Shown one piece after another: positions 1 to 64,000 of a stretch of DNA of 64,000 nt. The position numbers and the translations under genes were made by a program. The stretch is from NCBI GenBank assembly GCA_054600435.1, contig BAAIJX010000032.1, positions 124,001 through 188,000 of the forward strand. Reading direction: 5' to 3'. Source of the stretch: Neophaeotheca triangularis. Its lineage: Eukaryota. Under the pieces are notes generated by a model. The model made no database searches. It was not told the DNA's origin and saw only the letters and a program-made list of their open reading frames with translations. Positions within the stretch are counted from its first letter, which is position 1. Each line of letters starts with the position of its first letter.

Positions 1-219
1 AATAACAGATTGATCGTACTGAACGTGGCACACTTTCGCCAGCATAGTTTCTCGAACATTTATCGAAAGTGGTATAGGTCTTTGATGGTCGCGGTCACAT
101 CGCCACTCTAGCGCGTCGGTAACTCGGCGTACCTGAAGCACACCTTGGGCACACCTCCAGCCGCGCGATGAGACTGCGGCATGAAGAGCTCTTCATACCG
201 TTGAAGTCGCTCGTTGAGT

Positions 220-2181
220 CTATCCTTGATTATCCGGTGGCGCCCAGCCGTGTAGATACACGACGATTCTTGGTCTCTCCCCGTCATACCCATCTGGTAG
301 CATCATCAACATGCTCTCGTTCCGTAAGATGCGTCCACCAAAGAGCTCAAGAAATTGTGCACTCCAACCTGTCATCCAATGGGTTCCGGCGAGAGCGCTC
401 GAAGAAGCAGTGATGGCGTGATCAACCAGTTCCATCAGCTCTTGCCCTTTCTCGCCCGCCACGCCTTGCAAACCATGATCCGGGTCGCCGTAGTCGAGCA
501 CCAGCTCTTCGATCCAGCGGCTCAGCACCCCCTTCTGATTGATTTTCGACTTGTAGATGTAGCAGATTGCCAGCACCCAGATATCTTCTTCCCACCCTGC
601 AGCTATGAGCTGCATGGCATCGTCTGTGCCTACGTTGCGGGCGATGCACTCCATGAACTCTTCGTACGTGTCGGGGCCTACTTGCGCCCATGTTGCGAGC
701 AAGTCCTCTAAAGTTACAAGACCTGATGCTTTGGCTAATGTGTCCGATTCAGGTCTCAGGCTACGTGTAAAGGTCTTCAGCCCGTTGATGGCAGTGTGCA
801 GAATCTTGATTTGGCCATCGCGGTATATCTTCGCTTGCTGTTGCCTCTCGTTTTGTGGTTCAAAGGAAGGGTGTGTGGCATTGAGCTTCGCGAGTTTCGG
901 CATCAGCGATTCGACAAGCATACGCGCCAAGAATGGCTGGTAGCGTGGCCGTCCTTCTTTGTCCGGCGAGGTGATGTATCCGACAGGGTTTTCGATGAAT
1001 CTAAACTCGTATCCCCGCTCATGACGAAGGTAGTAGATCAAGAGTTCGAGCAGGGGTCCAGGGAGCTGCTCGAAGATGCTCTCTGCGGTGAAGTCGGCGA
1101 TGATCGGACCGAACACGCGGAATGTTGCTTTGTCGCTCTTCCATTGACATTCTGGGGAGAAATACCCAGGGTGGACTTCCATCAATCGCTCTTGTAAACC
1201 TTCAGGTGGAGGTTTGAGTGTGAGTAAGATCCGGTCGTTTCTATTATCCGGAATGCAAAAGCCGTAACCCAGCAGAAATTCGTCGTTTCCTTTGGCGCCA
1301 TAGTTGTTGTACACTTCGTTGCCCGGTTCAAGCGACTGGTTGGTCGACAAGCTGAAACGACCAGGATCGAAAGACCAGTCGACGTGAGCATTATTTCGGT
1401 GATTGGGCACGTCCAGCACAGGGAAAAGCACCGGAAAGTCAAGGTCATCCGCCGGCACATGGGAAAAGTCCAGAAGTACCGCCTCTCTGCGTCCTGCGTT
1501 GCCAGTCTTGTAGGCTGCCCAGTACTTGCTATCCGGACGCAAAGCTCGAGACGAGAAAGAGCGAGACGTGAACATTGTGACGGCCCAACGAAAAAGATCC
1601 CTGTTCGAGGGTATCAAAATTTATGCACTTACCTGCTTATGTATATTCGAGACTTACCAGGTATAGGGGGCAGTATCGATGCCGGCAGATTGAAGAACAG
1701 ATATCCCAGCCTCGTAGTACTCTCGGTAGATGGCATTACGCTTGACCGCAGTGTGAGAGACATCCGTAGTCTCTAACCACGCAAAGTCTTCGTCAGAGTC
1801 CAAAAACAAAGGGGTCGAGTGACCGTGCTCAGGTCTCGGCAGGCAGTCGAAGTAGGGCTTCCAGAAAGAGGTCTCCTTGTTGACGTACTGAACGGCGAGA
1901 TACCAGAAGCCAATGTTCTCGATCTTCAGCTTGCTGCGGCTGGCTTTGAAGATGGGCCATTTCTCATCGACAAGGGCATTGATATAGGAAAGGGTCAGGC
2001 TGTGTGGTACAGTACAGAGAGGGGTCTTCGGAACGATGTTTGCATGCGCTTCCCAATGCCACCCTGCGGAGGAATCGAAAGCGATGCTGATGTTTTGGTG
2101 GAGGAAGCCTCCATTCTCGTGAAGCCAGGCCTGCAATGCGAGTGAATTATTCTTATGATCTGCTGATGTAGGGCGGGACAT
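220..2181 (-). CDS. SET-domain protein-lysine methyltransferase (Rkm/SETD3-like), 2 exons
   Basis: ORFs 1654-2181 and 220-1617 are joined by a GT-AG intron at 1657..1601, giving PYTW-DLFRWA. Motifs include WLHENGG, FWKPYFDCLP, FTSRSF, LFPVLDVPNH and EVYNNYGAKGNDEFLLGYGF. Confidence 0.85.
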
Positions 2182-3423
2182 GGTGGCAACTTTGGAGCTG
2201 AGATGTTGTTTTGTGTGAAGGAAGATGAAGACTTCCTTTGATGTTCTTCTTTACAATCGAACTTTGTGAGGCGAAGCCGCCATCGGCGAAATGCCGGTCG
2301 CCGACTTTGAATCTGTTGTATGGTTGCGGGTAGCTCCTCAGATCGTCCTGCTACCTAGAAAGATTAGGTACTAGAGGTATTTCGGTAGATTGTTTATGTA
2401 GAACAGAAAGATTTACGATATACGCTCGCAACTACTAGTAATCATGGCTCTGCAAGTCGCAAAGTACTGGCCATGTAATATACCTTATTATTGTGTACTA
2501 TTCCTGGCAAATGGAAAGCCTCAAGTTTGGGGGCTTGTATACCTTCAAAGCCTTCCATTTCCGTGTAGGTAGTGGATACCTTAACAACCGCATGAGCAGG
2601 AAAGTTGGAGCGACATTGATCACGCTGGATGGTCGCGTCTGTCTTGTTTGCCTCGACCATACCTAGGTATAAGTATTATTATTAGGTAGTTGTAGGTACC
2701 ATGTACGAACCCGTCACAGGGATGAAACCTCTCCTGCACGTGACGTTTGCCCCCCGAAAGAAAGCCGACCGACAACAACCCCGGGCCTTACCTAACCTAG
2801 TACCCGACGTTAACTAACTTAACTACTGTACCTGCCCTGCCCGGCCTCCAGCTGTCTCGACACGACGGCCTGCAACAACCTTAACCCAACCCCTCTTGGG
2901 CTTTCCCAGGCCCGCCAACGGACATACTGTAGCACACCCACACCCACACCCACACCAACATCCACAACCACTACTGTACCTCTACCTTCTCTACCACCAA
3001 ACCACTACTTGCTCGCGGGACACGCCACTCCTCTTCCTCTCTCATGCTTGGCGCGCCCGCCTTGCCATATTCGAGCAGGTTACTCGCCAGCATCTTGACA
3101 CTGTCCTTGCTGCTGTAGTCGGCCGCTTGCTCCATGCTTGCAGTCCAGTGCATTGCCGTCCTCACCTAACCATACGCTACTCGACCCTCCGTCCAGCTTC
3201 TGGAATCGTGCAATGTTCACGGCACCTCGACGCTTCGATAACACTCTACTCGCTGTCAACCACTCCGCTTCACTTGCTCTGGCAACAACGACTACTCGCC
3301 AAACATAAAGAGAGGGTGCCACCATCTTCACCCACGCGTGATCCCGACCCGAACAAACAGTCTTTTGTGCTACCCACGCGTCTACCTCCATAGGGCCGGG
3401 AGACAATACTCGTCCCCAAAGCT

Positions 3424-6400
3424 ATGGAGCCGTCGAAGATAGGCCTGGGACTCCACACCAACTCGAACACCTTCTTTCCTCAGGACCACATACTCTCTAC
3501 TGCTCCCGCATCACCCACAGGCGGTATGCCGCCCAAGACGCATACTACCCGGCAGACCCAGCAGGAAGGCATGCCTACCTCAAGCATGGCCCGAACCGCA
3601 CCAGAAGAGCATTCTACCCTTGCTCAGCTGTCCTTTGGTCCGGCCACTCAGCAGACTGTTGTCACCACTACTACCACCACGACCGTTTCGCTTCCGCCGC
3701 TTATCATGAACCCTCCCAAAAATCTGACCGAGAGGGATCCAAAACATTATCCACTTGCTTACTCGCCTACTCCGCAATCGCTCAAGCGTTTCGCTTTTGA
3801 TGTCAACGGCAAGCCTACCACTTTCCACGAGTCCGAGGATCCACAAGAGACTGCTCGCAGGTTTCAGGAGATGCAAGCAAAGATTCAACGACACAATGGC
3901 CGGATGCAGAAAGAGATGAAGCAGGGCAACTTCTATGGCGGTACGGAGAGCCGCCAGCCGCTTGAGCAGCAAGGCATGCAAAAGCAGAATAGCCGAGACG
4001 CATCTGCTGGGAACAAGCGAACTGCTACACCAGTGTCTCTCGCTGATGCCGCCGAGATTGCGAGTATGCAAAGAAAGTCAAAGAAGCCTCGCGCGCAGCT
4101 GGAAAGGACGCGTTCTCGCGACACGGATGTCCAGCCTCTCATGAGCTTTTCCGAACCCGAACGTAATGTTCCACGCCGTTTGACGAGCCTTACAATGTCG
4201 CCCGTTACTCCAGATACCGATGCTGGCGCAGCACAGTCGCAAGCCGGCAGGCAAGATGCAAAAACTAAGATTGGAAAGCTGCGTTCGAGGGTGAAAGAGC
4301 TCAAGTCGCAGGGCTCTCGGGTTGAGCTAGACGACACAGATATGGCAGATGGTGATTCTAATGGCGAAGAAGCGCAGCAAGCACGCAGTGAGGTGAGGAC
4401 AACCAAACGAAGCTTGGATGAGGGTGCCATGGCAGGCATGAGTGGTTCCGCAGCTACGCCTCCGGTGGCAGAGACGGACATGGAGCCCATCGAAGCAGAT
4501 GCGACTCTTGGAGCTACGTCGAATCCATTCCAGAGACCCAGCCTTCCCTCGCTACTCACAAGTTCCCAACAAGATGCAAGTCTCCCGAGCCCTAGCCTTT
4601 CACCCATCACCGCCGCTGCCAACGCCGCCTCCCGAGCCAACACGTTCGACGTGTCATTCGGCCGACACATTGCCGAAGATGATAGTACTGTATCTGGACT
4701 GGACCTTGACGAAGATGGTGGTAAAACTCAGAGCGCTTCTTCGTTCGACTCACTGGACTGGTCGAAGAAACCGCAAGTACCTCCTTTCAACTTTGCCCAG
4801 GGACCGCCACAGCCTCAGTCGAATCAGGGGCCGACAGTCATGGACATACCTACAATGGTTGATGCCTTCGACGCCATGCCTGAAGCGCTTCAAAGCTATG
4901 TCATGTATCAATTCCTACGCCGATGCGCAAAGCCCACACTTCAGATGGTTGCTGGCGTGGTCAATCCTGCCTTGAAATGCGATCCCTTCAACGTCCTGCC
5001 AGCTGAGCTTGGCCTCAACATCACCCGCTACCTTGACGCTCAAAGCATGTGTCGGGCTGCACAGGTGTCGAAGAGGTGGCGCCATCTCATCAACACTGAC
5101 GAGCGTGCATGGAAAGATCTCCTCGACCGTGACAACTTCACCCTTCCGCATGGAGAGATTGCCAAGGCGGTGAGGGAAGGATGGGGCTGGCAGCACCCCG
5201 GCGAAGATGGCCATGAGCAGGATCTGAGTAGGGCAGGATTGCGACAGACGCCAGAACCGACGATTCCAAAGAGTCCGTCTGGGATGCCGCTTGCTAGCGA
5301 CGAAGACGATACCTCTTCTACTACGGTGACCACACGAGCCAAACGCAAGAGTCATATCCGACTGAACAACCATAAGAAGCTAAAACGCAAGTCCTTGCAG
5401 ATGGGTGCCTCGAACGTCAAACCTTCAAAAGCAGAATGGAAACAACTGCTACAGAAGGCGCAGGGTCCAAACGGATACGCCACAATTGCGTCACAGGCTG
5501 TCCCACATCCTTCTATCGGTCTGAAGAGCTTGAAGAACATGCACCTGTTCAAGGCGCTCTATCAGCGTCATTATCTCATTCGAAAGGCCTGGATGCAGGA
5601 GGAAAGCAAACCGCAACACCTGGCATTTAGGGCGCATCACAGGCATGTGGTGACTTGTCTGCTCTTCGACAGCGACAAGATCCTCACCGGCAGTGATGAC
5701 ACCAAGATCAATGTCTACGACACCAAGACTGGTGCACTGAGGAAAAAGCTCGAGGGTCATGAAGGCGGTGTTTGGGCTCTGCAATATGATGGCGATACGC
5801 TCGTGTCTGGCTCTACCGACCGCAGCGTGAGAATATGGGATATCAAGACTGGCCGATGCAATCAAGTCTTTCAAGGCCATACGTCTACAGTCCGTTGCCT
5901 TGTCATTCTCAACCCTGTTCAGATCGGCACGGCGCCGGATGGTACCCCAGTGATGATGCCGAAAGAGCCTCTAATCATCACCGGCTCCCGTGATTCGACC
6001 CTTCGCGTCTGGAGGCTTCCTCAGAAAGGTGAAACTCAAGTACACCAAGCTGGACCGCCCGCCAATGACTCTGACAACCCGTATTTCTTGCGGACTCTCA
6101 CTGGCCATCACAACTCCGTCCGTGCCATCGCCGCCCATGGCGACACCCTCATCTCCGGATCCTACGACTGCACCGTGCGTGTCTGGGAGATCAGCACCGG
6201 TAATCTTCTTCATCGTCTGCAAGGCCACACACAAAAGGTCTATTCTGTCGTCCTGGACACCGGCCGCAATCGTTGCATCTCAGGGTCCATGGACAATCTA
6301 GTCAAGGTCTGGGATTTGAGTAATGGCTCCTGTCTTTTCAATCTCGAAGGCCACACTTCGCTCGTGGGGCTTCTCGATCTTTCGCATGACCGGCTGGTAA

Positions 6401-6822
6401 GCGCTGCGGCGGATAGCACCCTCCGTATCTGGGACCCAGAGCAGGGCTCGTGCAAGGCTACTCTGTCCGCGCACACCGGCGCCATCACCTGCTTTCAGCA
6501 TGACGGACAAAAGGTCATCTCCGGCTCCGACCGCACCTTGAAGATGTGGAATGTGAAGAATGGGGAATGCGTGCGCGACCTCTTGACCGACCTTAGTGGG
6601 GTCTGGCAAGTGCGCTTCGACGAGCGCAGGTGCGTGGCTGCTGTGCAGAGGGACAATTTGACGTACATCGAGGTTTTGGACTTTGGGGCGCAGAGGGACG
6701 GAGTCGGGTTTGAAGAGAGGGGTCAGAGGGTCGTCGTGGATTCTCACGGGAATCGCATTTCAGAGCCGGATGCGCCAACGGTCCAAGCGGAAGCTGGTGC
6801 AGAGGCTGAGGCGGCGGGATGA
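3424..6822 (+). CDS. cdc4: F-box/WD40 protein Cdc4 (SCF substrate receptor)
   Basis: 1132-aa ORF with an F-box (LPAELGLNITRYLD...AQVSKRW) followed by about 8 WD40 repeats (VVTCLLFDSDKILTGSDD, GHEGGVWAL, GHTSTVRCL). The start could be a downstream ATG. Confidence 0.92.
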   Translation: MEPSKIGLGLHTNSNTFFPQDHILSTAPASPTGGMPPKTHTTRQTQQEGMPTSSMARTAPEEHSTLAQLSFGPATQQTVVTTTTTTTVSLPPLIMNPPKNLTERDPKHYPLAYSPTPQSLKRFAFDVNGKPTTFHESEDPQETARRFQEMQAKIQRHNGRMQKEMKQGNFYGGTESRQPLEQQGMQKQNSRDASAGNKRTATPVSLADAAEIASMQRKSKKPRAQLERTRSRDTDVQPLMSFSEPERNVPRRLTSLTMSPVTPDTDAGAAQSQAGRQDAKTKIGKLRSRVKELKSQGSRVELDDTDMADGDSNGEEAQQARSEVRTTKRSLDEGAMAGMSGSAATPPVAETDMEPIEADATLGATSNPFQRPSLPSLLTSSQQDASLPSPSLSPITAAANAASRANTFDVSFGRHIAEDDSTVSGLDLDEDGGKTQSASSFDSLDWSKKPQVPPFNFAQGPPQPQSNQGPTVMDIPTMVDAFDAMPEALQSYVMYQFLRRCAKPTLQMVAGVVNPALKCDPFNVLPAELGLNITRYLDAQSMCRAAQVSKRWRHLINTDERAWKDLLDRDNFTLPHGEIAKAVREGWGWQHPGEDGHEQDLSRAGLRQTPEPTIPKSPSGMPLASDEDDTSSTTVTTRAKRKSHIRLNNHKKLKRKSLQMGASNVKPSKAEWKQLLQKAQGPNGYATIASQAVPHPSIGLKSLKNMHLFKALYQRHYLIRKAWMQEESKPQHLAFRAHHRHVVTCLLFDSDKILTGSDDTKINVYDTKTGALRKKLEGHEGGVWALQYDGDTLVSGSTDRSVRIWDIKTGRCNQVFQGHTSTVRCLVILNPVQIGTAPDGTPVMMPKEPLIITGSRDSTLRVWRLPQKGETQVHQAGPPANDSDNPYFLRTLTGHHNSVRAIAAHGDTLISGSYDCTVRVWEISTGNLLHRLQGHTQKVYSVVLDTGRNRCISGSMDNLVKVWDLSNGSCLFNLEGHTSLVGLLDLSHDRLVSAAADSTLRIWDPEQGSCKATLSAHTGAITCFQHDGQKVISGSDRTLKMWNVKNGECVRDLLTDLSGVWQVRFDERRCVAAVQRDNLTYIEVLDFGAQRDGVGFEERGQRVVVDSHGNRISEPDAPTVQAEAGAEAEAAG

Positions 6823-7439
6823 AATTTGGACTCGCACTCTACGCATCCAGCTTTCGACGAGACAGCGACACGGGCGAGATGTTGCTGAGATGATTTCTCG
6901 CCCGAACCGCCACTACTCGATCAACCCACCCCAACCGAACAGCATCCAGCACAGCATGATTTTGTTTTCTTTTTCTTTTTCGTTAGCGATAGCATCCACC
7001 CGGACAACCACAAGGGCCGCGCGTGTTTCATGCGAAGAGCCAACGGCGCAAAAGGGGTCATACTACTATGATAGCGTTCAGCATGCTTTGGAGAAGGTTG
7101 CAAGGCGTTATACAAAGTATTAACGGAGGGAATCGGAAGGTAGCGTAACGACGACAATGAGCGGCATACATAGCATGCTCAAGATATAAGCTTTGCATTT
7201 TCACTACTCTTCTTCCGCGACTGTTCGTCCAAACAGTGTGGTGTGGCTATCTGACTTTTTTCAACTGGCGTGCTCTTGTCGAGTGCCGTTGTTCATATAG
7301 GCCATCTTTTGAATGTTGCTTTCCGAGCCTTGCCGAGGTCCCGACCTCACCTCTAGACTTTACCTGTAAACGCAACGATTAGTGCGTCCTACGTTAGCAA
7401 GTATTTCTTCGCATAAGCAAAGCAAGATCTAACCTAGCT

Positions 7440-8430
7440 ATGAGCCATGTAAGCACTGCCATCCCAAAGATGTGAGAGTCTACTAATATCTTTCCCCTCA
7501 GGATACAGAGATCAACACGCCACCGATAGTATCACTGCTAGCCGGGGGCATAGCAGGCGCGGTAGAAGCGACCGCAACCGTAAGAAGCACTCGGCGCCAA
7601 CAAAAGTCAACTCTAACAACACCCATCCATGCCCTCAGTACCCCTTTGAATTCGCCAAAACCCGCGTCCAACTGCGGGAGAAGAAAGGCCAACCGACCCC
7701 GCGCAACCCCTTCCGCGTCGTCTACGGCGTCTACACCCACGAAGGCCTGCGCGCCCTCTACAAAGGCTGCACGGCTCTAGTCGTCGGCAGCGTGGGCAAA
7801 GACGGCATCCGCTTCCTCTCCTTCGACACGATCAAAAACTCCTTCAAAGACCCCGAAACCGGCACTTTATCCCCAGGCCGGAACATGCTCGCCGGCAGCG
7901 CCAGCGGCGTCGTCGCCTCCCTCACCGCCGTCACCCCGACGGAGCGCGTCAAAACGGCCCTCATCGACGACGCGCGCACAGAGAAGCGCTTCCGCTCCAC
8001 CGCCCACGCCGTCCGCGCCATTCTGGCCCAAGACGGCTTGGCCGGCCTCTACCGCGGGCTCGCGGGCACGACGCTCAAGCAAGCCGGCGCGACCGCTTTC
8101 CGCATGGGCTCGTACAACATCCTCAAGGACTACGAGCGGCGCCGCGCCATCCCGCAGACCACGCTGATGAATTTCGTCAACGGCAGTCTCGCCGGCGTCG
8201 TGACCACGCTGGCCACGCAGCCGTTCGATACCGTCAAGACGCGCTGTCAGAGTGCCAAGGGTGCCAGCACGGTTGAGGCTTTTAAGAGTCTGGTGCTGGA
8301 TTATGGGGTTAGGGGCTTTTGGAGGGGGACGACTATGAGGTTGGGCCGGACGGTCTTTAGTGGCGGGATTCTTTTTACGACTTATGAGTGGGCGGCTGCG
8401 ATTCTGAATCCGTTGTTTGGGGTTCGATGA
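7440..8430 (+). CDS. Mitochondrial carrier, tricarboxylate/citrate transporter-like, 3 exons
   Basis: ATG AGC CAT|GTAAGC intron, exon with SLLAGGIAGAVEATAT, second intron, then YPFEFAKTRVQL. The Px[DE]xx[KR] carrier motif occurs three times (PFEFAK, PTERVK, PFDTVK). Confidence 0.85.
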
Positions 8431-8838
8431 GGGGGGTTCGATGAGGGGGGTGGTGGGTTTTCTTTTTGTTCAGAGGGATTGATAGATGCGCTTGGGTTGG
8501 GTGGGTTGTGTGTGCTATATTGTTGGCGACGTTTCCCTGGTGAATTGTTTCTGGTCACGAACTTGAGTGTAGGCTGTGTCATTGCGGTGGAAGGTTTGGT
8601 GTGGCTGATGGTGCTAGGTGCGAGAAGGTCGTTCATTGCAATAACTGCCGGGGAAGGCTGGCGGTCAGGGCTCAAGTTACGATAAGACGGGCTTGCTGAA
8701 CCCTCATAGATTCTCGGTTCATCAACAAATACTGCTACACGCAATATCTGGTCGGTACTCCGGAATGCTGCAGTCCCTGACCATCGCAGCAACGCTATGC
8801 AAGTCAACACGCTCGCAACCCATGCAGCTCTAGAAACC

Positions 8839-10465
8839 TCAATCATCATCCTTCTTTCTATCACCATCATCCTCATCCCTCTTATCCTTCTTCTTCCTCT
8901 CTTTCCTCAAAGCTTCCGTGACTTTCTTATCCCCAGCATCCATCGACTCATCCCACTCGACATCATACTCATCAGCAACCATCTTGATTTCACGCCGAAG
9001 CCTGTTGCCTTCGTCCATCAAGTGCTCCCAATTCTGCACGTTGAAACCCTTTTGCTCGTACAGCTTGGCCTGCTGCCTGGAGACGGTGAAGTTCATAGCG
9101 CTGCGATAGCTGACTTCGCGGTTGTGGTAGAGGAACCTGAGCTTGGCATTAGCGCGTTACCAAACACCATCTGCGGTCCATCGTCTTGGGCACTTACCAG
9201 AGGTAACCGCCAATGGCAACGGACAAGCCCACGAGATACGTGACGGGTTCCATGACGTCCCAACCAAGCTCCGTCTGGAATGTGAGATAATAGACCAAAC
9301 CCCACCAGGACATGAGACCGGCAAATCCTCCCTGAGCGACGCGCTTGGCACCTCGCTGGGCAATCTCGTCACATTCCTTCTTTAAAGCAGCAAGGTCGGA
9401 GATGCGCCCCGCCGTCTTGCGGAGTCGCATGCGCAGGTAGTATGTTCTGTCCGAGAAACTGGGCACGCCGACATAGATTGGAGGGCCGCCTTCTACCACT
9501 ACTGCAAACTCCTTGCCGCGAGCGGCATCACGAATGAAATCGCCAATCTCGGTTGAAGGAGACCAGCGAACGAAATTGGGGTGCTCTGGATCTTCGTCCT
9601 GGGGTGGTTTATCGGCAGAAGCTCTCGAAGTGGCATGTCCGTGAGCCGGCAGCTTAGCATCCTTCTCTCGCGCTGCTGTCGGGCTGATTTTGCCAGTCTT
9701 GAAGGACTTGTCGCCAATGCGCGTTTCGTCTCCGCCTTCGATGTTGAGGTTCTCCTGCTCCACGAGCTCATCTTTTTCATCCTCCTGTTCTTTGGTCTCC
9801 TCTACAGCACTCTTGCCACTGCCTAGGTCTTCTTCCATGCTGTCCTGCGCTCTGAACGTGATGGCGGGGCTTCTTTCTCTGCCACTGCTAGGGTCCTCGA
9901 CCATGGGTAGCTCGCTTTGCAACAGTCGCTCCAGATAGCTGAGTGGCTGCTGTGGATGCACCAGTAACGCCAAAGGCTCCACATCCTTGCGGTCCTTGTT
10001 CACGTCCCTGGTGGTGAGGGGCAAGATGAGTTTAAGCATGCGACTCGGGGTAGTCAACAGCTTGCCCTTGGTCATGGCACCAGCGCTACGTGCTCGTGCG
10101 ACTGGAGGCTTGTCGGAGCCTTCTCTCATCCATGGCGCGCGTATCTGCTTCTCTTTGCTCTCCTCCTCTACGCGGGTGAAGTGGTCTTTCTCCACGTCTT
10201 CGACCTTCTGCGACACTTCTGCGGCGGGCAGGGCGTCGGCGTGAGGTCCTCGCTTAGGTTTCTCGCCTGGGCTGCCATGGCCCTCGATTGGTCTGACGAG
10301 GAAATGTGGTGAAGCGGACAGACGGCGATGCTGTTGCTGTTTGAATCGCTTGGGGGTATTGTTCGACGAAGCTACGCGGTTGCCAGTAGTCGTCGTCGCC
10401 AGACCTGGCCGTGCTCGACATGTTGGGGTTGCGCGCACCAAGACGCGACAAAGCAGAGTCTCCAT
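8839..10465 (-). CDS. mcu: Mitochondrial calcium uniporter (fungal MCU), 2 exons
   Basis: Basic presequence-like N-terminus and two TM helices flanking the WDVMEPVTY selectivity filter. Intron 9197..9137 joins to FLYHNREVSYRSAMNFTVSRQQAKLY. Confidence 0.9.
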
Positions 10466-10912
10466 CCTTCCTTCACCTCGAATCATCAATTTTCGTTGTT
10501 GCTATCGCGGCGCAAGCATTGTTGCGGTGTTGATCTAAACACGTCCGAGTTAATTGCAGGCTGAGGTACCTACTCAAGCTCCCGTCCCGACCACGTTCCT
10601 GGCACACACATGCGGGCATCGTCACTCGGGCGTCAGCGGCCACGGCTCGAACACCGGGGCTGTGCACGTGCACGTGCCTTCCAGCAATCATGGAGCTTTA
10701 CCGGTGAACCTGTTTGGGCAAATGCAGCCGTCGACTAGTGTCTTGTTCTTTCAACAAATCACCGTTTACAGATTGGTCGACACCATACTCGATGTTCCAT
10801 ACTCGATGTTCTCGTCACGTACCTAGGTAGTCTTCGGATCGTAGACCAGCGCTGGCTCGCGCACAGTTTATGATTCGAGGGCTCTTGAATGACATTTTGC
10901 CGGCAAGCCCAA

Positions 10913-11768
10913 CTACTCCCATGGCGCGCTAATCGTCTCGCTGCCCTTCAAAGCTCCCGCGTTAAGCATCTCCTCCATAGTTCTGCGCTTATGTTCACGC
11001 TTCTCGTGATGCCTGGCTTCTCTGGCCGCAGCTTTGGCATCGCGCGACTTGTGCTTCTTTTGTCTGGCTTTCTGCCTCGCCTCCTCTTCTCTCAGCTCTT
11101 GATCAACCTTCTCGCGCTCTTCCCGAGTCAAAACCCAAGGCTTCGACAAAACATCACGCTTCCAACGAGCAGTACCCTCCCATGCCTGAATTTCTTCAGC
11201 CGTAGATCGCAGCTCAATCATCCTTTTGGCCAACAACTGTCGCTGTCCTCGATAGCTTATGGGGGATCCCCTGACTTTGACTATGCTGCCAATGTCAATG
11301 GGTCGTTTGTCAACCAGGAAGTGTGGAATCCCAAGCAGCACGTTTACGTCCACGTTGTCGATCTCAGTGTTCGAAGGGTATTCGGCCACGTCGTCGTCTT
11401 TGGTCTTGCGCTTTTCAATCTTGACCTCGATGCAAGCCCCGCTGCCATCGTCGAGGGTCAAGATGTGAATCTTGCCCTCCCAGACGGTGATTAGATCAAC
11501 CACCATGCCTACGAGGCGAATGAGTTGGATGGGGTGGTTGAGGTGGAAGAGTATGTTTTGGCCTGAACAGCTCAGGTCAGCTATTATTGGGAAGCTTTCG
11601 TTCGTAAGTGAGAGCATTCCTACCTTCGAAGCCATGCTCTTCCCTCAAAGAATGCACATCTGCGGCTGTGAGGTTGTTCCAAGCCCACCATGTTGGGGAG
11701 GCTTTGGCAGTGAAGTACCGCCTCGGGTAAATCTCATACCTCTGCCTTGACTGTTCACGGCCGTTCAT
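10913..11768 (-). CDS. stn1: Stn1-like OB-fold telomere-capping (CST) protein, 2 exons
   Basis: YPRRYF..SPTWWAW exon plus intron 11623..11563 gives G-QNILFHLNHPIQLIRLVGMVV and LTLDDGSGACIEV. This is a typical fungal Stn1 OB fold. Confidence 0.75.
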
Positions 11769-12581
11769 GGCATAGTCGTTCCTCGACCCAGCGCCTGAGC
11801 GATGGAGGATGCTAGGTAGGCTTTGAGGGGCAAGGGTCGCCAGTTGTACCCGACTAGACGCAAGCAGCTTCGACGTTTTCGAGTTTACGGCCCCGCGTCG
11901 CGGTCGTGACGCCGAGACACGTGAGCGGGACCACCTCATGGACGAGTTGATGCACGCACTGCCGAGGCCCACTTGGCGGCAACCGGAGTGCGGGACAGCC
12001 GTGGACAGCCCAATGAAACAAGTATGTAGCACGTGAATGGAAGGTTCCAGGTTTGCCCTGGACTCTAGAGCTTGACCGTCTTCCTTCAACAAGACAAGAC
12101 TTGAAAGATTATAGAACGCCTTACAGCAAAGGCTTGGTACATGGGCCGTACCACTACCACATCATCGAGTTTCCGCGCCAACGGGGGGCCCTGCCAATGC
12201 TCGAGGTAGCCTTAACTATTTATCCCCGGGGAACTTGTATTCTTCCCCCAAATCATAATGAAATCGAGGAGGCTGGTGTTGGCTGGTGTTGCCGCCATCT
12301 CCTACTAGCTAAGGTATCCAATCCCTTCTTCCTCCAGGTTTCTAGCTAATGCATCCTCGAGTCCATCTTTATCCCTCACCTCTTCTCCCTCTCTCATCAT
12401 CTTCGACTTACTTCTTGAAGTTTGCCGTCGACCCTGTCGTACAATTGTTTGCTTCTCGAAATCCTCCAAACTCGGGCTCCAATCCACTTCTCGACGTCGC
12501 CCACAGCAACATCCCACTCTGCGCCTCCCAGCCACCGCTGTCAGATATTCGCAAAAAGCTGCTCTACTGACAACCGAACAA

Positions 12582-13362
12582 ATGCGACCGACGGCCGGGC
12601 TGCTCTGGCTCGTGCTGCCGGCTCTCAGTACAGCACTAGCCAATCCATACCCAGAAGCAAAGCCAGCAGCGAGACCAGGCGATGACGGCACCTACTACCC
12701 CTTCTCCGGCGCCGTCTATGTCGAAAACAAGAACGAAGATCTCTCTGCAGCCCAAGGAAAAGTGTGTCCGGCTCACAACCCGATAAGCTGCGATTCGATC
12801 GGCGCATCAGACTAGTACGTACATCCTTGCCAGGGACATCTTCATCTTCATCCTCTTCTCTCTCTCTCTAACACCATACACCAGCTGCTGTCCCTCCGAC
12901 AACGAATGCGCCTGGTCCGACAACAAAGAAGTAGGCTGCTGTCCCCACGGCCACAAATGCTCCGGTTCAGTCAGCGGCGCCGGCAGCTACCAGCCCACCA
13001 GCCACTATGAACAACCCAAGCAAACAACAGTTTATCAGGAGCCGCCTGCGAAGACGGTGTATGCGCAGGGAGGTCATCACGATGACGGCAAGTACGACGA
13101 CGGACATTACGATGATGGGCACAACAAGGACGACTACCGCCATACTCCGGACAAGGACTACGACGACGGGAACTATTGTTCCACTCTAGTAGGAACGGGC
13201 CCGGGATTACCCAGAACGGCGGCAGCAGACTGTGGGACGATCTTGATCGTAGAACCGGCAGAGGCTGCACGGATAGCTCTTGGGTGGGTGAGGTTGGGGG
13301 TAATGGTGGTGGGTTTGCAGGCGCTTGGAGGTTTACTGCTCGGCGCGCATGCTTTGCGATGA
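12582..13362 (+). CDS. Small secreted Cys-rich protein with hydrophobic C-terminus (possible GPI anchor), 2 exons
   Basis: Signal peptide MRPTAGLLWLVLPALSTALA. Intron 12815..12884 (GTACGT..CTAAC..CAG) gives YCCPSDNECAW..GCCPHGHKC, which is in frame with the 13057-13362 ORF. Confidence 0.75.
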
Positions 13363-14682
13363 TATCCAGACCTGATGGTGCTTTTTTCATGAGCTTTTTG
13401 TAAGGGGGAAGGGGCGTGGCGTTACGCGCTTAACGAATGTACATAATGTGGACACGACCCCCAGCGAGCGTTTAGGCGATTGATACGATCGTCGAAGAAC
13501 ATGATCGCTGGCCGGGAGCGCCACAGTATGCGCTGCTAATCTGTTATACCCAACTCTCGACGGCGATTCGAGGATAAGATAGGATGACGGTACGGAACGA
13601 ATTTCATCGAGGAAGGCAAGCTCTGCGTCGAGCTCGCTGACCCTTTGCTCTCCGCTTTGAACGCTCGTCCCAGCTTCACAGCTTTGCCCACCCACTCGCT
13701 CGAAACGATGCGTCGCCCTTCACGGAAGGTTCCAACTGTCAAGGTATCCTTGGACGATTCAGTGGTTGTTACCAAGAATTCACTGGCTCTCAAAGTCCTC
13801 CCTATTAATCTAGTGTGGCTTATTCAATATGGCATCAAGCTTATCGAAACGACAGCCAATTGACTCGCCTGGGATATCATCAATACAGCACAGTCAATCG
13901 GGACCTCGGAATCTTTCGCTCTCGCCCCTTCCAGGTTCCGATACAACCTCCAGAGTTCTCCATCCCTCTTGCAGTACCTGAAACCCAATTCGTCGACCCA
14001 AACTCAATGCTTACCTCACCGCTTTTTTGTCGACTTCGATGCACGCCATGGCCTGATAGCTACCGAGTGTCTGGGAACCTCCGGTATAAAGACTGTCGTT
14101 AAACATTGGAAAATAACTCAGCAATACTCTGGTCAGCGTCCCCAGCAGTTCCCACATGGTAGTCTTGAGCGCGATCGATGGACGAGACCGTCAGCGTTAC
14201 CTACCTTGGATCGCTTACGGCCTGCCTATGCTTCTACTCGGGCCAGGACCTCCTCGACCGTTCTCAACCTTCTTGCGTGAGTATTACCAGAAGAACATCA
14301 AGGTCAACCATTCTGCTGGAGGTGGCCGTAAGGTAGACAGCGTGCTGGAGATAACCCTTGTCGGCCCCTGAACAGCTTTGGCCCAGAGAGAACACAAACC
14401 ACATCATGGGTTGATAGTTGCCCATTTCGAGCCACGGATCGACGCAAAGTAAGTCATCACACCAGCCGTGTGTAGAACAATGGATCGCGATACGGAGTCC
14501 GGATAGGTTGTGAGCTCAACGCAATGAACGAAGCTTTAGCTTTCCCCTCATCACCCTCGTTCATATAACCCCCAGAGAGCGCCTGTGTTTTGGGCAGGCC
14601 TGCATACTACTAGGCGAAAGATTCTCGCCATTTCCCTACTCCCTCACTCGCTATTTCCAAAGCCTGCAGCGTGCTTGTCATT

Positions 14683-17600
14683 ATGCACGTCACACTCATG
14701 CTCGCTGCCCTCGCGGGCATTGCGGCTGCTGCTCCAGAGCCCCAGAACTTCAACTTCAATCTCATCTACGCCGTACCAGAGCATCATGACACCACGGCTG
14801 AGACTGTCGTCTACGACCCAACGGCCGTTCTCGAAGCGGCCAAACCCCAAATCACATCCGCAATAGACGATTCGCGTCGGCCTGCCGCGTCTAAAAAAGT
14901 CGAGAAGCGTGCCGCATGCGACTCCCAGCTTTCTGGGGCCAGTCGTGCCCCAACTGTGCCCAATGATGCTCAAGGCTTCCAGGCTAGTAACGAACTTGCC
15001 GCTACAGCCAATGGTGCCGTCACGCCCTCCGGTTATACTCTGCAGTTCTCCAACAAGCAGGCCAGCAACAAGTACGGTCAAATTGCAAGCCAAGGAAGAG
15101 CTGCTGGCGCTAACCGAGTTCCTCTAGTGCCTACGGTTATATGGGATACTCCAACCTCGACTCCTACGACACACAGCAGTGTGCAAGCCGATGCACCGAA
15201 TATGTTGGCTGCATGGGTAGGCTAAACACGTCTAGCACAGACAACGGTAACTGAGCACTGACAACTTCCGATAGCTTTCAACATCTTTTTCCAGCGAAAC
15301 CCTTCGGTGGAGCCGGCAGCTGCCTGCCAGAACCCTGCCCCTGTGACCAACATCAGATGTGTATACTGTTAGTATCAGAGGGTCGGCTCCGATCGGTAGC
15401 AATAGAATGCTGACCAGCTTGACAGGGGGTGGACCGGTCAGTGAAGCCAATTGCAACAACTACGGCGAGACTAGGGAGAATTTTCAAGTAGTCATTGCTG
15501 GTAGGTCAGCCAAGTGTATTTCTCGATCGAACGAGGCTCACAGACATTGCAGGATCCAATGGCTACCAGAACCAGGCTCTCGTCGAACCGAGTGGATCGC
15601 CCGAAGACTTCACAGCACCTCAGTCTCTCGACAACAAGGCCATCCACGCCCCATACGATGTCTACGGCTTCAACAGTTTCTTGGGAGAAACCATCTTCGG
15701 CGAAGGTCCTTTTGATATCAACTTGTGCGCCAAAGCCTGCGAGATGAAAACTCAGTACAACAGGGAGCACCCTCCTGCCGACGGCGGGCCTGTCCTTACG
15801 TGCAACTTTTTCAACACTTACCTTGTGTACATCAATACCATCGACAACGTGAAAGGTAGACATCCCAGGCGAAACATTCCTCGAAACTAAGCTAACTCCA
15901 AACCAACAGGCCAGTACTGCGCCATGTACACTGAGGCCTGGGGTCCCGAGTGGGCTACAAACGAGGGCCAATACTCCGGTGATGATCACTTCCTGATCAC
16001 AATGTCCTACTCCGCGGCCAGCAAGTCCAACCCGGGCTCGCCTTGCAAGGAATGCGCCGTCGCCCAAGCTTCCAGAGATATTGAATTCAACACGTATCAA
16101 CCCTTCTGCTCCGCTGTTCTCGGCTATACCACCGCCACCGCCGGCGCACCCACCACCACTCCGCCTCAGCTCACCCGCTACCCTGACGATATTGTATCTT
16201 CCGCATGCTCGCTTGAGGCTACGCCGCCGTCCCAGACGCAGAACACCGTCACAGCCACCACCTCTTCTCCATCCCAGACTTCGGGTTTGAGCAGTGCTAC
16301 CTCTTCCGTTTCCACCGTCATCAAGACAACATCGAGCTCGGTCTCTAGCGATTCCGGGGCGTCTAAACCCACGACATCTTCCACAAGCAATTCGGCTACC
16401 ATTAAGACTTCAAGCTCAACGGCCAGTGCTTCGAGCTCCAGCCAGAGCGGCGTGTCCCCGGTTCCTTCTTCCTCGCTCACGACGGCCAGGACATCGAGCT
16501 CCACCAAGAGCTCTTCAGTCTCAACGCCAGTCTCGAGTGTCTCGTCTCCACTTACTACGACTACCACGGTTACGACTTCAAATTCCTTGAGCCTCTCTAG
16601 CTTGAGCATCTCTAGCTTGAGCAGTGCGACACCGTCGACTTCGAGCTCCCTGGGCTCCTCGCTCAGCACCACTACGAGCACCAGCACGCGAGCCGCGACA
16701 TCCTCCACTGCCACTATTTTGACCCCAGGCTCGAGTGTCTCGTCTCCACTGACCACGACCACTACGGTTACGACTTCGAGTTCCATGAGCAGTGCGCCGA
16801 CACCGTCGACTTCGAGCTCCTTGGGCTCCTCGCTTAGCACCACTACGGGCACCAGCACGTCGGTCGCGACACCCTCTACTGCCACTGTTACCGTTAGGAC
16901 CTCGTCTTCTACCTCGAGTGTGGAGGCATCCTCGCCACCAACACCCTCCACTGTCACTGTCACCGCTAGGACTTCGTCTTCTACCTCGAGTGTAGTGACA
17001 CCGTCGTCTTCGAGCACAAGAACCCTTTCGAATACAAGCCCTGGAACATCGTCGACAAGCTCACTAGGTTCTTCGCTCGCTACTACTGCGAGCACCAGCA
17101 CGTCACTCGCGACAACCTCCACTGCCACTGTTACCGTTAGGACCTCATCTTCGACCTCGAGCGTTGACACGTCGAAGGCCCCCGTCTCCTCGGGTCTCTC
17201 GTCCAGCACGACTGCGAGCACGAGCACGAGCACGAGCGTCGCAACCCCTTCTACCACCACTGCTACCGTCAGTAAGTCTAGCTCCAGTGTGAGTGTCTCC
17301 ACCCCAGCAACCGCAACTACAACCGTCAGAAGCGGCGGTGTTACTTCCTCCACTCTCTCCTCCACCGTCACCAGGACCACTGGCACCGGACCTGAGCCCT
17401 CCAACACGAGCTCTGAGACACGCCAAACTTCAACTCTCCCATCCACCACCATTCGAACATCCACTACAACGACGGCCACCACCGCCAGAGCGCAGTGCAC
17501 AATCCCCGCCGAGACACTCCTCGTAGACTCCAACAACTGCGGCACCTGCGGCAACCACTGCCCATCCGGCAGCTCCTGCTACAACGGCGCCTGCGCCAAA

Positions 17601-18071
17601 AACTGCGCCGACGGAACAACCGTACAAAAATGCAAGTCCGAAGGCTTCTGCGGCAACGGCAGCAACAACTGCTACTGCAGCGGCACGACCGAAGGCTCCT
17701 CGACCTGCATCCGCTCCCAAGCCTTCCCGACATGTCAGTCGGCGACACGCTGCACGACGTCGTCGCAGTGCGGCAGCGGCCGCGCCTGCATCGTCAACAC
17801 TTGCTGCGACTTCAGCATCTGCGTCAACTTGCAGACGACCGATTGCCCCAATGGCGTCGCCCCTCGGAACATTTTCCGCAAGCGCCAGCAGGATCTCGAG
17901 TCGGCTTATCATGATGGTACCGGCGAGGTTGAGACTCCAAATTCGCTGCCGCCGTTGCCGGAAAGGTACTACGAGACGACTCGGGATGCGTCGACTGAGG
18001 ACTCTGCGCTGCCACCTGGGCCCAGAAAGGCACAGACTCTGAACGAGGTGGATGAGAAATGGGAGCGCTAG
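14683..18071 (+). CDS. Large multi-exon secreted protein: two Cys-containing N-terminal domains, Ser/Thr-rich stalk, Cys-rich C-terminal region
   Basis: Signal peptide MHVTLMLAALAGIAAA. Several short GT-AG introns between 15073 and 15910 link the exon ORFs (YGYMGYSNLDSYDTQQCASRC, FNIFFQRNPS, FQVVIAG-SNGY, TCNFFNTY, GQYCAMY). The last exon is 715 aa. Confidence 0.75.
16530..17260 (+). repeat. Internal in-frame tandem duplications encoding the S/T stalk
   Basis: TCGAGTGTCTCGTCTCCACT..ACGGTTACGACTTC occurs near 16533 and 16731. The unit encoding TSSSLGSSLSTT(T/A)STS recurs about 3 times, as does TVTVRTSSSTSSV. Confidence 0.75.
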
Positions 18072-18584
18072 GGGCGGAATGTAGATTGAGGGGGTGTCGG
18101 GCGGTTGTAATGGTGTAGTCGGGTGGTGTAGATCGATTTGCACGTTGCAAAGGGAGTTGTTCTGGAAGTCTTGAGGTCTTGAATCTGATGTGGATGCATC
18201 GCTCCTGCTTTTCTAATGTCAATGCTTTCCAGCCGTGTTTGTCAGCTACATTGCGAGCTTTTTTGATTTCCCGCTATACACTTGCGTAGTAGAGGTTGGT
18301 AAGAGAGCTTCGAGCCTTCACAGATAATCCAGAAAGAGACTCCGGTTAGATTAGCAGAAGCGGCGGTCGCGGGGTTGAGTTAGCGGAGAGAGAGTACAGC
18401 AGATACACTAACGTGGTTGTGGGAGCACGAGACTAGCAGTGATAGCGATGCGGTTTGATTGACTTGTATAAGGGCAGTATCCACATAATCTCCTTCTCGT
18501 CGCTCAATTTTCACGCGCTCGGAAAGCTTTCCTCCGCTCACTGACAATCTCTAGACATCGTCTGCGCTGCCTGTCAACAACATC

Positions 18585-20432
18585 CTACACTCCTTCCCTG
18601 CTTCCGGTCGATCTCGTATTTGCCAGCATAATCTCCTCGGGGTCCCAGGTACTCGCCCACCTCCCACTCTCATCCCGCGTCGAGGTCATTTCCATCGTGT
18701 TCGCTTCATAGAACTTTGGATTATCGTCACTGGAAGTGTCCTCGACAAGCGACGCGCGCCTCGAGACGGCTGGCGTCGCTGCAGCCGATACGTTGTTCGA
18801 CCGAACCCTCTCTTCTCTTATTTGCTCGCGTTCGTCGGCCAGAGACTGCGCGAACTTGCTCTTCCTCCTGATCGACTCGCCCTTGATGTAGAAGACGTAC
18901 ACAGGAATGGCCAGGACGGCTGCAATGCCGCTTAAGATGAAGGAGGGGATGGCCAGTTGCCAGCCAAGGCTCCGTTGGTTGAAATGCGTGTAGAACGGTC
19001 GAGCGTAAAAGGCCGCCACGCCTGCGAGTAGATCGCGAGCAAAGCCGTTGCCTCCTGTTGCAGATGCCGAGTACGGGCCATAAGCGGCTACCATGTAGTC
19101 GATTGAAGCGAGGTAGATGGCGAAGTTGGCGATGCCGATGGGGATCGTGCAAAGTAGGGGTGCGATCCAAGGGATGTTCCTTTCGGGTCCGAGCGAGCAC
19201 CAGGCAAACATGAAGAGGCCGATCGTTTCCAGAGGAACGAGCCAGAGGAGTAGCCAAAGGCGGCGTTCGGGTTTGTAAGGCTCGCCGGCGCGCATAATCT
19301 TGCGGTCGAGATTGTAACGCGGCAGGAAGGCGAAGTAGCCGATGAGGTATGACAGCAAGAGAGGTATGAACGCGAGTCCGGTCTGTACAACGGTAAAGTC
19401 CCACTGTTTCAGCACGAGACCGAAGGAATCCAGTGCTGTGAAGATGAGGGCATCGCTAAACCCGCTAAGCAGTGACAACCAGGTAACAATGGGCTCGGTA
19501 ATCAGGAATTGGTAAGGGCGCCACATGATAACTGCGACGTTCTTCAGAGTCATGCGTTGCCAAATGTTTCCGCGAATCTCGTTTGGGCCCCTGACGTTGG
19601 CGTCGGGACCGTTCGTTCCCTGAGCGGCTTTGCGCTTTCTCCTGGCCTCCTTGTCGAGCAGACAGTCGCTCCGTGTCTCTGGGGTGAAAAAGTGGATGAT
19701 TTGCGTAACAACTCCGAATATCAAGGCGACCCAGAAAACCCAAGGCCAGTCGAGGTACTGAGTGATGAAGCCTCCCAAAATGGGCGCGAGCACGGAGCCA
19801 GCGCAGGATGAGAGAACGACATAGTTGACCGCATGTTGTTGCTCATTCGGTTCCCACATGTCGGCAACCATGCCGAGAGTGACAGAACCACCGGCCGAGG
19901 ACAGGCCACCTAGGATCCTCCCGGCTATGATGGAGTTGAACGATGGTGCGAGCGCGCAAGGCAGCTGCCAGAGATTGACGAGAAACAAGCTGATCTGCAG
20001 AATCTTCCAGCGGCCCAGTTCTTCAGACCAGGGTGCCCAGAGTTCGCAACCAATGGCATACATGATCAGGAACAAGGCTTGAGGCAGATGTGCCTTGGTT
20101 TTTGAGATGCCGAATTCCTCTTCCAAGCCAGGGATGGCGTTTGCGTAGACAGCGGCGTTGAAGTTCATGCTCAGCTGTACAAGAAAGACAGCGGTGATGA
20201 TGCTCCACTTTTTGGTCCAAGAGAAGTTGTAACCCAGGCAGCTGTATGCGTTGACCTCTGTAAGAACATTGGAATTCGTGCCGAAGTCGTCATTGATGAG
20301 TGTCACGGTGGATGTGGCCGCGACAGCAGCATCCTGCTTATCGCCTCGGTGGCGGACCATATTGGAAGCTGCGCTTCTCCAGAACCTGCTTTTGCGTGGT
20401 TGTTCAGAACCGAGCACTTGGGGGCGCTCCAT
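18585..20432 (-). CDS. MFS drug:H+ antiporter (DHA1-type) transporter
   Basis: About 12 hydrophobic segments and motifs FSWTKKW, ELWAPWSEELGRW and SAGGSVTLGMVADMW. The probable ATG is at 20432. Confidence 0.88.
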   Translation of the reverse strand: MERPQVLGSEQPRKSRFWRSAASNMVRHRGDKQDAAVAATSTVTLINDDFGTNSNVLTEVNAYSCLGYNFSWTKKWSIITAVFLVQLSMNFNAAVYANAIPGLEEEFGISKTKAHLPQALFLIMYAIGCELWAPWSEELGRWKILQISLFLVNLWQLPCALAPSFNSIIAGRILGGLSSAGGSVTLGMVADMWEPNEQQHAVNYVVLSSCAGSVLAPILGGFITQYLDWPWVFWVALIFGVVTQIIHFFTPETRSDCLLDKEARRKRKAAQGTNGPDANVRGPNEIRGNIWQRMTLKNVAVIMWRPYQFLITEPIVTWLSLLSGFSDALIFTALDSFGLVLKQWDFTVVQTGLAFIPLLLSYLIGYFAFLPRYNLDRKIMRAGEPYKPERRLWLLLWLVPLETIGLFMFAWCSLGPERNIPWIAPLLCTIPIGIANFAIYLASIDYMVAAYGPYSASATGGNGFARDLLAGVAAFYARPFYTHFNQRSLGWQLAIPSFILSGIAAVLAIPVYVFYIKGESIRRKSKFAQSLADEREQIREERVRSNNVSAAATPAVSRRASLVEDTSSDDNPKFYEANTMEMTSTRDESGRWASTWDPEEIMLANTRSTGSREGV

Positions 20433-21703
20433 GTTGCAGAGTGGTCTTAAGGATGGACGTGAGAATGGTCGGTGTGAATGTTGATGGTGGATAGAATACT
20501 TGGTAGACAAATTGAGAGCGCTCCCCTTTTGTACCGGCGAGAAATGGAGGCTACCCCGTGGATATGAAGACATCTGAGATGGGGGTTGGAATTGAGGACA
20601 GCGGAGTACTTAGCTCTGCAGCTTTACTTTTCGTCGCCATTGCTAGCCCAGTACTTTGGGAGCATACTAATCACTCTGGCTCCGAATTTGGCAATGGTCA
20701 CACAGCGCAGCCTATAGGAATAGAGGTATTTCTTGTTCAATAGAACCTTAAACGCTGCTTTGCTCGTCGATTTATTATCCTCTAAGATTCCAGCAAGAGC
20801 TATGCTGTCCGCTCATTACAGGCAATTTGGCGAGCTACATCGCCCCGAGTCGAAGAAGATGCAGCAGCACTCCATTCTCTCAAAGGCTTAAAGAGGAAGA
20901 AAGGACGTTGTTGTGGCTCACGTTAGGTGTCCCATCTGCTCTGATTTTGCTGAGCATATCCGTGACATCCCAATGTGCGACTAGCGTAGAGAATCCTTCG
21001 GTCAGTGATTGTTATGTCGAGGAGGTGGAGGTACTGTAGGTAAAAAAGGTAAGGTAGCCTACATAAGGTACTACCTTAGTTACCAGACCCAGAGCAAGCG
21101 ACGTCGAGACTACCTTAGGTGAGAGACTTGGCGTTATCACGTGGAAGACATCCGGGTCGTGCCGGCGGCGGTATGACGACTGTTGGCCTGGGCAAGCCGG
21201 CTGCGGGACGAGCTAGGTGAGTAGGGTGAGGTGCAGGTGCAGGTGGATTGCGACCGTCTCGAAGCTGGAAGCTTCCCGTCGGTGATTCTGGAGTTGAATG
21301 AGGTGAAGTGACTTGAAGACGTAACTTACTTACACTTCCTTGTACCTAACCCAGAGAGGTGACATTGGCGACGCGCACGTCTGATTCTTACACCTACCTT
21401 TACCCCCCACTGCGCCATCTTTCCATTGCCACACACATCTCCTTCATCTCAGCACGACACGCTGTCACGGGACCATTCTTGTTTTGTTCATTCACTGCCC
21501 GGCTTGACACCATTGCGCCAATACCCGAGCCCAGCCACCGCGACCGCATCACCTCACATCTTCCTGCTGTTCCTCCCGGCGCAACCACAACAAGGACATA
21601 CCTTCCTAGACGAGCCATTGCTGCGACGACAGCAATCTTTCCTCCTCCCTCGGCGACGTCCATCTCAGTCTAAGGCTGCCCTTGAGCAGACACAGACTTC
21701 GTC

Positions 21704-23758
21704 ATGTCGGGTGTCTTGCGAAGCGTGAAGAACGTCACAAAGGGCTACTCTTCAGTACAGGTAAAGGTTCGCAATGGTGAGTCTGGACACCCTGCGATTG
21801 GACTCGGTGGAAGCAGAATGGTGACTGACAGCCCAATCTAGCGACGAGCAACGATCCGTGGGGTCCCACGGGGACCGACATGGCAGACATTGCAAAGATC
21901 ACCTACAATAGGTTGGTACCCTCCATGCGCGACTGTAAAAGGTCGCACTTGCATAGCCCGCGAACTTGTCGAGGGCCCACCGAAGACTATGCGCTAACCC
22001 ATGACCTCCCCATGAACAGTTCCACCGATTTCTACGAAGTCATGGACATGCTCGATAAGCGGTTGAACGACAAAGGCAAGAATTGGCGCCATGTACTCAA
22101 GAGTTTAAAAGTGCTGGACTACTGTTTGCACGAAGGCTCCGAGCTTGTCGTGACTTGGGCGAGGAAGAACATCTACATCATCAAGACCTTGCGCGAATTC
22201 ATGTACCTCGATGAGGAAGGCCGGGACGTTGGCGCGAGCAGTAAGTTTGCAGGACTGCAGTTTTTGCCAGCATACATGCTAATGCCGTATAGTTCGCCAT
22301 TCCGCGAAAGAGCTTAGCTCCCTCATCATGGATGAAGAGCGGTTACGCGGCGAAAGAGCTAACCGAGGATCCTGGAAATCGCGTGTGACCGGACTCGAAG
22401 ATGCGCCTGGTGGAATGGAAGGTTATGCTGGAGGCAGTGGAAATGTCGGAGGGGATATGCCACCAAGAAACGCACGCCGGCAACGCAACAACACGTCCAA
22501 CGATGATAACGATCTCGAATATCGACTTGCGCTTGAGGCTAGCAAGAACGAGGCAGAGTTGGAAGCTGCGAGGAGGAAAGGTGGTGGAGGAGGCGGCGGT
22601 GCGGGCGAGGCCGACAACGATGACGACCTGGCAAAGGCGTTGAAGCTGAGCAAAGAGGAGGAAGATTTGAGGAAGCGCGAGCTGGAAGATCAAAACCAGT
22701 CGAACCTCCTGTTCGACGACACTCCGGCTCAAGCACCACAGCCGACCGGCTTCAACCAGGGATACCAGCAGCAAGCCGCCGTCGACTGGTTTGGCAACCC
22801 GGTGGATCAACAGCAACAGCAACAACAGCAGCCCCAACAGACTGGTTTCTTGAACAATGCTTACAGTCAGCCGACCGGGATGCAGCCACAGCAGACTGAT
22901 TTCCAGAATGGATACGGCGGTGGCTTCGGTTACCAGCAGCCCCAGCAGACCGGGTTCCAACAGCCCCAGCAGCAGTACATGCAGCCGCAAAACACTTACA
23001 ACCCTTGGGCGCAAAACATGAGCGGCATGGGCCAGCAGCAGCAGCAACCAATGCAACCGCAGCAAACTGCATCGGCTGGTTCCAATAACCCCTGGGCGTC
23101 AGCCAACCCAACAGGGACGCCGATTCAAGCACAGCCAACTGGCTCCAACAACCCATTCGCTACCAATCGACCACAACAGCAACAAACTCAAAGCCCGCGA
23201 GCCCCCACTCTGTCATCGCTTCAAGAGCAACACACGGCGCAGCAATTCAACAATCGACCGAACCCTATCCAGAACTTCTCCGCACCACAGCAGCCGCAAC
23301 AACAGCCTTCCCCCATGCAACCACAAAAGACACAAGACCCGTACCAATCCCAACTCAACACGCTCCTGGGCAGCCACGATGGCCAAGACACTTTCGGCAA
23401 CAGTGGCAACCTGCGAATCCCGGCCCAGCACACAGCTCCTGGCACTTTCATCAACTCCGCCGGCACAGGATCAATGGGTAGACTCGAAGCCTCGAAAACG
23501 GGTACAAACCCTTTCTTCTCGCAGCAGGGTGGACAGCAGCAGCAGGTGCAGCCCATGCAGAACCAATTCACCGGCATGTCGCAGCCGCAATACCAGCAAT
23601 CGCCATTCGGCCAGCAACAGCAGCAGCAGCAGCAGCAACAACCGCAGCAGCAGTTCCCGGCACAGACAGGCCCGGCTTTCGGCAGCTCGAATCCGTTTGG
23701 CGCGCAGAGGCCGCAGCAGGGGCAGGGTGGACAGGGTGGGAGTTTGATCGATCTATGA
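21704..23758 (+). CDS. ent1: Epsin (ENTH domain, UIMs, NPF motifs), 4 exons
   Basis: MSGVLRSVKNVTKGYSSVQVKVRN/ATSNDPWGP, RLNDKGKNWRHVLKSLKVLDYCL, two UIM-like helices (LALEASK, KALKLSK), NPF/NPW motifs and C-terminal clathrin box LIDL. Confidence 0.92.
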
Positions 23759-24457
23759 CGAGGGCAGGGTTTAGTACGAAGGCATATGTGAGGGCAGAGA
23801 GAGCTGGTCGGTTTATGAAAGTGTGCATTGTTATTTCGAGAGATTAGTGGGTGTGCCACAGGCGGGAGTCAAAATTGGCCTATGTGTATAGTTTGCTTTT
23901 GAAATATCCATAGGGCTGGGCAATGCTATGTCTTGACTGTGGAGAGCGAGCAAGGATAGTTTTTGCCGAGACCTTCTGAGATGCTGCAAAGATGGTCGTG
24001 CCGTCAGTTCTTCGAGGGGGAAATGTCTTCACTTGCTTGTTCCCATGGCTGACGGATCTTCGATAGCGGTTTTGAGTTCGAGCTGCCATTTTGTTAGAAC
24101 AGTGCTGTTCTCCGAAAGTGGCAACATACAATGCTGCGCGAGGGTCGCTGTTGCTGATAAATGAGGACGACACCTGTGATCTCGCTCCTTTGTACGGCCT
24201 TGAAATTCTCGATAGTGAAACAAATCGAATAATAGGTAGGGTAACAGGTGGCTAAAGAGGCTACGCGCACTCCGCCGATTGTCTTCTCGATCCGAAAACC
24301 TCCTTTGTCCATTGACGTTCTATTTGATAGAACCAATTTGAAGGGATCCGACCAATCCGTCCTTCGAACGCCCATCAGGGGCACAGTGCACCAGACTCCT
24401 CGCTTAACGGCAACATTATCCAAAGAAAGCACATGGCAAACCCCCCCTAGATCCTCC

Positions 24458-25429
24458 TTAGTTCTTATTCCTCTTACTCCTCCTCGCACCACCAGTAGCC
24501 TGAGAGCCTTCCCTAGCCGTCTTGTTCGTCTCATGCTTCGCAGCCGTAGCAGCAAAAGCGTCCTCCGACGGCTCCTCGACCTCAACACCACGCTTCTTCC
24601 CCCTCTTCGACTCACCCCCAGCATACTTCTCCTCCAATCCCTGCAGGAAAGCAGCCCCGCGCCCCATCTGTCTACCCTGAATAAGCGCAGCCAAATCACC
24701 CTCCCCATCTCCCTTCTTCCCCTTCCCACCCCTCCGCTTCTCCTCCGCAGCCTCAAACCGCTCCTCGTGTTTTCCCTTCTCCCTCTCCGCCCGCGCCTTC
24801 TCCTTCTTCGCCTTCTTCACCCGCGCCTCCCGACTCTTCACGCTTTCCTCTGTATACCTGGGATGCGGGCTCACCTCCCCGCTCCCCAGCGCATCGTCAA
24901 TAATCGCGCGAAACCGCTCCTCATCATCCGCAGCATCACTGAGCATGACCTTCTGATACAACTTATTCATGTTGCCCTCAAACTCCTCAAAAGCCGCCAA
25001 CACGTCTTCGCGCTCCTCGTCACTGCCCTTGTACTTGTCGCTGAAGGAAGTGATGGCCTCCCGCGTCACGGCGCCGGCGAACTGCTCGCGGTAGAAAGTC
25101 GCCCAGTCGAAGTCATCGTCGTCCAGATCCAGGGATTCTTCCGTGGAGCCCGTGGCATCGTAGCGTTTGCGCCGGCGCTCGTCGGAGAGGATGGCGTACG
25201 CGAAGGCCACTTGTTGGAATTTCGTATGCGCGGTTTCTCTTTCCGCGTCGCTGGCTTTGTCTGGGTGGTACTTGAGGGCGGCGCGTTTGTAGGCCTTTTT
25301 CACCTCTTCCGCGCTCGCATCGTTGGTGAGGGAGAGTACTTGGTAGGGGTTGATGGAGGTTGGGGCTACGTCGATTTCGAGCTCGTCGTCATTGGGTGAG
25401 GCGGAGATGTCTTTTTTACCGCGCGCCAT
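24458..25429 (-). CDS. DnaJ-domain protein (DNAJC9-like)
   Basis: J domain with HPD (ALKYHPDK...YAILSDERRRKRYDATG), YKGSDEEREDVLAAF and a basic C-terminus. Confidence 0.88.
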   Translation of the reverse strand: MARGKKDISASPNDDELEIDVAPTSINPYQVLSLTNDASAEEVKKAYKRAALKYHPDKASDAERETAHTKFQQVAFAYAILSDERRRKRYDATGSTEESLDLDDDDFDWATFYREQFAGAVTREAITSFSDKYKGSDEEREDVLAAFEEFEGNMNKLYQKVMLSDAADDEERFRAIIDDALGSGEVSPHPRYTEESVKSREARVKKAKKEKARAEREKGKHEERFEAAEEKRRGGKGKKGDGEGDLAALIQGRQMGRGAAFLQGLEEKYAGGESKRGKKRGVEVEEPSEDAFAATAAKHETNKTAREGSQATGGARRSKRNKN

Positions 25430-25623
25430 TGTTTCGATTTCAAAGGTTGTTTGTTTGTCGGTTTTGAGGTGTTTGTGTCTACCACGAGAGTGATGTAGGT
25501 AAATTCATGTACGAGGTGCCAATGCTGGTCAGCCGGATCTGAAGACGTCGGCAGTGGTTGGATGGCACGCGTTGCAGCGCGCTTGCCGATCACCTTTTAT
25601 CTCTACGGCCCAGACTCGACTAG

Positions 25624-25663
25624 GACGGTCACCCAAGCATACCCAGCGACGGATTTCTTTCCC
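25624..25663 (+). repeat. Left TIR GACGGTCACCCAAGCATACCCAGCGACGGATTTCTTTCCC
   Basis: Exact reverse complement of 31197-31236. Confidence 0.95.
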
Positions 25664-25794
25664 CGCGGGCCTGCCGAACTTTTGAACTTCTTTCATTCTC
25701 TCTAAAGTCCTACTCTCTCTCTATTCACATACTATTCACACCTTTGTTATAATCTCCAACGTCCTCGACTTCTTTCATAGCGCAAATTGCGAAT

Positions 25795-26630
25795 ATGGCC
25801 GTATGCGGCCTAAGGCATCCTTTGTTTACGCATCATGCGCGCGCCTTAAAGTCGCGACCTCACTACTTTGAAAACCACCTTCCATACTACTACCACCACT
25901 ACTACCACTACTATTACCGGTCCCTTTACTCGATCACACTAAGCCTACCTCGTTAGGGTATAGTAGTTATAGTCTATTAAGCATCTACTAGCTTATAGGC
26001 TATATATCATACTAATAAAACTACTAGCTAAAATTTACTCGCTATACCCCCTAAAAAGTAGGTGTTTTTTCCTAAATTAAACACCTTTCAAGCACACTCT
26101 ATATTAACTTACGTATAAATAGACGTAAAGTTAGTCCCGAGCTAGACCTAAGCGATATTACTATCTACGACCTTAAAAGGCTCCGCCGCCCTAAAACTAC
26201 TAACTCGAGCGACTTTTAGTTTATAAAGTAAGAGACTTAGAGCGAGTAGCTTATCGAGTTAAAGGTAGGGGCTATACATAAAAATACGGCTAATAAGTTA
26301 AGGAAGTTTGCTATAGCTAGTGAGATTATAGAGGATAAGGAGATTAGGATAGATATAGTAGAGCCTTACTCGGAGTATACTCGCTATAGCAATTAGCTAC
26401 CTTACTATGTTTATAAGCGCGTTAAGCTCGAGAGCGGCGTAGTAGTAGATAAGGGGGAGACATACGCGCTTTACAAAAGGTAGAGTAAGTCTCGCTATAC
26501 TACTAACCGTAATAAGAGTCCCCCCTCTATTAAGGAGCGATTGTAGCTAGCGGAGGCTACGATCTAGACTCTCTCTACTAGAATCCGTACGCTCGAGTTT
26601 AGGAGGCCTAGTACCTAAGTAAGGGGAGGT
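25795..26630 (+). pseudogene. Possible third RIP-degraded ORF of the transposon
   Basis: Coding-like stretch (EIIEDKEIRIDIVEPYSEY...KRVKLESGVVVDKGETYALYKR) with scattered TAG stops. It converges on the A-rich centre of the element. Boundaries are approximate. Confidence 0.35.
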
Positions 26631-27258
26631 TAAATAAGGAGTTTTAGGTTTTAAGAGCTAAATATAGCTATTATACCCTAATTCAACTACAAGTCGGAGT
26701 TTGTTTACTTTAAAAATTAATGAATTTATTGAATCTTACCTAAATTCAACTAATTAACCCTATAAACCTTAATTTTACCCCTTAAATCTATAAAAAAACC
26801 GCTATATAAACTCGAATTAAAGTAATTTATTAATACTTATACGTAAATAGTGGCTAACTCGTAAAGCTATAAAATAAGGGGTAAGAAAAAAAGGAAAAAC
26901 TAATAACTAAAAAAAAACACTCGATTTAAGAGCAAATCTACGAGAAAAAAAAAAGAAAAAAAATTATTAATACTTATGCCTACATAGTAGTTGACTCGCA
27001 AAATAGACTAAACTAAACTCCTACCCTAAAAAAACTAAAATAATTAAAAAAAAAAGGACAAAAAAAAGCCTCTTAGAGCGCCTAGTCATTATAAGAAGAA
27101 AAAAACCGAGATTTTGATGCTATTTATGCGTAGATAGTAGCTAACTCGTAAACATGTTTCTTAAAAAAAAAACCGATAAAAAAACTAGTAATTATAAGCA
27201 CTAAGTCCTATAGCTCCCCCTTACGCCTACATAGGGTATAGGTACTATAAGTCTCCTA

Positions 27259-28834
27259 CTATTTACCCCTTCTTCCCGCTTCCTTTACCCTTACCCTTAC
27301 CCTTACCCCTAGACTTTCCCTACCCCTACCCCTATCCCCCCTACTAACCTCTATCTTCTTTATCGACAGGCCTAGCTCGTTTAGAGTAGCGAGGCATCTC
27401 CCCTTCCTTACTATATGACTTATCGCTAGTCTATATACTGCTAGAACCCCCGTTACTATAGGTAAGAGGGTCGAGGGGGTCTAAAGGTAGTAGACTCGAT
27501 AAGCGCGATGACTCGGAACTATCGTTACTAATACCGGTTACATCTTGCTTATCTCACGTAGTAGATTTACCGTCTACTTCCCCCTCCGGTTCCCCCTCTT
27601 GCTCCGTATCCCCTCCGTACCCTATAAATGCATTAAAGGTTAGCCTAAGGACTAGATTATAATAGAACAACTCGTTACTACCTCGCGTAGTAGCTCGCGT
27701 AGCTCGTAGGGTTAGTGTAAGGCCTATTAGGTCTATAAACTCCCTGATTATATTAGGGAGCTATATCCTCGAAGTCTATAACTACTCCTTCTTAATTAGC
27801 ATATCCCTAGCCTCGGTACTAGGTTACACATCTTCGCTATACTCGTTAGTAGCTCGGTAGTTCCGGGGTGTCGCTATTGTCTTACTCTTCGAGTTTTTAC
27901 TCTTCTTTTTTCTACTCTAACAGTCTATACGTAACTAGACGATGATTTCTACCTTATAAGGCTTGTTTTTACTAGCCTTAAAGGGGATTAGTACTTCTCA
28001 GATCGACATGCTCTCGACTACACTACTATAGTCGCGTAGACAGTTATCGTCGTTAAAACCATTAGTAAAGCGATGAGTGTAGTACCGAGTCTAGGTCGAG
28101 TTAGGGTTCCTAGTCTACTTATTACTATACCTTTTAGTTAAGAAGCCTAAAAGCGGCAAGCTAGACTCGACGAAGGCCTGCTCTATAAATCCGTCTATGA
28201 CCTCTTAGATCTTATGTAGCTCGTCGTACTTCTATAGGTCTATACTAGGCTCGTCGCTACCATAAGCAATAATAGTAACCTCTTATAACTAAAAAGTGAC
28301 CTCTATCTAGAACTTAATAGGCTTTAGAGTAGGAGGTCTAGAGCTATTACTACGCTAAGTTGCCTCCGAGTTACGTAAGCTTAAAGCTATCGAGCCCATA
28401 TAAGGCTTACCCTAGAGGTTTTATAGACGAGTACTAGTTAGAGTACGGTACTTATTAGCCCGGGATTTATAGAAGATAGTATGCGTAGGACGAGTTTAAC
28501 GGCCTAGATCGCTATTACCTCGCTCCGTGACTCCTACTACTACGTCTTTATAGCTATACTCTTAATTCGCCGGCTCCTAATAGGAGGTCTAGGAGCTACT
28601 AGTATAGTCGGAGGCGTTTGTCGAGTATATATACTAGTCTAGATAGGCGTTGTCTTAGGGTAGGCCTCGTGGGGTAGTAGTAGTAGGGGCTATTGATGTA
28701 TAGTAGACACCCCTCCTATCTAAGGGGTAGGGGTTACGGAGTACGTATACGGGACATGCGTCTAGGTAGCTATAGAGTCGCTCGTGATTCCCCTTCGAGC
28801 GCGGGCAAATCGAATTGTTAGCCTATATCGGCAT
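27259..28834 (-). pseudogene. Second RIP-degraded ORF of the transposon, unknown function
   Basis: Begins with ATG and a Cys/His-containing segment (CPRSKGNH...DACPV) and ends in a Gly/Lys tail (RGKGKGKGKGSGKKGK). Boundaries are approximate. Confidence 0.45.
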
Positions 28835-29349
28835 GTAGTTGTCTATAGTAGCTCGGTTAGTGTCTATAGTAGTAGTAGCTCGGTTAGAGATGTACGTGTA
28901 AGTAAGGTTAAGACGAAAGATAAGGTTAAAAAAGAGTAAGAAGTAAAGCTATACATATATAGAGATAACTATAAGGTAGAAGAGAGCAAAAGGAAGAAAA
29001 AGAAAGAGGGGAGCGCGACCCTATTATTTATAGTAGTTACGAATAATGCATACTAGCGGTCTAAAACTTACCCTTATATGTGTAACTATATAGGCACTAT
29101 TCACGCATAATATGTCGTAATCCAAGGTAAATAGTTATTAAAACAGCGGTACTAACCCCTATACTTCATACATAATGTTAAATCGAGTAATGGAGGCGAA
29201 TATAGCCTAGAGACACTAATAAGTAACACCCTAAGACACACAAAATCCACTATAGGCTAGGGTTAATATTCGCTATAGGAGCAAAGTACATATTACCTTA
29301 CTCTAGTAGGTTATCGTCGCCTAGGCCAGCACTACTAACAAAAGGCTCC

Positions 29350-31095
29350 CCTACTGCATTAAACACATCCCTAGCTATGTTAGTAGCTCGCTACTATACC
29401 GCTACTAGTAGTCGCGCGAGCTCACCAAGATCCGGGGCCTTACTATACTACATATAGGTGTGAATTCGCTCTTTAAGGGCTATAAAGGCGTGTTAGTGGC
29501 GTCGTAGGCCGTCTACGGCGCTCTAGTAACTATCTAAGTTACTAAATCCGAGCTCCCTTAAAGCATAAGTGCAAAATGCCTTAGTAGGCTTAGGTAGGTA
29601 GGCGTTAATGTCTAAATGTAAGGGTTAGCTGCTAGATTATGCGTGAATCGTGGCTAGATATCTCGCTCACGGAAATCAGCTAACTCATTTTATAGTAGGG
29701 TAATAAGGTCAGTAGGTATAGGGAAGCTATAGTCCCTCCTCCCTTATATCTAAGGGTACTTATATAGTAGCTCGGGGACTCCTAGCACTATGTAAGGCCT
29801 ACTTAGCTGCTTACGTATCTTATGTTTGTTCTAGAGTTTAGTAAACTCGATGAACTACTTACGAATAATAGGTATATAGATAGCTAGGAAAGCAATACGG
29901 TGTTAGATTAAGCTAGGCCTATAGATACCCCTACTTACTAGGTACTCGAAGTAGTACTTCTAGGCATTAATCGATCCTCTAGTTACCTAGCCCTACTATG
30001 TCTTAATGCGCTAGTTTTGCTTACTAGTACTATACCGGAAACAATCCTTAAAGCTTAGGGGTTTGCTATTAGGTCCTAACCTCAATTGCTCTATAATCTA
30101 GTAGTAAGCGTCTGCCGTTATAGTAGTCTTACCCCCCTTGTCGGTAGTGATAATTTCTAGAGTAACACCTATCTCTAAGACGGTCTTAAGGTATTACGCC
30201 GCAACTAATACCCCTATATAGCCGGAGATGCCTACATAGATCTACATGATTCTACGTGAATATGCGTCTATAGTACTATACACCTGAATACTATATGACT
30301 CGAGCTTATAATAGGTATCTATAGACTAGATATGATTAGGGCTAGGAATGTTAACTATACCGTAGACATGCCGCATAGTACAGTTACGGCGCTTAAAGGC
30401 CTATAGATTAATCTATTTTACGACCTTCTATAGTCGAGTCCTATAGGAGTAGTTAGTTTAGGCTAGAGTTTATAGTAAGTCCTACGTAAGGGGGGACTAT
30501 AAGGTTAACATAGTAAAGTTTAGATGAAAAGTGCCGAGTTAAGTTAAGACGATAAGGAAACCGGCTACAGCTCGAGGTGTAATAGAGTAGAACTCGCTTA
30601 CCTACCTACGAGGTTATATTTTGACTGCATTTTGGCATATAGGTTAGTTAGCCTGAGGTCCTTAATTATACCGTCCTTATACTCTTAGGTTAATGCCGTA
30701 TGTATATCTACCTCTATAGATGCCTCTTGCTATGTCCCCTTCTTAACACGCTTTATAAGGCCTATCTCTTTATAGAGCTTCATAACTATGCATCTACTTA
30801 TGTTACTAAGGCCGTCTACTAGTAAAATCTGCGCAATTTGCTCATCTATGATACGGTTTTCTACGAATATATAGGCGAGTCTCGCGCGAAGCGTAGGTGT
30901 GTTAAACATACTAGTATTGCGGCGCTTCAACTGCACCCCCTATGCTCGTAGTGACTAGCGAAGGCGCGTAGTGCTAACATAGCAATCGTGGTTGTCTCGT
31001 AATATAGTATAGATCTCGTCTTACTAGATACCGTTAGTAGAGAGCGCCTCGATTTCGGCTCTAAAAGGTTCGAGGTCGATCTTGCGGCGAGTCAT
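29350..31095 (-). pseudogene. Transposase relic: Clr5-like HTH N-terminus plus rve-type DDE core
   Basis: MTRRKIDLEPFRAEIEAL N-terminus. After reversing RIP stops, the motifs read PNHIWSID..KL...IQVY..IDAYSRRIMWIYVGIS, ITTDKGG and (G)TSKQNQRI(E)TWW, supplying the D, D and E positions. The last E reads K as written, consistent with a G-to-A RIP change. The 3' end is approximate. Confidence 0.82.
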
Positions 31096-31196
31096 GGTAT
31101 CTCTAGTTTTCCAGGAATGGCGGAGTTTATATAGCGAGGTACATACGATTGAGTTTGAGTTAGGAAAGTGAAAGATGGAAGTTCAAGCGGGGCGTT

Positions 31197-31236
31197 GGGA
31201 AAGAAATCCGTCGCTGGGTATGCTTGGGTGACCGTC
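31197..31236 (-). repeat. Right TIR
   Basis: Exact inverted copy of 25624-25663. Confidence 0.95.
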
Positions 31237-31420
31237 CTAGCGCCATCACGATAAGCATCGGAATTCCACAAATGCCATGCATTGCCATGTTCCAGGGCTG
31301 TTTTACCAGTCCTTTCCGTCAATCCCTCAGCACCCACCGGCATCTAAGATCTCCATCCAACTTTGCCTTCTGCATCCTTACAACGCCACCAAAAAATCAC
31401 GTCCTCGCCACCGCTATACC

Positions 31421-31966
31421 ATGCCAGCACAAACACGAGAACCCATTTCCCTCCAGCCGCCATCGAAACTGATGGGCCTCGCTCTGGCCGAAGCTCGCAA
31501 GTCCCCGCCCAAACCCTCAAACTTCTGCGTCGGCGCCATTCTCTTGATCCCCTCTGGCCCCTCACCAGGCGAGCCCCTGTGCATTTCCGGATACACGTTG
31601 GAAATGCCTGGCAACACGCATGCCGAGCAGAGTTGTTTCATCAAGGCTGCCAACCTCTACAATTGCCATGTGGAAGAACTGGGAAGCCATCTGCCGGGCA
31701 GGTGTGAGTTGTATACCACCATGGAGCCTTGCAACAAGCGGTCTGCGGGGAATGCGACGTGCGTGGAAAGGATCCTGGCATTAGAGAGGGAGGACGGCGT
31801 GTGCGCGATCGAGACGGTCTACATTGGCGTCAACGAGCCGGAGAAGTTCGTGGGCGAAAACGTGGGCAGACGAAGACTTCAGGATGCGGGCATACAGGTC
31901 GTGCACGTGGAAGGTTTTGAGGAAGATATACTAGACGTGGCAACTGCTGGACACACTGAATCATGA
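31421..31966 (+). CDS. Cytidine-deaminase-fold protein, Rib2-like DRAP deaminase (riboflavin pathway)
   Basis: SPPKPSNFCVGAIL, TLEMPGNTHAEQ and TMEPCNKR..GNATC zinc motifs. Confidence 0.8.
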   Translation: MPAQTREPISLQPPSKLMGLALAEARKSPPKPSNFCVGAILLIPSGPSPGEPLCISGYTLEMPGNTHAEQSCFIKAANLYNCHVEELGSHLPGRCELYTTMEPCNKRSAGNATCVERILALEREDGVCAIETVYIGVNEPEKFVGENVGRRRLQDAGIQVVHVEGFEEDILDVATAGHTES

Positions 31967-32054
31967 TCGAGATACATGATACTCGTTATCGTACACGCGA
32001 CCTTGCTCCGGACCCCCAAGAGTGCGGCCAGAGGCCTCAAAACAAGAGTGCTTT

Positions 32055-32845
32055 CTACTGGTTGCCGCGCTTGGCGTCCTCTTCGGCGTTCTTTGGCACA
32101 CCGACCATGTTCGGCACACTGACCGCGTTGAGGCGACGGAAGGCCTAAAAGGACGTGGTTAGCAGTTCGCCCGGAATGGAGAGATGGCTGACGGGATAGA
32201 AGGAGAAAGCGGAGGGCGAGAGGACGAAGGAGCTTCTGCGGCGAACCCACATTCCACACTCTGGTCTCCCACACAAAGCTCCAACACCACCACGCCCAGC
32301 TCTCACCATAGTGCCACCAACTCAAAGGGCTCAAAAGACTGACCTGCGCGATTTGTCCTTCGGGAAGCTGACCGTCCCATTTGTCCTCGACTTTGGAGAT
32401 CTTGTCGCCTTCGGTGTGGATCAAGATTTTGCTGTTGATGGTCTGCTCCTTGCCGATGCCCTTGACCACGTATCGTGTCTTGAGGTCCATTTCGATGGGG
32501 TTGCCGGAGCTCGTAACCTCGTGGTGCAAGCGCTCGATTTCCGAGAAAGCGGCTTGAAGGCCGTACCACTGCGGCTCGAACTGCTTGCGGCCCTGGGCAA
32601 TGGTCAAAGGGTCCGTGAAGGTGGCGTCATCTTTCCAGAGTTGCAATTTGGGGAGAGACGGGCGACCAGCGAAGAGGTCGAGGACGCTGCCTACGAGTGT
32701 CTTTTGGTGGTCGGAGAGCGTGACGCTGGAGCTGGTCTGGATGTTTGTGTTCTCAATCTTGAGTTCTCCTGAAGTGTAGCTTGTCAGCCTTTCAATTCGA
32801 TACTCACTCGCAGTCTGAGCACTCACCAAGGTTGTTGTTCGACAT
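32055..32845 (-). CDS. Conserved SnoaL/NTF2-like fungal protein, 3 exons
   Basis: MSNNNLG|intron|ELKIENT...VLDLFAGRPSL..LWKDDATFTDPLTIAQGR..QWYGL...KVEDKWDGQLP|intron|AFRRLNAVSVPNMVGVPKNAEEDAKRGNQ*. Confidence 0.75.
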
Positions 32846-33268
32846 GTTTGCGGTTACTGCTGAGAAGCTGCGGGCAATTGGGAATCTGAGGCCTGTCCTA
32901 GCTGTTTGGTTGATAGTTCGAGTGACGGATTGCATTAGACTTTGGAGGTTGATGAGAGGTGTTGTTTGAAGAGTGAAAGCTATCTAGGTCGTTTCGAAAA
33001 AGGAAATAAAACAGAGACAGCTGGAGGTAGTTATTATGCTTTCTGATTACGGTACCTTATTCGATCGAGTGCGAGGCAAGGTAAGGTAGTGACGGCGTCG
33101 AGGTCTCACAAAGGAGCAAGTGTGACGTACATGTCCGATCGTGGGGAAAGCTCGATGATGGATGCTGATGCTCGATCGGTCAACAATTCGACGCTGGACC
33201 ATGTGATACATCGACTCCCTCGAGATCTCCCAATATTCTCATCCATTGTGACACCCACTCGACCCTGA

Positions 33269-34981
33269 ATGCCCGGAATCAAGAGGCCGCTACCACATAC
33301 ATGCGCTCGCTGTCTTCGAGCAAGACCTCCGCTAGGCCAATCGACCAGCCCGTTCGTTCGCCCCTCATCCTCTACCACTTCGCCACCGGAATCTCGCAAA
33401 GATGACGGGTCCTCGGATATTCGCGCGGAGGCGGACAAGGGCGCCATGTCAAGGAGGCTGGCTGAGATGAGCGATGAGAGTCTGGAAAGTGGCGGCAGGA
33501 GCGCGAAGAAGGCGGTCGAGGAAGCAGGCTTCAGCGAAGATCTCAAGAGGCAGCTGGAAGAGAAACTGGCAAATGCTTCGTTTAGAAGTGAAAATGCAAG
33601 CGCTTTTGCGCAAGCAAATATGCCAGAGAGCGCTGGGAGAGGTACGAGGGACATTGCTGGGGCGCAACCGTGGACTGGTACTGAGAGTGATTACGACGCT
33701 TCGCTCCGTATGATGAACGATGCCTACAAGCCTATGAAAGTGCCCTCGAAGATACCTGGTATACGTGGACCGCCTCGCAAAGTCGATACCGGGAGGTCAA
33801 AGACGAAAGCAGGAACAGGCACTCGTTTGGCGAATGCGCGGGACCGGACGTCTTACTACAGTTTTCTGAAAGATCCCGAAATGCCGGAGTCGGATAAGGA
33901 GAAGATGCGCAAGGAAATGAAGGAACGTTTCCAGCCTGGTGCGCGTTCGGTACCTGCCACTATCCAAGGCCTGGCATCCCTCGCGAATGAACGCATCGAG
34001 GACGCTATTGCCCGAGGGCAATTTAAGAACCTGCCTCGCGGTAAGAAGATAGAACGTGACTACAACGCGAGTTCGCCCTTTTTGGATACCACCGAATACT
34101 TTATGAACAAGATTATCCAGAGGCAAGAGATTGTGCCGCCGTGGATTGAGAAGCAGCAGGAATTGGTGTCCACTTCGACCAAGTTCCGCAGTAGGCTCAG
34201 GGCAGACTGGAGACGGCACGTTGCACGGGTCATTTCAAGTAGAGGCGGGTCTCTGGAAAGCAAAATGAAGCTTGCTGATGAATATGCCTTTGCTGAGAGC
34301 ATAGAGAATCCGCCCAAGAGAAAGGTGGAGCAGCTCGCTGCCGTAACTGAAGATGGCCACATGTCTCAAATCACACTCTCGGGCGAACTAAAGCCAAACA
34401 ATGACTGGAGCACCGGTTCTGAGCGTGAAGCCATAGACGAAGGGGAGATCAAGATCGTAGAGCAAGCGCTCGGAGAGGATGGAACCGGCAAGCTGGTGGA
34501 AGGGGAGAAACAAGAAGAGGTGACTGTGTTCGCCGAGCAATCACAGGAGGGAACTCTAGCACAGGCAAGTATACAAACGGAAATGCCACAGGAGCCTGTA
34601 GAGCCTCGACGCGCGACGGTATCACCCTTTCGTGACCAGGATTGGGAAGACACAGAACGTTCCTACCACAACGCCGCGATAAAGGACCTCAATTCCCTAG
34701 CCCGGTCCTATAATCTCATGGCACCGAACCTGGCAAAGAAGCCCTATTTCTACCTCGACCGAGAGCTAAAAGCTTGCTACGCAGACGTTGCACCTCAGGT
34801 TGCCGCCGCTATCAAGGAGAAGGCTTTGGCGCCTAAGGTCAAGAGCATCGAGGTGATCAATCATAAACCCGGCGGGGTCATGGAGAAATTTGGCATGGAT
34901 CGGGCAGGCCACGTTTACGACGAGAGGAAGCCTCAGTACGGATTCAAAGAGTTTTGGCGAGACTTGTTCGCAAAGACGTAG
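33269..34981 (+). CDS. DUF1992 / DNAJC28-conserved-domain protein, probably mitochondrial
   Basis: LANERIEDAIARGQFKNLPRGK, TEYFMNKIIQRQEIVPPWIEKQ and RSYNLMAP motifs, with a presequence-like N-terminus. Confidence 0.8.
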   Translation: MPGIKRPLPHTCARCLRARPPLGQSTSPFVRPSSSTTSPPESRKDDGSSDIRAEADKGAMSRRLAEMSDESLESGGRSAKKAVEEAGFSEDLKRQLEEKLANASFRSENASAFAQANMPESAGRGTRDIAGAQPWTGTESDYDASLRMMNDAYKPMKVPSKIPGIRGPPRKVDTGRSKTKAGTGTRLANARDRTSYYSFLKDPEMPESDKEKMRKEMKERFQPGARSVPATIQGLASLANERIEDAIARGQFKNLPRGKKIERDYNASSPFLDTTEYFMNKIIQRQEIVPPWIEKQQELVSTSTKFRSRLRADWRRHVARVISSRGGSLESKMKLADEYAFAESIENPPKRKVEQLAAVTEDGHMSQITLSGELKPNNDWSTGSEREAIDEGEIKIVEQALGEDGTGKLVEGEKQEEVTVFAEQSQEGTLAQASIQTEMPQEPVEPRRATVSPFRDQDWEDTERSYHNAAIKDLNSLARSYNLMAPNLAKKPYFYLDRELKACYADVAPQVAAAIKEKALAPKVKSIEVINHKPGGVMEKFGMDRAGHVYDERKPQYGFKEFWRDLFAKT

Positions 34982-35728
34982 TTGGGGATAGTGCAAGAAT
35001 ACTCGCGGCTCTGCGAACATTGAACATTGGAACGTTAGAATGTACAGCCCTACATACGTGGACAAATATTAGGCCGCCCATCTACTAACATGGACGACTG
35101 TCGGGAGTTTGCGGAGTGTTGACACCAAGCTTGCCCACTTAACTTGATGTGTGGAAATAATAATTGTCGAAACCCCGGCTGAAAGCGGGATTTTTCCACC
35201 CCGCGCCTTGCCCCTCGTCTCAGCAAAGCAAATGGGCCATATCGCCGACTGGTAGGTACGGTAGCTAGGTAGCTAGGTAGCATTTCGACACCGCGGCAAT
35301 AATGCAAAGGCCGGGCAGGGTGCAGCGCATCGTGGACGGTAAACATCGCTTCAAGGGAACCCCCAAAGGTCAAGTAGTCCACAACGCCCCCATTCCTATT
35401 TCTTCCTTGATCGTTGTTGCCGTGTGACTACTATCCGTTTAAAGATCCATACCTCTCTGCCCGTCGCAAGATTCAAGTCGTCGCAACTACTACATCACAG
35501 CCGTAAACTCACACTCCACTTCTGATATCATATCGAGCTCACGCTGCACTGTTCAAGCGCAACGTGCAAAAAGTGGATTGATATTTAATCCATCTTTGCC
35601 TTTACCACACTCCCATACTCATTTTTAGCATCTACCAAACCCAACGACCAATTCATCCTCTGCTCGCCCTCGAAATCGCCCTGTATAGCCATCCCTCGAA
35701 CCACTAAATCCCACACACAAAACCCAAA

Positions 35729-36889
35729 ATGAGCAGCGAAGGCGGCCCAGCGGGTCAAGAGAAGATCAACACCGACATTGTAACCTTGACCCGCTTCTTG
35801 AACGAGGAGCAAGTCAAGCACAAGGAGGCATCTGGAGACTTTACGTATGTTGAGATGCGGACAAGGAGACTTGAAGCACCACGCTGACCTGGCTCCTGCG
35901 CAGCCTTCTTTGCCATGCCCTCCAGTTCTCTTTCAAGTCGATTGCCTACTACATCCGGAGAGCGTCACTGATCAACCTTTCTGGTCTTGCCGGCTCCTCG
36001 AACACAACAGGCGACGATCAAAAGAAGCTCGATGTCATTGGCAACGACCTCTTCATTGCGGCCATGAGGTCGTCCGGCCGCGTCAAGGTGCTGGTCTCTG
36101 AGGAAGAGGAGGAAATCATATCTTTCCCTGAGAGCCCCAACGCCCGCTACGCCGTTGTCTGCGACCCCATCGACGGCAGCAGCAACCTCGACGCTGGTGT
36201 CTCGGTTGGCACCATCTTCGGTGTCTTCAAGCTTCCTGAAGGCGCAAAGGGCACAAAGGAGGAGCTCCTGCTCCCCGGTACCGAGCAGGTCGCCGCTGGT
36301 TTCACCATGTACGGTGCCTCGGCACAGCTGGTCATCACCATGAAGGGCGGCAACGTACAGGGCTTCACCATGGACAACGCGCTCGGCGAGTTCATCCTCA
36401 CCCACCCCGACATGCAGATGCCCAAGTCGCACCCCATCTACAGCACCAACGAGGGCAACTCCAAGTACTGGGACGAGGCCACCAAGGAGTGGTGCGAGAG
36501 TTTGAAGCAGGCCGAAAAGCCCTACTCGGCCAGGTACATTGGTTCCATGGTTGCCGATGCTTACAGGACGCTGCTGTACGGTGGCATCTTCGCCTACCCC
36601 GCGGACAAGAAGAGTCCCAAGGGCAAGCTGAGAATCTTGTACGAGTGCGCGCCCATGGCTATGATTTTCGAGAATGGTGAGTTTGCTCTGGAAAATGTGG
36701 TTTGTACTGTGTTCTCGCAGTCCGCTAACGTCTTTTGTAGCTGGTGGTCAAGCTGTTGACAGCAAGATGAGGCGTATGATGGAGGTTGTGCCCGAGCACA
36801 TTCACGACCGCAGCGGTATCTTCTTGGGTAGCTACGACGAGGTCACCAAGGTCATTGAGATGCACAAGAAGCATGGCATTATTGCCTAG
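35729..36889 (+). CDS. fbp1: Fructose-1,6-bisphosphatase, 3 exons
   Basis: INTDIVTLTRFL, GDDQKKLDV, DPIDGSSNLD, YSARYIGSMVAD and GKLRILYECAPMA. Introns are at about 35845-35903 and 36677-36740. Confidence 0.96.
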
Positions 36890-39231
36890 ATGGGTTGTAG
36901 CTTTCTCGTAACGCAAAGTATGAATTCGAATGTTGAATGTAGCAAGTGTTCCTCTTGTGCAATGATAGCAGTCTCAAGGGCTTTAGTTCTAGACATGTTT
37001 GGGTAGAATACTAAGGTACCTTACAATTAATGCTATTTGAATCGATGATGGTCTTTTCGTGAGCGGGTAGGGGAGCAACCCAACCCAGCAGTGGCAGTGC
37101 CAGGACCGGTTCAACTTCGGCAGACTTTGAGTGCGTGCACGACGGTCCAAGCTTGAGGATACAAGAAAACCTCAACTTTCGAATTCGCGACCTGCACTCC
37201 AAACCATCAACCTCTACAACCACCACCACTTCCGCCAATTCTTTTCAATAGCAACCTTCTTGTGGTACTCTTCAGTCATGCCATACTCCAGCATGTAGTA
37301 GCTGACTGATAGCAATGGTAAGCACCGCTCCCGTCTCTTCAACTCACCTCTGGGGATGAAATCGCAACAACCGCAATCAAACTAGAGTCTTTGACCTCTC
37401 CGGAGGACTGAAACTGTACTTGCACGTCAGTCTGATAGTCGACCTCACCGCAGCATTTGAAAAGGTTACGAGTGTCCGCGCTGTCGCTAATGCCGATATC
37501 TAGGTCTTGACCATGAACACAATGCTATGAGAGGCTTGGCCTAGTGCCACTAAAGACGACACCACGAGCCTATCCTGGTCTTTTCTCCCAAGGGGTGGAC
37601 TAGATCCTCGTGGGACCACATGAAAGACGTGAGTACATCCTTTCCATCCCCACCTCACCTCAAACCACCTCATATGATGAACATTTCGTTTATATACGCT
37701 GGAAATTACCGACTGAGACATTTGTCGCTGGCGAAAACAAATGGCTAAATCTGATCCCTCCCTATCAATTGCAACTGCTGTCACGAAGAACTATCTTCTG
37801 GACATCTGCTGATATGCGTTCGCAACAGGTTGCTAGCAGTCAAGACGACAGACAGTGTTGCTGCCCGTCACGTGTTACCGGTATGCAGGTATCGCTCCTT
37901 GCCCCCACGGCACAGCCACCTGGTAAGCAACCTTCACCCTCCTCACCCCTTGCATCTGATGAAGCGGCACTGGGCTCCGACTCAAGTCATGACCGGATAT
38001 GCCATTTTGCGACAGGCCTAGAAAACCTCGTCCACTGATGCGAGTAACTGGTCGAAATAAGTGTGATCAACATGTCTGCACTCCTCGCTAACGCCTTGCG
38101 TCTCCAGGGCACACACTCGATCAAGGACGTAGTTGAATCGGTCCGCCATGACGCTCCCCATGAATACGCAAAGTAAGTTGCTTCTCTGCCTTTGCCGTCT
38201 TCGCCAATATTACATGATGATCCTTTAAGATGACGAGTCTTATCTGGCCTTGCCAATGCGGACACAACTTTTACTACCATTCATGCAAACCCTGATCACA
38301 CTTGCACCTCCAACTCTATAGAGTTTCATTGAGTTGACAGACAGCTCACTGACTTTCGCGCAGGGTACATCCTACCTCCTCAGCATTCAGCCCATTGAGC
38401 TTGCCTACATGATGATACGACTTTACCAAAAGACAAGCATATGTCCAAGCTCTTTGACCGGAGCGGAGACGAGAACTGTCATGTCTGATTGGCATCTCAT
38501 ACATACATCTTGCCATCGATGTTACCAACGCTCTTACTGACTCGGTCAGTGGACGCAGAGCTTGCGCATGGTGAGCCTCTCGACAGGCGGGCACCCATTG
38601 TGGTTGCATACTCCAATCAACTCGCAGGAGTCTTTGGTATGTACACACACTCTTTTCCATTAACACCCTTAGCATGATGACTTCATACAATCACGACGGT
38701 CGACATAGCAGACTAAAAGTCTGTATTGATGAGATGGCCCTTGACCGGGCCTATTTGCACTGATCTCTTCTATTCGCGAAATCTCAGCTTGCTTTCCGTT
38801 CTACACGATTCGGGCCAGCGCTGACTGCAACATTCAGACAATAACCACCGTTCCGTCACTCGCGAGGTGAGGGCTGTTCTTGCCCATGCTGTTTCGTGGG
38901 TACCAATTTCGGTGGCCAAACTTTCCTCTGGCACATTGTGGCTGCGCTTCGTGTCAGGGGGTGCTTTTTGTGATTTGGGACTTTGTTGTATGTGAAGCGT
39001 GGAGGTTGAGATGACAAGCGAAGGGTGTTACGTCTCGTGCGATGCGTAAGGCATGTCGAGAGGGCTTTGGTATCATTCATCTTCCGAACCATCACGGCGT
39101 GACCCTTTTTCGCGGTGGTAGAAGTAAAAGAATCCCGTATACACTCCATAACACCAACGCTTCAACCCAAGCAATTAAGATCGCACCTCCCACGATATCC
39201 AGTCATAATGCTGCAGCCGCCCTGCCCTCGC

Positions 39232-40056
39232 TCACCCACCAAGACAGATCCCCAAGAAAGCATCTCGATCAATTCCCCCTTCCCCTCTAACATCAAACTC
39301 CTCGATCATAGCCGCAAGCTCTTCCTCCTGCAACCCCTCCCCCAGCTCTCGCGCCACTCTCCTCAAGTCTGCCAACTCTATTCTTCCCTTGCCTTCCATA
39401 TCAAACAGCTCAAAAGCCCTCATTATCTCCTCTTGCGGATCCCTCGCCTGTATCTTATCCGCGGCCACTCTCGCAAACGTAGCCCGACTCAGCAACAACC
39501 TAGAAGGCCCCGAAAACGAAGGCACAACCGGCGCATTCCCATCGTGAACATTGTGGGTATTACCACTCTGCTGCTGCTGCTGCTGCTGTATAGAAGAAGC
39601 AGGCACGCCGTAATCCTGCAGCAGCGCGAGTATCTCGGACTTGGGCAAATCGAATCCCAACGCTTTGAGAGCGACGCGCAGTTCGTGGTAGTCGATGTGC
39701 TCGTCCTTGTCGAGGTCGAAGAGCTGGAATGCTTCGTTGACTTCTTCCCGTTGCTCTTCGGTGATGTTGTCCAAGGCGCTGCGTTGTTGGGCTTCTTCGG
39801 CTTCGCGGCGTTGGCGCTCTTCGCGCTCCCGCTCCAGTCGAGCGGTTTCGCGCGCTTGGTGGGTGGAGGTGCTGGGACCTGCGTTGCCGCCAGTGGTGGC
39901 GTAGGGGCCTTGGTTTGGCGGTGCGTTGAAGGGGGTGGAAGTGTTGTAGCGGCTTGTTTGGTATGGCTGTTGTTGTTGTTGTTGTTGTTGCTGTTGTTGG
40001 TTTCCTGCGCCGCGCGAGAGTCCGGTGTAAGGACGGGAGGGGAATGGTGTTGCCAT
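39232..40056 (-). CDS. cdc31: Centrin (Cdc31)
   Basis: EQREEVNEAFQLFDLDKDEHIDYHELRVALKALGF, RDPQEEIMRAFELFD and LRRVARELGE EF-hands. Confidence 0.9.
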   Translation of the reverse strand: MATPFPSRPYTGLSRGAGNQQQQQQQQQQQPYQTSRYNTSTPFNAPPNQGPYATTGGNAGPSTSTHQARETARLEREREERQRREAEEAQQRSALDNITEEQREEVNEAFQLFDLDKDEHIDYHELRVALKALGFDLPKSEILALLQDYGVPASSIQQQQQQQSGNTHNVHDGNAPVVPSFSGPSRLLLSRATFARVAADKIQARDPQEEIMRAFELFDMEGKGRIELADLRRVARELGEGLQEEELAAMIEEFDVRGEGGIDRDAFLGICLGG

Positions 40057-41611
40057 GCTTTTGGTAGGCTGTCAAGGAGCAATGTTGTCGAGCGAAGGTA
40101 TCTGGCGCGAAGTGGTGAGTTGTCGATTTGTTTTATTTGGCTACGCTTTTCGAAGCTCGCGCGTGTCGGCGCGTAGTCGCGACCCTCTCGACATGCCTCG
40201 GTTTCGGAATGGGAAAGTGAGACGAAAGGGTTAGAGTTTGAGTTGAATGCGATCTTTCTTGCGATCTGTTGTGACAAGCGATGATTTCCAGTGAGTTCTT
40301 TGGTATATTCAGAGGGTTTTCAAATGCGTTTCATTGGCAGGATTGTGAAGTGAAGCGGTTACGTGGTTGCGTTTACTGTTGTCGGCCTAAATCATACCGT
40401 GTTCATGAAATGCCCTATGCATCAAATTTGGCTATGTTCGTCCAACTGTCAAGACCAGCATACAACGATCTTGCAAACCGAATATGATTATTCCGTCGAA
40501 CGCCCATGAAAACACGTAATGTATTCAGAGGCTCTTCTAGTGCTCCATATACGCCAGCCGAGCAATCGATCCGAATCCCATCATCCTCGCTGTCCAGCGC
40601 CCATCGACACACACTCAGCGGAGTCGTACCACCTGTCATGGCCATCAGCAATCCCATACTACGCTCCATGACCCCATAATCTCAAGCCACGCGTCCGTTG
40701 CTCCCCGTAGTCTACACCATCTCGTCTTGCTTAGGTACTTCCAGCCACGACCCTATCAGCTACCAATCGTCTGAAAATCCCCCAACCGCTGCCCCTTCCC
40801 CTTCACACCTACAGCCTCGCCTCGCCTGATGCATGTTCAGGGCCCATTGTAGCGTATTGACCAGGGCTTCAGGAGCCAGCAAGCATTTAACGAGAAGACT
40901 CCTGACTCCACCAACAACTCCTCTGTGTCACATTGACTGTAGCCTTATGGCAGGAGCCCTGGAAACACCGTGCTTCCAACTTCGAGATCACCAGCCAAGT
41001 GGTCGGCGGTTCCGTGACCAGAGTAAAACCGCAACGCCGTGAGTCGCCACGATTGGACTTCCTACGCCGTGGTGTCTCGTGGTTACCGTCCGTGAGCGTG
41101 TGGCCTACGTCGGGTCTGAGGCGCGCTGGGATCGCCCGCATGCTGCGTTTTGAAGACTGCTCGGTGGTCGACCCATGTAGACTTTGAAACAGACGGGAGA
41201 CAGAGTTTACGACGGAAATAGCCAGTACTTGAGAGACAAACCAATGCCATGGGGTTGCGCCTACCTGATTGTAGCTATGTAGAGTTAATTCCGTATAGAT
41301 GACTTGGCCAGATGCGATTGAGAAGCTCAGCTCCTTGGGGGGCGTCGCCTCACGCTGTGACTATTGGCGTGAGACTCAGGGCGAGACCAAAGAGGAGAAA
41401 TCCCAAAGCGGCGCTATGCCAGATCACCGAGCCCCTGGAACCAACGGCTTAGCTTGACACTTGGATAGCGAAGGACCCGAAGTGATCCACCCACATGTTC
41501 ACCTTCTGAATTTGTATGTATCGTAGCAAGTCTTGATCATATTACCATGCTAGTTTTCCAAGGATTCGTACATTTGCCTTGTCCTGCGTCAAGCCCTCAC
41601 GCATGCATACC

Positions 41612-42829
41612 CTACGAAGCCGTCGCCATCACCGACTCCATCCAAGGATAAACACTTCCATTTGCAGGCGGGTAGCCCATGTGCAACAGCCCGGTAAAGA
41701 ACCTAGCCTCCTTTGGACTCCCATACTCCATCATCAACATGGAGTCCTCAATCGGCATCAACCCATCGTGCGTGCCGTTGATGAGCAACAGCCTACAACT
41801 AGGCATATCCACGACCCCAGTCTCAATCAACGAAAAGTCCTTTTGCGCCTTATCCATGAACTCATCTTCGCTTTTGTAGCCGAATTTCGCGGTGAGCGCG
41901 GGCAGGGCCGTCCAGGGATATTCGTGGTCCTTGGCCTTCTCTAGCCAGGGGCGAGAGAAGAAGTGGTGGGTCCCGGCCCCTTGGCCTACGGCGCCTGCTA
42001 ATCGTGATGCGTGGGTGTGTGCGGCGCGGATGGCGTTGTGCCCTCCGGCGCTGAGACCCCAGCACAACACCTTTCTCATGTCAAAGTGCTCCTGCGATTG
42101 CATCCAGTCGAGGATGCTTGTCCACAGTCTGTCCGCGGACTTGGGGTCTCGACGATCCGCCGGGCAATCCGCTGTTCCAGGAATATCGACAATGACACTC
42201 GCCCAGCCACGTTTCAGAAACTCGTCAGATCTGACGGTGTTGTCTGGTCTATGTCCATCGAGGCCGCACATGAGAATGACAGAGGGACAGGGCGAGGATT
42301 TGGAGGTGCCAGGCGGAAGACGAATGTACAACGGCACTTCTTTGCCTTCATCGTTGGAGGCACTGGCTGTATGAGATATTGCGACGTCTTTGATTGGCAC
42401 TTCGAAGAGAGATGCTGCTTTCATGTATGCCACCTTTTGCGCTTCATAAGCCTTCACCTTCTCGTCGCTGTTGATGTAGGGAAATCTAGCGATGCGGTAG
42501 ACAGCGCAGGCTCGAAGATAGAGCTCAATAGCCTCTTGTTTGCTTCCGGCTTGTGAGGCAGCATCGCCCTTCTTGACGAGGTCCTCGCAGGTTGGGAGGA
42601 ACTCCTTGGTGTACTCGACGCTGTAGCCATCGTGGATACCCTTTTGGATGAGAGTCTCGAAGATTGGCGCAAAGTCCTCGTATTTGCCGTCGTGAAATGG
42701 GTAGAGGGATCGTTCGCAAGGGAACTTCCACTTCTTATACCAGAGGTTGTCGACGGAACCGAGATGGGGGTACTTCTGCTCGAACTTGTCGCCGAGGATC
42801 CAACGGGAGCCGGTACGTGGGTCTGTCAT
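41612..42829 (-). CDS. ayg1: Ayg1/Yg1 polyketide-shortening alpha/beta hydrolase (DHN-melanin)
   Basis: RWILGDKF...YPFHDG.YEDF N-terminus, GLDGHRPDNT, nucleophile WGLSAGG, DGLMPIED and LHMGYP. Confidence 0.9.
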   Translation of the reverse strand: MTDPRTGSRWILGDKFEQKYPHLGSVDNLWYKKWKFPCERSLYPFHDGKYEDFAPIFETLIQKGIHDGYSVEYTKEFLPTCEDLVKKGDAASQAGSKQEAIELYLRACAVYRIARFPYINSDEKVKAYEAQKVAYMKAASLFEVPIKDVAISHTASASNDEGKEVPLYIRLPPGTSKSSPCPSVILMCGLDGHRPDNTVRSDEFLKRGWASVIVDIPGTADCPADRRDPKSADRLWTSILDWMQSQEHFDMRKVLCWGLSAGGHNAIRAAHTHASRLAGAVGQGAGTHHFFSRPWLEKAKDHEYPWTALPALTAKFGYKSEDEFMDKAQKDFSLIETGVVDMPSCRLLLINGTHDGLMPIEDSMLMMEYGSPKEARFFTGLLHMGYPPANGSVYPWMESVMATAS

Positions 42830-43622
42830 GGTAAAGAGATTTGAAAAGGAGGGAGAGAAAGAGAGAGAGCAAGAGTGAGAGAGGGATGTTCTGGGAGGGA
42901 ATAACAGCTTGCCCTACCTTTTTGTATTGGATGCCCGGGGAGAATCAGGGACGAACTCAAAACCTTCCGACTTGCATCGTGTCCGGATTGACCATTATTG
43001 TCATAGCTGTAAGAGGGTAAGCAACGGATCTCCGACGGGTATGCGTAGTAATCCGATCGGGCATTGAATTCCAGATCTACTGAGGATGAAGTTGTTGTTC
43101 TGTTCTCCAGGTGGGGAGATCTCGAGAGCGACCAACCCGACCACCTTTCGGATGTCCATGGATGTGATTGTAGCTCACATCTTTGAGGTGATGAGGCAGT
43201 CGACAGAGCCAAGGCGAGGTTAAGGCCTTTGTCGAGAGAACGTCCCAAGGAAGGTTGACCGAGCACAGGCAAACCCCACGCCATGTCATTGCCGACCCGA
43301 CCCCATGATGCTGTCCCCTCGGGCACGTTCACCTGGGCAAGGTACCTTAACCTTGAACACAGCTATCACGAGGAACACCTACTGTAGGTAGGTAGATACG
43401 CCATTACAGCAACCGATCGTCTACCACGAAACCCTTGAAAGATCTCAAGTGCTCGCCGACAACACTGGAGCTTCCTCTCCTCGCAAACCCGGGCCACTCC
43501 AGCAGCACCTAGCCGCGAAACGGCTTGGCCTGCGACTGCTAGCTTGGCGCTCTGACTGGCAAGGACATTACCTTATTGTTGTTGTACCTCCTCTAAACCT
43601 CCACCAACAAAGTATCACAACC

Positions 43623-45365
43623 ATGGCAGATCAGCAATCCACAGAGCCAGACGAGCCGCCTGTCGCGGCACTAGTCGACGAAAAGGACAAACAGAATCTC
43701 ACCACCGAGCCCGAACCGTCTTCTGCGAGCACCGAGAACAGCCCTCCGCCTTCTGCCAGCACTACGACGCACCCTCCTACCACTTCACCCCTCTCACCAC
43801 ACACTCCCAGGAAGACATCAGGTAAATCCGTCGAAGAGTACTACACAAACCGACCGCGATTCGACAAGCTAGGCAACAAGCTACCAGACAGAACGCACGG
43901 CGCCATGTCGTCTGTCTACGGGAAGAGCAAGATAAGCCTGCCAGGAGATCTCGGACCAAACGATCCAAGGCGGCCAAAGTCGCCAGCACCTGCAAACATG
44001 CCTGGTGATCTCGGTCCTAACGATCCCCGCAGACCGAGGAGCACCAACTCGTCTCCCGTCCCTTCTAGTCACTCGCGCAAGGCTAGTGATCCGGAGGGCA
44101 TGTTGACTGAGGAGGGGGAGAGAATTATGAAGGATCCCAAACAGCCAAAGCAGGAGGAAGAGAAGAGTAAGGACAGTGACGTTGATGGTGATACCGACAA
44201 TGAAGGTGTCAAGCGTGGCAGAGGACGGATACGCCCCGAACCCGGTAGGACGACTTCGGGGAAAGCTATCAACGTTCGATCTGACAGTGAGGATTCTGTG
44301 CGGCAAACAAAGCCGGATCCGACGAAAGGCGAGTCTCTTTTGACGTGGAAGGGTGATCCGAAGATTAAAGTTACGCCTCCATCCGAGAAGAAGCGGGTTC
44401 ACCCAAGCACTTCGTTTGATTTCGCGCCTTCTTCGACTGGCACGCCCCTTGATAGTGATGAGGAGTCGCACTCTGAGCTTCGTGCCGCGCAGAAGCTATC
44501 CCTTACGACGTCCGCTATTCATAGCACACCATCCGCGCATCGTGCGCTTCGCCAGATCATTCGAGGCGATTATGCTCATTTCCAGCGTGAAGCAGAGGAA
44601 GGTCGGAAGCGTCAACGCATGTATCTTGTCGCCACTGATATTTCTCCCGAGGCCGAGTATGCGCTCGAGTGGACGATTGGCACGGTGTTGCGGGATGGGG
44701 ATACCTTGTTTGCCGTCTACGCTGTGGATGAAGAGAACGTTGGCGGTGAGGGTGGGGTGGAGGTTGGTCACGGCGCAGAATCTGTTCGCGACACTGCTGC
44801 GATTATTCGAGGTTTGCCTGCTACCAATGCACCGCCTCCTTCTCCCGGACCGAGCCCGCTTTCGAGGTCTGCCGTGGGCAGTATCAACGACAATCGTAGC
44901 CGCAGCCGTGGACCCGCGGGAACTTCACAATCGCATGCCGAGGCGGAGCGCCGTAAAGCGATCGAAGCAGTAACTGAGCGCTGCATCCGGCTTCTCCGCA
45001 AGACCCGTCTGCAGGTGCGTGTGGTAGTGGAAGTCTTTCACTGTAAATCGCCGCGCCATATGATTACCGAAGTCATCGATTTTCTCTCGCCAACGCTGGT
45101 GGTCATTGGAAGTCGTGGTCGCAACAGCGTCAAGGGTGTGCTTTTGGGTAGCTTCAGTAATTACTTGGTTACGAAGAGTTCGGTGCCGGTTATGGTTGCG
45201 CGGAAGAAGTTGCGAAAGCATAGCAAGACTGACAAGAGGAATAGAGATGGTACCAGTGTGCCGTACACGGGGACTGGCAGGACCGGGCGATTCAGCAACG
45301 TCATTGAAGCGCCGAGGGGCAAGGGGTTGAGGGTTGATAGTTGGGACAAGGTGGGAATTGATTGA
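43623..45365 (+). CDS. Universal stress protein (Usp) domain protein
   Basis: YLVATDISPEAEYALEWTIGTVLRDGD and VVIGSRGRNSVKGVLLGSFSNYLVTKSSVPVMVAR, preceded by a long disordered N-terminus. Confidence 0.88.
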   Translation: MADQQSTEPDEPPVAALVDEKDKQNLTTEPEPSSASTENSPPPSASTTTHPPTTSPLSPHTPRKTSGKSVEEYYTNRPRFDKLGNKLPDRTHGAMSSVYGKSKISLPGDLGPNDPRRPKSPAPANMPGDLGPNDPRRPRSTNSSPVPSSHSRKASDPEGMLTEEGERIMKDPKQPKQEEEKSKDSDVDGDTDNEGVKRGRGRIRPEPGRTTSGKAINVRSDSEDSVRQTKPDPTKGESLLTWKGDPKIKVTPPSEKKRVHPSTSFDFAPSSTGTPLDSDEESHSELRAAQKLSLTTSAIHSTPSAHRALRQIIRGDYAHFQREAEEGRKRQRMYLVATDISPEAEYALEWTIGTVLRDGDTLFAVYAVDEENVGGEGGVEVGHGAESVRDTAAIIRGLPATNAPPPSPGPSPLSRSAVGSINDNRSRSRGPAGTSQSHAEAERRKAIEAVTERCIRLLRKTRLQVRVVVEVFHCKSPRHMITEVIDFLSPTLVVIGSRGRNSVKGVLLGSFSNYLVTKSSVPVMVARKKLRKHSKTDKRNRDGTSVPYTGTGRTGRFSNVIEAPRGKGLRVDSWDKVGID

Positions 45366-45680
45366 GGGGAAGGCAAGACTTGTGCTTTGGCGTGGGTAGA
45401 ATAGAACGACGCTTTTATGACTATTGCTAGATGTGTAATGCTTCGAAATGAGAGACATGTGCTTGAAGTGAAGGAGATGTCCTCATGGCGGTGGCTTGTG
45501 GTTCAAAGTTTGCATGCTTGTGGCTAAGAAGCCAGTCACGTACCGTTTGCTGGATCTCGTGGAATGCCTATGTGAGTGATTTATAGTCGTAGGAGCTGCC
45601 TGGGGTGCGCCTTGAGTAGAAGAGTCTTTTATTTGATCGCGCATTCTTACCGTGTTGCATCTTTGCCTGGAAAGATTGCT

Positions 45681-46200
45681 GGTCGCTCCAGATCTGCATG
45701 TGACGTCCCCGGCGAAGCGTACTCAGCGAACTGGATCCTCGTCTGGTCTGGCGACTTCAAATAGCTGCTGTCATCAGGCTCACAGGATCCGCAGCGATCC
45801 ATGAAACCAGCCCTAAGCTGCCGTGAGGCAATGAGTCGAAGGGAATTGAGTAGTCTTGACTATTGGCACAATCGCACTAGATGTGGGCTTGATGTCCCTG
45901 GCGAAGCGTACTTCATTGGAAAGGTCTCCATCGAACTTGGAAGCTCCCAAATGGTGCTGCAATACAGGTCTCAGTGATCCGTAGCAAGTCATGAGATCAC
46001 GACTTTTTTTGCCGAGAGGTAACGCAAGCTGTTTGGGGAAGCTGATTCTGACTGCGGCCATCGACATGGTCGCTCCAGATCTGTACTTGACGTCCCTGGC
46101 GAAGCGCACTCAGCCCAAGAGGTTCTCGTCGAACTGGGTGCTTCCTGTGAGCTGCTGCCGACCAGTTCACAAGGTTCCGTAGCGAGCCATGAGATTACGG
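45681..46200 (-). repeat. Three degenerate ~190-bp tandem repeats, probably a decayed coding region
   Basis: TGAYGTCCCYGGCGAAGCGYACT at 45701, 45890 and 46088, with spacings of 189 and 198 nt. Confidence 0.65.
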
Positions 46201-47407
46201 CCCATGCTGCCGCAAGCTTGGGAAAACTGTCGGGGGGGCTATTGGTTGGGAGACTTGGAGAATTGTAGACACTGCCTTTGTACTGCCTCAGCGGTGACAA
46301 GTTGATGGTTCCTAGCAACTTCTGAGGCCATGAGGTAGCGCACGCTTCCGACAGGGCAGTTGAGCCGCTGGCCTTTGACTAGGAAGTTGGCGTCAATTTG
46401 ACAGGATTCGATTGGTGATGGTCTGTAGGTGATATCGACTACTTGTTGTGCCAGGCAACCTTCGAAGTCTCGAGGAGGTGCATCCGGGCAGCACTGCAGC
46501 GGACACGTGCGCGCACGCGTCCGTGCACAGACGTGCTAAATTTACGCACAATGCGGGAAGTGCGGGAGCTAAGCCGGGAACACATATGGCAAAATAGACA
46601 GCACTCGGTGTTGTCGAATATCAAAATTGCGAAAAGTTTGCCGCTGATGGTGTGTTGCAATTCAAGTCGTCGAGCATGGTTTGGCGTGTCAATGCGTTCG
46701 TTCGTTGATATCAATGGTATCGAACACGCTTGCAGAGCATTCAGCCGTGGATCTGCTGAGCGGCTCGAACTTCTTCCCTCCCATAGCAATAGTCGATGGC
46801 TGAGCGCACCATCTGCTGTCGAGGCACTAGGAGGTACCGGACGAGCTGATATGCTCGAGGCTCTTTTCGAGTTTGGTCAGCTGGTGAATCGATATAGAGC
46901 GTAGATACAAGCGTAGCCCTTGCGAACGATGCCACAAAAGTACCCATTTGGTGCCGTATCATGTTGCAGCGGAAAGTTGAATCCATTCGTGCTGCTGTTA
47001 GCATGCTTCAAGCAGTACAGGCGCATCGCTCGGTAACCGCAAGCTCGAAGAAAATGATACTCTGGTCTTGAGGTAATTCAAACGATCGGTTAGCAGGTCG
47101 TAGCTTGAAAAATCTTCGATGGCCCACGTTACAGTACTAGTACCTCCCGAGTCCGGACGGACTTTAGGTAAGTAGTCTCCATGATCAAGGCGTTCCATCG
47201 TGACTCGTGGTTACTGTCTAGCCCTACTCAATGAAGGACCGTGCGAGAGTAGTTCTCATCGACAGGGATTCCCTGCCCCGATTGACAACGTTGGCAACCA
47301 CGCAACTCAGAAGTAGGCGGAAAAAAGGCTTTATTGCAGCATACAAGCTACATAAAGTGCTGCAAGGTAAACGCACGTCATAAGGGGCAAAGATGATGTT
47401 TGTAATA

Positions 47408-47545
47408 CGACACCTTACTCAGGGGTTCGCCGCTGATCGTAGCATTGCACCTTGAGGTGGATTCTTACCTGTGGAATTCGAACTCGACCCCCGCAAGAAA
47501 TTAGCGAGGCTACAGCAGCATGTGCATAACAGTAGGCTAACGTGG
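47408..47545 (-). pseudogene. Degenerate tRNA-Ser relic with canonical-position intron and candidate GT-AG insert in the acceptor stem
   Basis: On the minus strand: anticodon stem TTAGC/GCTAA, loop CT-ACT, ~23-nt insert, long variable arm, GAGTTCGAATTCCAC, then AG|GTAAGA..55 nt..AAG|GTGTCG. The 5' half is not clearly recognisable. Confidence 0.5.
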
Positions 47546-47623
47546 CTGGTACAAGATTAGGATTCCAGTTAGGAATATATACAGCAATCCCGAGGGTCGT
47601 CGTTCAATACAACATCAACTCCA

Positions 47624-47782
47624 GGCATCTTGGCGGAGCGGTTAACGCGGTATGCCTCGCAACGCCCACAATATTCTGCAGATCCCGAGACTAACAAACT
47701 CGAAGTCAGCCTGCTAGCACTCTATTGAGTCTCAGCCTAGCTGATCCCTTCGGGGGCGTGTGTTCGAATCACACAGATGTCG
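47624..47782 (+). tRNA. tRNA-Ser(GCT) with one spliceosomal-type intron (47650-47705) and one canonical tRNA intron (47717-47738)
   Basis: Spliced sequence GGCATCT TG GCG GAGCGGTTAA CGC G|TCAGC CT GCT A|A GCTGA TCCCTTCGGGGGC GTGTG TTCGAAT CACAC AGATGTC G. All stems pair (one G-U), it has the Ser long variable arm and G73, and T7 follows. Confidence 0.88.
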
Positions 47783-47783
47783 A

Positions 47784-47790
47784 TTTTTTT
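47784..47790 (+). terminator. Pol III oligo-T terminator
   Basis: TTTTTTT begins 2 nt after the discriminator base. Confidence 0.75.
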
Positions 47791-50102
47791 GCCGTTTCCA
47801 TGCAAGAAGATGCTCCTGCTCGTGAACAAGTATCCGATGTGAAGGTAGAAGAAGTTGGTATGAATAGCAAAAGATGAAATCCGCCAAGACTTTGAGCTAG
47901 GATCTCAGTTGGTTCAGGAGAGCAAAGACATGAGCTACTCGCATTTCCGCAGCGAAACGTTGTTGCTTTGAGTAGATGGCTCTGAGCTAGCAAGCTACAA
48001 CGAGCAGCCGTAGGCATTGAACCGGACTCTTCATGGCTTGGATATCGACGACGGTGCGCATGCTTCAAGCTGGTGCCCCGTTGCCCCGGAAGGTGTCTGC
48101 AGCGGAGTCGTGTCGTCTCAAAGTAATCCCGTTGCATGTCTCTCCATGCTGACCGGAAGATGTAAGGAAGAGGCACCAAGATGGCCAAGATCTACAGGCT
48201 CTCCGGGCGCTGCGTTGGGAAGAGACTACACGAGTAGAAGTTGTGGCCTTGCAAAGTCGGTTTGGCTACGAGGTTGTGCCATGCTTCTCATATGACGGAG
48301 TTTGAGGCAGCATTCTCATAGGCTGCGGAGGGTGCGTTTGCCTCTCAAGGCGCTTTCTCTTGGGCTCAGGTTTCGCCCATGCCGTAAACAGCGTCTAGTC
48401 CGGGACAGTCAGTTGCAGCGCAAGCGAGCCGGCATGAAAAGACATGCTTGGACAACGCCACGATGCCGATATCGCGATATCGCACACACGCCGCTCAATA
48501 TACCTCGATTGTGGGGCGAATGGCTTCTTCATTAGGGCGCTGCTGGTCGACGCCGTAGAGAAGCCATGTGCAGGCGTGTAGTGACTAGATTCAGGTGCAG
48601 TTGTCTCGGCGATTGAGAGCCTGCATTGCTGGGGTGTTTTGGTGATCCGGCTGCAGCTCGAGGCGATTCAACAGTATGCTTTTACAATCCTGTCTCCGAG
48701 CCACCTTGGTGAACAATGTAAGCGCAGTTGTCTGAGTAAAGTCGGTGGCAATGCGGTTGTTGTAGCTCAAGACATTCCCATAACCATGCGAACGTACTAG
48801 TATCTACAGTGCGAATGCGACAACTTATTAGCTCGACCAGACCCTTGGGGCCCTTGATACTTTTTGAGCCATAGTCGCACATTGGCGACCTGAAACTACG
48901 CCCCCTGCGACACAAGGCTGCTCACCCCGCCGGATAGCTACTGTAGGTCTTTCGACGCAGGTTTGGTTCTATCGCACGTGGCGTCCGAGCACAGCGAGGC
49001 CGAGAATTTCGCTCTAGCCGCCTAGGACAGAATTTTGGGGCGCCTGAGCTGATGTCTTTCACTAGTAACTGTCCGGTAATGTGTCAGAGCTGCAGCCCAG
49101 TCACGGGCCAGATCTTCTAGACGCTGGAACCTGAAGGTATTTCCCTAGAGCCTTAGATGTCTCGAGCTGCAAGTTGATATCGCTCCGGTATTTATGCCAG
49201 GGAGTCAGCACCGCGCTTTGAGAGCGAGCCTTGTAGTCTCTCCCAGCGGCTCAGGTGGGCTGAGCGCTCGCAATAGCCTAGGGTTATGAGGCTGGGCTTG
49301 GACTCTTGCTGCCAGATGAGCTGGCGCTTCGCAGGTGTAGGAGCTTACGAAGCACGCCCGGGGCGTAGCATTACGAGCCAACAAGCCCACTTCAAGTTTT
49401 CACCATCCATCGAATAGGTATTCTTCCAAGCATCAGTATGTCTGATTTCGGGACTGTCGTTTCATTCGTCTAGCATCAGCACTGGTCATCAAGAGAATTT
49501 GCTGGCGAAGATTATAGCTGCATGGGTCAACCATCGCCGTAAGGGTGTCCCATAGCCGCCTGGACTTCGAGCACGGCCCGAATCTGCGAGCTGCATGTAG
49601 TCGTGAGCGAGCAAACTGCAGCATATAGACGTAGGTATGGCACCGGACCTCCATGTCCGGAGCTGGATTATCGGCGTGCAAAAGATTGCATGCTCAGAGC
49701 TGGCGCCTCGGTAAGGATCTACAGCAACAGGGAATGTCGTTCGGGGATGAAAGGCTTTCTATAGCAACCGGAGAGAAAACGCAGATTAAATAGAAACAGC
49801 CAAGATCTACAAGCTCGCCGAAAGTCGCGAACTCCCCGAACGTTGCGTTGGCAGACGGATTGTAATTTGTGCCTACGGAAGCCGCTACGAGGTGGGTTTG
49901 ACTGTGAGATTCCAAATCAATCTGCCCACGGAAGGAGCTTCGGGGCAGCCTCCGCAGCGCTCGCAATTAGCGTCTATCTTCCTAAAGCTCTCTCGTTCAA
50001 AGTTTGACACTTTCTACGTAGTGGGCTGCTATAAAAATTCAAGTATTATATACAAACAGCAATTTTAATGTTCCATCGAATTGGCTTGTAATCCAAGCGC
50101 AA

Positions 50103-50324
50103 GACAACGTGGCGGAGGTAATTCTACACCACACCACCATAGATTGGTCGTCCAAGTTCTAACACTCTACCTCAGTGGTTAACGCGGTATGTGTTACCGA
50201 ATCCAGATTCATCATTGAATCATACGCTAACAACCACAAAGCCAGCCTGCTACTACCCCTCAATATAAGAGGTTGAGCTCAGCTGGTTCCTTCGGGAGCG
50301 TGTGTTCGAATCACATCGTTGTCG
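50103..50324 (+). tRNA. tRNA-Ser(GCT) with two spliceosomal-type introns (50118-50175, 50187-50241) and one canonical tRNA intron (50253-50280)
   Basis: Spliced sequence GACAACG TG GCG GAG|TGGTTAA CGC G|CCAGC CT GCT A|A GCTGG TTCCTTCGGGAGC GTGTG TTCGAAT CACAT CGTTGTC G. The acceptor stem is perfect and the cloverleaf is 81 nt. Confidence 0.88.
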
Positions 50325-50335
50325 CAGCAACATTC

Positions 50336-50341
50336 TTTTTT
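50336..50341 (+). terminator. Pol III oligo-T terminator
   Basis: T6 begins 12 nt after the tRNA 3' end. Confidence 0.65.
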
Positions 50342-50830
50342 GCGAACAATCCATGTTGTACAGACAGCTATCTTTCTTTTTCTTTTTGCTAAAAAGTAGT
50401 GAACCAAGACAATTTTGTATAGAATACTACTTGTAAAGGTACATTCTGGCAGTTGAAAACATATACATTCTGGGCGTCGCTGTCGAGAAAGGCATTGTAA
50501 GACTCAGCAGGGCAGTTCTTGTGAAGCTCGCTCCCCCCTTGGTGTTCTAAGAAGACCTTATCGTTCATCAGCCTAAACACCGCTATTTCTTCGATACTCC
50601 TCGCTCGTTATTGCGACTCCTAGATAGTCGATCAAGAGCCGGAGACATCAACTGCGAAGTCGTTCTGATCAAGACCTGCTCTGGTTCCCTTCCGTATTGA
50701 TTGTGGACTCTGGTGAGTATATGTTATCAAGGTACGACTACCCAGGGCCCATTGCTAGTTGGTACCGGATGAGTCTCCGCAAGGCCAACTAACCCAAGCC
50801 CTCCCAAAAGCCACCGAGTGAGGCATAGGT

Positions 50831-52152
50831 ATGGCCGTTCCACTCGATACGAGCGGTAAACTGCACCACTGGCCCGCAATGTATCCCTTCGTCGCCATCC
50901 ACAGTTGGCCGCCTCAGGGGTAGCCGCTTCAGGAAGGTCTCATCCAAGTCAAACCCGGCGATCACGGGTTCATTGGTGGCGTCGACTCAAAGAGACAACT
51001 CGTCAAGGTTGAACTCGCCAAAACCATTCTGCCCGGTCGTCCTGTAGTAGGTATGGTCTACCACGCCGCACTCCAGATTGGCAGCAAACGCAGTGTCACG
51101 GAACCCTGGATCATTGAAGTCACCGAGCCTCCCAGCCCATCGATTACCCTCACCCCCTTCACTGGCCGAATCCTGCTCAACACCATCGAAGGCCTGATAC
51201 GAGCCTTTGAGCAGACTACGACTGGCCCCATCGTCCTATGTATCTCGACACCGCCCTGAATGATTCAGCGCAGCGCAAGAGACTACTGAATGCCATCCTT
51301 TCCGGCATGCGAGACGCCAGCAAACCCCTTTTTGATCAGCTGAACACCGGAAAATTCGACCTCGCGGACATTGTTCGCCTTGGTGGGAAGCCAGACAAGC
51401 GTGTCGGCATCTACATGATTGTGTACCACTTTCCCAGAAACGAAGATGGAAGTCAGCGATTGCCCGAAGTGTACGTCGGCAGTACATCTGTAAACTTCGC
51501 CTCACGATGGAATCAGCATTGCACAGCGATCGACAATCCCATTGAGCCCCAGCAAGAGCGCAATCACCACTACCAGAGCGCACGCCAGGCCACCAGTCGT
51601 TGACTCATCCCACTGTCTCTTCTCCCCGGGCTGAAGCAGGGCGACGAGGAAATGAAACTGGCAGAGCAAATATTTGTCTGTCTGTTCCAAACGGCTTCTC
51701 GTAGGCTACTCAGCTATAGGGCGGATGACTTTGTGGGCCCGGGAGCACCAGAAATGTCACAAGACGATGATCCGAGTGAAGATCTTGTCGCACGGATACA
51801 GCGGTATTTTCTCGACAAAGAGTGCGCTGTTTTCTTGGGGAAGCTGGCGAGAACGGTCTTTGATAGCACAGGCTGGCCTGGGGCATTCCGCCGCTTGCCC
51901 AGTAGCAGAGCCGGCGCTTTCGGCGCGGCCAGTGGGCTCAATTGGTCGAGCCCGGCCATGGAGATGCAGCACTCTCGCACCACCTTGATCCGGACCCTGT
52001 CGAAATTGCACCTTCGATCGAGGCCAGCGTTCGCAGAATTCTCCGATAACAAGGACTCGTATGTGGTCCCAAAATCTAGCAGCGGCTCTTGCTTCGTCCT
52101 TCTTCTTCGCAAGGTCACGCCGGTCGCTACGTGTTCGATGAACGCACCTTGA
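50831..52152 (+). pseudogene. GIY-YIG nuclease-domain pseudogene
   Basis: RVGIYMIVY...EVYVGST...SRWNQH...HY, then an in-frame TGA (51601-51603) followed by LIPL...KLAEQIFVCLF. There is also an upstream TAG and a frameshift near 51237. Confidence 0.65.
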
Positions 52153-52786
52153 AAACGCCCGACGCTCCAGACGATACGGCCAGCCAGGACGCCTACGACA
52201 CGGCGACCGGCCATATCAATTCGCACGGTCAAGACGAGACATCAGACACCGAGTGGACAGGTATCGCTCTGAGCTCATCTGCATTGGCGACTTGTGATCA
52301 GCCACTTATCAACGATACAACGACTTGCAACGCTGTAGGCAACCATCGCCATCAGTGTACGTAGGTAGGGCAGGGCAATGTCATAGAGAGAAGGCGGCGC
52401 CCGGTGTGTAGGTCAGCGGCAGCAGTGGTGCATAGATTGTGCATTACAGGCCAAAGAACAGCAACCCATTGAAGCCCCAAGCTGCCGGAACCGTCCAACA
52501 GTGTCAGACCAAGGATTGCTGCTGCACTGCTTTCCCGGGTGACAAAAAAAGAAGGGAAAAAAAGGGGTCAGTTTTGCCGAGGTGAACACCAGATTCGTCC
52601 CATTTCTTCTGTCACCCGGGAAGCTGCCCCTTTGAGCAATTTTTGAACATGCGTTGGGGAGGGAATAGAGGTTGGCATTAAGCAAGTAAGAGAGTCGCAC
52701 CACCCAATGACATACTTTTTTCAATTAGCAGATGGCCTAAAGTTACACGACGCTATCCAACCATCATCCATTACGACCTCAGAATC

Positions 52787-54261
52787 CTACTCGGTCTTCG
52801 CAGCAGTCTCCTTCTTCGGTCTCGAAGCGAGCTTTCTAGGCTTCTTCTTCTCCACGGGCGCACCATTCGTCTGCGCTGCGCCTTCCGCCGGCTTCTGGCT
52901 CGTTTCCTTCTCCCCCTGCTTCTCACCCGACGCAGTCTTAGCTGGTGCAGCAGGAGCCTTCTTCTGCGCCGGTTTCTGTGGGGTAGCAGCACCGCTCCCC
53001 GCCTGCGATCCAGTCTTCTTAGGAGTTTGTCCCAGCTTCTTCGGTGGCGGTCTCTTCGGTGTCGCAGCGGGGCTTTCAGATTTACCATCCTCACCACCTT
53101 GCGTCGTGGTCGTAGCAGTCGACTGTGCCATGGACGGTTTCCTAGGTTGTGTAGGCCTTCTCTTGGCTGGCAGCGACTTGGCCTTTTGCTTTTGCGGTGC
53201 CTGCTTCTTGTTCGCACCCTCTTCTTCCTCCACAAGGAACTGCCCATCCTCTGACGTTCCATTATTCACGGCACCGACATCGTTTGGACAAGCACTCATG
53301 ACAACTACAACGTCTCGTTCGGCTCGGAGACGCACGTAATCGCCTTCTCTGCAGTCCGGCGCGGCAAAGGAGAGATCTCCAGAATCGGCCCAAGGTACGT
53401 CTGTGAAAGTGTTAGTCAAGTCTCACGCACTGCAGTCGGAAGAAACTCACTCATGAACAAATTCAGAGGTGCCGGCACACTATTGATGGTAACTTCGGCA
53501 CCCACGCCCTTTGCACCCTTCAAACCTGCCCTCTCATTCAACTCCTTCAACGCGAGTACGAGATTCTCAGCGCAACTGCCATGTTCCTCCCAATTCTCAA
53601 CACCAAGCTGCCTGTACCTGAAAGGGTCGCAAGCCGATATGACAGTATCGTGAACGCCAGACGAAGAATCCTCTACGAGCGTCAACATAGGTTGCCTCAA
53701 ATTGCTGTAGAAAATGTCGTTGACTCGCGGACGCAGATGCAAGGACTGCGCGTGCGTGGCCGGCATCGACATGTACTCCATTGGTGGTCCGTTGGGGGCA
53801 TTTTGTGCGTTCCATGCTTGGTACCCAGCGTAAAGGGAGCCACTATAGCCACTGCCGGTTAGTGCTGGGGAGAAACGATTAGTACATGAGCAAGCTCCCA
53901 TTGAGATGACTGAGTACCTACCAGAGAACCCTGCTGCCCCAACCGGAGTCTTGGAGAACGCTTGCAACTGTTCCATGTAGGATTTGTTTGGATCTGGTTT
54001 ATGCTGGGTCTTGACTGTCAGGAACACCAAACATGACTGGCTGATATATCATGCCAGCAAATACGCACCGTTGAGGTAAAGGCAGACACCGTGTCGGTTG
54101 CGGTCTGCGGAACATAGGAGGTAAAGGCCTTTCCACTTGGAAAATAACTCCCCCATGTTCTCGAGTCTTGCTTTCGTTGTTCAGCGTTTTGTTCGGTCTC
54201 GCCAGTCTTTTTCCCTCCTCTCCATCCAAGTGACGGAATGTACGAGCTCCAACCGCTAGCT

Positions 54262-54292
<31 letters not shown>

Positions 54293-54638
54293 CTCCCTGA
54301 GCAGCTTCTTCACCCTGCTGTTGGCCTTCCCGAGTCGCCTTTTCGGCCTCTTCTTGACTCGGCAACTCTACATCACCCTTCTTCTTGCTAGGAGTAGACT
54401 TTGACTTTGGTTGAGACTGTTGCTTGTCGTCTTTGCTTTCCTCTTGCTTGGACTCGTCTTTTTTCCCCTCTTTCGACTCTTGTTGGTCTTGTCCTTGATT
54501 TGGCTCTGGTTTCGGCAGAGCAAATGCCCACGTATCGACGACTTGGGAGCCAGAAGTGTTTACAATCTTGATCGTTCGACCGGCTGGGACGTACGTAGCG
54601 ACGCCGTGCCTGGCGGGGATGGTCTGCATTTCACTCAT
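52787..54638 (-). CDS. DUF1989 (urea-carboxylase-associated family) protein, about 4 exons
   Basis: IPARHG...IVNTSGSQVVDTWAF, EYMSMP, LVEDSSSGVHDTVISACD..RY, HGSCAENL, PAPLNLFMN|VP and GDYVRLRAERDVVVVMSACPND. Confidence 0.85.
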
Positions 54639-55319
54639 GATTTTGATATTGCTTTGGACGTTGGAGTGGAAGGAGAAGTATGTAATAGTAGGAGGAGCTT
54701 TGTTGAATAAGAGTAGATTTCAGACAATGTGTAGCAGGATCAATGGCAAGAAGGGATGGCAGGTGAAAGTGGCTGAAGAGTGGTCCAGATGTGAGGCGTT
54801 GCTTTTGAGCTCAATGCCACAAACCAGCCTCGCGCGTCACAGTCGACCAGAGCTGCCCCAGAACCTGGTTTCAGGCTTAGGTACCTAGGTTGCCTCCACC
54901 ATCCTTCGTCATCATCGCGTGCAGGAGCCAACTTGGAAAGTAGACGGGGATCGGAAGCTTGTTGATCTCTCCACGTCTCTGCCGTTGAAAGTGGCTTGTT
55001 GTTGCTGTGTCTACCCGACGTTCTACAGGCGACCGACGTTGCTGGCATGTGGCCAAGCACACAGACGGGACGGGACTCTTCCACCATATCGGAAGATCCC
55101 CGATATCCTTCACGTGTCAGATGGGGGCACAGGACAGGTCTCGGGTCTTCTACTAGCGCGCTTCCTATCCGTCCAATCAAACTACCTTACAACGCGCCTC
55201 ACAGTCAACTTTCCCGAATCTCTACCTCCTACCACCACCCTCCTCAACATTGCATGTCAATCCCAAGCATGCTCTAACAACAGCGTCGCCCGCAGCTTCA
55301 GCGCTGCTACACCGTCAAC

Positions 55320-56618
55320 ATGGCGCGCAGGAAGGGCCAAATCCTGCCCTTTCGCATCCCCTTTTTTCGCATCTTTTACAGCACCACATATACCATCCTC
55401 TTCATCATATGCCTAATCCTACTTGCGATTACCCCGGCATCCATGATTTACAGCGTCGTCGATGAGGAGACGTACCAGTACATCTTCATGATTGGAGGCA
55501 TCTACGTGCTGACTGCCCTCACCGCCATCTTCATATACAGTAGCCGCCTGTACACCAATCGCGCCGTGTTGGCTGCCGTAGGAAAAGGCTACATCCCAAT
55601 CGAAGAGGGCGAGGTGGGGAAGAAAGTGCGCAAAATGATCGTCGAGCAGCTGGAGAGGAGTGATATCGTAGCATGGGAGAGCCGACCAAGGGACCTACAA
55701 GGAGAAATCTTGAAAGCCGAGGATACTGGGTACCTGCCGGATGAGGAGAGGAGCGTGGCACAGAATGCGTACAATATTGGCACTGAGATTGTTATCGACC
55801 CACATCACCCACCTTGGGGTTGGATCGAACACCCTGGCTGGAGCACATCGGCGCACTACGAGCAGGAAGAGTATCGAGAAGTGCAATTCACCAACGTCGT
55901 ACGAGAGCTGCCCAACTTGATAGAAGCTCGAGTGGTGTCCCTAGCTCCCCCCGATCATTCAATCCTAGAGAATAATGACCAACCCATAGCAGACCCCACG
56001 GTGGTCGAATTGTTGCGTCGACCAGAAACAATGGGAATGCGCGAATACCTAACCCAACTGTCCTACCTCGGCCTCATAAACGCACCAGAGACCGGCGAAC
56101 GCTTCCTCACCTTATACGAGAGCGCACGCTTCTCAATGCAACCTCTCTCCACGGCAAGCTTCAAACGGCTCATGGCCTCCTTCTCCGAACTCTTGTCCGG
56201 CATGACAGCCCTCGATGAAACCATCATCAACGAGATACGAGCGCAAGTCGACCCCGAGGAGGAGCGCGCCCACTCCGAAACAACCAGTCTCGCGCCCTCG
56301 CAAGACGGTAGCACGATCCATTACAAGACGCCCCCGCCGGCACCGCGGTCGTTCAGCTCTGACTTGGCGAGTCCAGTCACTGCCCGAACTGCGCCATCTG
56401 AGGCCTTTTCCCCTTTTACGCAGCGCGAGGCACCCAGCGAGGAGAGCGTTGCCTCGGTCATCCGTAGGACGCCCGATGCACAGTCACGGCAGCAGGATGA
56501 CGATGAGCGCAGATTTGGCGGGATCGATTTGGCTCGTATATCGACTGCGAGCTTGAGCACCTATAACGGCGACGCGGGTAGTGTGATTCACCATTCACGC
56601 GCTGACCCTGCTGGGTGA
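55320..56618 (+). CDS. dlt1: Dlt1-like (defect at low temperature) membrane protein
   Basis: Two N-terminal TM helices, SSRLYTNRAVLAAV.K.YIPI, WG.IEHPGW, MGMREYL..L and YESARFS. Confidence 0.75.
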   Translation: MARRKGQILPFRIPFFRIFYSTTYTILFIICLILLAITPASMIYSVVDEETYQYIFMIGGIYVLTALTAIFIYSSRLYTNRAVLAAVGKGYIPIEEGEVGKKVRKMIVEQLERSDIVAWESRPRDLQGEILKAEDTGYLPDEERSVAQNAYNIGTEIVIDPHHPPWGWIEHPGWSTSAHYEQEEYREVQFTNVVRELPNLIEARVVSLAPPDHSILENNDQPIADPTVVELLRRPETMGMREYLTQLSYLGLINAPETGERFLTLYESARFSMQPLSTASFKRLMASFSELLSGMTALDETIINEIRAQVDPEEERAHSETTSLAPSQDGSTIHYKTPPPAPRSFSSDLASPVTARTAPSEAFSPFTQREAPSEESVASVIRRTPDAQSRQQDDDERRFGGIDLARISTASLSTYNGDAGSVIHHSRADPAG

Positions 56619-57725
56619 ACAAAGGAAATGTGCAAACAAAGCTTAACGAAACGATGAGCATGCCTCTTCGCGACACCCTGGAAAAAAGGGGCGGGACGGA
56701 TCACGAGGCCTCCTACTGCAGCAGGTTGCGGGAACGAATTGCAAGAAGCACTGCAAATACGACAGCCCCAACCGCGTGTGCCTCGGAAGTCATTTGCAGA
56801 TTGATTTGCGCCGCAGAAATAGGCGTGCCACTCTCGAGAGTCTCTGATCGAGGAAGTTTGCGTCTCAAGGAGCGAGGCCAACGGTGACGGGAAGAGTAAA
56901 TCAAGAATAGCAGGCATTCGAACCACTACATGTGGAAATTTGAGGTCTGTGGGAAAGTATGAACTTTGCACAAGAGGTGTACGAGGTGTACGCAAAGAAG
57001 GAAGAACGGCACCTTGTCAGGAGAGAGTGTCTAGATCGAGTTTAGAGAGCTGAAGCTGGGGATCAGGATGCGCGGTACAGGACTTCAACTTCGATGCAGC
57101 TCCAAATTCGTCGACCTTGTCTTAAGTAAATGGCGATCATCTCTACCTCGTCCCTGCCTCCTACCTCGTGCATAGCCTCATGAATGCAATTGTGTTCATT
57201 CAACTCCTTCGATCCGGCAAATGTCGCGAACAGTGCTCATGAAGATATGTGCGGTCTGTTGCGTACTTCGCAATTTTAATGCCTACATGGGGGATGGAAG
57301 CGATCCTGCCAGGTGGGAAATTGTTGCTCTCGACGAGTTCGACATGGGATCGAGTGGGTGACGCATTGAATGGCATGTTGCGCTGAGGATGAGGACTCAT
57401 ATAATGGCGTACGTGAGTCATGCTGAAGATGACGATGATGGCGGGAGCGTGAGGTTGGGACTGGACTGTGCAATGCGACTTATCTGTAGCGTGTCAATGA
57501 TAATGTGATGCTATTCTATCATATGCTGCCGGGAGCAAGAGTAAATTGCCTCCAGCAAGAGTAATTACCCCCGGCAGCCCTCCATTGTATCATATGAACT
57601 ATGTAAACGAGCCCATGAAACCCCTATCTATAGTGTAGGCCTCCACCATTCTAGCTATGATGTTTGCTTCGCTCTGTTTCGCGTTGTCATGACCATCTCC
57701 CACATAAGCATGCGTGGATAAAGTC

Positions 57726-59588
57726 CTACCCTCTATCTTCAATACGTATATTCTCGTCCATCAACTCTGGAAACGCATTGCTGAACTGCGGTCCCACAGA
57801 CCAATTGCTCATCGTCTTGAGATGAACCTCAAATTCGGGATTCAGCAGAAAATCCTGGCCCATACCGCTGTCGTTGCCAGAAGGCACAAGCACATCACCC
57901 CTATCGTAACCCCAGTTGACGCTCAAGGTTGTGGTGAAGGGTACGAAGAAGTCTTCAAAGCGTATGGCCGTACCAGGAGTCTTGGCAAGAGTGAGTTTGC
58001 TGCGCTGTGTTGGCCAGGGAAGATGGTCGATCCAGGTACCGTGGGGAACTTCCTGCTGCTCTTTGGAGGGGTGGAGATACACTGGGAGGCGGTCGAAGCA
58101 AGCCTGGCAGGGGCAAATGAGCCAACGCATGGTGAGGAACATGGCGTAGATGATTGCGACCTTCTCAGGAGGTTGCGAGAGGTCGGGAAATTTACTAAGA
58201 ATGTCTATGAGGAGTTTACTCAATGGATGACAATCGCGGAAACGTTCAGGGTTTTGATTTTGGTCAGCGAGGGCGCAGAAATCGGGATAGGCTGGTCCAA
58301 GGACTTGGTCGGCGGGTACGCCTTCTTTGAGTTTGACGCGCCGGGCGAAGAGAAAGTCGCCTAGGAGTGAGTCCAAGGGGCAAGTAGCCGGTCCGATGCA
58401 TGGTGTCTTTAGATATGCAGGCTTATCTTGCAAATGAGAAGATGGTGGACCGTATGGAAGCGGATTTGAAAGGGGAGAGGTAGCTTTTCGCTGCGAGTGT
58501 CGGTTGGAATCGAGTAGAAAGTTCAAGCCTAACCGCTCGCCGCTGGAAGCTTGTTGCATCTGAGCCGTAGGCGCACGACGTTGTTCATGAGAAAATGGGT
58601 CGGGTCTTCGTTCCTGGTTGGCGGAGCCAACGTCAATGGCGGTCGAGTAGGTGCGGGGGGCTGTACTGCTTGTCTCGTGTGGGGAATCTGCGGCGGAGGT
58701 TGGTTGACTTGGCCCGGTGGATTGACTCCTCGGCTGGCTCTCTCGAGGCGAGCGTAGATCAGGATGCAGATGATGGTCGTGATAGACATGATGCTGCTGC
58801 TGCTGGTGTTGATGGGAAGATGGATATTGTTGGGGTGAGGGGTGGGAAGTGGGCTGTTGTTGCTGCGCTTGCGGTGGGATGGATGGCTTGCTGGCTGTCA
58901 AGTTGGCAATGTCTAAATGTAATGAGCATGGCTATTCGCGAAGCTTTTCAGGCCAAAGGCTGTCGACAAACATACCATGTAAGCCTGGATGAGTAGCTCC
59001 CACAATACCAGCGACAGCTTTCAGGCGTTCCTTGAGCGCTTCACATTCTGCCAGCGCTCGATCCCGCTCCTGTGCTACTCGCTGCAGTTCCTGGAACGGC
59101 TGTTGACTCTCGAGTTCCCTGATTCGGCCTTCTAAACCCTCAATTGTGTTGCGCGTGCGCTCTCTAATGGCGCGTTGGGCTTCCCGGTCGTTGGCCCTCT
59201 TTTTGGCAAGCTGCTCCGGAGTCAGGTTGGCGACACCTCTACTACCGGGCACACCGCTAGCCTTGCGCTTTCTGCCGTTGGTTGCCGGTACAGGGGTTGG
59301 CGTCGCTGTAGCTTGTTCGGACAAGGCAGCCTGTGCTGTTTCGGCAGCGGCAGTCTGGTAGCCATTGGGAGCGACGGGCGATTGAGCGTAGGGAGGGGGT
59401 GCAGCGGCGGTCGATAGTGGTTGGAGTGAAGAGGCGGAGGAGTGCGGTGGGGGAGCGGCGGCGGCGGCGGCCAATGGCAGCGGAGGACGGGCGTCGTGCG
59501 GGCGTTGGTGAGGGTGAGGGTGCGGGTGCGGGTGGGGGTGGTGACTGTGGTTATGAGTATGATGGTGGTGGTGGTGGTTGTGATCCAT
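57726..59588 (-). CDS. bZIP transcription factor with C-terminal DUF3425-like domain, 2 exons
   Basis: SRGVANLTPEQLAKKRANDREAQRAIRERTRNTIEGLE basic zipper, intron near 58975-58922, and PHGTWIDHLPWP, FFVPFTTTLSVNW and LNPEFEVHL..SNWSVG. Confidence 0.85.
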
Positions 59589-60078
59589 GCTGGCGATCGG
59601 TTGCATGCAGCTTGCACGGCAGGCAAGGCGAGTAAGTGATTCCAGTCGTGTATCGTGAGCAGTGGGGGTCGGCGAGTCAAAATTTCGGCGAGCTCGGCTA
59701 ACTTTCGGCAATTGATTAGGAGGTAGCGGGTGGATGGAATTCCGTGTTTGCGCCATCACCAACGCTTGCAACACCACCGCTACCAGGGCACACTCACCTT
59801 CCACCTAGATATATACCACCAACACGCCTTGTTCTCGAACATGAATGAGATAGAACAGAAAATGTCTCCAGTCCCGGTACCTAGACACTCCGTGTTTCAC
59901 ACAGCAGGTAAGGACAGAACAGGTCGTCTTTCTAGCAACACTCATCTCCTGTTCATCTCCACTTTAAATTCATTGATTGCTTCCTCAAAAACGCAATAGA
60001 CACTCCTCTTCTAGGTATCCACCACCATCATTCTCTCGCCACATAGTTATTGGAAAACAGATTCACAACACCACGACA

Positions 60079-61350
60079 ATGTCCAATCTTTCCCCGCTGG
60101 GCGCCGAGCTGGCCGCGTTGCCCTCCTTTCGCAACATGCTCGAATCCGTAACTGCAGACGCCTATAGCGAGTCCAACCCCAATGGCTTCGTCAACCTAGG
60201 CGCCGCCGAGAACTTTCTAATGCTCGACACCATGTCCGGCTTCGTCAACCAACATCTCTCAACTACTGCCAATGATTTTAGCTACGGCAGCGGACCATGG
60301 GGATCAGCCAAACTCCGCGCCCTCATGGCCAAACACATCAACAAGCGCTTCCACCCAGTTGAGGAAGTGCACGCCTCCAACCTCATCTTCGCCAACGGCG
60401 TCACAAGCCTCTGCGAAATGCTAGGCTTCGTAATCGCCACCCCGGGCGACGGCATCCTCCTCAGCAGACCCATCTACCAAGCCTTCCAAATCGACTTCGG
60501 CACCAAAGCGCGCGTAAAGTGCGTCTACGCCTCCTTCCAAGGAACCGACCAATTCGCGCCAAGCGCAGCACAACACTACGAACGCACTCTCGAAGAGGCC
60601 GAAGCCCACGGGACCCGAATCCGCGCTCTCCTCCTCTGTCACCCGCACAACCCACTAGGCCAAAGCTACCCGCGAGAAACAATCATTGAGGTGATGAAAC
60701 TGTGCGAAAGGCGCAAAATCCATTTATTCATGGACGAAATCTACGCCCTCTCCGTCTACAAAGTCGCCTCGGAACCGACCGCTACGCCCTTCACCAGCTC
60801 ACTCGCTTTCCCCAGCGGCGACTACATTTCCCCCGAGCGGCTGCACTTGCTCTACGGTTTGAGCAAAGACTTCGCGGCTGGAGGTCTGAGGTTGGGCTGT
60901 CTGTACACGCGGAATGCCGAGCTCATGGCCGCCATGTCGGCTTGTACGCAATTTCACTGGTCGGGCGCTGGGAACGAGCGGATTGCCGAAGCCGTACTCG
61001 GGGATGATGAGTTTTTGGACGGCTTCTTTGCGACGTCGGCGGAGAGGCTGGGCGAGCGTAATGCGCTGGTGCGGTCGTTGCTTGATGACAAGGGTATTGG
61101 GTACCATCGGGGCGCTAATGCTGGGTTTTTCCTGTGGGTTGATTTGCGGCCCTATCTGGGAGTGACTGGCAAAGAGGATAAGGAGGCTGAAGAGGTCTTG
61201 ATGCAGAGGTTCATGGACAACAAGCTGGCTCTAACACCCGGCCTGAGCATGTCTGCGGAAGAGCCAGGGTGGTTTAGGATTGTCTTTACGCGGAGTGAGG
61301 AAGAGATGCGTTTAGCCATGCAAAGGCTGTTTCGTGCCTGTGGTATCTAA
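60079..61350 (+). CDS. PLP-dependent class I aminotransferase, ACC-synthase-like
   Basis: NPNGFVNLGAAENFLM, CHPHNPLG, DEIYALS, YGLSKDF (PLP Lys) GGLRLG and EEPGWFRIVF. Confidence 0.85.
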   Translation: MSNLSPLGAELAALPSFRNMLESVTADAYSESNPNGFVNLGAAENFLMLDTMSGFVNQHLSTTANDFSYGSGPWGSAKLRALMAKHINKRFHPVEEVHASNLIFANGVTSLCEMLGFVIATPGDGILLSRPIYQAFQIDFGTKARVKCVYASFQGTDQFAPSAAQHYERTLEEAEAHGTRIRALLLCHPHNPLGQSYPRETIIEVMKLCERRKIHLFMDEIYALSVYKVASEPTATPFTSSLAFPSGDYISPERLHLLYGLSKDFAAGGLRLGCLYTRNAELMAAMSACTQFHWSGAGNERIAEAVLGDDEFLDGFFATSAERLGERNALVRSLLDDKGIGYHRGANAGFFLWVDLRPYLGVTGKEDKEAEEVLMQRFMDNKLALTPGLSMSAEEPGWFRIVFTRSEEEMRLAMQRLFRACGI

Positions 61351-61403
61351 TACATCCAACCGTCAAGTTTACCCCATTCCCCGGCATCAGCTTTGTCTAG
61401 TCA

Positions 61404-64000
61404 TCACTTTCCCCCAGCCCGCCCCTTCTTACCACGCCCAGTCTTGACAAACAGCGGCCGGCATTCCTCACAATACCACTTCTCGCTCTCCTCAGGCGCT
61501 TCCTTGAGCTCGGTGCAACCGAGATGAAACCATTCCCTCACACAATTGTCGTTGTCACATGCAACCATTTCGCCATAGCTTCCGCGCTGGCAATAGCAAT
61601 ACTTGGGTTCAGAGGGATCGTCAGGGTCATGATCGGATTCGATTTCTGAAAGCTCGGGCTCGGGCTCTGCCTCTGGTATCTGCTCGATAGTGCTGTCGTT
61701 GTGGTCGGGGGTTGGGGACGGATTGCGAGGTTCTGGCACTGGAGATTCTGGTCGGGAAGATGGCATGGCTTGATCCATCTCGGCGTTTGTCGTACGGGGC
61801 CGTGATGGTCGCTGTGACCGCGGCCTTTCTTCGAGTTCCGGTGAAGAAGGCGGTGGCGACGGGTTTGTTCGTCGGCGTGTAGATGAGGGCCGACTGCGGC
61901 TTGGGCGCTCTCGAGGCTCACCATCGTGGCTGCGCTCGGCACCGTTGAGGCTTCTAGCATCATCGTCCATGTCTTCGTCGTCGTCGCGCTCGTTGCTCTG
62001 ATGCCTGTCAAGGTCTGGGCTACGATTGAAAGGTGCAAGTTGCTTGACAAGATGACTGTTGCTGCCATGCCCATTCCTCCGATGCTTGCTGCTGGCGCCC
62101 TGCTCCCGCGGCTCAGACGAACTACTATCTTGCCCATTGCGCAGACTCCTGGCACTTCGAGTTCGTAACAAAGGCACGTCGTTGAAGCCCTGATTACGAG
62201 GCGTACCAGTGTTGGATGCTCGACCAGCTTTGCCAGAATTTGACCGGGAAGGCATATTTGGGCGTTCAGTGTCTACTTCCTCCTCTTTCATGGGATCCTT
62301 CTCTGTTGTGGCCTTTGCACTAGCATTCTCTGCATCCCTGGCCGCTTGCTCTGCCTTTTCATCTTTGGCTGCCTGCTCTTCAGCTTCAGCTTGGGCTTGT
62401 GCTTGGGCTTGTGCTTGTGCTTGTGCTTGTGCTTGGGCTTGGGCCTGAGCTTGCGCTTGTGCTTGTGCTTGAGCTTGAGCCTCAGCTTGCGCCTGAGCCT
62501 GAGCCTGAGCCTGGGCATGAGCTTGGGCCTGGGACTGCGTTTGAGCTTGAGACTGTCCCTGAGCCTTCTTCTTGCCTGAACCCTTCTCCCCTTCATTCTT
62601 CGTCTTTCCTGCAGCTGATGAGGGCCGACTGGTTTCTCCTTCTGCCACTCGGGAATGTGCCAAATTCGTGGCTGAGCTGTTTTGCCGCAGACGTGTGCTC
62701 TGCAACCTTCCGGAAGGTGGAGGCTCCATCGCGGTCGGAAAGGAGGAAGCCAACGGGCTGCTCGCCAGAGCTGGACTGTTCTGAGCTGACACAATACCCT
62801 TTCTCTTCGTGGGGGCCGGCCCTGGCTTGGCTTTCGTCGCCTTTTTGGCGGGCTCAACTGCTGGTGTACTTCGTGGTGTCTCTTTACCGGCTTTCGCACC
62901 CTTCCCTGCACCGCTCGCAGAGCGTGCCATGGCCGGAGCAGCAGCGGCGGCAGCGGCAACCGCCTTTTCCGCAGGCTTGCGTTTCCTGGTTGGCTCTCCA
63001 TTTGTGGAGATTCCCAACCCCGCCGGTGTAGATTGCGCCGCCGTTTTGCCCTTGCCTCCTTTTGCGCCTTTACGAGGCTTATTGTTGTTATTGTTGGGGT
63101 TGTTGTCGTCGAAGTCGGAATCAAGTTGATCCTTTGTACGCTTTCCTTGCTTTTCTCTGGCAGTCTCCCTGCCGGCGTCTCGTCTGGCTTGCATAATCTC
63201 AGTCTCATGTATGGCGTTGGCTGCGGCGGCCAGGCTGTTCGTGGCGGCTACATCTCGTCTGTTTCGTTCGTTGCCTGTGTTGCCAACGGGCTTCTTCTGT
63301 CTGTTCTCGCTGTACGCCCAATGGGTCATGCTACCCAGGCGAGCCTCCTCACTGATCTCGCCTTCTACGTGCGGTATTACGCTTTCGACGCGTGACAGCT
63401 GCGTAGCCAATACTCGGTTCGCTTCGGCAAGCACGACATTCTTCTCATCCAAGTTAGCTAGCATCTCGTGCGTCAACAGCCTGAGCTCGTGAAACTGCTT
63501 TCGTCTTGCAAAGTCGTCTTCGGCGTCGGTAGCTACACCCTCATCGCCTGTCACCGAGCCTCCGACGCTATTGTTCGCACTCAAATGCCCCGCAGACGGC
63601 GCTGCGCCGTTGACCATGCTGACCCGCGCGCTGCCGTTCATGCTGTTGTTGGCAGTGAGGCTCAGCATTCCCCGCGCGACACCCATGGCATCCCCAGAGC
63701 CCGGTGCGAGCTTCTTTGGTGGGACTGGTAGTTGCAGCGCGCCCTCCAGCATGTCACCGAGTCGCTCAGTGGGACCGTGGATTTTGGCTTCAACCTCCTT
63801 CATCAGTGTGAAATGCTTCATGACTTCTCTTGGGAGAGCTGAGATGGCGTCTGTGAAGTACTGAATTGCTGGAAAGAAGCCTGGAGGGGCATTGTCCGTG
63901 GCACTGTCGTCGGCAGCAGAGGCAGCGAAGGTTGCAAAAGGACGAGCATAGTAGTTGGCGGGGCGGGCAGTGTTGGTTCGCACGACGCGTCCGGAGGCTC
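61404..64000 (-). CDS. ING-family PHD-finger chromatin protein (Pho23/Yng-like), 5' end outside the window
   Basis: ING N-terminal helices (FTDAISALPREVMKHFTLMKEVEAK, LDEKNVVL) and C-terminal PHD YCYCQRGSYGEMVACDNDNCVREWFHLGC..KWYCEEC. Confidence 0.88.
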   Translation of the reverse strand, partial: ASGRVVRTNTARPANYYARPFATFAASAADDSATDNAPPGFFPAIQYFTDAISALPREVMKHFTLMKEVEAKIHGPTERLGDMLEGALQLPVPPKKLAPGSGDAMGVARGMLSLTANNSMNGSARVSMVNGAAPSAGHLSANNSVGGSVTGDEGVATDAEDDFARRKQFHELRLLTHEMLANLDEKNVVLAEANRVLATQLSRVESVIPHVEGEISEEARLGSMTHWAYSENRQKKPVGNTGNERNRRDVAATNSLAAAANAIHETEIMQARRDAGRETAREKQGKRTKDQLDSDFDDNNPNNNNNKPRKGAKGGKGKTAAQSTPAGLGISTNGEPTRKRKPAEKAVAAAAAAAPAMARSASGAGKGAKAGKETPRSTPAVEPAKKATKAKPGPAPTKRKGIVSAQNSPALASSPLASSFPTAMEPPPSGRLQSTRLRQNSSATNLAHSRVAEGETSRPSSAAGKTKNEGEKGSGKKKAQGQSQAQTQSQAQAHAQAQAQAQAQAEAQAQAQAQAQAQAQAQAQAQAQAQAQAQAQAEAEEQAAKDEKAEQAARDAENASAKATTEKDPMKEEEVDTERPNMPSRSNSGKAGRASNTGTPRNQGFNDVPLLRTRSARSLRNGQDSSSSEPREQGASSKHRRNGHGSNSHLVKQLAPFNRSPDLDRHQSNERDDDEDMDDDARSLNGAERSHDGEPRERPSRSRPSSTRRRTNPSPPPSSPELEERPRSQRPSRPRTTNAEMDQAMPSSRPESPVPEPRNPSPTPDHNDSTIEQIPEAEPEPELSEIESDHDPDDPSEPKYCYCQRGSYGEMVACDNDNCVREWFHLGCTELKEAPEESEKWYCEECRPLFVKTGRGKKGRAGGK
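62388..62560 (-). repeat. Hexamer coding repeat, poly-(Gln-Ala)
   Basis: (GCTCAG/GCACAA/GCCCAA)n encodes QAQAQA... in the ING protein. Confidence 0.9.

Follow-up and report, generated by a model that had tools for sequence, protein, structure and literature searches.

Spliceosomal-type introns beside the canonical intron in two tRNA-Ser(GCU) genes of Neophaeotheca triangularis, with similar inserts in tRNA-Ser genes of related fungi

Two tRNA-Ser(GCU) genes, A and B, were located in a single window of DNA from Neophaeotheca triangularis, a filamentous ascomycete, the window being the whole stretch of 64,000 nt that was analysed. Both are likely working genes, each of which carries U2-type GT-AG spliceosomal intron sequence in addition to the standard tRNA intron between nt 37 and 38. 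As far as can be judged from the sequences, the machine that splices mRNA probably also helps to make a tRNA. Moreover, to go by the genes compared, inserts of this kind are a family that resides in tRNA-Ser(GCU) and tRNA-Ser(AGA) of Pezizomycotina-like fungi, in at least 13 positions between nt 8 and nt 30.

Results

Structure of gene A

Gene A is interrupted twice. Its parts, and the elements on either side of it, are located as follows.

47576-47581, forward strand: TATATA, 43-48 nt upstream of gene A, a possible TATA-type promoter element (putative role)
47624-47782, forward strand: gene A, tRNA-Ser(GCU); 159 nt including two introns, 81 nt when mature (called by ARAGORN once the insert is excised exactly)
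47624-47649, forward strand: exon 1, tRNA nt 1-26, comprising the 5' strand of the acceptor, the D arm and G26; A box intact
47650-47705, forward strand: spliceosomal-type intron, 56 nt, at nt 26/27; GTATGC..ACTAAC..AAG
47706-47716, forward strand: exon 2, nt 27-37, comprising the 5' strand of the anticodon stem, the anticodon GCT and A37 (ARAGORN)
47717-47738, forward strand: canonical tRNA intron, 22 nt, at 37/38, with AGC at 47734-47736 (ARAGORN)
47739-47782, forward strand: exon 3, nt 38-81, comprising the long variable arm, the T arm with the B box, the 3' strand of the acceptor and G73
47784-47790, forward strand: Pol III-type terminator behind gene A, a run of T7 (from the sequence)

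In the raw window, ARAGORN returned 0 tRNAs and Rfam likewise identified no tRNA. As a separate observation, Rfam matched nothing in the window except three box C/D snoRNAs, which belong to Aspergillus-type families and lie at 37670-38297. With the intron option, ARAGORN assigned the unspliced gene A to a false tRNA-Asn(att) with a 68-nt intron. Once 47650-47705 had been removed, ARAGORN -i recognised a tRNA-Ser(gct), 81 nt long, and placed a 22-nt intron at 37/38. By the intron position that ARAGORN provides, the 56-nt insert lies at 26/27 and thus not at the canonical 37/38 site, which is occupied by the 22-nt intron. The initial annotation had described a tRNA-Ser(GCT) gene split between the D arm and the anticodon stem, a description that proved exact to the base by both the sequence and ARAGORN. 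The 56-nt insert it had reported is present with all of its signals, namely the start GTATGC, the ACTAAC at 47690-47695 and the AAG at 47703-47705, 10 nt past the C of ACTAAC. Its claim that precise removal restores the cloverleaf was borne out as well, since ARAGORN gives tRNA-Ser(gct) only after exact excision, and the separate 22-nt canonical intron that it had placed after nt 37 was found there with its AGC. The exon ends that flank the 56-nt insert read ..AACGCG on one side and TCAGCC.. on the other. Within the insert, the putative branch A is 47694, situated 11 nt from the 3' end; the first AG downstream of it is the terminal AG, and the longest T run is 2. The 22-nt intron at 37/38 is without GT..AG ends.

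The mRNA introns of the same window provide a local standard of comparison. They were searched for with an ORF-continuity screen, which produced a noisy list of 70 candidates, and two were validated by the continuity of a Pfam profile across the intron.

9137-9197, reverse strand: validated mRNA intron, 61 nt, GTAAGT, GCTAAT (A 12 nt from the end), CAG; MCU profile 136 -> 139
53401-53450, reverse strand: validated mRNA intron, 50 nt, GTGAGT, ACTAAC (11 nt from the end), CAG; DUF1989 profile 136 -> 138

With lengths of 55-58 nt and a branch A 11-13 nt from the end, the tRNA inserts of the window fit both of these validated introns. The resemblance in size and signals to mRNA introns of the window, which had been asserted for the insert of gene A from the outset, agrees with this pair.

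Gene B and its relation to gene A

A second tRNA-Ser(GCU) gene sits 2.3 kb downstream of gene A. Both genes are contained in a 5.5-kb ORF-poor stretch.

50103-50324, forward strand: gene B, also tRNA-Ser(GCU); 222 nt including three introns (ARAGORN after the removals)
50118-50175, forward strand: spliceosomal-type intron 1 (D loop, following nt 15), 58 nt; GTAATT..TCTAAC..CAG
50187-50241, forward strand: spliceosomal-type intron 2, 55 nt, at 26/27; GTATGT..GCTAAC..AAG
50253-50280, forward strand: canonical tRNA intron, 28 nt, at 37/38 (ARAGORN)
50336-50341, forward strand: Pol III-type terminator behind gene B, a run of T6 that lies 11 nt past the discriminator base

Gene B is called tRNA-Ser(gct) by ARAGORN only with both GT..AG inserts removed. 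The branch A is 13 nt from the end in intron 1, which divides the A box, and 11 nt from the end in intron 2. In all three inserts of the window, one in gene A and two in gene B, no other AG lies between the branch A and the terminal AG.

The mature forms of A and B are identical at 70 of 81 positions. Eight of the 11 differences make up four compensatory pairs, located in the acceptor (5-76 and 7-74), the anticodon stem (27-43) and the variable arm (45-54). Of the remaining three, two are one-sided with the pairing kept and the third falls in the D loop; 0 pairs are broken. The two 26/27 introns are 54% identical, compared with 46 ± 9% for random pairs of inserts, and in their alignment GTATG, CTAACAA and AAG alone are conserved. 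Both end in AAG, which is a less favoured 3' site (7 of the 34 distinct inserts described below). Such a pattern would be expected for functional paralogues that hold one inherited intron, with constraint on its signals alone. The context of the 26/27 intron gave 0 matches in a metagenome scan, and this position has its only support in the paralogue B of the same window.

Inserts in related tRNA-Ser genes

Related genes were collected by a metagenome scan with a 25-nt pattern taken from the variable arm and the T arm, so that the B box is intact in every scanned gene by design. The scan gave 106 loci, from which 100 genes were parsed. Among the six unparsed loci, L028, L037, L057 and L095 are cut by contig ends, and L042 was rejected as a tRNA-Ser(GCU), being a different, Ser(UGA)-like gene. 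The sixth, L005, was read by eye and contains two further inserts that stand outside the counted 34; one of them, after nt 8, represents a 13th position. Together with A and B, the parsed genes form a set of 102, comprising 68 distinct tRNA-Ser(GCU) genes. No intron is present in 31 of the 102, the canonical 37/38 intron only in 39, and extra inserts in 32 (28 distinct). Among the 28 distinct insert-bearing genes, 22 have one insert and 6 have two, and all 28 also retain the canonical intron. Altogether there are 34 distinct inserts of 48-67 nt at 12 positions (after nt 9, 10, 11, 13, 14, 15, 17, 18, 20, 26, 28 and 30), many of which are orthologues and not independent events or samples. Beside the insert-bearing loci, ORFs for HET domains (L015 and L074) and for an Aft1/Atf1-type bZIP (L079) were found, and because of these neighbours the loci are attributed to filamentous ascomycetes.

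Within the groups that share a position, the exons are 97-100% identical and the inserts 44-81% identical. In the alignments of the inserts within groups, conservation extends to the 5' site, to the branch motif and to the AG at the end. At syntenic loci, whose flanks are 79-95% identical, inserts are exactly present or absent. For the dimeric tRNA-Ser(GCU)-tRNA-Ser(AGA) locus, neither gene has an insert in L017 and L069; in the order GCU/AGA, the remaining arrangements are p11/none in L008, p11/p13 in L080, p14/p14 in L027, none/p13 in L001, and p13/p13 in L010 and L068. At a monomeric locus, whose downstream flank is shared with the insert-free L024, relatives carry p10, p11, p13 or p10+p17. 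Between close relatives, inserts at syntenic loci appear to have been gained and lost, and possibly to have slid.

Among the linked tRNA-Ser(AGA) genes, 5 of 9 have inserts of the same type. None of the other tRNAs found by ARAGORN in the related loci, a small and Ser-centred sample, needs removal of an insert. Interrupted tRNAs were also searched for by splicing and scanning, which gave 56 matches at the actual boundaries; a control with shifted boundaries gave 35 and is uninformative because ARAGORN re-finds the Ser genes with moved ends. The only genuine tRNA added by this procedure was tRNA-Ser(AGA). Matches to His, Thr, Tyr, SeC, Ser(gga) and Ser(tga) were discarded as false or as miscalls of the same genes. 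Furthermore, no extra introner-like copies were present in the 420,283 bases compared, in which matches occurred only between orthologous introns.

Splice signals and internal control

For all 34 inserts, exactly one interval with G[TC]..AG placement restores the strict 5' half of tRNA-Ser(GCU). By their ends, 32 of the inserts are GT-AG and 2 are GC-AG. A GTRNGT-like hexamer is found at the 5' boundary, with G1 in 34, T2 in 32 (C in 2), G5 in 31 and T6 in 23 of the inserts. The motif NCTRAY, whose A lies 9-15 nt before the 3' end, is present in 31 of 34, and the 3 that lack a strict CTRAY are all near-consensus. At the 3' end, CAG occurs 19 times, TAG 8 times and AAG 7 times. Downstream of the branch A, the first AG reached is the terminal one in 23 of 31 inserts, and another AG intervenes in 8 of 31. 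The canonical 37/38 introns of the same genes, 60 in number, served as an internal control: 0 of them has a G[TC]..AG placement and 1 has a CTRAY-type branch motif. The signals of the inserts are beyond chance, because 34 of 34 placements and 31 of 34 branch motifs stand against 0 of 60 and 1 of 60, respectively, in the canonical introns.

Group II introns were considered for the inserts as well. Introns of this class begin with GUGYG and contain the domains V and VI, which do not fit in 48-67 nt. A group II origin was rejected, since 0 of the 34 inserts start with GTGYG and their length is too short for the domains.

Transcription features

Of the non-dimeric genes, all 23 that bear inserts and all 36 that are free of them have a run of at least four T within 40 nt downstream. 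Upstream, AT-rich or TATA-like 8-mers are found at -60 to -15 in almost every related gene, whether it has an insert or not, and a CATCAAYCA-like motif stands nearer to the gene start in many genes of both classes. Inside the inserts, runs of at least four T were found in 1 of 32, compared with 6.0 ± 2.1 in shuffles, 0.8% of which were as low. For runs of at least five T the count was 0 against 1.6 expected, a depletion that is not significant. A T6 run is contained in the tRNA-Ser(AGA) insert of L068. The DNA of the A box (nt 8-19) is split by 29 of the 34 inserts, including intron 1 of gene B, and it is intact in gene A. An intact A box is required in the textbook type-2 Pol III promoter. 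The upstream TATA-like element may account for the tolerance of a split A box, a link that we infer; a section of one paper states that an upstream TATA matters for the transcription of tRNA genes by Pol III in some fungi and plants (PMC3978253). Because the flanks are alike, T runs lie downstream and runs of at least four T are depleted within the inserts, Pol III is favoured as the polymerase. From the B box, the TATA-like element and the T-run terminator, the interrupted tRNA-Ser genes look Pol III-transcribed.

Alternative explanations

The inserts might be spliceosomal introns in transcripts of Pol II, as in snoRNA host genes, with the tRNA freed by RNase P and RNase Z. This arrangement would account for the tolerance of a split A box, the DNA of which 29 of 34 inserts interrupt, and it would be in keeping with the TATA-like elements upstream, the T6 run tolerated inside the insert of L068 and the placement of A and B in an ORF-poor stretch of 5.5 kb. 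It is nevertheless improbable in view of the flanks, which are alike in genes with and without inserts: the downstream T runs are found in every gene of the two classes counted (23 of 23 and 36 of 36), and the same AT-rich element lies upstream in both. The depletion of runs of at least four T inside the inserts also speaks against it, as does the B box, which is intact in all genes (by scan design). TATA-dependent transcription of tRNA genes is, moreover, known for Pol III itself, in fungi and plants, according to the same section of PMC3978253. A different enzyme would be at work if the inserts were ectopic tRNA introns that are cut by the tRNA splicing endonuclease at BHB-like motifs, as in Cyanidioschyzon merolae, nucleomorphs and archaea. 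Ectopic introns of the D arm and the anticodon arm do exist in those lineages, as described in parts of two papers (PMC3978253; PMC9602550), and relaxed BHB-like pairings were obtained for 19 of the 34 inserts, compared with 15% at shifted sites. However, these pairings are spread over 12 different registers, none of them consistent, and a strict BHB was found in 1 of 34 inserts against a null of 2%. In the insert of gene A there is no BHB-like pairing, relaxed criteria included, and in the MFE fold of gene A neither junction of the insert lies in a bulge. Cutting at such motifs would also leave unexplained the G[TC]..AG ends, the G at +5 and the CTRAY at a fixed distance, in all of which the 60 canonical introns differ. 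With the strict motif in 1 of 34, the relaxed pairings in no common register and none in gene A, BHB-type introns were rejected, and a reading based on them is scarcely credible.

A further explanation is that A and B are dead, silent or never spliced, the functional tRNA-Ser(GCU) being derived from intron-free genes elsewhere in the genome. It draws on the intron-free genes of many related fungi, 31 of the 102 being without any intron, and on the A box that is split in gene B. On the other side, the 11 differences among 81 positions between A and B break no pair and include four compensatory pairs; the exons have remained 97-100% identical while the inserts diverged to near-random identity; and neither the splice signals nor the T-run terminators nor the upstream elements have been lost. 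This explanation is disfavoured because decay would not preserve pairing, signals, terminators and upstream elements, and it is considered very unlikely. The reading preferred here, namely working tRNA-Ser(GCU) genes with spliceosomal-type introns beside the canonical one, is also that of the initial annotation as regards the type of the insert, and it is now strongly backed by the paralogue, the inserts in related genes, the absence of a consistent BHB motif and the constraint on the exons.

Discussion

Proposed maturation pathway

The route by which a mature tRNA-Ser(GCU) would arise from genes such as A and B may be outlined as follows. A precursor, presumably transcribed by Pol III, would hold both kinds of intron. 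U1 would pair with the GTATG-type 5' site, and the branch-point factors would engage the CTAAC. The first suitable AG, 11-13 nt downstream of the branch, would then be used, and the insert would leave as a lariat, the GT-AG intron or introns thus being removed by the spliceosome, probably in the nucleus. Subsequently, the tRNA splicing endonuclease would cut the 37/38 intron of 22 or 28 nt and tRNA ligase would seal the exons, followed by end processing and CCA addition as usual. The tRNA endonuclease measures from the folded body of the tRNA. The spliceosomal step is most likely the first of the two because the split D arm or anticodon stem prevents formation of the body from which the endonuclease measures. 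Excision by the spliceosome, the order of both splicing steps and the polymerase are here proposed from the features of the genes, as is the need for both the spliceosome and the tRNA endonuclease, which the initial annotation had already put forward.

The results may be drawn together in a wider joint reading, held tentatively and with doubt slightly the stronger. In a filamentous-ascomycete clade, the spliceosome would be obligatory for tRNA maturation, with the Pol III transcripts of tRNA-Ser(GCU) and tRNA-Ser(AGA) in need of both the spliceosome and the tRNA endonuclease. Some species, perhaps including this one, would be without an intron-free gene for their only AGY-decoding tRNA. The introns would have been gained repeatedly, at no fewer than 13 sites, by reverse splicing into tRNA-Ser, and the split A box would imply TATA-directed initiation by Pol III. 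If true, this would provide a natural system for the recruitment of the spliceosome to short, uncapped and structured Pol III transcripts, and it would reveal the way in which a tRNA gene works despite a split A box. There is also a practical side: because ARAGORN and Rfam miss or miscall such genes, these fungal genomes may seem to lack, or may misreport, an essential AGY-decoding tRNA-Ser.

Comparison with known systems

As a kind, mRNA-type introns in Pol III-transcribed ncRNA genes are known, and what would be new here is the tRNA as their host. Full-text searches of the literature, which reached few subscription journals, returned no description of nuclear tRNA genes with spliceosomal introns. 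Lariat-type introns inside tRNA genes have two precedents. Group II introns occur in plastid tRNA genes, where they are organellar and self-splicing. In the work of Koehrer, Vogel and Domdey (EMBO J 1990), an engineered yeast pre-tRNA with the actin intron was reportedly spliced by the mRNA pathway, which would demonstrate the ability of the spliceosome to act on a Pol III pre-tRNA. Like both, the inserts described here would represent lariat-type introns placed inside a tRNA gene. They differ from the former, which is organellar, and from the latter, which is artificial, in being nuclear, natural and 48-67 nt long.

Among tRNA introns proper, those of eukaryotes sit between N37 and N38 and were contrasted with spliceosomal splicing in a 2023 review (PMC10275265). 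Genes A and B conform to this rule in that each has one intron at 37/38, of 22 and 28 nt, respectively. Unlike the canonical introns, the GT-AG inserts are located at 26/27 and in the D loop and have spliceosomal signals, which are found in 0 of 60 canonical introns. For the tRNA genes of Cyanidioschyzon merolae, nucleomorphs and archaea, BHB introns that are ectopic and multiple are described in parts of PMC3978253 and PMC9602550. With these the present genes have in common the interruption of the D and anticodon arms and the occurrence of several introns per gene. Those introns are nevertheless cut by the endonuclease at a BHB, whereas no consistent BHB is present here and GT-AG ends with branch signals are found instead. 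According to a 2025 paper, the three nuclear intron types are unrelated, and the spliceosomal ones reside in mRNAs and other Pol II transcripts (PMC12530127). In textbooks and current reviews the two nuclear systems are treated separately, the spliceosome being assigned to Pol II transcripts and a few snRNAs, snoRNAs and rRNAs, and the protein endonuclease to tRNAs, invariably at 37/38 (PMC10275265, PMC12530127). Natural and widespread tRNA genes that need both systems would, if true, break that division.

The closest parallels are found in other small ncRNAs of fungi. The introns of fungal U3 snoRNA genes have normal spliceosomal signals, and 133 of 138 lie in the 5' half, as given in a section of PMC5832005. 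A similar 5' bias is displayed by the tRNA-Ser inserts, all of which fall within nt 8-30. The host is nevertheless an RNA of a different class, and tRNA is not named as a host in that section (PMC5832005). The gene for U6 in S. pombe has Pol III as its polymerase and contains an intron that the spliceosome excises, and as many as four unrelated mRNA-type introns occur in fungal U6 genes, as summarised in part of a 2018 review of U6 (PMC5855946, citing Tani and Ohshima 1989, 1991; Canzler et al. 2016). In the passage of that review on ncRNA hosts of spliceosomal introns, U6, U2, U5, U1 and rRNA are listed and tRNA is absent (PMC5855946). The interrupted tRNA-Ser genes resemble fungal U6 in several respects. 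The host is a small, abundant, structured ncRNA, probably of Pol III in the case of tRNA-Ser as well; the introns have canonical 5', branch and 3' signals and are otherwise unconserved in sequence; and their positions vary, with several introns per gene and with a presence or gain that is specific to lineages. The two systems also differ. The tRNA gene has an internal A box, which is split by most of the inserts, and an endonuclease-type intron lies within the same gene. Furthermore, a tRNA is not a part of the spliceosome, so that proximity to the active site cannot explain insertion, unlike for U6. For the introns of U6, the favoured origin in the portion of the review concerned is reverse splicing followed by reverse transcription (PMC5855946). 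The gain, loss and possible sliding of inserts at syntenic tRNA-Ser loci would offer dense material on how introns are gained in ncRNA genes.

Position and ends of the inserts

Among the 34 distinct inserts read as spliceosomal-type introns in tRNA-Ser(GCU) genes, the great majority carry GT-AG ends, and GC-AG ends are displayed by two, namely the first insert of locus L026 (5' end GCAGGT) and the insert of L100 (GCGAGT). GC-AG is a known minor variant among U2-type introns. Inserts offset by a single base were also compared, those of L052 and L087 being located after nt 10 of the mature tRNA and those of L007, L035, L044, L008, L070, and L080 after nt 11. The two groups have GTACGT and the branch region GCTTACTAATCC in common and little besides; judged from these sequences, they may reflect one-base sliding of an intron at an orthologous locus. 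Regarding the exons, the gene of locus L077 differs from that of L076 solely at tRNA nt 1, which is T in the former and G in the latter. This T would break the first acceptor pair as read from the sequence; it could be a variant or an error, or L077 could be a copy in decay.

Dimeric tRNA-Ser loci

At nine loci (L008, L017, L069, L098, L001, L010, L068, L080, and L027) the genes are dimeric, with only 5-22 nt between the tRNA-Ser(GCU) gene and the start of a downstream tRNA-Ser(AGA) gene, and with a T-run terminator behind the second gene only. It can be observed that five of the nine tRNA-Ser(AGA) genes possess a GT-AG insert of their own, located after nt 13 or 14; at L010/L068 and L027, the upstream GCU gene carries its insert at the matching position. 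The AGA insert of L068 contains a T6 run at the point where the near-identical locus L010 reads TTCACT. In many species, a run of this kind is expected to cause Pol III termination within the gene.

Flanking sequences and annotation

Within the 60 nt upstream of the tRNA-Ser genes of the window and the related loci, a CATCAAYCA(R)CAA-like motif recurs at approximately -25 to -10 and TATATA-like elements are located at -60 to -30, both of which are present in insert-bearing and insert-free genes alike. When the unspliced sequence of the interrupted gene A (window 47624-47782) was submitted to ARAGORN with the intron option on, it was called as tRNA-Asn(att) with a 68-nt intron. This miscall shows a route by which genes of this type may be mis-annotated in public genomes. 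In the region of approximately 5.5 kb that contains both tRNA-Ser genes of the window (~45400-50900), no long convincing ORF was found, and no further feature was identified beyond the two genes. Elsewhere in the window, three box C/D snoRNA genes are arranged consecutively at 37670-38297 (+), spanning approximately 630 nt:

Box C/D snoRNA genes in the window
37670-37756, + strand, Afu_300
37952-38040, + strand, Afu_513
38212-38297, + strand, snR75

The three genes appear to form an Aspergillus-type snoRNA cluster, either polycistronic or hosted within an intron.

Follow-up and report, generated by a model that had tools for sequence, protein, structure and literature searches.

Two tRNA-Ser(GCT) genes of Neophaeotheca triangularis appear to combine spliceosomal-type introns with a canonical tRNA intron

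The stretch of DNA analysed here (the window) comprises 64,000 nt of Neophaeotheca triangularis (assembly GCA_054600435.1, contig BAAIJX010000032.1, positions 124,001-188,000 of the forward strand); coordinates below are positions in the window, and the features under study lie at 47624-50324. This interval contains two tRNA-Ser(GCT) genes, A and B, both on the + strand, as are all elements described with them. Gene A (47624-47782) gives a perfect cloverleaf only once a 56-nt segment is removed. Its exon 1 (nt 1-26 of the tRNA, 47624-47649) holds the 5' strand of the acceptor stem, U8, an intact A-box-like sequence (TGGCGGAGCGG), the D-arm and G26, and is followed by a spliceosomal-type intron between nt 26 and 27 (47650-47705; GTATGC..GACTAAC..AAG) that has no run of four or more T residues (T4+). 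Exon 2 (nt 27-37, 47706-47716) contributes the 5' strand of the anticodon stem (TCAGC) and the loop sequence CT-GCT-A, and a canonical tRNA intron of 22 nt at 37/38 (47717-47738; identified by ARAGORN as i(38,22) after excision of the 26/27 segment) separates it from exon 3 (nt 38-73, 47739-47782), which carries the 3' strand of the anticodon stem, a long variable arm, the T-arm with its B-box (GTTCGAATC), the 3' strand of the acceptor stem and the discriminator G. A T7 run resembling an RNA polymerase III (Pol III) terminator lies 1 nt 3' of the gene (47784-47790), and a TATA-like TATATAC, which may serve as an upstream Pol III promoter element, lies about 48 nt upstream (47576-47582).

Gene B (50103-50324) is more heavily interrupted, its cloverleaf becoming perfect only after removal of two segments (55 nt and 58 nt). 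Exon 1 (nt 1-15, 50103-50117) contains the 5' acceptor strand (GACAACG) and the start of the D-arm, and the A-box is cut after TGGCGGAG by a spliceosomal-type D-loop intron of 58 nt at 15/16 (50118-50175; GTAATT..TTCTAAC..CAG). Exon 2 (nt 16-26, 50176-50186) precedes a spliceosomal-type intron of 55 nt at 26/27 (50187-50241; GTATGT..CGCTAAC..AAG); exon 3 (nt 27-37, 50242-50252; CCAGC, CT-GCT-A) precedes a canonical tRNA intron of 28 nt at 37/38 (50253-50280; ARAGORN i(38,28) after the two excisions); and exon 4 (nt 38-73, 50281-50324) comprises the variable arm, the T-arm with its B-box, the 3' acceptor strand (CGTTGTC) and the discriminator G. A T6 run of the terminator-like kind follows at a distance of 11 nt (50336-50341), and TATATAC (50047-50053, about 56 nt upstream) and TATAAA (50030-50035) precede the gene. 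The original prediction had described a shared GTATGY..CTAAC..AAG intron of 56 nt in A and 55 nt in B, and this is present, after tRNA nt 26, as claimed; the predicted branch spacing is also found, for in each of the 26/27 introns 11 nt separate the branch A from the final base of the intron, which corresponds to 10 nt after CTAAC. The 37/38 introns of both genes, the third interruption (58 nt) of gene B and the oligo-T tracts behind both genes went beyond what had been noted earlier.

Excision of the GT..AG segments alone leaves, for both A and B, an 81-nt tRNA of class II whose anticodon is GCT and whose T-loop reads TTCGAAT, with G73 and a long variable arm. Both have the 7-bp acceptor stem, the D-arm, an anticodon arm carrying GCT at positions 34-36, and a T-arm whose loop fits TTCRANY. 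A long variable arm and G73 are serine identity elements, and yeast tRNA-Ser(GCU) has a canonical intron. Only the 22-nt and 28-nt segments occupy the 37/38 location, the segments of 55-58 nt lying elsewhere (26/27 and 15/16).

It had been anticipated that standard tRNA finders would miss these genes, and on genomic DNA ARAGORN and Rfam both fail. Only on the in silico excised sequence does ARAGORN recognise A and B as tRNA-Ser(gct), and on genomic DNA it reports either no tRNA or, wrongly, one for Asn or Glu; the Rfam tRNA model RF00005 gives no match at the gathering score over the whole window or at E <= 10 over 47400-50600. Both failures follow from the interruptions and are hence no evidence against tRNA identity. 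tRNAscan-SE is described as seeking non-canonical introns only in its archaeal mode (PMC8450103); if expressed as proposed, genes of this type, possibly including essential isoacceptors, would therefore be absent from fungal annotations and from analyses that relate codons to tRNAs.

The original prediction had proposed excising such segments in this and related genomes as a check. We removed GT..branch..AG segments in silico and applied a tRNA finder to the result, on both strands of the window and of 2.37 Mb of related fungal DNA (coding regions 67-81% identical to those of the window). About 202,000 trial excisions produced an acceptable tRNA at only four loci, namely A and B in the window and two further genes in the related DNA, both interrupted and both retaining the splice signals; a chance origin of A and B is thereby excluded in practice. 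In the related DNA, gene N (L024), a tRNA-Ser(GCT), has an intron of the same kind at 22/23 and a 15-nt canonical intron at 37/38. A tRNA-Asp(GTC) gene, also in the related DNA, has a 59-nt intron at 26/27 (GTGAGC..ACTAAC..CAG) and a 10-nt canonical intron at 37/38, and keeps U1-A72, G10-U25, C38 and G73. A further tRNA-Ser(GCT), gene M, comes from metagenomic DNA (L001, L018 and L020 being identical in the gene part; 872 nt were viewed around the gene) and has introns of the same kind at 15/16, the site of the D-loop intron of gene B, and at 28/29. The pattern with which gene M was found had no splice signal built into it, and the gene still carries two such introns. The Ser(GCT) comparison set therefore consists of four genes (A, B, M and N) from three fungal sources; with the tRNA-Asp gene there are five genes, and these hold seven non-canonical introns (one in A, two in B, two in M, one in N and one in Asp).

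Other searches added little. Among the 23 loci of the metagenome scan, 20 are chance or bacterial matches, and the scan of viral contigs gave no match. A relaxed scan for 3' halves (T-arm plus anticodon arm) gave 151 candidates that are mostly noise, with no further convincing gene. The related DNA also contains a Phe(GAA)-like piece whose flanking signals are of this type, and for which no 5' exon turned up within 1.1 kb or by motif in the 2.37 Mb; this 5'-truncated piece indicates that decayed copies of the interrupted gene type may exist. No uninterrupted tRNA gene was found in the 2.37 Mb of related fungal DNA. When other Pol III genes were sought in the related record, no U6 was found above E = 0.95, and its fungal part gave only a 5S-like match, which is weak and below threshold.

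All seven introns are 51-59 nt long and start with GT. Each contains a CTRAY branch sequence whose A lies 10-13 nt from the intron end, and each ends at the first AG downstream of the branch, exactly the junction that restores the cloverleaf. Their 5' hexamers are GTATGC, GTAATT, GTATGT, GTAAGA, GTAAGT, GTTCGT and GTGAGC. For comparison, 134 mRNA introns from the related DNA have a median length of 60 nt, GTAAGT or GTGAGT starts, a branch mode of 10-13 and CAG, TAG or AAG ends, and the mRNA intron candidates in the window are 47-70 nt long, both sets being crude, ORF-based guesses rather than annotated introns. Judged by these sequence signals, the tRNA introns match the mRNA introns of their hosts in length and signal spacing. 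Self-splicing introns of group I or group II were rejected on size alone (51-59 nt).

The compensated stem differences between A and B were correct as quoted in the original prediction: GGCATCT/AGATGTC versus GACAACG/CGTTGTC in the acceptor stem, TCAGC/GCTGA versus CCAGC/GCTGG in the anticodon stem, and CCC/GGG versus TCC/GGA in the variable arm. Across the four Ser(GCT) genes, none of the 92 base-pair cells (23 pairs in A, B, M and N) is broken; double compensatory changes occur in six of the 23 pairs and one-sided changes of the G-U type in three, and 15 of the 16 variable columns fall at paired positions. The variable region has 13 nt with a stem of 3-4 bp, and a G follows the acceptor stem, in all four. 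When neutral change was simulated with as many differences as observed, all pairs were kept in 23, 41 and 25 of 20,000 runs (P of about 0.001-0.002 per comparison). The exons are 86-88% identical while the intron interiors have diverged to the level of shuffled sequence: they are unalignable beyond the shared signals, as had been remarked (a global alignment that took in the signals gave z = 3.7 relative to 500 shuffles), and a repeat search matches nothing except exons and splice signals. The proposal that purifying selection acts on both tRNA structure and splice signals is thus borne out, with no broken pair, six compensatory pairs and signals intact in seven of seven introns, and for this reason A and B are unlikely to be pseudogenes. 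AGY codons make up 28-40% of the serine codons in three Pfam-supported ORFs of the window, which implies that the organism needs a tRNA-Ser(GCT). Uninterrupted Ser(GCT) genes elsewhere could carry this load, and the A and B copies would then be dispensable.

The further suggestion that the intron family is old stands in part. The phenomenon as such is old, and so is the 15/16 intron, present in gene B and in gene M of a different organism; the same does not hold for the 26/27 intron specifically, which is common only to the paralogues A and B and to the tRNA-Asp gene elsewhere. In the remaining Ser(GCT) genes the introns sit at 28/29 and 22/23, and sites that differ in this way across the three sources give no support to an ancient 26/27 intron.

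The features of a type 2 Pol III gene, namely a B-box, downstream oligo-T and no internal T4+ run, are present in both A and B, with the A-box intact in A and interrupted by the D-loop intron in B and M. All five genes retain an intact B-box, with the sequence GTTCGAATC in both A and B. Oligo-T tracts lie behind all five and no T4+ run lies inside any of them; T6-T8 runs occur within 25 nt downstream of four genes (1-12 nt behind), against a background chance of about 0.005 for T6+ in 25 nt, and T4, T4 and T5 runs lie behind the fifth. We dropped the absence of T4+ runs from the introns as a Pol III signature, since only 18 of the 134 mRNA introns contain such a run and their absence is by itself uninformative. 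TATATAC is found about 51 nt upstream of the tRNA-Asp gene as well.

We consider it probable, on the strength of these sequence features, that A and B are functional nuclear genes for distinct tRNA-Ser(GCU) isodecoders of a filamentous ascomycete, that they carry spliceosomal introns together with a 37/38 tRNA intron, and that their transcripts would be made by Pol III and spliced by the spliceosome before the tRNA splicing endonuclease acts. This reading draws on the observed anatomy, the restoration of the cloverleaf, the covariation, the match to host signals, the further such genes of related fungi (a tRNA-Asp gene among them), and the terminator-like tracts behind the genes; that splicing occurs at A and B, its order and the polymerase are what we infer. 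Transcription would most likely be carried out by Pol III from the intact B-box, possibly aided by the upstream TATATAC, and would end at the oligo-T tract just behind the gene. The U2-type GT-AG introns of 55-58 nt would be cut out by the spliceosome through the 5' splice site, the CTAAC branch and the first-AG acceptor, as in host mRNAs, and only after their removal could the D-arm and the anticodon stem form. The normal tRNA pathway would then follow, with RNase P and RNase Z trimming the ends, the splicing endonuclease and ligase removing the 37/38 intron, and CCA being added. The 5' exons on which the spliceosome would have to act are very short (15-26 nt plus leader) and, if made by Pol III, uncapped.

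Spliceosomal splicing is normally coupled to Pol II and co-transcriptional. In an alternative reading the precursor might be a Pol II transcript, alone or within a longer non-coding host transcript, that undergoes the same spliceosomal removal; RNase P and RNase Z would then free the tRNA, the route taken by tRNA-like elements and certain small RNAs that Pol II makes. The TATA-like elements 48-73 nt upstream of A, B and Asp and the interrupted A-box of B and M fit such an origin, and the tRNA-Sec of Trypanosoma brucei is a precedent for a tRNA made by Pol II (PMC2943599). We nevertheless regard a Pol II precursor as unlikely: the T6-T8 runs so close behind four of the five genes exceed the background expectation, no T4+ run occurs inside, the B-box is intact throughout, and four of the five genes are preceded at 14-40 nt by T4-T5 runs, which would be immaterial to Pol II but fit compact Pol III units; moreover, neither a long ORF nor a conserved host gene lies around A and B.

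A different enzyme altogether is invoked if the segments are read as non-canonical tRNA introns cut by the tRNA splicing endonuclease, like those of Cyanidioschyzon merolae, nucleomorphs and archaea, with the likeness to GT..CTAAC..AG being incidental. We give this very little credence. The fungal endonuclease measures from the mature domain, which would be unable to form with the segments in place. The bulge-helix-bulge motif (3-nt bulges, 4-bp helix) has no candidate central helix in four of the five introns searched (those of A, B and M, in a lenient, home-made search), and the fifth, the D-loop intron of B, offers only A/U-rich candidates no better than those seen in 184 of 300 shuffles. 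Against incidental likeness stand the complete spliceosomal signals at host spacing in all seven introns, a set expected by chance at roughly 6e-5 per intron by our own arithmetic. Sites in the D-arm and anticodon stem, and several introns in one tRNA gene, are indeed known in those lineages (PMC4090602). Equally improbable, in our judgement, is that A and B are decaying pseudogenes or tRNA-derived relics with insertions, whose signals and stems reflect coincidence or recent history. Their invisibility to standard tools and the 5'-truncated Phe-like relative in the related DNA would agree with decay, but the unbroken and compensated pairs (with their low neutral probabilities) do not, nor do insertions that have diverged and yet keep three signals and exact boundaries in seven of seven cases, the retained terminators, or the same architecture in DNA as distant as the comparison sequence.

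Seen as spliceosomal introns in a tRNA, the segments have partial parallels. Spliceosomal introns in fungal genes for non-coding RNAs outside the Pol II class are reviewed for U6 (a Pol III gene), U1, U2 and U5 and for ascomycete rDNA (PMC5855946), which provides a precedent for the spliceosome acting on such fungal RNAs. The U6 snRNA introns of Schizosaccharomyces pombe and other fungi, which are of the mRNA type (Tani and Ohshima 1989, 1991, cited in PMC5855946), resemble those of A and B in that a short, mRNA-like GT-AG intron sits in a small, structured fungal Pol III RNA gene and must first be removed by the spliceosome; they differ in that the host here is a tRNA rather than a component of the spliceosome, with a tRNA-type intron in the same transcript. 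Since the host is a tRNA, the usual explanation for U6 (reverse splicing into an RNA located at the catalytic centre) is not directly applicable, and the host list in that review, as far as its account of U6, U2, U5, U1 and rDNA extends, does not name tRNA. The spliceosomal introns of ascomycete rDNA (Bhattacharya et al. 2000, cited in PMC5855946) likewise lie in non-coding genes of filamentous ascomycetes that Pol II does not transcribe, at sites that vary by taxon, and such variation between taxa suggests repeated gain; rDNA, however, is transcribed by Pol I into large rRNAs, whereas the product here is an 81-nt tRNA with an internal Pol III promoter whose A-box is cut in gene B. Non-canonical and multiple tRNA introns are described in Cyanidioschyzon merolae, nucleomorphs and Crenarchaeota (PMC4090602, PMC3978253), and those genes share with ours up to three introns per gene, positions in the D-arm and anticodon stem, and the failure of default finders; their introns, however, have the bulge-helix-bulge motif and are cut by the endonuclease, in contrast to introns of the A and B type, which lack the motif and carry GT, CTAAC and AG. 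Canonical eukaryotic tRNA introns are matched by those at 37/38 in A, B, N and Asp (22, 28, 15 and 10 nt), but not by the segments at 26/27, 15/16, 22/23 and 28/29, which lie outside the anticodon loop, have 51-59 nt and bear spliceosomal signals. Our literature search, the coverage of which leaves out most subscription journals and so falls short of proof of absence, found no paper on spliceosomal introns in tRNA genes.

In the recent specialist literature spliceosomal introns and tRNA introns are handled as unrelated subjects, and the two mechanisms are contrasted outright in PMC10275265. A wider reading, which we offer tentatively and think doubtful, is that the spliceosome is routine in tRNA biogenesis in this lineage of filamentous ascomycetes: many or most nuclear tRNA genes (Ser, Asp and perhaps Phe) would have the 5' half interrupted by mRNA-type introns at sites that recur (15/16 and 26/27), often with a canonical intron as well, annotation would badly under-count tRNA genes, Pol III transcripts would be regular substrates of the spliceosome, and the sites would stem from repeated reverse-splicing insertions into abundant tRNAs. 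If A and B are expressed as proposed, a single precursor of about 160-220 nt would pass through both splicing machines in sequence, and the substrates of the spliceosome would include a Pol III transcript that is not itself a spliceosomal component. The recruitment of U1 and U2 by short, uncapped transcripts would then be directly testable, and repeated gain at 15/16 and 26/27 would make these genes a compact natural system for intron gain.

Gene A, a tRNA-Ser(GCT) gene at 47624-47782 (+ strand) recognized from the sequence and by ARAGORN after excision, is made up of nucleotides 1-26, a 56-nt segment, nucleotides 27-37 (with the anticodon GCT), a 22-nt segment and nucleotides 38-73, and a T7 tract lies one base 3' of it. 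Gene B (50103-50324, +), a tRNA-Ser(GCT) gene recognized on the same grounds, runs through nucleotides 1-15, a 58-nt segment, 16-26, a 55-nt segment, 27-37, a 28-nt segment and 38-73, with a T6 tract 11 nt 3' of it. At position 26/27 the original prediction had placed GT..CTAAC..AG segments of 56 nt in A (GTATGC..GACTAAC..AAG, 47650-47705, +) and 55 nt in B (GTATGT..CGCTAAC..AAG, 50187-50241, +); both are present, and all the stem sequences it gave are correct in the mature-exon alignment. Its anatomy stands as far as it went, but did not mention the canonical introns at 37/38 (47717-47738 in A and 50253-50280 in B, both +), the D-loop segment of gene B at 15/16 (58 nt, GTAATT..TTCTAAC..CAG, 50118-50175, +) or the terminators. 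The final 12 nt of the two canonical introns (47727-47738 and 50269-50280) are alike and fall within repeat family D1, and the gene A intron contains a copy of the exon heptamer TCAGCCT; this copy and the similar intron ends may provide pairing needed by the tRNA endonuclease.

Standard finders miss both genes in genomic DNA, as had been anticipated. In default mode ARAGORN found no tRNA in the window, and its sole call with introns allowed was a bogus tRNA-Asn at gene A; Rfam found no tRNA in the window at the gathering score and none at E <= 10 in 47400-50600. After excision of the 56-nt segment of A and of both B segments (58 nt and 55 nt), each gene is recognized by ARAGORN as tRNA-Ser(GCT) carrying a canonical 37/38 intron, 22 nt long in A and 28 nt in B; if just one of the two B segments is cut, the program reports either no tRNA or a false Asn.

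The window comes from the nuclear genome of a filamentous ascomycete. It carries three fungal C/D box snoRNA genes (Afu_300, Afu_513 and snR75; 37670-38297, +; Rfam, 61-77 bits), a 657-aa ORF with a Usp domain whose top protein look-alikes are ascomycete clusters, and a DUF3425 ORF. The 2.3-kb spacer between A and B has no ORF of more than 140 aa, and is unique except for a 22-nt direct repeat (48184-48205 and 49799-49820, 91% identical).

We scanned a metagenome with a pattern of exon bases flanking a 40-70-nt gap, in which the splice signals were not specified. Chance or bacterial matches account for 20 of the 23 loci; the remainder (L001 and L018, the same over 872 nt, and L020, identical to them through the gene) carry a third tRNA-Ser(GCT) gene, gene M. 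This gene has a 53-nt intron (GTAAGA..GACTAAC..TAG) at 15/16, the site of the D-loop intron of gene B, a 51-nt intron (GTAAGT..TACTGAT..TAG) at 28/29, and no canonical intron. A 3'-half pattern scan of a prokaryote genome collection gave one locus (L024), in a 6.65-Mb record (G001) titled as an actinobacterial MAG. This record is a chimera of bacterial and fungal-like DNA: its first 4.2885 Mb or so are of about 70% G+C and contain every one of its 45 Rfam tRNA hits, and the 2.37-Mb tail has 27-58% G+C with AT-rich blocks, its sole Rfam tRNA match being partial (17.9 bits). Because coding-region matches between tail and window are 67-81% identical and scattered in a mesosynteny-like manner, and the snoRNA cluster is common to both (its homologue lies at about 5755194-5755557 of G001), the tail is assigned to a filamentous ascomycete related to, but clearly distinct from, that of the window; the A-B spacer has no match in it. 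The only 5S rRNA signal in the tail is a weak, sub-threshold match at 6071885-6072018 (+; 27 bits; 134 nt long, where the model has 120 positions). The tail locus is a fourth tRNA-Ser(GCT) gene, gene N, with a 57-nt intron at 22/23 (GTTCGT..TTCTGAC..CAG) and a canonical intron of 15 nt; a T8 tract follows it.

Across the whole tail, ARAGORN with introns allowed found no ordinary tRNA gene and made two odd calls, one of them on the Asp locus described below; a strict T-arm scan gave nine candidates, three with a matching acceptor strand. We then excised in silico every GT..[CT]T[AG]A[CT]..AG segment of 38-130 nt, singly and in neighbouring pairs, on both strands of window and tail, and kept tRNAs whose anticodon was correctly placed and which had no intron other than a canonical one. 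This excision scan, a form of which the original prediction had proposed, recovered A and B and, besides them, gene N and a tRNA-Asp(GTC) gene (G001 about 4997798-4997935, +); since about 202,000 trial excisions yielded these four loci, excision does not make tRNAs by chance. The Asp gene has a 59-nt intron at 26/27 (GTGAGC..AACTAAC..CAG) and a canonical one of 10 nt, is followed by a T7 tract, and retains U1-A72, G10-U25, C38 and G73; it shares the architecture of gene A and differs in isotype, so the interrupted architecture goes beyond serine tRNA. The tail also holds the 3' part of a Phe(GAA)-like tRNA (G001 about 4934300-4934490, -) with a good anticodon arm and T-arm, T6 behind it and a T6 run upstream; at 15/16 and 24/25 its D-arm exon pieces adjoin the splice-like signals ..CAG and GTGAGT. 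A 5' exon was sought across 1.1 kb and by motif in the tail, without success; either decay of this copy or a first exon lying far away may account for this.

All seven non-canonical segments are 51-59 nt long, start with GT, carry a CTRAY motif with its A 10-13 nt from the end, and end at the first AG past the branch A; this AG coincides exactly with the junction needed to restore the cloverleaf. This profile matches that of 134 tail mRNA introns (a crude, ORF-based set), which have a median of 60 nt, GTAAGT/GTGAGT-type starts, a branch-to-end mode of 10-13 and CAG, TAG or AAG ends; window mRNA intron candidates are similar. The exons are 86-88% identical, and a repeat search pairs exons and signals only. 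With signals included, alignment against shuffles gives z values of 3.7 (A versus B, 26/27) and 0.7 (B versus M, 15/16); with signals set aside, the interiors of introns at the same position align no better than shuffles, in agreement with their having been called unalignable. In a lenient home-made search, four of five introns tested had no bulge-helix-bulge central helix, and the fifth had only A/U-rich helix candidates, of a kind also present in 184 of 300 shuffles. Self-splicing introns were rejected, 51-59 nt being far too short.

The mature sequences of A, B, M and N are each 81 nt and align without gaps. Nine of 23 base pairs vary, six on both sides and three on one side (G-C/G-U or A-U/G-U type), with no non-standard pair in 92 cells. 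Paired positions make up 15 of the 16 variable columns, though 35 of the 81 columns lie outside the stems; the sole unpaired change is at D-loop position 16. When the observed 10-11 differences were placed randomly in gene A (neutral simulation, 20,000 trials per comparison), 4.4-4.7 pairs were broken on average, and all pairs stayed intact in 23, 41 and 25 of 20,000 trials. AGT and AGC together account for 28-40% of the serine codons of three window ORFs with Pfam support, and these codons are read only by a tRNA with a GCU anticodon; the organism therefore needs tRNA-Ser(GCU). The lack of broken pairs, the six double compensatory changes and the kept splice signals argue for purifying selection and against pseudogenes, as first proposed.

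The B-box is intact in all five genes (A, B, M, N and Asp), none of which contains a T4+ run, and four of them are followed within 25 nt by a T6-T8 tract (background chance of T6+ in 25 nt, about 0.005); in the same interval gene M has runs of T4, T4 and T5. Together these features point to transcription by Pol III, with the reservation that a lack of T4+ runs in the tRNA-gene introns cannot count on its own, such runs being present in just 18 of the 134 mRNA introns. Genes A, N and Asp keep an uninterrupted A-box, which in B and M is split by the intron at 15/16. Three of the five interrupted genes are preceded at 48-56 nt by the motif TATATAC (47576-47582 for A, 50047-50053 for B, and about 51 nt upstream of Asp in G001), which might be an upstream promoter element helping to place transcription factors.

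On this evidence from sequence and comparison, which supports the original interpretation, A and B are quite probably functional genes with spliceosomal introns. Given functional genes, Pol III is the likelier maker of the precursor, which would otherwise come from Pol II. The spliceosome would take out the mRNA-type introns first, since the mature domain cannot fold with the 5'-half introns in place; the D-arm and anticodon stem would then form, and RNase P, RNase Z, tRNA endonuclease and ligase, and CCA addition would finish the molecule.

Spliceosomal introns are described in fungal U6 (a Pol III gene), U2, U5 and U1 and in ascomycete rDNA (PMC5855946); the available text of that review calls the determinants of such insertions unclear and does not list tRNA among the hosts. 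In the available portions of two tRNA-intron reviews, non-canonical eukaryotic tRNA introns are solely of endonuclease type (PMC4090602, PMC3978253), the former (2014) having no word beginning 'spliceosom'. The two intron classes are treated as unrelated in the available sections of 'The life and times of a tRNA' (a 2023 review, PMC10275265) and of a 2025 study of tRNA intron loss (PMC12530127). As described in PMC8450103, tRNAscan-SE 2.0 looks for non-canonical introns solely when run in archaeal mode. A full-text literature search found no description of spliceosomal introns in tRNA; older or paywalled reports may exist. Like the fungal U6, U1, U2, U5 and rDNA cases, the present introns are spliceosomal-type insertions in non-coding genes, but here the host is a tRNA that also carries a tRNA-type intron. 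The finding would thus extend spliceosomal introns in fungal non-coding, non-Pol II genes to tRNA genes, where they would stand beside tRNA-type introns.

What the first reader, a model, noticed from the sequence alone, without database searches (positions are those of the whole stretch)
50103..50324. tRNA-Ser(GCT) gene B in four exons: two spliceosomal-type introns plus a canonical tRNA intron
Seen: exon 1 GACAACGTGGCGGAG (50103-50117); intron GTAATT..TTCTAAC..CTCAG (50118-50175, 58 nt); an 11-nt exon TGGTTAACGCG; intron GTATGT..GCTAAC..AAAG (50187-50241, 55 nt); an 11-nt exon CCAGCCTGCTA; a 28-nt canonical intron; and the 3' exon ending CGTTGTC-G. Two independent GT/branch/AG inserts whose exact removal gives a fully paired 81-nt serine cloverleaf are very unlikely by chance. 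Inference: a hybrid processing system in which the spliceosome must remove D-arm introns before the fold-dependent tRNA endonuclease can act. It may have arisen by reverse splicing of mRNA-type introns into abundant tRNA precursors and could couple AGY-codon decoding to spliceosome activity. This is the best candidate for an undescribed system in the window.
Basis: partly seen in the sequence, partly recalled or inferred. Interest (0 to 1): 0.97.

Follow-up and report, generated by a model that had tools for sequence, protein, structure and literature searches.

The report
Serine tRNA gene with mRNA-type introns
A fungal gene for a serine transfer RNA is interrupted by two introns of the kind normally found in protein-coding genes plus one ordinary tRNA intron, so this RNA appears to need both of the cell's splicing machineries, which textbooks treat as separate.

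Summary
Removing 50118-50175, 50187-50241 and 50253-50280 in silico leaves an 81-nt tRNA-Ser(GCU). A diverged paralogue 2.5 kb upstream (47624-47782) carries a GT..CTAAC..AG insert at the same 26/27 site. The two genes differ at 11 of 81 exon positions, yet both keep 24 of 24 stem pairs, four through changes on both sides. So both are selected as tRNAs in the spliced register.

The three inserts match local mRNA introns in length, 5' site and branch-to-acceptor distance. The two at 26/27 show no bulge-helix-bulge motif.

In public runs, one RNA-library contig of a close relative covers -8 to +2 of gene B with all introns. Its 12 differences all lie in introns. A second contig joins exon 1 to exon 2 exactly at the predicted junction and keeps the other two introns. 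That contig has only 8 letters on one side and comes from a library of unknown type.

ARAGORN and Rfam miss or mis-call both genes. Ten literature searches found no tRNA among spliceosomal-intron hosts.

Best reading: a Pol III pre-tRNA spliced first by the spliceosome, then by the tRNA endonuclease. Splicing of intron 2, lariats and spliceosome dependence remain untested.

The parts
50103..50324 (+). Gene B: tRNA-Ser(GCU) gene in four exons (222 nt genomic, 81 nt mature)
   Evidence: ARAGORN after in-silico removal. (T-arm/acceptor scan). (a relative's RNA-library contig spans 50095-50326).
50103..50117 (+). Exon 1: acceptor 5' strand, U8, G9, D-stem 5' strand and first D-loop bases. It carries the first 8 of 11 A-box positions.
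   Evidence: The A-box consensus is recalled, not from a call.
50118..50175 (+). Insert 1: 58-nt spliceosomal-type intron in the D loop. GTAATT, CTAAC at 50159-50163 (branch A at 50162), then CAG.
   Evidence: In one search it is absent exactly at these borders in the X2/X3 contig and present with 3 substitutions in the X1 contig. BHB register 7 of 10.
50176..50186 (+). Exon 2 (11 nt): rest of the D loop, D-stem 3' strand and G26
50187..50241 (+). Insert 2: 55-nt spliceosomal-type intron between positions 26 and 27. GTATGT, CTAAC at 50227-50231 (branch A at 50230), then AAG.
   Evidence: Same site as the gene A insert. BHB register 2 of 10. 7 substitutions in the relative, none in GT, CTAAC or AG.
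50242..50252 (+). Exon 3 (11 nt): anticodon-stem 5' strand and anticodon loop up to A37 (anticodon GCT)
50253..50280 (+). Canonical tRNA intron (28 nt) at 37/38. Intron bases -5 to -3 (AGC) pair with the anticodon, and the 3' splice site sits in a 3-nt bulge.
   Evidence: ARAGORN intron position 37-38. (fold constrained to the cloverleaf).
50281..50324 (+). Exon 4: A38, anticodon-stem 3' strand, long variable arm (4-bp stem with a TTCG loop), T arm carrying the B box, acceptor 3' strand and discriminator G
50336..50341 (+). T6 run: likely Pol III terminator, 11 nt after the gene. No run of 3 or more T lies inside the gene.
   Evidence: Null: 16% of 222-nt window segments lack TTT.
50047..50063 (+). 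Upstream TATATACA (at -56) followed by CAGCAAT (at -46): candidate extragenic promoter element shared with gene A
   Evidence: TATATACA occurs twice in the window on both strands, each time upstream of one of the two genes.
47624..47782 (+). Gene A: paralogous tRNA-Ser(GCU) gene in three exons (47624-47649, 47706-47716, 47739-47782)
   Evidence: Mis-called as tRNA-Asn(att) with a 68-nt intron by ARAGORN -i on the raw window.
47650..47705 (+). Gene A insert: 56-nt spliceosomal-type intron at 26/27. GTATGC, CTAAC at 47691-47695 (branch A at 47694), then AAG.
   Evidence: BHB register 3 of 10. Its interior is no more like insert 2 of gene B than shuffles are (p 0.57), while the last 16 nt are 12 of 16 identical.
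47717..47738 (+). Gene A canonical intron (22 nt) at 37/38, with the same AGC-anticodon pairing and 3-nt bulge
47784..47790 (+). T7 run directly after gene A: likely Pol III terminator
47576..47588 (+). Upstream TATATACA (at -48) overlapping CAGCAAT (at -42) of gene A

Best explanation
Gene B, and its paralogue gene A, is a functional nuclear tRNA-Ser(GCU) gene of a filamentous ascomycete. The Aspergillus-type snoRNAs in the window suggest a eurotiomycete.

Proposed pathway:
1. RNA polymerase III transcribes the gene as one short precursor running through all three introns.
2. The spliceosome removes the two GU..CUAAC..AG introns, in the D loop and at position 26/27, as it does the mRNA-type introns of fungal U6 snRNA. 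The 11-nt exon between them forces the two removals to be sequential.
3. Only then can the D arm and the tRNA body fold.
4. The tRNA splicing endonuclease and the Trl1-type ligase remove the ordinary 37/38 intron.

Shown here: the gene anatomy; selection on the spliced cloverleaf; intron-like evolution (exons fixed, introns drifting, signals kept); a discrete precursor-sized RNA-library contig; and a form that lacks intron 1 exactly.

Inferred: the enzyme, the lariat, removal of intron 2, the order of steps and Pol III transcription.
For: 1. In-silico removal at the GT/AG borders gives ARAGORN tRNA-Ser(gct) calls with a 37/38 intron for both genes.

2. Genes A and B differ at 11 of 81 mature positions, 10 of them in stems. 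Four pairs changed on both sides and two on one side. Both genes keep 24 of 24 pairs, including pair 27:43, which abuts the 26/27 insert.

3. All three inserts start with GT, end with AG and carry CTAAC with the branch A 11-13 nt from the end. This combination occurs in 30 of 383,662 random placements in the window. The joint chance for gene B is about 4e-8.

4. They resemble local mRNA introns. The intron at 53401-53450(-) joins the two halves of a DUF1989 Pfam match (profile positions 33-136 and 132-168). It is 50 nt long, with GTGAGT, GACTAAC with the A 11 nt from the end, and CAG. Other ORF-restoring candidates are 47-70 nt with GTAAGT or GTATGT and branch distances of 10-13 nt.

5. The BHB register at the true junctions scores 2 of 10 (insert 2) and 3 of 10 (gene A insert). 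The null mean is 3.66.

6. One search, run X1 (an RNA library): one 232-nt contig covers 50095-50326, from -8 to +2 of the gene, with all introns. All 12 of its 12 differences lie in introns and none in the 81 exon bases (hypergeometric p 0.002). None lies in GT, CTAAC or AG.

7., runs X2 and X3 (one sample): a 159-nt contig aligns to 50174-50324 and carries the same 9 intron differences. It is preceded by 8 letters identical to exon 1 bases 50108-50115. It therefore reads exon 1 joined to exon 2 at the predicted junction, with intron 2 and the 37/38 intron retained, and it ends at the discriminator base. Whether this contig is RNA or DNA, it shows insert 1 to be a discrete unit bounded exactly by GT and AG.

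8. Pol III features: no run of 3 or more T inside either gene, a T7 or T6 run just downstream, and a shared upstream TATATACA..CAGCAAT found nowhere else in the window.

9. In both genes the 37/38 intron pairs AGC with the anticodon and places the 3' splice site in a 3-nt bulge.

10. Precedent: spliceosomal introns in Pol III-transcribed fungal U6 genes, up to four per gene (PMC5855946, section 14, passages read).
Against: - No read or contig shows removal of intron 2 or the mature tRNA.
- The intron-1-less form rests on one low-depth contig (depth 2.05) from one sample filed twice. Only 8 letters lie on the exon 1 side, below the tool's own 31-letter rule for bridging. It was not listed as a joint, and the library type is a guess ('RNA?'). 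It could be a DNA allele or paralogue without intron 1.
- X1 is an RNA library, but the tool warns that DNA can be present. The rest of the 2.8-kb stretch had no cover that could serve as a silent control.
- The 5' site of insert 1, GTAATT, lacks the usual G at +5. Insert 2 and the gene A insert end in AAG, not YAG.
- Insert 1 splits the A box. The distance from A box to B box is about 190 bp, so internal-promoter function is uncertain.
- Insert 1 scores 7 of 10 in the BHB register, a score reached by 3.7% of random placements. An endonuclease route for that insert is not excluded.
- The genome is not held, so an uninterrupted tRNA-Ser(GCU) gene may exist elsewhere.
- Only one related taxon could be compared. 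The metagenome scan gave no fungal relative.
Confidence: 0.7

Rival explanations
1. The D-region inserts are removed by a protein endonuclease (the tRNA splicing endonuclease acting on a BHB-like fold, as in archaea, Cyanidioschyzon and nucleomorphs) and not by the spliceosome. On this reading the GT/CTAAC/AG features are incidental.
For: Multiple and non-canonical tRNA introns handled by BHB recognition are well documented. PMC3978253: passages read. PMC9602550: only the start of the abstract, seen in the listing. Insert 1 scores 7 of 10 in the BHB register.
Against: Insert 2 and the gene A insert score 2 and 3 of 10, at or below the null mean of 3.66. Three inserts all carry GT, CTAAC at 11-13 nt and AG (about 6e-12 jointly), and these signals survive where the interiors have diverged to random. 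Their 55-58-nt lengths match local mRNA introns. The BHB register I used is recalled from the literature, not taken from a call.
Confidence: 0.07
2. The genes are decaying or non-functional tRNA relics into which intron-like DNA has been inserted. The inserts are not removed productively, and a normal tRNA-Ser(GCU) gene elsewhere does the decoding.
For: The genome is not held, so other copies cannot be excluded. The A box of gene B is split. No mature product has been seen.
Against: Four compensatory double changes, with 24 of 24 pairs kept in both paralogues. The relative shows 12 of 12 differences in introns and none in the exons. Terminators and a shared upstream motif are kept. There is a precursor-sized contig in an RNA library and a form lacking insert 1 exactly.
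Confidence: 0.07
3. The spliceosome does remove the inserts, but on a longer Pol II transcript such as a non-coding host RNA. RNase P and RNase Z then release the tRNA, so Pol III is not involved.
For: Splicing is normally coupled to Pol II. The split A box and the long A-to-B-box distance in gene B argue against a classical internal promoter. The upstream TATA-like motif at -48/-56 could serve either polymerase.
Against: The relative's RNA-library contig is confined to -8..+2 of the gene. T7 and T6 runs follow the genes directly, and no TTT occurs inside them. This is only weak evidence: 25% and 16% of random segments also lack TTT. No Pfam-bearing ORF lies between or around the genes on the same strand at 46.4-50.9 kb.
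Confidence: 0.1

Closest known systems
mRNA-type (spliceosomal) introns in fungal U6 snRNA genes (Tani and Ohshima 1989, 1991; Canzler et al. 2016; as summarised in PMC5855946 section 14, passages read)
   Same: A small, structured, Pol III-transcribed RNA gene is interrupted by short introns with canonical 5' site, branch site and 3' site that are otherwise not conserved. Several introns can sit in one gene (up to four in U6). Reverse splicing is the proposed origin.
   Different: The host here is a tRNA, which is not part of the spliceosome, so closeness to the catalytic centre cannot explain the insertion. The same transcript also carries an endonuclease-type intron, so two unrelated splicing systems must act on one RNA. 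The review's list of non-coding hosts (U6, U2, U5, U1, rRNA) contains no tRNA.
Spliceosomal introns in U3 snoRNA, U1/U2/U5 snRNA and ascomycete rDNA (PMC5832005 introduction; PMC5855946)
   Same: GT-AG introns in non-coding RNA genes of fungi, removed by the pre-mRNA machinery.
   Different: The snRNAs U1, U2 and U5 and yeast U3 are, from my recollection, Pol II transcripts, although the abstract of PMC5832005 calls U3 Pol III-transcribed. rDNA is Pol I. [quoted passage not shown]
Canonical eukaryotic tRNA intron at 37/38, removed by TSEN and the Trl1 ligase (PMC10275265, PMC12530127; passages read)
   Same: The third intron of gene B (50253-50280) and the second of gene A sit at 37/38. They pair with the anticodon and put the 3' site in a 3-nt bulge.
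   Different: The two other inserts lie outside the anticodon loop, lack that architecture and carry spliceosomal signals. These papers describe tRNA introns and spliceosomal introns as unrelated classes, with the spliceosomal class found in Pol II transcripts.
Multiple or non-canonical BHB introns in tRNA genes of archaea, Cyanidioschyzon merolae and nucleomorphs (PMC3978253, passages; PMC9602550, abstract start only, in the listing)
   Same: tRNA genes with two or three introns, including D-arm positions.
   Different: Those introns are defined by a bulge-helix-bulge fold and are cut by the tRNA endonuclease. Here the BHB register fails for two of the three inserts, and GT/CTAAC/AG signals are present instead.
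   Same: The same kind of claim: a spliceosomal-looking intron in a nuclear tRNA gene.
   Different: A different kingdom, isotype and genome. It is an unchecked AI note and I did not test it.

Membership tests
U2-type spliceosomal (GU-AG) intron | GU at the 5' end within a 5' splice-site consensus | tested here: met
   GTAATT (insert 1; weak, no G at +5), GTATGT (insert 2) and GTATGC (gene A). The relative has GTATGC in insert 2.
U2-type spliceosomal (GU-AG) intron | Fungal branch-site motif CTAAC a short distance upstream of the 3' end | tested here: met
   CTAAC with the branch A 13, 11 and 11 nt from the end. The local mRNA intron at 53401-53450(-) has GACTAAC at 11 nt.
U2-type spliceosomal (GU-AG) intron | AG at the 3' end, usually YAG | tested here: met
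   CAG (insert 1). AAG (insert 2 and the gene A insert), so AG is present but -3 is not a pyrimidine in two of the three.
U2-type spliceosomal (GU-AG) intron | Length within the host's mRNA intron range | tested here: met
   55-58 nt, against 47-70 nt for ORF-restoring candidates in the window. Only one of those is confirmed by a split Pfam match.
U2-type spliceosomal (GU-AG) intron | Exact excision at the GU/AG borders in RNA | tested here: inconclusive
   Insert 1 is absent exactly at its borders in the X2/X3 contig. That contig has only 8 letters on one side, depth 2.05 and an unknown library type. Nothing is available for insert 2 or gene A.
U2-type spliceosomal (GU-AG) intron | Lariat intermediate and dependence on snRNPs | not testable with these tools
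   Needs branch-spanning reads, a debranching-enzyme mutant, or splicing mutants or inhibitors.
tRNA-Ser (class II tRNA), isoacceptor GCU | Cloverleaf with a long variable arm, anticodon GCU and discriminator G73 | tested here: met
   ARAGORN tRNA-Ser(gct), 81 nt. 24 of 24 pairs, including a 4-bp variable-arm stem with a TTCG loop, and a terminal G. That these are serine identity elements is recalled.
Canonical eukaryotic tRNA intron (TSEN substrate) | Position 37/38, anticodon-intron helix, and 3' splice site in a bulge | tested here: met
   ARAGORN places the intron at 37-38. The constrained fold pairs GCU with intron AGC at -5 to -3 and leaves a 3-nt bulge across the 3' site in both genes.
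BHB (bulge-helix-bulge) tRNA intron | Two 3-nt bulges holding the cut sites, separated by a 4-bp helix and flanked by helices | tested here: not met
   Register test at the true junctions: insert 2 scores 2 of 10 pairs, the gene A insert 3 of 10, and insert 1 scores 7 of 10 with a mismatch in the central helix. Null mean 3.66; 7 or more in 3.7% of placements. The register definition is recalled.
Pol III type-2 (tRNA) gene | Internal A and B boxes and a T-run terminator | tested here: inconclusive
   The B box (GTTCGAATC) and T7/T6 terminators are present, and there is no TTT inside either gene. The A box is intact in gene A but split after 8 of 11 positions in gene B. A shared upstream TATATACA may compensate. 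No transcription data show which polymerase acts.

The most novel reading that the evidence does not exclude
These would be the first spliceosomal introns described in nuclear tRNA genes. A Pol III pre-tRNA would then be an obligatory substrate of both the spliceosome and the tRNA endonuclease. Both copies in the window carry such introns, and standard tRNA finders miss or mis-call them. The whole supply of tRNA-Ser(GCU), the only decoder of AGC/AGU, in this fungal lineage may therefore depend on the spliceosome. The isoacceptor may also appear to be missing from automated annotations of related genomes.
Probability: 0.3. Interest if true: 0.92.

Novelty: new variant of a known kind. Interest (0 to 1): 0.8.

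Why it matters
Recent reviews and papers treat spliceosomal introns and tRNA introns as unrelated classes, with the spliceosomal class found in Pol II transcripts (PMC12530127 and PMC10275265; passages read). A tRNA that needs both machineries would break that separation.

It would add tRNA to the short list of non-coding hosts of spliceosomal introns. It would also provide a second Pol III substrate besides U6, and one that is not part of the spliceosome. That bears on how new introns arise, whether by reverse splicing into abundant RNAs or otherwise.

It would create a testable link between spliceosome capacity and the decoding of two serine codons.

There is a practical consequence too. ARAGORN and the Rfam tRNA model miss or mis-call these genes, so tRNA repertoires of related fungi may be annotated as incomplete.

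Tried and rejected
**Whole genome.** The window's genome is not held (an error reply). I could not count tRNA-Ser(GCU) copies or look for uninterrupted ones.

**Earlier findings.** Searches by sequence, place and words found nothing on this genome or on look-alikes. A two-word search gave one unrelated-genome lead.

**Metagenome scan.** I scanned with an anticodon-arm / 37-38 intron / T-loop pattern (read) and got 12 loci, none a fungal relative.
- Nine (L002-L005, L007-L011) have an uninterrupted 5' half directly upstream and look archaeal. That is my reading and was not tested.
- Two (L006, L012) show no tRNA 5' half.
- One (L001) is an AT-rich eukaryote-like contig with a different short D-loop insert.

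So there is no comparative series across fungi.

**Public runs.** In one search, no contig covered gene A or any other part of 47560-50030. This says nothing either way. The listing of runs held only three rows from two studies.

**Folding.** Unconstrained MFE folds of the precursors and intermediates did not reproduce the cloverleaf even for the mature sequences, so they are uninformative about folding order.

**Rfam.** At E up to 10 on 47500-50500, the only match was a chance 'ybhL leader' hit and no tRNA.

**Intron homology.** The interiors of the two 26/27 inserts are no more alike than shuffles. Common descent or independent gain at that site cannot be decided.

**T runs.** The absence of TTT inside the genes is only weakly unusual: 25% and 16% of random segments also lack it.

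**Literature.** Ten searches and passages from 12 papers yielded no spliceosomal intron in a tRNA gene. One search and one look-up failed on a too-short term. Canzler et al. 2016 (PMC4829304) is not held. Subscription journals are largely outside the library, so prior description cannot be excluded.
Full report
**1. The observation**

I removed 50118-50175 and 50187-50241 in a script. ARAGORN, run with introns allowed, then calls a tRNA-Ser(gct) with a 28-nt intron at 37/38. Removing 50253-50280 as well gives an 81-nt tRNA-Ser(gct). On the raw window, ARAGORN finds no tRNA in its default mode. With introns allowed it misses gene B and mis-calls the paralogue as 'tRNA-Asn(att)' with a 68-nt intron. 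The Rfam tRNA model gives no hit on 47500-50500 even at E up to 10.

An independent scan of both strands looked for a 5-bp T stem, a TTCRANN loop, a perfectly paired 7-bp acceptor stem and U8-R9, with up to 420 nt in between. It returns two hits in 64 kb: this gene and a second one at 47624-47782.

**2. The paralogue**

Gene A (47624-47782, same strand, 2.3 kb upstream) has one GT..AG insert (47650-47705, 56 nt) and a 22-nt 37/38 intron (47717-47738). Its insert sits at the same place as insert 2 of gene B, between positions 26 and 27.

The mature sequences differ at 11 of 81 positions, 10 of them in stems. Four base pairs changed on both sides and two on one side. Both genes keep all 24 stem pairs. 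One of the doubly changed pairs is 27:43, whose 5' member is the first base after the 26/27 insert. This is the signature of two genes that have both stayed under selection as tRNAs, read in the spliced register.

**3. What the inserts look like**

All three begin with GT and end with AG. Their 5' sites are GTAATT, GTATGT and GTATGC. All three carry CTAAC with the branch A 13, 11 and 11 nt from the 3' end. That combination occurs in 30 of 383,662 placements of frames of the same lengths over both strands of the window (7.8e-5), a count that includes the inserts themselves. With the 2-3 equivalent boundary placements allowed for, the two inserts of gene B give about 4e-8 and all three about 6e-12. 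The two inserts at 26/27 may not be independent.

The window's own mRNA introns look the same. The 50-nt candidate at 53401-53450(-) joins two ORFs whose Pfam DUF1989 matches are contiguous (profile positions 33-136 and 132-168). It reads GTGAGT, then GACTAAC with the A 11 nt from the end, then CAG. Other ORF-restoring candidates are 47-70 nt long, with GTAAGT or GTATGT and branch distances of 10-13 nt. Those come from a heuristic and are not individually verified.

The interiors of the two 26/27 inserts are no more alike than shuffles (p 0.57). Their last 16 nt are 12 of 16 identical, and both start with GTATG. So only the splice signals have been kept.

**4. Not endonuclease-type introns**

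I tested the bulge-helix-bulge register at the true junctions: a 4-bp central helix, two 3-nt bulges and flanking 3-bp helices. The register definition is recalled, not taken from a call. Insert 2 scores 2 of 10 possible pairs and the gene A insert 3 of 10, against a null mean of 3.66. Insert 1 scores 7 of 10 with a mismatch in the central helix, a level reached by 3.7% of random placements.

By contrast, the third intron of gene B and the second of gene A behave as ordinary tRNA introns. They are at 37/38. In a fold constrained to the cloverleaf, the anticodon GCU pairs with AGC at intron positions -5 to -3, and the 3' splice site lies in a 3-nt bulge in both genes.

**5. Public sequencing runs**

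One search with 50060-50350 listed three runs from two studies. I laid all three on 47560-50400 at 85% likeness.

- **X1**, a metatranscriptome RNA library kept as contigs, has a single 232-nt contig covering 50095-50326. That is 8 nt before to 2 nt after the tRNA, with all three introns. It differs from the window at 12 places, all in introns: 3 in insert 1, 7 in insert 2 and 2 in the 37/38 intron. None falls in the 81 exon bases (hypergeometric p 0.002). None falls in GT, CTAAC or AG. One change turns GTATGT into GTATGC, the 5' site of gene A.
- **X2 and X3** are one sample, with the library type a guess. They have a 159-nt contig whose letters 9-159 lie on 50174-50324 and carry the same 9 intron differences. 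Its first 8 letters are loose and are identical to 50108-50115, the end of exon 1 before its final AG. Exon 1 and insert 1 both end in AG, so the contig reads exon 1 joined to exon 2 at exactly the predicted junction. Insert 2 and the 37/38 intron are still present, and the contig stops at the discriminator base.

Caveats:
- The tool did not list this as a joint.
- Only 8 letters lie on one side, and the tool asks for 31.
- Depth is 2.05.
- The run may be DNA.

If it is RNA, it is a splicing intermediate. If it is DNA, it is an allele or copy that lacks insert 1 precisely. Either way, insert 1 is a discrete unit bounded by its GT and AG. The confinement of both contigs to the transcription unit favours RNA. 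Neither run shows removal of insert 2 or the mature tRNA.

**6. Transcription**

Neither gene contains a run of three or more T. A T7 run starts one base after gene A, and a T6 run starts 11 bases after gene B. The lack of TTT is only mildly unusual: 25% and 16% of random segments of the same lengths also lack it.

TATATACA occurs twice in the whole window on both strands, at -48 of gene A and -56 of gene B, each time followed by CAGCAAT. I read this as a shared upstream promoter element. Upstream TATA elements of fission-yeast tRNA genes are a recalled analogy. It could explain how gene B tolerates an A box split after 8 of 11 positions, and about 190 bp between A and B boxes.

The surroundings hold no Pfam-bearing ORF on the same strand between 46.4 and 50.9 kb. 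The neighbours are a Usp-domain ORF (43392-45365), a weak GIY-YIG ORF (51211-51603) and the DUF1989 gene on the other strand.

The organism is a fungus with Aspergillus-type C/D snoRNAs: Afu_300, Afu_513 and snR75 at 37670-38297.

**7. Mechanism proposed**

Pol III makes a precursor of about 230 nt. The spliceosome removes insert 1 and insert 2. With an 11-nt exon between them, the two cannot be committed at once, which fits an intermediate lacking only insert 1. The D arm and the tRNA body can then fold. The endonuclease, which measures from the folded body (established knowledge, recalled), cuts at 37/38, and the ligase seals the exons.

Steps shown: gene anatomy, selection, intron-type evolution, a precursor-sized contig, and the exact absence of insert 1 in one contig. 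Steps inferred: the enzyme, the lariat, the fate of insert 2, the order of events and the polymerase.

**8. Comparison with what is known**

The closest precedent is the mRNA-type introns of fungal U6 snRNA genes, which are Pol III transcripts. A single gene can carry up to four, with canonical signals and otherwise unconserved sequence, and reverse splicing is the proposed origin. The same review lists U2, U5, U1 and rRNA as further non-coding hosts, and no tRNA (PMC5855946, section 14, passages read). [quoted passage not shown]

Papers on tRNA processing from 2023 and 2025 describe spliceosomal and tRNA introns as distinct, unrelated classes (PMC10275265, one passage; PMC12530127, abstract and introduction passages). 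A 2014 review of tRNA introns does not contain the word stem 'spliceosom' at all (PMC4090602).

Ten full-text searches found no description of a spliceosomal intron in a tRNA gene. The library lacks most subscription journals, and Canzler et al. 2016 was not held, so this is absence of evidence only.

I did not test it.

**9. Verdict**

The spliceosomal nature of the inserts is well supported by anatomy and evolution and is suggested by one contig. The obligatory order, the origin and the regulatory coupling are untested.
- I file it as a new variant of a known kind: spliceosomal introns in Pol III-transcribed non-coding RNA genes, here in a tRNA and combined with an endonuclease intron.
- Confidence in the main explanation is 0.7, and interest is 0.8.

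Noticed in passing
window 47576-47588 and 50047-50063: TATATACA followed by CAGCAAT lies 48 and 56 nt upstream of the two tRNA genes. TATATACA occurs nowhere else in the window on either strand. It may be an upstream (TATA-type) promoter element for these genes.
   Followed up: partly
window 37670-38297 (+): Three box C/D snoRNA genes (Afu_300, Afu_513, snR75) lie within about 630 bp on one strand, all above Rfam gathering scores. They are probably a polycistronic or intron-hosted snoRNA cluster, and they point to an Aspergillus-like fungus.
   Followed up: no
window 47624-47782: ARAGORN with introns allowed labels gene A 'tRNA-Asn(att)' with a 68-nt intron at position 31. Automated annotation could carry this mis-call, with the correct ends but the wrong isotype.
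   Followed up: yes
L001:454-568 (metagenome contig, 33% G+C): This is a eukaryote-like tRNA-Ser(gct) gene with a 13-nt 37/38 intron and a further 19-21-nt insert in the D loop. The insert's borders are ambiguous, and one reading is a 21-nt GT..AG unit. ARAGORN calls tRNA-Ser(gct) after any of the three removals. It resembles the short non-canonical tRNA introns, or the ultrasmall spliceosomal introns, of nucleomorph genomes (the first is recalled; PMC4494063 passages, for the 18-23-nt introns). The next gene, at L001:580-683, is called 'tRNA-Pyl(cta)' with an intron at position 30 and is probably another mis-called interrupted tRNA.
   Followed up: partly
window 53401-53450 (-): A 50-nt GTGAGT..GACTAAC..CAG intron joins two ORFs that together cover a DUF1989 Pfam domain. 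I used it as the local mRNA-intron control.
   Followed up: partly
window 51211-51603 (+): This ORF has a GIY-YIG nuclease-domain match just under Pfam's cut-off (22.2 against 22.6 bits). It lies about 0.9 kb downstream of gene B.
   Followed up: no
L002-L005, L007-L011: Nine metagenome loci carry intron-containing tRNA-Ser(GCT)-like genes with the same anticodon-arm sequence as the fungal genes but an uninterrupted 5' half. They look archaeal by my reading, which was not tested.
   Followed up: no
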